Origin: a virus
Lineage: Duplodnaviria; Heunggongvirae; Uroviricota; Caudoviricetes
Reading direction: 5' to 3' (one strand)
DNA: 7,441 nt
Virus record (IMG/VR): IMGVR_UViG_2531839579_000023
Part shown: positions 1-7,441 of the stretch, piece by piece
How positions within the stretch are numbered: the stretch's first letter is position 1
Layout of the letters: each line of letters opens with the position of its first letter
The notes under the pieces: generated by a model
Databases searched by the model: none
Seen by the model: the letters and a program-made list of their open reading frames with translations, nothing else
Told to the model about the DNA's origin: nothing
Position numbers and translations under genes: made by a program

Positions 1-219
1 AATTCATAGATATTTTTTACCATCCTATGGATTTTTGGGCGTTTTCTAAGTTTTTTCAGATGGTTGTATTTTTTCTAAAAACTCCTGATCTCGATTTTGC
101 TGTTTGTCTGAGACCTTTTTATGTCCCATATATGCCCCAAGGTGCCCCATGTAAATCCAATTCAACTCAAAGCATCCCTGTTCAATATTTTTACAAGGGG
201 CTTGCATATCAGTGTTTTT

Positions 220-786
220 TTATTGCGTAACGTCAAACGCTCGGATTGAGCGTAAATCATCAAGATTATTCAGCTCTTCCTTCATCTCCCGCTGACGACG
301 ATAAATCTCGTCATTGCGATCGGCCTGTGCCCGTGCCATTACTGCCGCAAGTTCTTCCAGTTCCTGCATCGTCAGGAGGATTGGCGTATTCTCTCCATCT
401 CCCCAAACAATTGTTTCTCTGCCAGCTCCTGATTTCGCCGCCATTACCACTGGTAAGAGGCGGGACAGCGAAACCGGACCAGCATTCCATTTGTGACCTT
501 TCCATTCCAGCATGAACGACATGGACTCCTGTTCCTGACGCCATACTTCGATCTCACACACTTTAGCCTCTTTTTCTGCGGCAATAAGTTCAGGCGTAAC
601 GGTAAACCGGGCTATTCCGCCCCACTTCCCGCTTTGCAGTTCCTGCCAGACCTGTTTACCCATTTCCGCAACATCATTCTCAACAGCGGTATAAGGTAGA
701 TGTACCTCCTGCCCCTCCAAAAGCACTTCACAATATACAGCACCATCCTCCAGAAACATGGCATTTCTTATATTTTTTATCTGCAT
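220..786 (-). CDS. Putative tail fibre assembly / chaperone protein (Tfa-position ORF, 188 aa)
   Basis: Uninterrupted 188-codon ORF (MQIKNIRNAMFLEDG...RSIRAFDVTQ). Its ATG (784-786) lies 6 nt after the stf-like stop (793-795) on the same strand, the usual fibre/chaperone arrangement. It does not resemble lambda Tfa as I recall it, so the function is inferred from position and size only. Confidence 0.45.
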   Translation of the reverse strand: MQIKNIRNAMFLEDGAVYCEVLLEGQEVHLPYTAVENDVAEMGKQVWQELQSGKWGGIARFTVTPELIAAEKEAKVCEIEVWRQEQESMSFMLEWKGHKWNAGPVSLSRLLPVVMAAKSGAGRETIVWGDGENTPILLTMQELEELAAVMARAQADRNDEIYRRQREMKEELNNLDDLRSIRAFDVTQ

Positions 787-792
787 ACTCTG

Positions 793-2688
793 TCACCCGA
801 CCCGCACAAATAATCCTATATACGCTTCCTTTCCGTTGGTGGTATAAAGACCATCTCCCCCCAGAGACTGATACACTCCGGGAAATGCCGATGTATTCGT
901 TCTGCCAATGACAAACGTTGCCTCCCCTTTCATTGTGCCTGCTCCTGTCACGCCTCCCACTACTATTTCCACCGGCGCAAGTGCTTTTCCCGGGCATGGT
1001 TGTCCACGACTCAGGCGCATTAAAACTCCACCTTCCGCTACTCCCAAAAAAGCTGCCATAACCACACTGCCGATATCCGGTTTCGGCGAACTGATACTTC
1101 TTAAAAATTCATCCTTTGATAATTTGCTCTGAGCCTCATCCATTACCACTTTGACCGCTTTTGGGGTTGCCGCCAGTGACTCGGAAGTGCTGTTTGTCGC
1201 ACTACTGAGTTGTACTATCCCTTTCTGTGCTGTCGTTGCATTCTGTGCGGTGTATTTCCCGTTAGCCAGGTCATACGCGGCCTTAACTGCTTTTGGCGTT
1301 GCCGCCAGGTCGAGTCTGTTGTCGCACTCTGAGTGTACTATCCCCTTTTTCGTCGTGCTCGCATCCTCAAGCGCCACGGCGATGCAATATCCTCTGCCCG
1401 TTTTGCGCTGTCTCGCGCGCGTTGCTGCGATTCGCCGTACTTTGCTCTGGCTGCGCCGTCGCACTACCAGCGCCTCGTCGCCTTCGTGGATGCCGTCGTG
1501 GCGCTGCCCTTCGCTGCTGACGCCTGTTGGTCGCCTCATCTTTTGAAGCAGACGCCGATGATGCCGATGACGCCGCCGAACTGGCGGACGATGCGGCAGC
1601 CGTTTTTGAGGATTCTGCACGGGTTTCCGACGCTTTCGCGTTCGTTTCGGATGTCTTCGCTGCGGAAGCAGACCTCGCTGCTGCGCTGGCCTGTTCAGTG
1701 GCTTCGCCAGCCTTCGTTGTGGCTGTTGAAGCAGACGATGCGGCACTTTCTGCCGACTTTCCGGCAGCGGTGGCACTGGCTGAGGCCTGCCCGGCACTTG
1801 TTGATGCGGCACTGGCAGATGATGCAGCCGCTGTTTTTGAGCCTGCCGCAGCTGAGGCGCTCTGTCCCGCTGCCGTTTCAGAAGACCTGGCGTTCGTCTC
1901 GGACGTTTTTGCCGCCTTCGCGGAATTTCCTGCCGCCGTTGCCGAGGAAGCGGCACTACTGGCGCTTGATGATGCGTTCGTTTCTGATGATTTCGCTGCC
2001 TCTTTTGAGGCCGCCGCATCCCGGGCTGAGGTGGCGCTTCTGACGCTTCGTGGTCGCGGGGATGCAGAAGTGGCTGCGATTTTGTGACGCTGCGCATTCG
2101 TTTCTGACGTTTTCGCCGCACGGCACTGGTAGCGCCGCGCTTTTTGAGGACTCTGCAGCGCAGCACTTTTGATGCTTCAGGCTTTGTTGATGCCGTTCCG
2201 CGCTGGAAGAGCCTGAGCCGACGCGCGGCCTGCCGGCTGAGTGCTGGCGCCGGCTGAGCCTGAGCATCAGTCGCATGGGTTGCCGCCTCACGGCGATGTG
2301 CGGCATCCTGGCTGACTTCTTGCGGCTGCCGTGTTCTGTGCCACCCGGACGCGTTACGCGCCACTCTTCCACCATCAGTCAAACGGCGCAGTGCCTCGGA
2401 CGGCATCATCCTCCGTCATGGCACCGAGAAAATCATTCAGCGTACCGGTCGGATCTTCATACACGTGATGGTCCCGGCATGTGACGGCGGGAACCTCCAC
2501 CAACAGAATAACGCTGTACTGCCGTACTCAACGTCCATGCTGTAACGCCCGGCTTCATCCGGATTTTCTGAGGCCAGCGTGTTCACCACCACCGTGGTGC
2601 TGTTACGTTTTGCTTTCAGCTGGATTGTGCAGTTCTGTACCGGTTTTCCTGTGCCGTCTTTCAGTACACCTGAAATCTTTACTGCCAT
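793..2688 (-). pseudogene. stf: Side tail fibre protein Stf-like, frame-disrupted as given
   Basis: N-terminus from ATG 2686-2688 reads MAVKISGVLKDGTGKPVQNCTIQLKA...NPDEAGRYSMDVEYG, near-identical to recalled lambda Stf (orf-401); the ORF track starts 2 codons earlier at a GTG (2694). My manual translation of 1527-2087 in a third minus frame gives the lambda-like Ala/Ser/Thr-rich shaft (...ATSARDAAASKEAAKSSETNASSS...AAKTSETNARSSETAA...). The C-terminal part is in the frame of the 793-2409 ORF (...IAVALEDASTTKKGIV...LAATPKAVK...). The N-terminal frame hits a stop at 2437-2439 and the lambda-like text moves between frames, so no single frame encodes the protein. Confidence 0.8.
1153..1345 (-). 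repeat. Tandem ~132-bp direct repeat inside stf encoding a ~44-aa tail-fibre repeat motif
   Basis: Two adjacent copies: plus-strand core 1174-1215 and 1306-1338, flanked by the shared cttttggNgttgccgccag. Copy 1 encodes TAQKGIVQLSSATNSTSESLAATPKAVK; copy 2 is a shortened version. The motif matches the tail-fibre repeat known from lambda Stf and Rac StfR-type fibres. Confidence 0.7.
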
Positions 2689-2699
2689 ATTCACCCCAC

Positions 2700-2727
2700 A
2701 AAAAAGCCCGCCTGAACCGGCGGGCTG
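2700..2727 (-). terminator. Rho-independent terminator downstream of lom
   Basis: On the minus strand: 8-bp GC-rich stem agcccgcc/ggcgggct (plus 2706-2713 and 2720-2727), 6-nt loop, then a run of seven T (plus-strand A run 2699-2705). It sits 26 nt after the lom stop and 10 nt before the stf ATG. Confidence 0.65.
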
Positions 2728-2753
2728 TCATAACACTGTGTTACCTGGCTAAT

Positions 2754-3343
2754 CAGAATTTATAACCGACACCCACGATGAAACCGTCAGTGCGCCAGTC
2801 ACCACTGCCGGAGCCTTCATAAGCAATATCAATGGCCACGGATTCGGTCGGGTTAAACTGCACGCCAGCCCCCCACGCCAGAGACGTGTTGCTGTGGCGA
2901 CCGTCATCACTTCCGGTCAGCACATCGTGCTTTTCCCCTTGTTGTCAGTTACGCGAGATAATCCCCGGAGAAAGTCGACACACGGCTGTAAGCCACACCC
3001 GCCATCGCATACGCGCTGAACCATTCATTCACGCGCACAGACGGCCCGCCATCACGCTGAACCAGCGGTTACGCACGGAATCTCATGCCAGCGGGTATCG
3101 CTGTATGCGTTTTTTGCTCATCTCAGCTTGGCATAACTGAAGACGTAATCAGCCCCAGCGGTCCGTAAACTCATAACGGTATTTCACGTTAATCCCGTTC
3201 AGATTATCGCTGCCGGGAGCGTTCGTACGGGCATGAAGATACCCTGCGCTCAGTGTGGCCTGCTGCTCAGACGCCCATGCAGGCGCACCGGATACGGCCA
3301 GACAGATGGCTGCGGACAAAATGGCTGCACAAACTTTACGCAT
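2754..3343 (-). pseudogene. lom: Lom outer-membrane protein (Ail/Lom family), frame-disrupted as given
   Basis: Start ORF 3149-3343 reads MRKVCAAILSAAICLAVSGAPAWASEQQATLSAGYLHARTNAPGSDNLNGINVKYRYEFTD, near-identical to recalled lambda Lom with a cleavable signal peptide. Manual translation of the 3' end gives ...HDVLTGSDDGRHSNTSLAWGAGVQFNPTESVAIDIAYEGSGSGDWRTDGFIVGVGYKF, stop at 2754-2756. Between about 2935 and 3170 the Lom text continues only by switching frame several times. SD gagagg lies 6 nt upstream of the ATG. Confidence 0.85.
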
Positions 3344-3367
3344 AATTACCTCTCGCTTTTCTGCAAT

Positions 3368-3391
3368 AAAAAAGGCGCCATTTCTGGCGCC
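3368..3391 (-). terminator. Hairpin plus T-run between J and lom (terminator-like)
   Basis: On the minus strand: ggcgcc agaaat ggcgcc followed by tttttt (plus 3386-3391 and 3374-3379 stems, A run 3368-3373). It lies 20 nt after the J stop and 24 nt before the lom ATG. Confidence 0.55.
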
Positions 3392-3410
3392 CGTATATGG
3401 GTTATAAAAT

Positions 3411-4850
3411 TCAGCTGATACTGATGCCTGCGGTGGCTTTCTTCATCACCACAACCAGCAAATCGCTGATACTTGCTGTGGGATACCAGTCATTTACCAG
3501 CCATGATGACACCGAAAACTCCAGCGTCATGTGGCCGCGACCAGCTGGCATATCAATAACACCACTGTAAATCAGCGTATTATCCAGCGCGGTACGGTTA
3601 TAAATTTCAGCACCGTTTTTCCGTACTATCAGGCGGCATGACGAATAAATATCGTTATTCTCCCTCTCATGTTTAGCGCCGCTGAATGCCACCGCCGGAA
3701 TAACAATCTGCCGGTCAAACGGCTGATCGTCATAAACCCTGACGGTGATGGTCCCTGATGGCCACCGTTCCGGTGCACGGGAGTCCCGGGGGAAAGCTTT
3801 GCCCACTGTTTTAACGAGATCGCCTTCAATCTGGTTGGCGGACAGTTTTCCCAGAACCCGACAGTTCTCGTTAATCGTGACGTTGTTGAGCGTCCCGGAG
3901 TTCGCATTCACGTTACCGCTGATATCGGCATTTTTCGCCGTCAGCCGCCCGTCCGGTGTCAGGGAAAATGCCGGAGGATTACCGCCGCTGGTAATGGTCG
4001 GAGCCGTCAGGCGTTTCAGGAACACGTCGTTCATGAATATCTGATCGCCCTGACCAACAAACATTGGTCTTGTGTTGCCATTAGACGGATCAATAAACGC
4101 GATACGGTTAGCGGCAACCAGGAACTGGCTCAGCTTGCCTTCTTCCGTGTCCTCCATGCTGAGGCCAATACCCGCGACATAATGTTTGCCGTCTTTGGTC
4201 TGCTCAATTTTGACAGCCCACATGGCATTCCACTTATCGTTGGCGTCCTTCCACTCTTTCGAAAACTCCTCCAGTCTGCTGGCGTTATCCTCCGTCAGCT
4301 CGACTTTTTCCAGCAGCTCCTTGCCGAGATGGGATTCGGTTATCTTGCCTTTGAAAAAATCCAGGTAACCTTCCGCATCATCGCTCGCCCGACCGACGGC
4401 CTCCACGAATGCCGATTTGCCAACGGTGTTCACACTGCGGATATAAAAGTAATAATCATGGCCCGGTTTGATATTGATACTGGCAGCTATCCAGTACAGC
4501 GCCGAGCCAAGATAGCGGGCTGCGGTTTCAACCTGCCTGATATCCGCAATCCGCTTTTCCGAGAACCAGAACTCAAACTGTACCGTCGGATCATAAACCG
4601 CAAGATGCGGCGTGGCGGTTATCTGAAAATACCCCGGTGTCAGCTCAATCTGCGACGGCGCTGCCGGTGCGGCAATCCGGAACGATACCGATGCCGGATC
4701 GCCCTGCTGCCCCCACGCATTTACTGCCCGGACTGTCAGCCTGTAGTTCCCCAGCGCCAGTTGTGTGAAGCGGTATGTGGTTTCCGCCGTCCGGGCTGTG
4801 CTGACCAGCCGCTCACTGCCGTCATCCGCTGCCACGGTCAGGCGAAGCAT
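3411..4850 (-). CDS. J: Tail-tip host-specificity protein J, C-terminal 479 codons (uninterrupted portion)
   Basis: ORF reads ...[61 protein letters not shown]...[33 protein letters not shown]..., near-identical to recalled lambda J over roughly 330 aa, then a diverged last ~150 aa. The listed Met is internal; this is the 3' part of a longer gene whose upstream part is frame-broken. Confidence 0.9.
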
Positions 4851-6727
4851 GAACTCACGCCCTTCACCACCTTCGGCGTTCCCAGCGGCCAGACCTGATA
4901 CTCCCCGCTGTCTGCGGTGACTTCGCGGTCAGTGCTGCACGCTGGCGGCGTGACACCATTACCGTGCCGCTCTGGTCGCCGTCAAAGTGCGCCCCGTTAT
5001 CCACGATGGCTCTTTTTCCGGTACATGCTGCACGGCGGTGATGGCATACGTGCCGTCTCGTTCTCACGGATACTCACGCAGCGGAACAGGCGCTGGCGCA
5101 CGTCGGCAGCTTCAGCCCCCAACGCTGTATCGCAACGCCGTCAGGAACACGGCTCACTTTACCTTCACGCCGTCGGTGACGGACTGACCTCCACGCTGAC
5201 CGGATCCCTCCGTCAACCAGGCTTATCAGCGTGGTCCGGAGATGGCAGCGTGATTTCACGGTCGAGCGTCAGCGTCCGGGTCTGGCTGTTACCGCCAGCA
5301 CGCGCCCCGGTGCGATACCGCATAGTCATCATCGCAGATTTCAATGACATCCCCGGTACATGGCGAAGCCCTTCGCACCCACGCTGAAGTCCACGGTCTG
5401 CGTTTCCAGCAGTTCGTTTTAATCAGCCACAGCCCGGCGCGGTGGCCTGCCCCCGGCTGGTACAGCCAAAGCATCCATCTTCGTGACGTTACGACCGTAA
5501 CGGGCAATGGCCTGCGTTCTCACAAGCTCTGTCGCCGTCTCCCAGCCGTTATCGGGTCAATCCAGTTCACCTCAACGGCATTATGGCGGTCTTCAGGGCG
5601 CTGAACTGTAGCGGAACGGCGCCCATCATCCGGCATCACCACATTACTGCGGTTATAGGCCACACCTTATCGAGGTCGGTCCTGCACGAACGTCAGCTCT
5701 GCCCGTTCCATACCGGCATACAGCGCATCGCGAGCAGAAATCACTGAGCACATCCCACGCTTCGCTGGTGGTCAGAGCATTACAGGTGATGCGCGGCTCC
5801 GTGCCGCCAAACCGTCCGGCACGACTGGTCGCAGTACTGGCCGATAATACAGCGCCCATTTTCCACATCGCCGCACCAAGACGTTTCCCCATGCCGTAGC
5901 GGGATGGGTCAGCATATCCCACAGACACCAGGCCATGTTTTGCTGTATGCTGGCTTAAACGTTCCGTCCCAGATACCGCTGTATTGCCGGTCTGCGGGTT
6001 ATAGTTCGACGGCACCTGCAGAATACGCCCGCGCAGATGATAATTACGGCTCACCTGCTGGCTGCCGAACTGCTCCGATCCACCTGACGCCGACCAGTGC
6101 CGTGTTCGGGTAGCACTGTTTCACATCGATATTTCGGTGTATGACGACCAGAGCGTTTTGTTCTGCAGCTGGTCTGTGGTGCTGTCCGGCGTCATCTGCG
6201 CATCCGGATATTAAACGGGCGCGGCGGCAGGTTATCCACCACCACCGAGGCCAGATACTGGAGTGGTTTTGCCCTTAATGGTGATGTCTTTTTCCGTCAC
6301 CCAGCCACCTTACGTGTATCTGAACCAGCAGGCGACTTCCGACGGATTCCGTCCCCCTTTGAGGTGGTTTCCACCAGTGCCTGCACACCGAAGGTAAAGC
6401 GCAGACGGTCGATGTTTGCCGACGTGATGGTCCGGGTATCGGCGTGTCTATTTCACTTCCGTACCCAGACCGTCTCGGACCGAGATTCAAATCCCTCCGG
6501 CGGTGTCTGTCCTGCTCACCTGCCCGGAACACCACCGTGACACCGAGATGTTGTATTCCCCTCACTGTCCAGCACCGGGTACTGTTCAGCAGCACGCTTT
6601 TTAATCCATCCACCGGACCTTCAACCGGCCCTTCGCTGATGGCATCGATCACACTCAGCAACTGCGTGGACTTCAGGTTGTCCTTCGCTTCGCGCGGGGT
6701 ATGCCCCTTACTGCTGCCTTTACCCAT
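4851..6727 (-). pseudogene. J: Tail-tip host-specificity protein J, N-terminal ~two-thirds, multiply frame-disrupted as given
   Basis: ATG at 6725-6727 with SD ggag 8 nt upstream; first 50 aa MGKGSSKGHTPREAKDNLKSTQLLSVIDAISEGPVEGPVDGLKSVLLNST match lambda J. Lambda-J-like text then continues in pieces on different frames (6275-6727, 5653-6054 QVSRNYHLRGRILQVPSNYNPQT..., 5289-5507 ...HRAGLWLIKT...GDVIEICDDDYA, 5074-5259 ...TALISLVDG...KVSRVPDGVA, 4864-5067 ...AIVDNGAHFDGDQSGTV), with stops between them. Confidence 0.8.
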
Positions 6728-6749
6728 TCGTCATGCTCCATAAACGACA

Positions 6750-6769
6750 AAACCGCCCGGAGGCGGTTT
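6750..6769 (-). other. Perfect 8-bp stem / 4-nt loop hairpin in the I-J intergenic spacer
   Basis: Plus strand aaaccgcc cgga ggcggttt (6750-6757, loop 6758-6761, 6762-6769). On the minus strand it is followed by tgtcgtttatggagc and the J ATG. The structure is seen directly; its function is unknown. Confidence 0.5.
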
Positions 6770-6787
6770 CACATAAAACATTTTGCA

Positions 6788-7441
6788 TCAGCGACCAATC
6801 ACCACAACCTGACCACCATCCCCTTCGTCTGCCGTGCTGATCTCCTGAGAAACCACACGTGACCCCACGCGCATTTCACCGTACAGAACAGGCAGAACAT
6901 TGCCCTGGGCAACCATGTTATCCAGTGAGGAGAAATAGGTGTTCTGTTTGCCGTTATCCGTTGTCTGTGTACGGGGAGTTCTGGCTTTCGGTGCCAGCAT
7001 CTGCGCCACACCACCGAGCACCATACTGGCACCGAGAGAAAACAGGATGCCGGTCATACCACCGGCCCCAATGGCTGCCCCCCATGCTGCAAGGGTGGCT
7101 CCGGCGGTAAAGAATGATCCGGCAATGGCGGCAGCCCCCAGGACAATCTGGAATACGCCACCTGACTTGGCCCCGGCGACTCTGGGAACAATATGAATCA
7201 CAGCGCCATCAGGCAGAGTCTCATGTAACTGCGCCGTTAACCCGGACGTGCTGACGTCCCGCCCGGCAATCCGTACCTGATACCAGCCGTCGCTCAGTTT
7301 CTGACGAAACACCGGGAGCTGTGTGGCCAGTGCGCGGATGGCTTCAGCCCCCGTTTTCACACGAAGGTCGATGCGGCGGCCAAATCGTTGCAAATCCCCG
7401 TAAAGGCAGATGCGCGCCATGCCCGGTGACGCCAGAGGGAG
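6788..7441 (-). CDS. I: Tail assembly protein I (gpI), 5' end beyond window
   Basis: ORF reads MARICLYGDLQRFGRRIDLRVKTGAEAIRALATQLP...GEMRVGSRVVSQEISTADEGDGGQVVVIGR, near-identical to recalled lambda gpI (223 aa). Lambda gpI has about 13 more N-terminal residues, so the true start is probably just past position 7441. Stop at 6788-6790. Confidence 0.9.
   Translation of the reverse strand, partial: LPLASPGMARICLYGDLQRFGRRIDLRVKTGAEAIRALATQLPVFRQKLSDGWYQVRIAGRDVSTSGLTAQLHETLPDGAVIHIVPRVAGAKSGGVFQIVLGAAAIAGSFFTAGATLAAWGAAIGAGGMTGILFSLGASMVLGGVAQMLAPKARTPRTQTTDNGKQNTYFSSLDNMVAQGNVLPVLYGEMRVGSRVVSQEISTADEGDGGQVVVIGR

Follow-up and report, generated by a model that had tools for sequence, protein, structure and literature searches.

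A lambda-like side tail fibre gene with a non-lambda tip and a predicted DUF4376-family chaperone downstream

Among phage tail fibre systems, DUF4376 proteins have been found to act as fibre chaperones, or to be needed for fibre function, in the case of gp27 of Alteromonas phage V22 (PMC7289586, PMC10579305). A second case is the Campylobacter prophage CJIE1, where a DUF4376 protein with a fibre-chaperone or fibre-function role is encoded downstream of the H-fibre (PMC7882524). In both V22 (gp26/gp27) and A5 (gp8/gp9), a tail fibre is combined with a DUF4376 chaperone (Gonzalez-Serrano et al. 2020, 2023; PMC7289586, PMC10579305), and three N-terminal strands of the Alteromonas chaperones pair with the fibre head (PMC10579305). 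According to the reports, these strands and the fibre head co-evolve, and the fibre-helper pair is exchanged between unrelated phage types. DUF4376 chaperones are similar to the intramolecular chaperone domains (Peptidase_S74) at the C-terminus of K1F endosialidase and T5 pb1, with a helical core and beta-hairpin "tentacles" that trimerise at the fibre end (PMC10579305). The helpers of the lambda Stf-Tfa and Mu S-U systems belong to Caudo_TAP (PF02413), whose members combine a variable N-terminal fibre-binding part with a conserved C-terminal part, according to the passage of PMC7882524 that cites North et al. 2019.

Here, we describe a fibre-helper pair at one end of a 7,441-nucleotide stretch of Caudoviricetes DNA (IMG/VR record IMGVR_UViG_2531839579_000023), hereafter called the window. 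In its layout the pair follows lambda Stf-Tfa and Mu S-U, whose helpers, also about 190 aa long, come right after the fibre gene. The same Stf N-terminal domain, shaft and fibre repeat precede it, and the modular logic of a variable N-terminal and a conserved C-terminal helper part is shared too; unlike in these systems, the helper belongs to a different family and the tip lacks similarity to lambda orf314. The likeness to V22 and A5 extends to a helper directly 3' of the fibre gene (195 aa there, 188 aa here), to a DUF4376 domain in its C-terminal two-thirds, and to a predicted architecture in which three N-terminal strands precede a helical body containing beta-hairpins. However, no sequence similarity is detectable beyond the Pfam domain, host and phage backbone differ, and the Alteromonas tip is a knob domain, whereas the window tip is an unrelated "PGSRL…GLFVRI" domain. 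The same two-gene module as in the window occurs in P-EibA (orf-401-like/ORF-191A), phiP27 (L56/L57), Rac-SA53 (tail3/tail4) and SerU-LTIIb (stf2), where an Stf-type fibre with PF08400 at its N-terminus and …LF[VQ]RI[AV] at the end of its tip is followed by a 187-191-aa DUF4376 protein, but the helpers of these modules are only 32-63% identical to that of the window and the tips 27-30% or less. We consider it highly probable that the lambda tip and Tfa have been replaced, at the distal end of the side tail fibre operon, by another matched pair, consisting of a 113-aa tip and a DUF4376 chaperone.

Table 1. Features of the window (positions are counted from its first letter).
Feature	Position	Strand	Basis or remark
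I	6788-7420	minus	
J	about 3411-6727	minus	frameshifted
lom	2753-3343	minus	broken
stf	793-2694	minus	several frame changes
Lambda-like part of stf: PF08400 N-terminal attachment domain and Ala/Ser/Thr-rich shaft	1136-2694	minus	tblastn with lambda orf401
Two tandem Phage_fiber_2 repeats (…KGIVQLSSATNSTSESLAATPKAVK…), lambda-like shaft end	1135-1419	minus	Pfam PF03406, E=9e-29, two stretches
Conserved ATPKAVKVVMDE motif, proposed upstream recombination joint	1135-1170	minus	within the Phage_fiber_2 stretch
Stf C-terminal tip domain, non-lambda, 113 aa	796-1134	minus	presumed receptor-binding domain
stf stop codon TGA	793-795	minus	read from sequence
Spacer between stf stop and helper ATG, 6 nt	787-792	minus	read from sequence
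Helper start ATG	784-786	minus	read from sequence
Helper ORF, 188 aa	220-786	minus	
Helper N-terminal part, aa 1-62	601-786	minus	AF2: strands 3-11, 17-23, 30-34; helix 41-52
Helper C-terminal part, aa 63-188 (DUF4376 body)	223-600	minus	AF2: H65-88, E91-95/98-102, H104-118, E125-129/135-139, H140-173
Prophage right end, 3' of helper	1-219	.	ETEC and A8 locus annotation
DinI-like gene remnant	about 60-149	plus	within prophage right end

The initial annotation had described the N-terminus and shaft of Stf as lambda-like, and this description holds. By tblastn, lambda orf401 matches the window in frames -2, -1, -3 and -2; residues 1-79 of Stf are 80% identical to orf401, and the shaft is recovered in shifted frames. 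In the intact Stf orthologue of enterotoxigenic E. coli (ETEC), PF08400 scores 240 bits and identity to orf401 reaches 76% over 381 aa; all partner fibres share this Stf-type N-terminal domain. Lambda homology then stops at window position 1136 at the DNA level (blastn), between …ATPKAVKVVMDE and AQSK…, and the alignment with orf401 stops at its residue 390, which corresponds to position 1135 (tblastn). Most E. coli genomes align to the window only from about position 1150 upward. Within the fibre-repeat region, the direct repeats D5 and D6 show spacings of 123 and 132 nt. Neither lambda orf314, which encodes the C-terminal part of Stf, nor lambda Tfa gave a tblastn match in the window; the best match of tip and helper to the 10-kb lambda late region had an E-value of only 0.16, and blastp of the tip against orf314 gave E-values of 5 or more. 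Judged by its N-terminus, shaft and fibre repeat, the window fibre is thus a lambda-type Stf, but one without the lambda orf314 region. Since the Stf C-terminus does not align well to lambda Stf, the reading of a swapped tip survives. The initial annotation was therefore right about the non-lambda character of the C-terminus, but not about its length of ~170 aa: that figure corresponds to the undamaged in-frame stretch 793-1306, whose first ~58 aa are lambda-like Phage_fiber_2 repeats.

The tip displays the features of a ~90-aa family of the form "PGSRL…PGxYxALSG…GLFVRI", in which a conserved framework (P-x-x-G-x-hydrophobic-AA[YF], RG, PG[SK]xL, [FL]PGxYxxL, GLFVR) is combined with variable segments. 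The window tip aligns over its full length with 50 other non-redundant tips and retains every invariant residue (G, A, G, L, G, L, F and R), while its identity to other members is only 24-39%. It matches positions 474-567 of the 568 positions of PHROG 2636, that is, the C-terminus of this profile, and a search with the tip-family profile retrieves the window's own cluster (E=6e-24). By its framework and its position ahead of a DUF4376 gene, we therefore assign the window tip to this widespread but unnamed family. Pfam and NCBIfam have no model for it, and neither the tip profile nor the helper profile matched any PDB sequence. Searched as a single sequence, a mode that depends on a word prefilter, the tip returned its own three clusters alone, and the profile search returned short fragment proteins only and gives no measure of family size. 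Tip fragments carry the annotation "shikimate transporter".

The 188-aa ORF downstream matches Pfam PF14301 (DUF4376) with 50.8 bits (gathering cut-off 25, E=2.6e-13), in an alignment that pairs its residues 71-175 with positions 2-97 of the 106-position profile. This fibre-chaperone-linked family is its sole Pfam match, and no non-chaperone family was hit. Because the ORF also matches PHROG 1141 (E=9e-75) and has homologues in 1,494 clusters at 90%, it is a real gene and not a chance ORF. The cluster to which it belongs is listed by NCBI as "phage tail fiber assembly protein"; ETEC genomes encode it with 100% identity, and it is indexed in 226 blocks of a public assembly collection. That it does not resemble lambda Tfa had been noted in the initial annotation, and the profile comparisons agree: Caudo_TAP (PF02413) gave no match to the helper at an E-value of 1 or below, against 147.6 bits for lambda Tfa itself, and the hhalign probability for the Caudo_TAP/Tfa family is 0.4%. 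These comparisons place the helper outside the lambda Tfa family. We predict instead that it is a DUF4376-family tail-fibre chaperone, a function transferred from distant DUF4376 proteins that have only the domain in common with it.

The single-chain AF2 model of the helper (pLDDT 90.7) contains three N-terminal strands and then a helical body with hairpins, the elements described for V22 gp27 and A5 gp9 (a comparison by description, without superposition). Residues 63-188 are conserved across the family and are predicted to be the oligomerisation core, and residues 1-62 the fibre-binding and specificity part. By inference from the characterised DUF4376 chaperones, the conserved C-terminal body would oligomerise at the nascent fibre end, and the three N-terminal strands would pair with the beta-sheet of the tip, templating trimerisation from the C-terminus. 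The helper may then remain transiently as a cap.

We then consider how regularly tip and helper occur together. Of 80 viral loci with a DUF4376 homologue, 71 have a fibre with the same tip-family ending directly upstream of it, the gap measuring -1 to 23 nt, which, along with the DUF4376 match, supports the earlier proposal of a swapped tip with its own helper. The pairing recurs in P-EibA, phiP27, Rac-SA53, E. coli A8 and also Av-05, a virulent phage; six annotated phages or prophages show the DUF4376 gene immediately downstream of the fibre gene and on its strand. In phiP27, Rac-SA53 and A8 (the latter by annotation), helpers of both types stand at equivalent positions, Caudo_TAP behind fibre 1 and DUF4376 behind fibre 2. 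The order J-lom-stf-helper of the window is also that of prophage P-EibA. In the window itself, stf and the helper gene have a common reading frame across the spacer, which suggests translational coupling; positions 1-1400 contain no promoter-like site, and searches for Rfam families and tRNAs found none.

The location of the helper, as the last intact gene before the prophage end, beside the DinI-like remnant and close to lom-, bor- and dinI-like genes, would also suit a "moron" or lysogenic-conversion gene (exclusion or defence, for example) unrelated to fibre assembly. We regard this as very improbable, given that the helper starts just past the stf stop codon in the same frame, that it has no PADLOC match, and that the pairing is also internal in phiP27-type tail modules and is present in Av-05, a virulent member of the Vequintavirinae, with overlapping stop and start codons. 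Moreover, DUF4376 proteins have been tied to fibre function by experiment. A defence or moron function was rejected on the PADLOC result, the lack of a promoter-like site and the pairing in a virulent phage.

A second alternative is that the 188-aa protein is a structural distal subunit, an adhesin remaining at the end of the fibre and itself touching the receptor, like gp38 of T2-type phages. PHROG and several phage records name its homologues "tail fiber protein", and TfaMu and the Alteromonas chaperones are reported to stay on the mature fibre (PMC10579305). The distribution of variability argues the other way: the mean pairwise identity of the tips is 47%, against 73-83% for the helper (75-83% for its C-terminal part), which is the opposite of what a receptor-contacting subunit would show, and where tips fall below 35% identity the C-terminal parts of the helpers are still 73-83% identical. 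The variable segments sit inside the tip. We therefore judge the adhesin role improbable and place specificity in the tip, for which a receptor-binding role is presumed.

We next turn to where the exchanged unit begins and ends. Mantel correlations with the tip are highest for the N-terminal part of the helper (r=0.82-0.84) and drop to 0.42 and then 0.21 in later helper segments. It would be tempting to take the upper value (r=0.84) as evidence of a binding interface, but fibre segments upstream of the tip correlate with it nearly as well (r=0.76-0.79), and this control weakens the argument: physical linkage alone could produce the co-variation. We thus used these data solely for placing the recombination boundary. 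On the DNA level, the homology of other genomes to the window stops near position 650, while positions 1-339 are 92-95% identical in many other genomes. Against the A8 prophage, identity is 96-98% at the prophage end and drops to the random level over the tip, and the prophage right end, which adjoins a truncated ydfJ in relatives, is 96-98% identical between otherwise different prophages at the same site. E. coli UTAK-3 keeps only the last 40 helper codons, beside a different fibre module.

These alignments place the exchange unit between the conserved fibre repeat and the interior of the helper gene: it holds the tip and the N-terminal part of the helper, both of which are lineage-specific, and the C-terminal end is shared with other prophages. 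The C-terminal part of the helper has a second role as the downstream recombination anchor. The initial annotation had assumed that tip and chaperone are usually exchanged together; the pair does travel together, but of the helper only the N-terminal part belongs to the swapped unit. Mechanistically, one crossover would fall in the conserved fibre repeat, at ATPKAVKVVMDE, and the other either within the helper gene's conserved 3' part or within the prophage end that is shared, and the two together would move the tip and the specificity part of the helper as one unit. A Mu G- or e14-type invertible segment was rejected, as there are neither flanking inverted repeats nor an invertase.

The initial annotation had also contrasted an intact tip and helper with a broken upstream stf. 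The first half of this statement is confirmed: both ORFs are intact, and window positions 1-1160 show 100.0% DNA identity to seven complete ETEC genomes, in which stf is an intact 654-aa ORF. One intact ETEC fibre that we examined is annotated as a pseudogene "missing C-terminus". As to the second half, stf does carry three or more frame changes in this record, J and lom carry many, and truncated versions of the same prophage end exist elsewhere (L097, UTAK-3). It is therefore possible that the cassette is a functionless relic in a truly decayed prophage, intact by chance or because it is short; should the frameshifts in stf, lom and J be genuine, the cassette is without function in this record.

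Under closer inspection, the lesions comprise about 112 deletions of 1-4 nt each (one of 7 nt), 151 bases in total, and no insertions. They are confined to four sharply bounded blocks, within which the indel-to-substitution ratio exceeds 1 and between which there are no indels. In stf, the private micro-deletions lie at 1301-1530 and 2031-2525, and those at 1307-1333 damage the upstream Phage_fiber_2 repeat. The deletions are absent from all 16 other copies (ETEC, WCHEC005784, five IMG/VR loci and nine further NCBI assemblies), and window positions 1-1300 are 100% identical to intact ETEC prophages. Because the deletions lack insertions, fall in bounded blocks and are absent elsewhere, a consensus error fits better than natural decay, so that the "broken" upstream stf is probably an assembly (consensus) error and the relic reading, though possible, is the less likely one. 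An explanation of the deletion blocks as multi-copy segments was considered, but the clean block 1531-2030 is likewise widespread among prophages.

The module itself is widespread in E. coli phages, but the window allele is uncommon: it was found in 10 of 5,426 complete E. coli genomes and has no close relative among 50,697 phage records. Elsewhere, this allele sits on an intact Stf of 652-654 aa. Taken together, the window cassette is real but ordinary tail-fibre mosaicism, an uncommon version of a widespread module.

The host range of lambdoid phages, like that of engineered lambda-based delivery particles, is determined by side-tail-fibre tips together with their helpers, and a non-Tfa family, DUF4376, serves a large and poorly annotated set of E. 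coli Stf tips. The gaps exposed here include the pseudogene flag, the "shikimate transporter" names and the missing tip model. For chimeric fibres, the natural joint directly after …ATPKAVKVVMDE, together with the inclusion of the helper N-terminal part in the matched unit, offers a practical recipe; a literature search for the "MDETNR" engineering junction gave no result. It is tempting to speculate, although we hold this only tentatively, that the "PGSRL…GLFVRI" tip and its DUF4376 helper form a distinct receptor-binding system, perhaps the one that most often takes the place of Tfa on the side tail fibres of E. coli. The helper would then be the free-standing equivalent of the self-cleaving intramolecular chaperone domains, a removable cap, and the exchange unit would be deliberately split inside its gene, so that the N-terminal specificity part moves with the tip and the C-terminal part, universal in kind, acts as recombination anchor. 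If this is true, the window allele, whose tip is at most 39% identical to any other examined, would target a receptor so far assigned to no lambdoid fibre.

Lambda similarity ends within the last part of stf. The last window position with lambda homology in blastn is 1136, and in tblastn the match to lambda orf401 ends at residue 390, equivalent to window position 1135, directly after the motif ATPKAVKVVMDE. Neither lambda orf314, the C-terminal part of Stf, nor lambda Tfa had a tblastn match in the window, and searching 10 kb of the lambda late region with the fibre tip and the protein encoded downstream returned nothing (best E=0.16). Since the similarity stops at 1135/1136 and orf314 is unmatched, the non-lambda part of Stf amounts to 113 aa, hereafter the tip. 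The initial annotation had called about 170 aa foreign; the C-terminus is indeed foreign, but that length is the undamaged in-frame stretch of stf (793-1306), which opens with ~58 aa of lambda-like sequence, two Phage_fiber_2 repeats (Pfam E=9e-29) present in stf as a 132-nt direct repeat.

Genes and deletion blocks of the window (nucleotide positions)
Feature	Position	Strand	Basis
Lambda tail gene I	6788-7420	minus	tblastn with lambda proteins
J	about 3411-6727	minus	tblastn with lambda proteins
lom	2753-3343	minus	tblastn with lambda proteins
stf	793-2694	minus	tblastn with lambda proteins
Tip (last 113 aa of Stf)	796-1134	minus	end of lambda similarity
188-aa ORF (helper)	220-786	minus	last of the series I, J, lom, stf, 188-aa ORF
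Deletion block 1	1301-1530		comparison with ETEC copy
Deletion block 2	2031-2525		comparison with ETEC copy
Deletion block 3	2926-3165		comparison with ETEC copy
Deletion block 4	4851-6580		comparison with ETEC copy

The complete E. coli genomes nearest to the window are those of ETEC strains, in which the same prophage end adjoins a truncated ydfJ gene and a DinI-like remnant lies between the 188-aa gene and that end. Seven complete ETEC genomes match window 1-1160 at 100.0% identity, and their stf is intact, a 654-aa ORF carrying the identical tip. No RNA families, tRNAs or invertible-segment repeats were found in the window. At its other end (6788-7441), the gene I protein is 99% identical to lambda I. 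From the ETEC prophage that is closest elsewhere, this stretch differs by 78 substitutions and in-frame indels, and a mosaic joint lies near 7000. Long plus-strand ORFs lie antisense to the Ala/Ser/Thr-rich stf shaft at 1151-2087 (the one at 1527-2087, for instance, is 186 aa long and rich in Ala, Asp and Phe); like lambda orf206b, they are by-products of composition and repeats and not genes.

Tip and helper had been described as intact, unlike the upstream part of stf. Their integrity holds, and window 1-1300 is identical to the ETEC copy. Relative to this copy, about 112 small deletions (1-4 nt each, one of 7 nt) have removed 151 bases from the window, and no base has been gained; the losses fall into four sharply bounded blocks with no indels between them, are not biased towards homopolymers, and account for all frameshifts in stf, lom and J. 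Strain WCHEC005784, an independent comparator with a more similar shaft, reveals the same losses in the first two blocks (20 and 43 bases), and none of the deletions occurs in 16 other copies, including five from IMG/VR and ten NCBI assemblies. Deletion-only, block-wise, private and commoner than substitutions, these changes do not look like natural pseudogene decay, and, judging from the sequence comparisons, we consider consensus errors of the source assembly their probable origin. Whatever the cause, copies of this prophage normally have an intact Stf, 652-654 aa long. Between the first two blocks, shaft positions 1531-2030 are 99.6% identical to stf of unrelated E. coli strains such as WCHEC005784 and differ from the ETEC copy by 14 substitutions; the shaft itself is mosaic relative to the ETEC prophage with the identical tip cassette.

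The 188-aa protein had been judged unlike lambda Tfa and taken for the cognate chaperone of a swapped receptor-binding tip, a reading that proved essentially right, with a helper from a different family. Its sole Pfam match is DUF4376 (PF14301; residues 71-175), which scores 50.8 bits where the gathering threshold is 25, and PHROG 1141 ('tail fiber protein') aligns with it end to end (E=9e-75). Caudo_TAP, the family of lambda Tfa, is not matched; conversely, lambda Tfa and the first helpers of phage phiP27 and prophage Rac-SA53 match Caudo_TAP and not DUF4376, and profile-profile comparison of the two families gave a probability of only 0.4%. Homologues form 1,494 clusters at 90%, nearly all from Escherichia, and NCBI names the helper's own cluster 'phage tail fiber assembly protein'. 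By its sequence, then, the helper is assigned to the DUF4376 chaperone family and not to the Tfa family. A fibre-chaperone role of DUF4376 proteins is supported experimentally: gp27 of Alteromonas phage V22, whose gene directly follows that of the fibre, is indispensable for producing active fibres (PMC7289586), its homologue in phage A5 binds the fibre, with a proposed role as transient cap (PMC10579305), and the H-fibre of the Campylobacter CJIE1 prophage is active only if the downstream DUF4376 gene is co-expressed (PMC7882524). The confident AF2 model of the helper (pLDDT 90.7) comprises three N-terminal β-strands and a helix (residues 3-52), followed by helix, hairpin, helix, hairpin and long helix (residues 65-173). 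Compared by description, these elements are those of the Alteromonas chaperones, in which the three strands at the N-terminus pair with the head of the fibre (PMC10579305).

As a single query, the tip retrieved three near-identical fragment clusters and nothing more, and neither Pfam nor NCBIfam has a model for it. Among 80 viral loci encoding a helper homologue, however, the upstream ORF in 71 is a fibre ending in a ~90-aa template, -1 to 23 nt before the helper start. The template runs P-x-x-G-x-hydrophobic-AA[YF], RG, PGSRL, a variable stretch, [FL]PGxYxALSG, a second variable stretch and finally GLF[VI]R, followed by two more residues. The window tip (…PDIGSVVMAAF…SRGQPCPGKALAPV…FPGVYQSLGG…IGLFVRVG) aligns to it over the whole length with the invariant positions kept, and the PHROG 2636 C-terminus also matches it. 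The tip belongs to a large unannotated family without a solved structure, in which it is divergent: its identity to the other tips of the set never exceeds 39%. In RefSeq, the intact 654-aa Stf ORF of ETEC NZ_LR883006 (L001 6793-8757, equivalent to window 793-2694) carries a pseudogene flag ('incomplete; missing C-terminus'), with its end set at L001 7108, likely because the reference model leaves out this tip family. Tip-domain fragments P0124, P0134, P0138 and P0145 are named 'shikimate transporter, partial' in NCBI records, probably a misannotation propagated from the neighbouring MFS transporter gene ydfJ.

The pair sits on lambda-type backbones in the window, the ETEC strains and P-EibA (J-lom-orf401-like-ORF191), and also on phiP27- and Rac-SA53-type tail modules; all four partner fibres scanned (ETEC, A8, P-EibA and phiP27) carry the Stf N-terminal domain PF08400. 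In phiP27 (L004 1456-5064) and Rac-SA53 (L003 1-5064), two fibre-helper pairs follow each other, with a Caudo_TAP helper in the leading pair and a DUF4376 helper in the next, an order also annotated in the prophage of E. coli A8 (L086 3220-6651). These equivalent positions are the strongest contextual argument that both helper families share one job. The pair further occurs in the virulent Vequintavirinae phage Av-05, so that the module crosses between temperate and virulent phages; there (L088 2248-4067), the gene for a 416-aa fibre ending …PGSRIG…GTFVALSG…GLFMRIA overlaps, at its start, a DUF4376 gene of 189 aa. That the helper might instead be a moron or defence gene is disfavoured because of its tight coupling to stf, the lack of any PADLOC match and this presence in a virulent phage. 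In a deleted prophage (L097; GCA_026260495.1, equivalent to window 1-1076), all that survives of the module is the final ~75 aa of the tip together with the helper, and these are joined to genes for lysis and to bor.

Across 57-62 non-redundant loci, mean pairwise identity is 47% for the tips and, for the helper, 73% (residues 1-62), 83% (63-124) and 75% (remainder). An adhesin role for the helper is accordingly disfavoured, since within the pair conservation lies with the helper and variability with the tip. Tip identity correlates with that of the helper's N-terminal part (Mantel r=0.82-0.84), and the correlation falls to 0.42 and then 0.21 farther along the helper; fibre segments directly upstream of the tip, taken as control, reach 0.76-0.79. 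This is no proof of a binding interface, since linkage alone suffices, but the drop places the usual downstream boundary of the exchanged block inside the helper gene. At the DNA level, the match between most E. coli genomes and the window covers only positions above about 1150, in the shaft; others match 1-339 at 92-95% or 1-650 at 82-87% identity, and only 10 of 5,426 genomes carry 650-1150. Compared with the A8 prophage, identity starts at 96-98% at the prophage end, drops to 66-86% over the C-terminal part of the helper and is random across the tip. At the same ydfJ prophage site, E. coli UTAK-3 (L087 3219-3338) keeps only the last 40 helper codons, directly adjoining a fibre module of the Tfa type; this is a recombination scar inside the helper gene. 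Together, the DNA comparisons and the correlation drop indicate a lineage-specific block at roughly 650-1135, with the conserved fibre repeat at one border and, at the opposite border, the helper's conserved 3' part together with the prophage end. The allele is uncommon; its kind is already known.

The two genes lie 6 nt apart in the same frame, and no promoter-like site was found in window 1-1400. Beyond the family membership, tight coupling, conserved synteny and modular conservation established here, characterised DUF4376 chaperones suggest how the pair might work. The C-terminal body of the helper would oligomerise at the fibre end, its N-terminal strands would dock on the β-sheet of the tip and nucleate trimerisation from the C-terminus, and the helper may stay bound for some time as a cap, with the variable tip segments (about residues 59-86 and 93-104 of 113) contacting the presumed receptor.

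Follow-up and report, generated by a model that had tools for sequence, protein, structure and literature searches.

The window, i.e. the whole stretch of 7,441 nucleotides analysed here, carries a lambda-type I-J-lom-stf-tfa tail module on its minus strand, and the reading of three of its genes hops between frames. The question raised by this locus is whether J, lom and stf have decayed in the prophage or were damaged in the record. A first-pass annotation, made from the sequence alone, had noted the frame hopping, which is readily visible in the list of open reading frames, and had favoured damage by low-quality reads.

Gene content of the tail module

Near-identical loci and the source contig all show I, J, lom and stf in this order on a single strand, with a tail-fibre assembly gene after them. 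In the window, the module begins with the 3′ end of gene K (7357–7441, minus strand), a C40 peptidase according to the annotation of the related locus L096, and the intact tail assembly gene I (6788–7360, minus strand; PF06805 in relatives). These are followed on the same strand by J, the tail tip or host specificity gene (3411–6727), with the Pfam domains Ig_J, Phage_Tail_Tip and Ig_GpJ_C on a 479-aa ORF, by lom (2753–3343), which encodes an Ail/Lom outer-membrane protein and shows PF06316 on both of its fragments, and by the side tail fibre gene stf (793–2688) with PF08400 (phage_tail_N) and PF03406 on fragments. The family domains (GpJ Ig and tail-tip, Ail_Lom, phage_tail_N) were detected by Pfam in window products and intact relatives. 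The tfa position is occupied by an intact ORF for a DUF4376 protein of 188 aa (220–786, minus strand; PF14301 on the same product), and many independent assemblies carry exactly this protein at the ydfJ site. A DinI-like gene remnant on the plus strand (60–149) lies at the prophage end beside ydfJ; it is free of lesions and takes its name from RefSeq, which annotates the same sequence in ETEC E1779 (3060–3149 of locus L002).

As deposited, the record holds no full-length reading frame for J, lom or stf. J spans 3317 nt in the window compared to 3396 nt in intact relatives. Its C-terminal part forms an intact ORF of 479 aa (3411–4850), and upstream of it the ORF list contains J pieces of at most 150 aa. 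Intact relatives encode 1131 aa for J, 199 aa for Lom and 652 aa for Stf. Once the dropped columns are put back, precisely these lengths are recovered, with 79 bases restored in J, and the repaired genes contain no stop codons.

Distribution of the lesions

Alignment with MAFFT against the closest relative, the ETEC E1779 chromosome (L002), opened 99 gaps in the window and showed no insertions inside the broken blocks. A gap-favouring alignment gave 141 unpaired deletion events comprising 157 bases, with 133 of the events inside four blocks. The lesions are therefore exclusively deletions, about 140 in number and almost always single-base; inside the blocks only unpaired deletions occur, and true substitutions against the closest relative are almost absent. 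Outside the blocks no unpaired deletions were found, save for noisy alignment where gpI is divergent (7001–7441). The alternation of broken and clean blocks described in the first-pass annotation is hence real. The broken blocks it had drawn in lom and J stand with refined limits, whereas the one placed at 1300–2525 in stf resolves into two, separated by an indel-free stretch of about 490 bp (1527–2034).

The first block (1308–1526, or 1308–1476) affects the C-terminal half of stf with 17 deletion events and no insertions, the second (2035–2521) the N-terminal half of the same gene with 35 events. Eight single-base deletions make up the third block in the middle of lom (2930–3160). The fourth extends from 4853 (or 4879) to 6578 over the N-terminal two thirds of J, where about 79 bases were dropped and none inserted, and where true substitutions against the prophage copy designated A below are almost absent.

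The losses had been ascribed to short runs of identical bases, as would result from GC compressions or homopolymer undercalls by a base caller in low-quality sequence. Lesions that are of the deletion type only, mostly one base long and confined to GC-rich blocks (GC content 0.56–0.66) would fit this origin. The error profile, however, does not show it: the run-length distribution of the deleted sites matches the block background, with 41% in runs of two or more bases in both cases, and the deleted bases are spread over C (21), T (19), G (17) and A (15). In contrast, 61 of the 75 unambiguous deletions (81%) fall on codon position 3, with 10 on position 1 and 4 on position 2 (binomial p 1.7e-17), and 123 of 124 one-base deletions (99%) hit sites that are polymorphic among 80 related loci from IMG/VR, compared to a background of 39%. 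A base caller is blind to both properties. Error-prone chemistry at low coverage is not in evidence either, as the methods of the sequencing project specify Illumina HiSeq2000 reads at >200x and assembly with Celera Assembler (PMC4462620), a combination that does not yield compressions or indels in short runs. The unique chromosome adjoining the window, compared with the relative over 3000 bp, shows 1 substitution and no gap, so that read quality is not the fault, and real long-read errors in a related record look different, insertions occurring alongside deletions and most of them lying within or next to short runs. GC compression and homopolymer miscalls were rejected on the missing run bias, the position-3 bias and the targeting of polymorphic sites, and base-caller losses are left with next to no probability.

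The targeted sites could be defined more closely with three prophages, A, B and C, of a sister complete genome, CP025847 (L096, L097 and the A copy), which is not the source strain. Sites at which these copies differ take 127 of the 141 deletion events; 130 of the 227 A/B/C-variable sites were deleted compared to 13 of 2688 invariant ones (OR 276, p 3e-146), and 14 of the 141 events (about 10%) lie elsewhere. Such coincidence applies to 70 of 73 events in the J block (OR 1144, p 1.5e-99) and to 34 of 35 in the N-terminal stf block (OR 1133, p 1.6e-43). In the C-terminal stf block it applies to 10 of 17 events, and all 17 hit sites that vary among the 80 loci; in lom it applies to 6 of 8, and all 8 hit population-variable sites. 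Between 5581 and 5760 in J each dropped base lies at or beside an A/B/C-variable column, and the window from 4790 to 4990 is a pure subsequence of copy B.

Degradation is common in cryptic lambdoid prophages at the ydfJ site, K, L and tape-measure genes are flagged as pseudogenes in the E1779 relative, and lambda PaPa naturally carries a single real frameshift in stf. These points would suit a decayed cryptic prophage that accumulated many real frameshifts in J, lom and stf. Decay would, however, have to produce about 140 deletions without insertions or stop codons and almost without substitutions in the blocks, and would have to target wobble positions and inter-copy variable sites. Moreover, the lesions are not shared with related strains: identity over 4850–6600 peaks at 95.5% among 5426 complete E. 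coli genomes, the GTDB and IMG/VR collections lack a 53-mer that spans 3 deletions, and a search of about 15 billion proteins places the 150-aa frameshifted piece of J on 1 contig only. Close relatives bear the same prophage with J, lom and stf intact. We consider real decay very improbable. The earlier interpretation thus holds in so far as the record, and not the prophage, is damaged, but low-quality reads are not the cause.

Prophage copies and the source assembly

The exact match to the window is the WGS contig AQBU01000187.1 of the ETEC strain E. coli P0305293.11. The window forms the repeat-containing end of this draft contig, which stops 2 bp past it, and corresponds to 3726–11167 of the reverse complement of locus L085, which begins at the contig end. 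Since the GenBank protein ENG44205.1 is identical to the truncated 479-aa J ORF, the lesions were already present in the deposited record. ETEC isolates of the GSCID/IGS project from Bangladesh were sequenced with Illumina 100-bp reads at >200x and assembled with Celera Assembler (PMC4309559, PMC4462620, PMC5469772); the strain is tied to this project via PMC4309559 and not through an entry in a table, P0305293.11 being unnamed in the main text of both method papers (PMC4462620, PMC5469772).

The majority of the clean blocks reproduce A, B or C without a difference, the copy followed changing from block to block. Positions 1–1307 and 2526–2929 are 100% identical to L002. The block at 3176–3900, comprising the 5′ end of lom and the 3′ end of J, is exactly copy B, with 21 B-only and 0 A-only sites and 0 substitutions against L084, the B locus, in each 100-bp bin of 3201–3900. 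It is followed by exactly copy A at 3901–4450 (75 A-only sites, 0 substitutions against L002), where B and C are 10–30% diverged. Copy B returns at 4451–4850, with 0 substitutions against L084 in 4501–4800; the variable sites there match B only (10), B and C but not A (16) or A and B but not C (11), and none matches A only. In gene I the 3′ end (6788–7000) corresponds to copy A and the sequence from 7001 on to copy C, 6960–7441 being 100% identical to a third prophage in sister ETEC genomes. Mixed alleles are found in the indel-free stf stretch 1527–2034 (7 sites B/C, 5 sites A, 7 sites a further natural allele), where the best-matching of 5426 genomes reaches 99.6%. The combination at 3200–4850 is absent from complete genomes, with 97.3% as the closest match. 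In the clean blocks 2538–2937 and 3330–3929 the copies differ by 2–8%, yet no columns were dropped, so that local divergence alone does not set which blocks break.

From the lesions at inter-copy variable sites, the chimeric clean blocks and the clean unique flank next to a copy-switching consensus at a contig end, we conclude with a probability of about 93% that the frameshifts are a consensus artefact over collapsed, slightly diverged prophage repeats and not biology. The ETEC lineage has at least 3 lambda-like prophages, with I-J-lom-stf modules that are 90–100% identical block by block; the J block has a median of 3 copies per E. coli genome, and A, B and C of the sister genomes are presumably present in the source strain as well. 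As judged from the assembled sequence, the assembler very probably extended from the unique chromosome (ydfJ) into the prophage located there (copy A), and reads, or unitigs, of copies B and C were then pooled in. Where one copy dominated, the consensus equals A, B or C exactly; where copies were pooled, agreeing columns were retained and each differing column was lost. Most of the variable columns are synonymous third-codon sites, and without them single bases are missing here and there and the frame shifts repeatedly, although the remaining sequence is flawless. The columns were probably deleted by a software step, and we assume that the choice of blocks that break was made at the unitig level. 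A published description of an assembler deleting disputed columns outright was not found.

A variant of the same collapse would place ambiguity codes (N, R, Y) at the disputed columns, with all non-ACGT letters stripped before deposit. The window consists of A, C, G and T only, its deletions coincide exactly with disputed columns, a single deletion per column affected, and from the core of the J block nearly every A/B/C-variable site was removed, all of which stripping would explain. Against it, 97 of the 227 variable sites within the blocks were retained with a definite base; these seem to cluster in lom and towards the edges of the blocks. No such step is mentioned in the record or the papers, and as both the GenBank sequence and its annotated protein show the lesions, any stripping must predate deposit. 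Stripping is accordingly regarded as improbable.

Real deletions could in principle result from the removal of mismatched bases from heteroduplexes during ectopic recombination. Involving co-resident prophage copies, this is the sole biological reading that fits lesions exactly at inter-copy sites, and it would require an unknown process. In a milder form the deletions would be artefacts and the A/B/C alternation of the clean blocks would represent a genuine three-way recombinant prophage. Both forms are given hardly any chance.

Practical consequences and related systems

With the collapsed-repeat consensus as explanation, the frameshifts have no biological significance and the finding is of practical value only. 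The record mimics a heavily decayed prophage, while J, lom and stf are almost certainly intact. Fragments have already entered protein databases, e.g. ENG44205.1 under the name “fibronectin type-III family protein”. In the two studies 208 (PMC4462620) and 94 (PMC5469772) ETEC isolates were sequenced and all were assembled with Celera Assembler. Multi-copy prophage regions in those assemblies may contain false pseudogenes and chimeric alleles of this kind, which would skew pseudogene counts, prophage typing and receptor-binding allele calls. The combination of deletions only, absent run bias, codon-position-3 bias and coincidence with inter-copy differences provides a reusable test, separating this artefact from base-calling error as well as from real decay.

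Compared to the K-I-J-lom-stf-tfa module of lambda, the window shares gene order, strand and domains (Lambda_tail_I, GpJ, Ail_Lom, phage_tail_N), and it is 93–94% identical in DNA to several lambdoid coliphages. It differs from the lambda module by the DUF4376 protein in the tfa position and by J, lom and stf that are frameshifted as deposited and intact after restoration of the columns. Similar to lambda PaPa, the side tail fibre gene is disrupted; in contrast to the single lesion there, stf of the window has 52 deletion events, all but a few at inter-copy sites. PGAP also flags frameshifts in these J, lom and stf genes of another public record, ‘plasmid 2’ of ETEC E1779 (NZ_LR883007.1). That record contains only 12 indels of both types, most of them within or next to short runs, whereas the window contains about 140, all deletions and without run bias. 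With its multi-copy sequence, contig end, clean flank and copy switching, the window resembles a collapsed-repeat consensus from short reads. From a collapsed repeat one normally obtains the majority base, or else the contig breaks; in the window, by contrast, the disputed columns are deleted, which mimics multiply frameshifted pseudogenes.

Distribution of the lesions

The window covers the terminal part of a tail module of the lambda type, encoded on the minus strand: the 3' end of K, then I, J, lom, stf and, at the position of tfa, a gene for a DUF4376 protein, with a DinI-like remnant beyond it. Lambdoid coliphages with the module genes annotated beneath the match share 93-94% identity with the window, and the closest relatives are ETEC chromosomes carrying the same prophage beside ydfJ (96.6% identity across 97% of the window). 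In a plain alignment to the chromosomal copy of ETEC E1779 (copy A; NZ_LR883006.1) 99 gaps were found in the window and no insertions inside the broken blocks. Insertions are limited to two (9 and 21 bp), both in a divergent gpI stretch, and positions 1-1307 and 2526-2929 are 100% identical to copy A. A second alignment, scored so that gaps were preferred to mismatches, revealed 141 unpaired deletion events (157 bases), of which 133 fall into four blocks at 1308-1526, 2035-2521, 2930-3160 and 4853-6578. With this scoring the blocks are nearly pure subsequences of natural sequence, and true substitutions are almost absent. The block-confined damage across J, lom and stf described in the first-pass annotation is therefore confirmed far above chance, and counting indels against substitutions relative to copy A gave deletion-only blocks. 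The single stf block proposed there (1300-2525) has to be divided into two, with some 490 indel-free bp in between. In stf, positions 1157-1345 hold a direct repeat of roughly 130 bp; its unit, beginning CCGCTTTTGG.GTTGCCGCCAGTGACTCGGAAGT.CTGTTTGTCGCACT.CTGAGTTGTACTATCCC, is seen near 1157 and recurs near 1288, and the second copy contains the start of the first broken block.

The frameshifted 150-aa N-terminal J fragment was found in exactly one contig, AQBU01000187.1 (48,075 bp, GCA_000358575.2). This contig contains the window letter for letter and ends 2 bp beyond it. The truncated J ORF of 479 aa is identical to GenBank protein ENG44205.1 of E. coli P0305293.11, so the lesions were already present in the deposited record. 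Owing to this artefactual truncation the J C-terminal fragment (3411-4850, minus strand) bears the misleading name 'fibronectin type-III family protein'. Similarly, the frame-hopped stf (793-2409, minus strand; 5038-6651 in the contig stretch containing the window) yields a 537/538-aa ORF still matching PF03406 (Phage_fiber_2). Its repeat region, rich in alanine and in GC, stays open in at least two frames, and gene callers working on the damaged record thus produce a protein that looks plausible but is false. In the unique chromosome adjoining the window (ydfJ, ydfI, ydfZ) 3,000 bp show one substitution and no gaps compared to E1779. Judged from the isolate name, P0305293.1, an ETEC isolate from Bangladesh sampled in 2011 and sequenced at GSCID (PMC4309559), is from the same patient as the source strain of the window. 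Papers of the sequencing programme report the use of Illumina HiSeq2000 100-bp paired reads at >200x and the Celera Assembler (PMC4462620; PMC5469772).

Sequencing error and variation between prophage copies

The same annotation attributed the damage to low-quality sequence, with bases lost from short runs by GC compression or homopolymer errors. The verdict of an artefact holds, the proposed mechanism does not. Runs of at least two bases hold 41% of the deleted bases compared to a background of 41%, the run-length distributions agree, and the deleted bases are of mixed composition (C 21, T 19, G 17, A 15). On both counts, run length and composition, a homopolymer or GC-compression cause is rejected. 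Among 75 unambiguous deletions, 61 affect codon position 3, 10 position 1 and 4 position 2 (binomial p 1.7e-17), and 51 of the 52 deletions of ambiguous position include a position 3. A set of 80 related IMG/VR J loci shows polymorphism at the sites of 123 out of 124 one-base deletions, compared to 39% of all block positions. This enrichment rules out random error; since a base caller cannot know which sites are wobble or polymorphic, base-calling error is not the cause either. The deletions mark positions that vary between alleles.

The J block is present in a median of three copies per E. coli genome, and sister ETEC genomes with copy A at ydfJ also hold two more lambdoid prophages. From these genomes we took copy B (L084 in E1779, L097 in strain 602354) and copy C (L096 in strain 602354) in addition to copy A. 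In the chromosome of strain 602354 (CP025847), copies A, B and C are located at about 4375384-4382945, 3890943-3903769 and 3432338-3448819, respectively. At least one copy differs from the others at 127 of the 141 deletion events, and at 70 of 73 in J, leaving 14 events away from such sites. Of 227 variable sites in the blocks, 130 were lost and 97 retained, compared to a loss of 13 among 2,688 invariant sites (odds ratio 276, p ~3e-146). All of the 133 block events except one are located at a site that varies in at least one natural allele. Four-way alignments of 5581-5760 and 4790-4990 place each dropped base at or beside an A/B/C-variable column; near 4853-4935 in J, eight single columns are dropped. 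Copy B accounts for 62% of the events, and copies B and C together for 90%. A two-copy model with the E1779 'plasmid 2' (L003, NZ_LR883007.1) as second copy was rejected, accounting for 15 sites only.

Restoring the dropped columns gave a Lom of 199 aa and a Stf of 652 aa, and J reached 1,131 aa once 79 bases were restored. These lengths match those of intact relatives at the same site among the matches listed, and after repair no stop codon and no other lesion is left in the three genes. A 53-mer spanning three deletions gave no match in an exact search of genome contigs and viral contigs, and the best BLAST identity of the J block among complete E. coli genomes was 95.5%.

A probable consensus of pooled copies

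The clean blocks are chimeric, with exact or near-exact matches (0-2 mismatches per 100 bp) to different copies. Positions 1-1300, 2526-2925, 3901-4450 and 6601-7000 follow copy A, 3176-3900 and 4451-4850 follow copy B, and 6960-7441 is 100% identical to copy C. This combination was found in no complete genome, the best match across 3200-4850 being 97.3%. The stretch 1530-2034 is free of indels, and from one variable site to the next it agrees with A, with B/C or with a further allele. A chimera of per-site majority bases or a fourth copy not yet sampled may account for it; no 100% natural match was found among 5426 genomes, and the best (99.6%) came from unrelated strains. Around 2538-2937 and 3330-3929 the copies are 2-8% apart, yet no columns are lost, and the stretches that were pooled were probably set by unitig structure rather than by local divergence.

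The lesions map to positions of inter-copy variation, the adjoining unique DNA is clean and the region lies at a contig end. We propose that the assembler ran from unique DNA into a repeat common to at least three prophages. Where the copies were pooled, the consensus would retain agreed columns only; where one copy prevailed, that copy would be reproduced. Extension of the contig would then have ended soon after the switch to copy C. All three copies are presumably shared by the source strain and its sister genomes, and the disputed columns would have been deleted in one of the software steps. Alternatively, ambiguity codes at the disputed columns could have been stripped before deposit, but we consider this route very improbable. 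With a probability of roughly 0.93, the feature is a collapsed-repeat consensus artefact in a draft assembly from around 2013, rather than a decayed prophage, and it is without biological novelty.

Comparison with other records

Two other draft contigs with the DUF4376 gene, L086 (DADDSL010000010.1) and L094 (DAJXXU010000022.1), carry lysis, bor and terminase genes in place of J-lom before DUF4376 (about 5895-10567), and in both the DUF4376 gene adjoins ydfJ. In L086 these genes are located upstream of a 652-aa stf; in L094 only a 75-aa ORF precedes DUF4376. Such an arrangement points to a prophage variant arisen by deletion or rearrangement, or to a mis-join in these drafts.

In the E1779 chromosome, upstream of the window's extent (10478-13562 in L002, the E1779 stretch used as copy A), the annotation gives frameshifts in K (C40 peptidase) and in the tape-measure gene, and a stop codon inside L. 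Among the matches listed, K and L are intact at this site in other assemblies. The E1779 chromosomal prophage may be truly defective, or its PacBio assembly may contain residual errors.

The E1779 'plasmid 2' is a circular sequence of 46,243 bp that was submitted as plasmid DNA; going by its tail module and its size of 46 kb, it is the genome of a lambdoid phage. In this PacBio-derived record PGAP flags J, lom, stf and K as frameshifted (within 1-7407), the first three being the genes broken in the window. In contrast to the window, it differs from the chromosomal copy by no more than 12 indels. Insertions and deletions both occur among them, for the most part within short runs or next to them, which suggests residual long-read errors instead of true pseudogenes.

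Follow-up and report, generated by a model that had tools for sequence, protein, structure and literature searches.

We found that the stf side tail fibre gene of an enterotoxigenic Escherichia coli (ETEC) prophage carries a shortened second repeat that is not a biological feature; as judged from sequence comparisons, it is very probably a consensus artefact that arose when a short-read draft assembly collapsed a repeat. The window (the whole stretch of DNA that we analyzed, 7,441 nt) corresponds, in reverse complement, to the final 7.4 kb of draft contig AQBU01000187.1 (GCA_000358575.2) from the ETEC isolate E. coli P0305293.11, and this contig ends 2 nt past the window, inside prophage tail genes. 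Because the window matches the end of AQBU01000187.1, the anomaly is present in the deposited record. The DNA represents the distal tail module of a lambdoid prophage (I, J, lom, stf, and a DUF4376 gene) beside ydfJ (the Qin site), with all genes on the (−) strand. Our main intact reference was L001 (LR883006.1), the chromosomal prophage of isolate L5_E1779 from the same ETEC lineage, while L012 denotes a paralogous prophage in the complete genome of strain 602354, also of this lineage. The features of the window are as follows.

1..1300: segment unique to the locus, with a DinI-like remnant, the DUF4376 gene, and the distal stf remnant with copy 1; 0 differences from L001
220-786 (−): DUF4376 gene
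~793-2694 (−): stf side tail fibre gene, with wrong-frame stretches
1174..1215 (−): copy 1, Phage_fiber_2 (PF03406) repeat core of stf, 42 nt, CAGTGACTCGGAAGTGCTGTTTGTCGCACTACTGAGTTGTAC, intact
1306..1338 (−): copy 2 of the same PF03406 repeat core, 33 nt, CAGGTCGAGTCTGTTGTCGCACTCTGAGTGTAC, 9 of 42 columns gone
1308..1530: deletion zone 1 (stf), 20 bases gone, no insertions, 13 of the 20 on L001-versus-L012 differences
2035..2525: deletion zone 2 (N-terminal part of stf), 43 bases gone
2753-2923 and 3149-3343 (−): two ORFs of the split lom gene, broken by deletion zone 3
2930..3160: deletion zone 3 (lom), 10 bases gone
3411 to 6727 (−): J, many ORFs in place of what should be a single 3.4-kb gene
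3411..4850 (−): C-terminal part of J, a stretch without deletions holding a 479-aa ORF deposited as ENG44205.1
4853..6578: deletion zone 4 (N-terminal two thirds of J), 79 bases gone, J broken into many short ORFs
6600..7441 (−): start of J and tail assembly gene I (I at 6788-7420), intact, allele unlike that of L001

The first-pass annotation described copy 2 as copy 1 minus nine bases, with no substitution. Both the coordinates and the strings proved exact, and chance was excluded as the source of this relation: none of 200,000 shuffles of the 33-mer reproduced an ordered subsequence of copy 1, nor did any of 200,000 random 33-mers drawn from the window. The absent columns are 4, 6, 7, 10, 13, 16, 22, 31, and 37. 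The translations it gave were recovered on the (−) strand (VQLSSATNSTSESL for copy 1 and VHSECDNRLDL for copy 2), and copy 2 does stay in frame, since nine is a multiple of three and the local frame is thereby kept. It had also reported ordinary substitutions between the flanks of the two copies, which are real because the intact references show the same ones. Copy 1 is identical to L001:1674-1715 and sits in the part of the contig that has zero differences from L001. Comparison with related prophages, which the annotation had proposed as a check, revealed that copy 2 normally is full length, 42 nt, in every intact relative (CAGTGACTCGGAAGTACTGTTTGTCGCACTGCTGAGTTGTAC in L001, L002, L004, L007, and L010), in agreement with its view that the deletion-only pattern reflects an artefact and not evolution.

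In these relatives, intact copy 2 differs from copy 1 at two of the 42 columns (16 and 31). Since both are among the nine dropped columns, copy 2 of the window resembles "copy 1 minus nine"; nine random removals from intact copy 2 would give the same subsequence relation 4.5% of the time. The relation of copy 2 to copy 1 is a by-product; it is intact copy 2 and its paralog that copy 2 of the window should be compared with. When copy 1 of L001, copy 2 of L001, and copy 2 of L012 (CAGCGTTTCAGACGTACTGTTGGTCGCACTGCTGAGCTGTAC) were aligned, the invariant columns spelled the 33-mer of the window exactly, which is therefore a subsequence of all three. Seven of the nine variable columns are differences between L001 and L012, and the other two are the sole differences between copies 1 and 2. 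The alternative alleles at columns 16 and 31 could have come from copy 1 reads or from a third paralog. We did not adopt the idea that copy 1 reads were cross-aligned onto copy 2 and supplied these two columns, given that copy 1 shows no damage and lies in flanks markedly different from those of copy 2.

Next, we mapped the deletions across the window by a gap-tolerant global alignment against L001. A default pairwise MAFFT alignment was set aside, as it packed the dense deletions into block gaps and false mismatches (217 "substitutions"). The gap-tolerant alignment revealed that 152 bases are absent from the window, in the four zones listed above, with few substitutions and essentially no insertions. 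Specifically, the J-lom-stf region contains 148 events, 142 of which are single bases. The four bases are hit equally (T, 38; G, 38; A, 34; C, 32), and 65 of the 142 events lie beside an identical base versus ~62 (44%) expected by chance, i.e., without homopolymer enrichment. Neighboring deletions occur as runs in some places (AC at 1309, CCT at 2214, and TA at 5205), and no ambiguity codes are left in the window.

At the protein level, the window ORF at 793-2409 still matches PF03406 in two stretches (96.9 bits against a cut-off of 22; E-value, 5e-28), compared with 126.9 bits (E-value, 2e-37) over two repeats for stf of L001. The N-terminal PF08400 domain, found in L001 at an E-value of 5e-72, is no longer detected in stf of the window. 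The 537-aa product of 793-2409 consists mostly of wrong-frame nonsense rich in Arg, Pro, and Gln. On the opposite strand, an antisense ORF at 1527-2087 (+) encodes 186 aa (MVASSFEADADDADD...) across from the portion of stf that is rich in Ala, and the source contig has a gene call for it (5357-5917 in L003); it has no Pfam match, and the repetitive GC-rich codons that it faces most likely gave rise to it. The deposited product ENG44205.1, a "fibronectin type-III family protein" of 479 aa from E. coli P0305293.11, is a fragment of J, and this fragment was found in one public contig only, AQBU01000187.1 itself.

The same locus is present with intact lom and J in five complete ETEC genomes (that of L001 included), and every reference has lom as an intact gene of 600 nt. 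Five complete genomes of the lineage match the chromosome adjoining the prophage (6,804 nt) at 100% identity and equal length, so that unique DNA is free of indels across 8.1 kb (window 1-1300 plus this flank). Among 5,256 matches to window 1240-1540 in 5,426 complete E. coli genomes, none exceeded 93.1% identity, and the best matches, among those listed, all span 321 nt versus 301 nt in the window. Searches of the genome, viral, and metagenome collections gave no exact match to the 33-mer. In comparison, the deletion-free zones 1536-2029 and 6600-7441 have equal-length matches of 99.5-99.6% identity in other genomes. Complete genomes of the same lineage contain 4-8 places that match the window, a count that describes related genomes and serves as a proxy for the number of copies in the source strain.

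Some features of the locus are shared with intact relatives. The stf gene next to ydfJ is annotated as truncated at its C terminus even there (L001 1608-3251), and a DUF4376 gene (L001 560-1286) occupies the place where a tail-fibre assembly gene is expected, followed by the DinI-like remnant. This combination is a natural remnant architecture common to the lineage.

We then compared the deleted positions with the variation among prophage copies. When eight reference prophages were considered, polymorphic positions accounted for 129 of the 152 deleted bases versus 353 of 2,691 retained bases within these zones (odds ratio, 37; p, 2e-81). With ten references, these numbers rose to 140 of 152 (92%) and 368 of 2,691 (14%), respectively (odds ratio, 74; p, 1e-96), leaving 12 deleted bases on positions invariant in all ten. 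To look for a paralog, we combined the alternative alleles into a hypothetical second copy and used it as a query, which located a real paralogous prophage, L012. This prophage alone differs from L001 at 97 of the 152 deleted bases versus 108 of the 2,691 retained ones (odds ratio, 42; p, 1e-81). The boundary of the damage also agrees with the extent of the paralog: L012 cannot be aligned to the left of approximately position 1270 of the window, and deletion zone 1 begins where paralog homology begins (~1270-1308). In the J zone, 54 of the 68 differences between L001 and L012 are deleted, seven show the L012 base, and seven show the L001 base. Since these remaining 14 sites are split evenly between the two alleles, both haplotypes appear to have fed the consensus, which is the signature of a mixed pile-up.

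Approximately one third of the deletions call for a further paralog beyond L012. Such a paralog is resembled by L009 in J (4850-5700), where it explains 16 of 17 residual sites. The J allele of L009 is common (504 records at ≥99% identity), with genomes of the lineage not among the best 60 of the 504. We also tried L004 as the second paralog and rejected it, as it is near-identical to L001 in stf, its differences in J are almost a subset of those of L012, and it explained only one additional deletion. Deletions are absent from the stretches 2531-2924 and 6586-6990, though L012 and L001 differ equally there.

Because the deletions track inter-paralog differences, the unique DNA is clean, and the window lies at a contig end, we consider a collapsed repeat to be by far the most probable explanation. 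According to this scenario, the source genome would contain several lambdoid prophages with stf, lom, and J genes ~96% identical to each other, the paralogs of the source strain itself being represented here by proxies from related complete genomes. The assembler would have merged reads of these copies into one sequence over the four stretches, and no base would have been written at columns where the merged copies disagreed, so that only agreed columns survived. The outcome would be scattered one-base deletions without substitutions or insertions. The collapse was presumably patchy, sparing 2531-2924 and 6586-6990. As to the final software step, we infer one of two events: a gap call made by the consensus caller, or the later stripping of an ambiguity symbol. 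A gap call could come about in overlap-layout assemblers if a mismatch column were divided into two columns, each half gaps, and both were called as gaps.

The version in which IUPAC codes or Ns at mixed columns were deleted by later formatting or clean-up is a possible but less favored form of the collapse, to which we assign a minority share of the probability given to the collapse as a whole. It predicts that all mixed columns vanish, adjacent ones together, as seen for the runs at 1309, 2214, and 5205; it also agrees with the lack of any remaining ambiguity code. The deposited record is version.2. Nothing in these observations separates stripping from a gap called by the consensus module. 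However, a base was written at 14 of the 68 L001-versus-L012 differences in the J zone, which fits a threshold vote better than blanket stripping, unless the source's own paralogs agree at these 14 sites.

The methods reported for sibling isolates bear on these readings. The P-series of ETEC colonies from ICDDR,B patients was sequenced by Illumina HiSeq2000 at >200x and assembled with Celera Assembler (PMC4462620), and P0305293.1 is described as a 2011 isolate from Bangladesh (PMC4309559). The strain-name series, together with this listing of P0305293.1, suggests that P0305293.11 belongs to the PMC4462620 set and, hence, that the same methods apply. A literature search by accession (AQBU00000000, AQBU01, and GCA_000358575) found no paper.

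The first-pass annotation attributed the missing bases to base-dropping errors, which would mean that the sequencing chemistry or a low-coverage consensus lost bases at random. Divergence by deletion only, its high local density (9 of 42 in copy 2), and the proximity of the region to the contig end are all in line with this proposal, which we nevertheless regard as very unlikely and which is the part of that annotation that did not find support. Random loss does not account for a deleted set that falls on known polymorphic sites in 92% of cases, versus 14% of retained bases, or for a 33-mer that consists of exactly the columns invariant among three known sequences. The deletions show neither base bias nor the homopolymer bias typical of 454, Ion Torrent, or nanopore data, and the 8.1 kb of unique DNA alongside are free of indels. 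Moreover, random read errors cannot reach the consensus at the depth reported for the Illumina data.

Another reading is that the lesions are genuine, with ~150 real one-base deletions in a heavily pseudogenised cryptic prophage. The setting is suitable for decay: tail genes of prophages at the Qin/ydfJ site are often remnants, stf is truncated here even in intact relatives, and the neighboring K gene is frameshifted in L001. However, the flanks are 100% identical to those of relatives with intact lom and J, and decay would thus need ~150 deletions in 4 kb with none, and no substitution, in the 8 kb of flank. A mixed mutation spectrum is not seen, as insertions and larger deletions are lacking, and the deleted positions coincide with paralog differences. 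Furthermore, no genome matches the 301-nt stretch above 93.1%, the 33-mer is missing from three large collections, and the lesions occur in no relative, making decay extremely improbable. Still harder to credit, in our judgment, is that the one-base gaps are real products of recombination or gene conversion between prophages, in which each mismatch of the resulting heteroduplex became a one-nucleotide deletion. If true, such heteroduplex-to-deletion conversion would add to homeologous recombination a mutagenic outcome that has not been described before.

Several observations concern segments and reference loci outside the deletion zones. The I allele of the window encodes 210 aa and departs from L001, L012, and L004 at 7030-7260, where its Gly/Ala-rich middle lies. 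Over the surrounding segment 6600-7441, prophages of unrelated E. coli strains, e.g., BH100, match at 99.5% identity with no indels; the prophage of the source strain is either a mosaic or intact in itself but joined, in a chimeric contig, to another prophage at the exit from the collapsed repeat. The Ala-rich middle of stf (1536-2029) is likewise free of deletions and carries neither the L001 nor the L012 allele: at 12 differences between these two, it has the L012 base at seven and the L001 base at five, together with further changes of its own, and its best match elsewhere is 99.6%. A true recombinant allele and a majority-vote chimera are both possible readings of this segment.

Among the references, the 46-kb circular record L004 (NZ_LR883007.1, "plasmid 2" of L5_E1779) comprises the complete genome of a lambdoid phage, in which lom, J, and K carry frameshift annotations. 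In the tail region, it hardly differs from L001 on the chromosome of that isolate; L004 may represent a copy that was excised or is extrachromosomal and that was assembled with indel errors. The C40 peptidase (K) gene beside I (L001 7978-8562) is frameshifted in L5_E1779 and intact in strain 602354, and the frameshift may be an error in the former assembly.

Compared with known systems, the window shares with collapsed-repeat mis-assemblies its near-identical multi-copy sequence (judged by proxy), errors at inter-copy variant sites, clean unique flanks, and a contig break inside the repeat. Such mis-assemblies usually yield a chimeric majority consensus or ambiguity codes, whereas here the variant columns are omitted, which mimics frameshift pseudogenes. 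As with the homopolymer indels of 454, Ion Torrent, and nanopore reads, single-base deletions create spurious frameshifts; unlike those indels, the deletions in the window are not enriched in homopolymers, are confined to repeated DNA, and are tied to paralog-variant sites. The underlying gene is of the lambda Stf/StfR type (PF03406 repeats and PF08400) but differs from it in the window by the undetected N-terminal domain and the corrupted copy 2.

In the cell, the tail-fibre gene (the stf remnant), lom, and J are almost certainly intact. GenBank now holds spurious gene fragments that derive from the artefact, such as ENG44205.1, and approximately 200 sibling genomes came from the same pipeline (PMC4462620), in which collapsed multi-copy prophage genes may show similar pseudo-frameshifts. 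The signature described here, i.e., one-base deletions only, at inter-paralog variant sites, with clean unique flanks, offers a simple reference-based test, with which studies of prophage decay could avoid taking such regions for pseudogenes.

Follow-up and report, generated by a model that had tools for sequence, protein, structure and literature searches.

In phage lambda, the genes J, lom and stf (orf-401) follow one another, with a hairpin and T-run after J (hereafter T1) and another after lom (T2; NC_001416, positions 18,904–19,649). Of the essential late genes, J comes last; lom, stf and tfa are dispensable (PMC10695390). According to the literature, Q renders RNA polymerase terminator-resistant along the late transcript. 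Lambda Lom has been called a moron product, and prophages are reported to express lom (PMC3594210, PMC7067206, PMC4651098), without control by the regulatory circuit of the phage (PMC7067206, PMC4651098). Expression in the repressed prophage has been reported for both lambda and phi24B. An array study by Osterhout et al. did not detect lom in lysogens, and its authors note that little is known about the lom promoter. Both lom as a moron expressed from the prophage and the Q-dependent passage of polymerase into stf belong, with the terminators, to the accepted biology of lambda and were already known. Luk and Szybalski (1983) are reported to have described terminators arranged in tandem beyond J in the late operon of lambda. 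Terminators at the J–lom–stf junction are not annotated in the lambda records NC_001416 and J02459.

Comparable arrangements occur in other phages. Gene 15 of HK97 is a moron in the tail region that is dispensable, carries its own terminator and is variably present; the protein it encodes functions in the lysogen (Cumby et al. 2012, PMC3594210). As an extra gene among the tail genes, lom shares its dispensability, terminator and variable presence. Unlike HK97 gene 15 and the moron concept, lom had no promoter in or next to the unit and no compositional contrast. Phage 21 (OL657228.1, positions 19,195–19,222) has the T1 hairpin, T-run and stf ribosome-binding region in the form described below, without lom, so that T1 abuts stf; the depositors annotated a 'terminator' at this place. 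In Gifsy-1 of Salmonella, the slot between J and stf holds a small ORF followed by a T2-like hairpin (AGCCTGCC TGCG GGCGGGCT) with a T6 run, and the stf ATG lies 11 nt after this run. Here, however, the cargo encodes an unrelated hypothetical protein of 80 aa, and J is followed by a far weaker element.

The 7,441-nt stretch of DNA analysed here (the window) contains the J–lom–stf junction of a lambda-like E. coli prophage and lies at the end of the draft contig AQBU01000187.1 (GCA_000358575.2). The arrangement is ordinary: two genuine hairpins of terminator type bracket lom, as in lambda. J, the tail tip or host specificity gene (3411..6727, minus strand), was delimited by a tblastn search in which the intact J of the nearest complete genome served as query and gave hits in two frames. 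Its 3′ part (3411–4850) is an open 479-aa ORF with the Pfam domains Ig_J, Phage_Tail_Tip and Ig_GpJ_C and the stop codon at 3413–3411 (minus strand); upstream of 4854 the frame is broken by 1-nt deletions. The lom gene (2753..3343, minus strand) was delimited by alignment to NZ_CP070902, with only a 64-aa ORF (3343–3149) left from the start codon. The side tail fibre gene stf (793..2688, minus strand) was placed from its ORFs, the deletion list and tblastn matches in three frames. Its frame is lost after 83 aa, which match PF08400 (phage_tail_N). The ribosome-binding region of stf, GTGGGGTGAAT, together with the ATG (2688–2686), occupies 2686..2699 (minus strand) and begins right after the T-run of T2. 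An Rfam scan of the whole window found no family above its threshold.

Compared with lambda, the Shine–Dalgarno (SD) regions are similar, and near-identity extends over T2, the final ~120 nt of lom and the start of stf. Over its first ~480 nt, lom is only ~65–70% identical, with a 24-nt insertion in lambda, and at the position of T1 lambda has an unrelated stem that is weaker (CGTCCG/CGGGCG, −9.0 kcal/mol). Lambda lom is intact, whereas the lom of the window is broken.

The element after J, T1 (3365..3392, minus strand), was recognized as intrinsic-terminator-like by terminator scan, folding and conservation. It starts 18 nt past the J stop codon on the strand of the gene and consists of an 8-bp stem with six GC pairs (3392–3385 with 3380–3373, GGGCGCCA/TGGCGCCT), a GAAA loop and the tail TTTTTTATT, which ends at 3365. 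Its folding energy was −15.7 kcal/mol (z = −4.45), and none of 200 shuffled sequences was as stable. T1 was 100% identical to that of intact relatives. When 295 loci with 23 distinct sequences were aligned, 97.8% of cells were paired. Compensatory double changes were found at two stem pairs, G–C to A–U in 46 loci and C–G to U–A in 42, with broken intermediates in 2 of 295 loci; the covariation score was matched by 0 of 500 shuffles. The pairing of T1 is thus under selection. In phages without lom, the same hairpin stands directly ahead of stf. Because such phages, for example phage 21, keep T1 abutting stf, T1 is best described as a resident terminator of the J end that is independent of the lom unit.

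The element after lom, T2 (2700..2726, minus strand), came from the terminator scan and folding and bounds the lom cassette on the right. It starts 26 nt past the lom stop codon on the strand of the gene; its stem of 8 bp, seven of them GC (2726–2719 with 2712–2705, AGCCCGCC/GGCGGGCT), encloses a GGTTCA loop and is followed by a T6 run (TTTTTT) reaching 2700. In a 41-nt context its folding energy was −18.6 kcal/mol (z = −3.03), a stability reached by 1 of 200 shuffles. Over 175 loci the stem was strongly conserved and the loop variable. Double-sided changes were seen at none of the T2 pairs, and the observed covariation score was equalled by all shuffles, so that it is conservation and shape that point to a terminator here. 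The stf ATG lies 11 nt beyond the last T of the run. The preliminary description had placed this ATG correctly and had given the gap as 10 nt.

The terminator scan of the window, a check that had been proposed for the minus strand, returned 11 sites, among which T1 and T2 were the best. Since 11 sites are no enrichment over the 7.4 ± 2.8 expected, the evidence lies in the quality and conservation of T1 and T2 and not in the number of sites. Both had been described beforehand as a hairpin plus T-run, at 3368–3391 between J and lom and at 2700–2727 after lom, and were found within 1–2 nt of these positions. Folding too weak for termination had been named as grounds for rejecting them; both folds were unusually stable. 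T2 had also been called the stronger of the two; its hairpin was indeed more stable (−17.6 versus −15.1 kcal/mol), by a small margin, and the composite scores, from a d'Aubenton-Carafa type formula whose values are indicative only, were similar. A T-run directly follows each hairpin on the late-transcript strand only, and the opposite strand has none. By form, both predicted elements are canonical intrinsic (Rho-independent) terminators oriented with late transcription, and their form, their conservation and, for T1, covariation argue for terminator function. The supplementary files of an E. coli 3′-end mapping study had no entry for stfR, lomR, stfQ or stfP.

A hairpin and T-run 11–15 nt upstream of the stf start were present in 302 of 304 loci, a count that derives partly from loci picked by patterns including the T-run. 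The hairpins belonged to at least three unrelated families. Of the two exceptions, the one inspected (L083) had a fourth hairpin with a broken T-run. A terminator before stf as a general rule was rejected, as distant phage_tail_N genes lack one: in phiP27, Seuratvirus and the Serratia and Klebsiella phages, phage_tail_N genes were not preceded by a terminator.

The left end of the lom cassette was defined by comparing junctions with those of phages lacking lom. Between T1 and the lom ATG (3343–3341) lies a 21-nt leader, GCAGAAAAGCGAGAGGTAATT (3344..3364, minus strand), which includes the SD sequence GAGAGG (3354–3349) 5 nt ahead of the ATG. The good SD attributed to lom in the preliminary description was thus present, and the 24 nt it had counted between the upstream hairpin and the ATG agree with the distance from the T6 run of T1 to the ATG. 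The leader followed a T1-type hairpin in all 205 loci that had it. By this comparison, the cassette consists of the leader with its SD, lom and T2, joined at the T-runs. Junctions without lom, such as those of E. ruysiae and Escherichia sp. loci, show T1 followed by TTTTTTATTT and GTGGAGTGAATATG of stf. The lom-containing junction was found in 4,007 E. coli genomes and the lom-less junction in 1,156 of 5,426; the latter also occurred in 22 phage records, phage 21 among them. Identical J 3′ alleles and T1 alleles occurred with and without lom. When IMG/VR was scanned by pattern for cargo other than lom behind this T1 allele, the only two loci retrieved were point variants of the lom leader. The presence or absence of lom would fit the gain of a cassette and its deletion between T-runs alike.

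An intact homologue of lom matched PF06316 over positions 1–199 of 199 (E = 1e-123), and the 64-aa N-terminal fragment in the window matched the same family (E = 1.5e-32). The assignment to the Ail/Lom family therefore stood, with the difference that the frame in the window is not open: no single ORF of the window gave a full-length PF06316 match, only a 64-aa N-terminal and a 56-aa C-terminal piece. Over the 901 nt aligned to NZ_CP070902 there were nine deletions of 1 nt each, no insertions and three mismatches. The lom DNA of the window was 98.7% identical to intact lom genes, and the nine deletions, which span 3161–2931 (minus strand), were all the difference of consequence. Because they leave only the N-terminal fragment, lom as sequenced in the window cannot be an expressed moron.

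Judged as a moron in the sense of Juhala et al. (2000), lom was present or absent at the same position among near-identical phages and had its own downstream terminator, T2 being part of the inserted unit. No promoter of its own was found upstream, the inserted unit having only 21 nt 5′ of the ATG. Nor did lom deviate in composition from J and stf: in the intact relative the GC content of lom was 55.2%, compared with 56.7% in J and 58.6% in stf, with similar values in lambda, giving no contrast indicative of foreign origin. Two classic moron features of lom, promoter and composition, were thus lacking or unproven. Of the earlier view of lom as a terminator-flanked moron, the two hairpins and the presence or absence at one position held; T1 lies outside the lom unit, and neither promoter nor GC content bore it out.

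With 21 nt leaving no room for one, the lom cassette appears to be promoter-less, so that whatever drives lom in the lysogen would lie in or upstream of T1, or would be read-through. The preliminary description had found no convincing sigma-70 promoter in the 24 nt before lom and proposed promoter prediction further upstream; both scans concurred, with no site above background. The sigma-70 consensus scan upstream of lom found no promoter on the lom strand, and the highest position-weight score within 360 nt upstream, 6.8, compares with a best of 5.9 ± 1.8 in the background. The same position-weight scan in lambda gave nothing beyond background. The missing recognizable promoter conflicts with the reported constitutive expression of lom, and the expression logic is therefore partly unexplained. 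A non-consensus or activator-dependent lom promoter is possible.

These results bear on whether lom is instead a self-contained moron, with its own promoter overlapping the 3′ end of J and/or T1 and with T1 acting mainly as a leader or attenuator of lom. Constitutive expression in lysogens, uncoupled from phage regulation, would suit this reading, as would a fair −10 (TATTAT) that overlaps the T-run in lambda, and genes of the Ail/PagC type are often activator-dependent with poor consensus promoters. The lambda −10 is, however, not conserved in the allele of the window, the scans were empty or near background, the same upstream sequence including T1 is found directly before stf without lom, and Osterhout et al. 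did not detect lom in lysogens. We consider an own promoter of this kind rather unlikely. It is more improbable still that the hairpins are not terminators, serving instead as RNA stability or processing elements, such as protective 3′ stem-loops of the polycistronic late mRNA, or as conserved linkers for the homologous exchange of tail modules. The change in lom from ~65–70% to near-identity with lambda, continuing through T2 into the 5′ end of stf, marks a mosaic joint, and under Q antitermination the hairpins would stay in the mRNA. Against this stand the U-run immediately after each hairpin, confined to the late-transcript strand, and the retention of a stem and T-run before stf by at least three unrelated hairpin families and by the Gifsy-1 hairpin. 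This pattern speaks for the terminator design and not for any one sequence. Terminator and stability or linker roles are compatible with each other.

The broken frames could also be real, with lom, J and stf true pseudogenes of the source strain in a decaying prophage. In favour of this, the nearest complete relative is a defective prophage too, which lies beside ydfJ and in which L is interrupted by a stop codon, the C40 peptidase gene is frameshifted and stf is truncated. The pattern in the window is different: over J, lom and stf, 115 deletion runs (93 of 1 nt) stood against no small insertions, whereas natural decay is expected to bring substitutions and larger deletions too. The runs fell into four sharply bounded blocks, with about one per 16–27 nt and more deletions than substitutions inside and error-free stretches between; in J they lay between 6579 and 4854 and in stf in 2524–2036 and 1529–1309. 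They were private to the window when related loci were compared, and the lom deletion junctions were missing from ~330 related loci, except for one k-mer seen once. Genuine decay therefore seems very unlikely. Because 115 deletion runs are accompanied by no small insertions and the window lies at the end of a draft contig, the deletions in J, lom and stf are most likely errors of the draft assembly and not biology.

Taken as a whole, we regard as probable an explanation that combines a resident T1, a lom cassette at its T-run, Q-dependent read-through and deletions from assembly errors. T1 would be the resident intrinsic terminator ending J, at whose T-run the lom cassette was joined in, and T2 would thereby re-create a terminator directly ahead of the stf ribosome-binding site. 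As long as the prophage is repressed, RNA polymerase not modified by Q would halt at T1 and T2, so that transcription of J or lom would be kept out of stf–tfa. Upon induction, Q-modified polymerase from the late promoter would pass both elements, and lom, stf and tfa would be expressed as the tail of the late operon. By analogy with lambda, it is reasonable to suppose that stf would depend on antitermination.

For annotation, T1 belongs to J as its downstream terminator and not to lom, and the lom, J and stf frames of this contig should not be called pseudogenes before the reads are checked. With the cassette boundaries fixed by the lom-less phages, a search inside the cassette cannot locate the lom promoter. 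The window is one more copy of the lambda arrangement, of poor sequence quality, and its importance is mostly one of annotation. We tentatively suggest, as a reading with somewhat less than even chances, that the J–stf junction of lambda-like temperate phages is a dedicated slot for cargo, built around terminators, with cargo swapped at the T-run and lom promoter-less. A selected terminator, in at least four unrelated hairpin versions, would always abut the stf ribosome-binding site; lom in E. coli, or another ORF in Gifsy-1, would be gained or lost exactly at the T-run; and expression of lom in the lysogen would arise from sequences inside J or T1 or from leaky read-through of T1. If this is true, lom would strictly speaking be no moron, and the T-runs of terminators would be favoured joints for the exchange of cargo.

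All genes of the window were carried on the minus strand, in the order tail gene I (its end), J, lom, stf and a DUF4376 gene (220–786). The last occupied the position taken in lambda by tfa, the tail fibre assembly gene, and its protein was 100% identical to that of the nearest complete relative, the enterotoxigenic E. coli genome NZ_LR883006, which matched the full window with 96.6% identity as a defective lambda-like prophage adjoining ydfJ. This prophage (locus L002, 2,388,116–2,398,677) was inserted in ydfJ and had its own defects: stf was truncated, L contained an internal stop, the C40 peptidase gene was frameshifted and a DinI-like gene was only partial. The window itself lay at one end of draft contig AQBU01000187.1 (assembly GCA_000358575.2).

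Terminator-like sites were located by a pattern scan, which returned 11 for the window, where shuffled sequences gave 7.4 ± 2.8; the total count was therefore unremarkable. The hairpins named in the preliminary description, T1 after J and T2 after lom, were the top two of these 11. On the minus strand, T1 consisted of GGGCGCCA-GAAA-TGGCGCCT (3392–3373) followed by TTTTTATT, and T2 of AGCCCGCC-GGTTCA-GGCGGGCT (2726–2705) followed by TTTTTG. The folding energy of T1 alone was −15.7 kcal/mol (z = −4.45, 0 of 200 shuffles equally good), and that of T2 in its 41-nt context was −18.6 kcal/mol (z = −3.03, 1 of 200 shuffles equally good). Neither hairpin had a 3′ T-run on the opposite strand. By sequence and predicted fold, both were canonical terminator structures. 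The start codons of stf (2688–2686) and lom (3343–3341), the lom Shine-Dalgarno (SD) sequence and the 24-nt gap upstream of lom had been placed correctly; the T2 T-run was indeed close to the stf ATG, at 11 nt rather than 10 nt.

The T1 alignment comprised 295 loci with 23 distinct sequences, chosen by the leader or the stf start and not by the stem. Pair 10–21 was A-U instead of G-C in 46 loci and pair 11–20 U-A instead of C-G in 42, while intermediates with one side changed and unpaired occurred in 2. Nine loci (e.g. L009, L028 and L034) had an unaltered stem but a flipped loop, ATTTCT in place of AGAAAT. Overall, 97.8% of cells were paired, compared with only 33–63% in slid registers, and the covariation score was reached by 0 of 500 shuffles. 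Judging from these aligned sequences, T1 is maintained by selection. In the flipped loci, the loop and closing pair (equivalent to window 3385–3380) were inverted, resembling a hairpin-tip flip. The T2 stem was nearly invariant with a variable loop, and its single changes were mainly wobble-compatible. No T2 pair was altered on both sides among the collected loci, so covariation neither supports nor opposes T2.

Loci without lom were retrieved by searching with the Stf N-terminus. In the Escherichia ruysiae and Escherichia sp. E1V33 loci, J directly preceded stf, and the J stop was followed by the same T1 hairpin, TTTTTTATTT and GTGGAGTGAATATG. With lom, the order was T1, TTTTTTATT, GCAGAAAAGCGAGAGGTAATT-ATG, the remainder of lom to its TGA, 26 nt, T2, TTTTTT and GTGGGGTGAATATG. 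Comparison of these junctions delimits the lom unit as approximately 673 bp, consisting of a 21-nt leader with the SD sequence, lom and T2, with both joints inside T-runs. The lom-less junction was frequent: 1,156 of the 5,426 complete E. coli genomes had it, B strains among them, as did 22 phage records; 4,007 genomes had the lom-containing arrangement. Identical alleles of the J 3′ end and of T1 were found both with and without lom. Since lom-less junctions keep T1 and alleles are shared, the sequences place T1 as a resident feature of the J end, independent of lom, and T2 as part of the lom unit. The preliminary description had lom as a terminator-flanked moron; its upstream hairpin, T1, is no part of the lom unit and also stands before stf where lom is missing. 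In phage 21, the same hairpin carries a terminator annotation from the depositors, with the stf ribosome-binding site coming next. The presence/absence event was either a gain of lom or a deletion between T-runs.

A hairpin with a T-run lay 11–15 nt upstream of 302 of 304 stf starts, a sample biased by the many loci picked with T-run-containing patterns, and at least three unrelated hairpin families were represented. One of the two exceptions, locus L083, had a fourth hairpin (CCTCCGGC-TAT-GCCGGAGG) with a broken T-run. In an Escherichia albertii prophage (L100), locus L077 and 17 similar loci, lom had a different 3′ flank of approximately 150 nt, with a long imperfect hairpin lacking a T-run and then a terminator (AAGCCCG...CGGGCTT plus T7) 14–15 nt before stf. 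Gifsy-1 of Salmonella carried an unrelated 80-aa ORF instead of lom in the J–stf interval and had a T2-like terminator of its own, 11 nt ahead of stf. No such terminator preceded the distant Stf N-terminal-domain genes of phiP27, a Seuratvirus, and Serratia and Klebsiella phages, which ruled out a general trait of such genes. A terminator set against the stf ribosome-binding site is thus a property of the lambda-like J–stf junction.

A consensus scan detected no sigma-70-like site near lom on its strand, and position-weight scoring over the 360 nt upstream peaked at 6.8 (background best 5.9 ± 1.8, 95th percentile 8.7), in agreement with the preliminary description. In lambda, a fair −10 (TATTAT) without a −35 overlaps the T-run, but it is not kept in the window allele. 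Because the leader is only 21 nt, the lom cassette is predicted to carry no promoter. In GC content, lom (55%) did not differ from J (57%) or stf (59%). Presence/absence and an own terminator therefore agree with a moron in the sense of Juhala et al. 2000, as had been proposed, whereas an own promoter and foreign composition were not found. Lom is regarded as a moron product and its gene is reported to be expressed in lysogens (PMC3594210, PMC7067206), constitutively and uncoupled from phage regulation in phi24B (PMC4651098), although one array study did not detect it in lysogens and noted how little is known of its promoter (PMC2147009).

The preliminary description had overlooked that the lom frame in the window closes 64 codons after the ATG. 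Over 901 nt around lom, comparison with the intact relative NZ_CP070902 revealed nine single-base deletions (all within 3161–2931), no insertions and three substitutions, and both flanking intergenic regions were 100% identical. Across the whole window, NZ_LR883006 revealed 115 deletion runs, 93 of one base, and only two insertions, both in-frame in the divergent part of gene I. Four sharply bounded blocks (6579–4854, 3161–2931, 2524–2036 and 1529–1309) contained the deletions, which were spaced about one per 16–27 nt; between blocks, only substitutions and no small indels were found relative to relatives. Because of these blocks, the matches of J and stf to their intact homologues were split over two or three frames. 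Words across the nine lom deletions were missing from approximately 330 related loci, except one found once, while control words from undamaged lom parts occurred 51–187 times. All 80 Lom-anchored loci of the viral collection encoded the full 199-aa protein. It is very unlikely that lom, J and stf are real pseudogenes in the source strain, given deletions without small insertions at the end of a draft contig. The sequence pattern, an excess made up purely of random single-base deletions at such an end, instead favours consensus or assembly error, which is probably its cause. In gene I, window 7054–7119 differed from the closest genome by in-frame insertions of 27 and 9 nt and a 6-nt deletion, with 64 substitutions in 250 nt; in contrast to the deletion blocks, this segment is a genuinely divergent allele.

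As aligned, the window has the lambda arrangement but differs in its lom allele and its T1 stem; at the T1 position, lambda has the unrelated stem CGTCCG-GGAA-CGGGCG, with TTTTATT after it. Near-identity to lambda extended over the final ~120 nt of lom, T2 and the stf start, whereas the first ~480 nt of lom were only about 65–70% identical and lacked a 24-nt segment present in lambda. A mosaic joint lay inside lom (window about 2870–2600, lambda 19,460–19,700). Low-coverage contigs matching the lambda lom–stf region also occurred in many assemblies of unrelated organisms (L086–L103 and others), such as Leeuwenhoekiella, Pseudomonas, Shewanella, Oceanobacillus, Kitasatospora and Bradyrhizobium; several were about 48.4–48.5 kb, and contamination with, or spiking by, lambda DNA is their most likely source. 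In 1983, Luk and Szybalski reportedly described tandem terminators distal to J in lambda, and the terminators at J–lom–stf are unannotated in lambda GenBank records.

Of the essential late genes, J comes last, and lom–stf–tfa is dispensable (PMC10695390). According to the literature, Q makes polymerase terminator-resistant along the late transcript. In the prophage state, unmodified polymerase would be halted at T1 and T2, which would keep stray or lom transcription out of stf–tfa; after induction, Q-modified polymerase would pass both and express lom, stf and tfa. The feature is already known and does not depart from established lambda biology. The observation of the preliminary description was confirmed and its interpretation partly supported; small refinements are the exact limits of the cassette and the finding that T1 does not depend on lom. 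In practical terms, the chief outcome is that this contig has damaged frames of lom, J and stf, with assembly errors as the probable cause.

Follow-up and report, generated by a model that had tools for sequence, protein, structure and literature searches.

The tail tip of phage lambda binds LamB, and modular exchange of the C-terminus of the tip protein J is textbook biology of lambdoid phages. In the lambda structure, J (gpJ) terminates in the end of a beta-prism and an Ig-like receptor-binding domain (RBD), of which four distal loops reach into the LamB trimer and set off the opening of the tail (PMC11101478). Point mutations allow lambda gpJ to gain the use of OmpF, the J protein of phage 434 uses OmpC, and the exchange of J between lambda and 434 provides a precedent for this kind of replacement (PMC11101478). 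The J protein of Salmonella Gifsy-1, which uses OmpC, is a further precedent for a replaced specificity domain; its C-terminal region is reportedly only 18% identical to that of lambda (PMC12312913). Grafted at lambda residue 964, natural gpJ C-termini also redirect lambda particles, which then use OmpC (Brodel et al. 2024, PMC11338833). Two such C-termini, A8 and 1A2, make the particles use OmpC in place of LamB and show preferences among alleles (PMC11338833).

The window analyzed here is a stretch of 7,441 nucleotides from a viral record (IMGVR_UViG_2531839579_000023), in which the gene order I, J, lom, stf is the same as in lambda and in annotated Escherichia coli relatives. Gene I (7420→6788, minus strand) matches PF06805 and lies upstream of J. 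Downstream of J are found lom, a broken stf (~2694→793, minus strand) and, in the tfa position, a DUF4376 gene (786→220, minus strand), which together form the tail-gene neighbourhood of a lambda-type J. The DUF4376 gene (220-786) sits downstream of stf where a tail-fibre assembly gene is expected and stands in for the canonical tfa, and stf is annotated as incomplete even in clean relatives of this prophage. A DinI-like gene fragment is present at ~60-149. The closest overall relatives are prophages located beside ydfJ in human ETEC strains, with 96.6% identity, the shortfall being almost wholly due to bases absent from the window. Because the closest relative (L002:1717-3786) has the end of a truncated ydfJ just before window position 1, the window starts at the prophage/chromosome junction beside this gene. 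At the other end, positions 7001-7441 (the 5' part of gene I and upstream sequence) are nearly lambda, with 1-4 mismatches per bin, while the otherwise best-matching ETEC prophages have 62-73 mismatches and 24-30 indel positions there. Judged from these alignments, this region appears to be another mosaic joint.

The J gene runs on the minus strand from 6727 to 3411, with an ATG start at 6727 (MGKGSSKGHTPREAK...) and a stop codon at 3411-3413. According to the ORF list, its sole unbroken part in the window is a segment of 479 codons plus stop (3411..4850, minus strand). This ORF covers the FNIII/Ig domains, the helical shaft, the beta-prism and the RBD, and its Pfam domains follow the canonical order PF24421, PF24489, PF09327 and PF12421 (hmmscan). 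Its C-terminal sequence is exactly the one quoted in the initial annotation. The N-terminal two-thirds of J (4851..6727, minus strand) are 92-99% identical to lambda in aligned bases, but their reading frame is broken, so that one intact frame of ~1130 codons is absent from the window.

Aligned to lambda gpJ (NC_001416, L001:1506-4901; UniProt P03749) with BLASTP, the 479-aa ORF spans lambda residues 653-1131. A maximum likelihood analysis placed a change point after ORF residue 326, which corresponds to lambda residue 978 and window nucleotide 3873, immediately before the sequence NENCRVLGK... Amino acid identity is 309/326 (94.8%) before this point and 68/153 (44.4%) after it (Fisher p=1.2e-34); the split proposed in the initial annotation (3414-3870) gives p=1.3e-33. 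At the DNA level, identity to lambda J is 92-100% over codons 1-900, 85% over codons 901-950 and ~60% over the remainder, starting at codon 951. In blastn, the lambda HSP breaks off at window position 3861, and sliding identity on a MAFFT alignment falls from 80% to 53% between adjacent 60-nt bins. The break is therefore real, correctly placed and far beyond chance, and the earlier view that the last ~150 residues of J are sharply diverged behind a lambda-like upstream part, with a C-terminus far less conserved than the rest, agrees with these alignments. The lambda C-terminus on which that view relied (ENCTINGTLRAEKIVGDIVKAASAAFPRQRESSVDWPSGT...MVIKKQALGISVV) is correct, because the BLASTP alignment with lambda gpJ reproduces it. 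The accompanying statement that the rest of J is near-identical to lambda stands for base identity and fails for the reading frame, in which 68 single bases are absent between 4853 and 6578. With 44% amino acid and ~55-60% DNA identity, and no megablast-level similarity, the window RBD lies outside the LamB-specific class of lambda.

The diverged C-terminus (3414..3872, minus strand) comprises 153 codons, encoding the last rungs of the beta-prism and the Ig-like RBD, and is 44% identical in amino acids to lambda gpJ 979-1132. ORF residues 349-479 (3414..3806, minus strand) match PF12421 (Ig_GpJ_C; tip attachment protein J, C-terminal receptor-binding domain) over profile positions 1-135/135, with E=3.5e-39 and 134.4 bits against a cutoff of 26.2 (hmmscan). 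Sequence matches of the ORF in the PDB were lambda gpJ (8iyk, 8xcj/8xck) and "A8 gpJ 713" (9wca/9wcb). An AlphaFold2 model of the last 169 residues, built as a monomer from a shallow alignment of 18 sequences, had a mean pLDDT of 78.8, with 80-97 in the core beta-sandwich and low confidence in the N-terminal 35 residues and the last 6. Five frameshifted entries were dropped before modelling, and the protein-database matches were mostly short, fragmentary or frameshifted pieces of gpJ. Foldseek returned four solved gpJ tips, all with E~1e-18, while the next matches had E>5e-5. These were the closed state of A8 gpJ 713 (9wca; 64% identity, query-normalised TM 0.74), its open state with OmpC G17 from E. 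coli EDL933 (9wcb; 64%, TM 0.73), the lambda central tail fibre in its closed state (8xck; 48%, TM 0.77) and the lambda gpJ713-LamB complex in its open state (8xcj; 48%, TM 0.75). From the ADISG motif to the end, the window sequence shares 68% of its residues with A8 and 49% with lambda, and A8 is 51% identical to lambda. By profile, architecture, context and fold, the diverged stretch belongs to the gpJ C-terminal RBD family. This is the region that had been proposed to contact the receptor, and both the Pfam match and the agreement of the predicted structure with solved gpJ tips (TM 0.73-0.77) bear the proposal out.

Within the RBD, nearly all the variation and the indels are concentrated in four hypervariable patches, at residues ~46-53, 82-93, 107-118 and 138-150 of the 169-aa query. 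A framework consisting of a 22-residue stretch and an 18-residue strand is kept across RBD classes, and the framework motifs FPR, WPSGT, DDxPFDRQ and DMPAGRG are common to the lambda and window RBDs. The differences between the window class and A8 fall exactly in the four patches. This patchy variability does not track the DSSP loop/strand split of the monomer model: across RBD classes, mean entropy was 1.08 in loops and 1.02 in strands, a difference that was not significant (Mann-Whitney p=0.64). In the literature, we found no residue ranges for the lambda RBD loops L1-L4 and no paper for PDB entries 9wca/9wcb. Two gpJ tips from the database (P0026 and P0030) are of the window type up to about "AFSGAKH" and then continue with another C-terminal half (…VIYD…TTDVTAIYTGIMDMPAG…), a switch that suggests recombination inside the RBD itself.

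A block of non-lambda DNA (2833..3872, minus strand; 39-74% identity in 60-nt bins of a MAFFT alignment) extends beyond the stop codon of J and covers the intergenic region and the greater part of lom. Its flanks have 80-92% lambda identity in three 60-nt bins upstream and 93% downstream, the latter value being reached again at window position 2832, in the last ~80 nt of lom. The lom gene (Ail/Lom outer-membrane beta-barrel protein; 2753..3343, minus strand) is frameshifted in the window by ~9 one-base deletions. In an intact relative, Lom is 43% identical to lambda Lom, except for its last 27 residues, which are near-identical (BLASTP). Since the non-lambda block continues through most of lom, the exchanged unit would be an RBD and lom cassette of ~1.04 kb. 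At the upstream edge of this block, a junction of 19 residues (3873..3929, minus strand) is common to the lambda, A8 and window classes. It overlaps the site, at lambda residue 964, where Brodel et al. (PMC11338833) joined their chimeras, and is likely the recombination point, acting as a putative 5' homology arm. Between the J stop and the lom start, a strong terminator-like hairpin is found (3373..3392, minus strand; GGGCGCC-AGAA-ATGGCGCCT followed by TTTTT), with an 8-bp stem including 6 GC pairs and a T-run; the scan gave 1 site versus 0.1 expected.

The same RBD is carried by different scaffolds. Window positions 3180-3930 are 100% identical to the second prophage of ETEC strains 120899 and 602354 (L003/L005). 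At 4001-4500, these prophages have 50 mismatches in 224 nt relative to the window, which is itself lambda-like there (1-27 mismatches per 250 nt). Because L003/L005 carry an identical RBD and differ in the beta-prism/PF09327 region, at a second mosaic boundary inside J, the two prism types assort independently of the RBD. A window-type RBD at 99% identity is also found behind a different prism type in the database protein P0001. The abrupt drop in identity from 80% to 53%, the presence of the same RBD on a different scaffold and the continuation of the block into lom all argue for replacement rather than drift. The initial annotation had left the choice between a swapped and a diverged domain on a conserved scaffold; the RBD was replaced and moves independently of the scaffold.

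To assess the distribution of this RBD, 152 residues were compared with 50,697 phage records (tblastn). A class with 95-99% identity comprises 52 phage records, including PPompW prophages, VT1-Sakai, Stx2a phages, 2G7b and P-EibA. Another 82 records have 60-80% identity (A8-like types), and 104 have less than 60%, among which lambda stands at 44.7%. Among 5,426 complete E. coli genomes, the window RBD class was detected in 3,350 (62%; at least 90% DNA identity and at least 80% coverage), with up to 10 copies per genome, and an A8-like representative in ~1,086 (at least 90% DNA identity). Lambda's own RBD (L001:4452-4904) was found in 98 of these genomes, always at 99% identity or more; the five matches listed were laboratory K-12, B or DE3 strains. 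The copies found in complete genomes number ~7,600. As megablast is blind to relatives below ~85% identity, these genome counts describe close classes only. Among GTDB species representatives, the window class is present in E. coli, E. albertii, E. ruysiae and Shigella flexneri, and the one match beyond Escherichia/Shigella (86% identical) was in a MAG labelled "Proteobacteria bacterium". Viable phages carrying this class include 2G7b, PhiR47_1 and VT1-Sakai, and PhiR47_1 and PhiR55_1, which also carry it, have been used as plaque-forming temperate phages. With 3,350 genomes against 98, it is lambda that is the outlier, and the window tip the standard. On this evidence, the window tip is of the commonest RBD type in Escherichia/Shigella prophages and not a member of the LamB-specific lambda class. 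The textbook LamB-binding tip is then a rarity among natural E. coli prophages, and the finding is of value mainly as calibration. An RBD that assorts on different scaffolds and belongs to an already common class fits the ordinary lambdoid mosaicism that had been supposed at the outset.

The record itself is uneven in quality. Compared with lambda and three independent E. coli prophages, the window has ~135 private deletions in J, lom and stf, nearly all of 1 nt, which are grouped in blocks at 1251-1500, 2001-2500, 2751-3250 and 4751-6750. The 68 one-base deletions of the J frame, between 4853 and 6578, are the same against four references. No insertions were detected relative to the closest relatives, substitutions to the best reference number 0-5 per 250 bp, and the stretches between the deletion blocks, including all of 3251-4750, are without indels. 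The best genome match of the mid-J block is 95.3% identical, with 1749 window bases aligned to 1827, and E. coli genomes carry this block in multiple copies (median 3 places, up to 14). J, lom and stf are untranslatable as written because one-base deletions break their frames. The deletion-only, non-homopolymer pattern with few substitutions, located at least partly in multi-copy sequence, resembles an unpolished long-read consensus, and an assembly artefact is thus more fitting than decay. The deletions are most likely sequencing or assembly errors, and the broken J frame probably bears on the record and not on the family assignment. "Pseudogene" calls in this window should not be trusted without the reads.

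The best overall explanation for the observed identity break, domain family, fold, independent assortment and prevalence is a lambdoid J whose distal module has been exchanged and which carries the RBD of the commonest class, a reading to which we give a probability of roughly 0.85. In the proposed mechanism, homologous recombination would have exchanged the distal module of J on a lambda-like scaffold. The module would consist of the end of the beta-prism, the Ig-like RBD and the contiguous greater part of lom. The upstream exchange point would lie in the conserved stretch just downstream of lambda residue 964 and the downstream one in the conserved 3' end of lom, and these two conserved stretches, which bound the cassette, could act as homology arms. 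The scaffold (hub domains, FNIII/Ig domains, helical shaft and most of the prism) would stay lambda-like and assemble into the tail tip normally.

Other origins of the diverged sequence were weighed against this module exchange. The C-terminus could have diverged in place from a lambda-type ancestor, without recombination, under strong diversifying selection by receptor variation. Concentration of the RBD variation in four indel patches on a conserved framework is the pattern expected of selection on contact loops. However, the boundary is abrupt at the scale of adjacent 60-nt bins (80% vs 53%), and a DNA identity of ~55-60% indicates an old divergence, yet it adjoins a scaffold that is 92-100% identical. 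The identical RBD DNA on a different scaffold in L003/L005 and the extension of the block into lom, 43% identical to lambda Lom at the protein level, also oppose in-place divergence, which is largely refuted and very improbable. The ~135 private one-base deletions in J, lom and stf raised the question of whether poor sequence quality in the record could itself have produced the divergence. Region 3251-4750 contains zero indels, positions 3180-3930 are 100% identical to independent complete genomes, and the ORF is intact and matches its Pfam and PDB relatives end to end. The exact matches in other assemblies refute this explanation, whose probability is next to nil. The same deletions could instead mean that J is a decayed pseudogene of a defective prophage and the RBD a functionless relic: none of the three frames (upstream J, lom and stf) is intact, stf is annotated as incomplete in close relatives, and the end of the prophage has a DinI-like fragment. 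If the deletions were real, the RBD module would be non-functional in the source prophage. Neutral decay is nevertheless unlikely, as the changes are all deletions of nearly always 1 nt, without insertions and with hardly any substitutions relative to the best reference (0-5 per 250 bp). These deletions lie in discrete blocks, of which only the mid-J block was tested and found to be multi-copy (median 3 places per genome). Such a signature is that of an unpolished long-read consensus in repeats.

A further alternative concerns specificity: the exchanged module could be a LamB-binding tip of a different allele, so that the receptor is unchanged and only its fine specificity altered. The fold, which is the same as that of the lambda RBD (TM 0.75-0.77), and the framework motifs FPR, WPSGT, DDxPFDRQ and DMPAGRG that it has in common with lambda are compatible with this idea. 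Against it, identity to the lambda RBD is only 44-49%, and A8, which is equally distant from lambda (51%) and nearer to the window RBD, binds OmpC and not LamB; we consider a mere change of LamB allele quite unlikely. If the exchanged RBD acts as in the lambda-LamB and A8-OmpC complexes, the distal loops of the trimeric domain would enter a porin trimer in the outer membrane, and the domain would then pass the opening signal up the fibre. OmpC, or a subset of OmpC alleles, is the most likely receptor because A8 is the nearest characterised relative and because the distribution of the class is restricted to Escherichia/Shigella; by analogy, we give it about an even chance, in agreement with the different receptor or receptor allele suggested in the initial annotation. 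Specificity is, however, not settled by an identity of 64-68% to A8. A tentative candidate is another porin or outer-membrane protein, and LamB is an improbable one. A more speculative and rather doubtful variant is that the commonest tip class binds neither OmpC nor LamB, but another porin or outer-membrane protein, and that the linkage of the RBD to lom is also functional, instead of being incidental to the position of the homology arms; RBD and Lom could, for example, be transferred as a pair that influences adsorption or superinfection. In the literature, no receptor was found for the window RBD class, including the J proteins of VT1-Sakai, PPompW, Stx2a, 2G7b, PhiR47_1 and P-EibA. For the J of long-tailed Stx or O157 prophages, the literature gave only BamA, for short-tailed phages, and unconfirmed reports of FadL/LamB, and a large receptor-screen preprint, which covers virulent phages and unrelated GpJ tips, held nothing on the gpJ family studied here. 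Knowledge of the receptor of this prevalent class would help to predict prophage host range, and also to choose tips for engineered lambda-derived delivery particles.

Among characterised systems, lambda gpJ (P03749; 8iyk, 8xck, 8xcj) binds LamB and has the same gene order (I-J-lom-stf-tfa) and the same domain order as the window. Its scaffold is 95% identical in amino acids over residues 653-978 and its RBD has the same Ig-like fold (TM 0.75-0.77), whereas its last ~153 J residues are only 44% identical and the adjacent lom 43%. The same principle, a conserved N-terminus with a replaced C-terminal specificity domain, has been described for phage 434 J and for Salmonella Gifsy-1 J (PMC11101478, PMC12312913); Gifsy-1 J was not recovered among the relatives of the window RBD. 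The nearest characterised RBD is that of A8, a natural E. coli prophage C-terminus placed on lambda gpJ at 964 (9wca, and 9wcb with EDL933 OmpC), at 64-68% identity. A 16-residue junction and a 19-residue C-terminal strand are identical in A8 and the window, and the fold is the same. The two differ in the four patches, where one indel of 4 residues follows FPR and another of 5 residues lies close to KHE. OmpC binding is known for A8, which forms a separate abundance class (~1086 vs 3350 genomes); at 64-68% identity, the window RBD falls outside the A8 cluster, defined at ~90% or more, and the two emerged as separate classes in both the phage and the genome searches.

Another natural prophage gpJ C-terminus, 1A2 (Eligo), retargets lambda to OmpC with a preference for the O157 / EDL933-type allele. 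The window class is found in O157 prophages and, among the matches listed, occupies up to 7-8 places in O157:H7 or O157-like genomes. Because 1A2 prefers the O157 OmpC allele and the window class is abundant in O157 genomes, it is possible that the window class is 1A2. The J proteins of VT1-Sakai, PPompW prophages, Stx2a phages, 2G7b, PhiR47_1 and P-EibA belong to the same RBD class as the window, with 95-99% amino acid identity over 152 residues, while their scaffolds and flanking genes vary from phage to phage, as in ordinary mosaicism. Engineering already makes use of exchanged J C-termini, and the class is already annotated as "phage attachment tail tip protein J", so that this locus presents nothing new in kind: it is a known type of lambdoid tip on a lambda-like scaffold.
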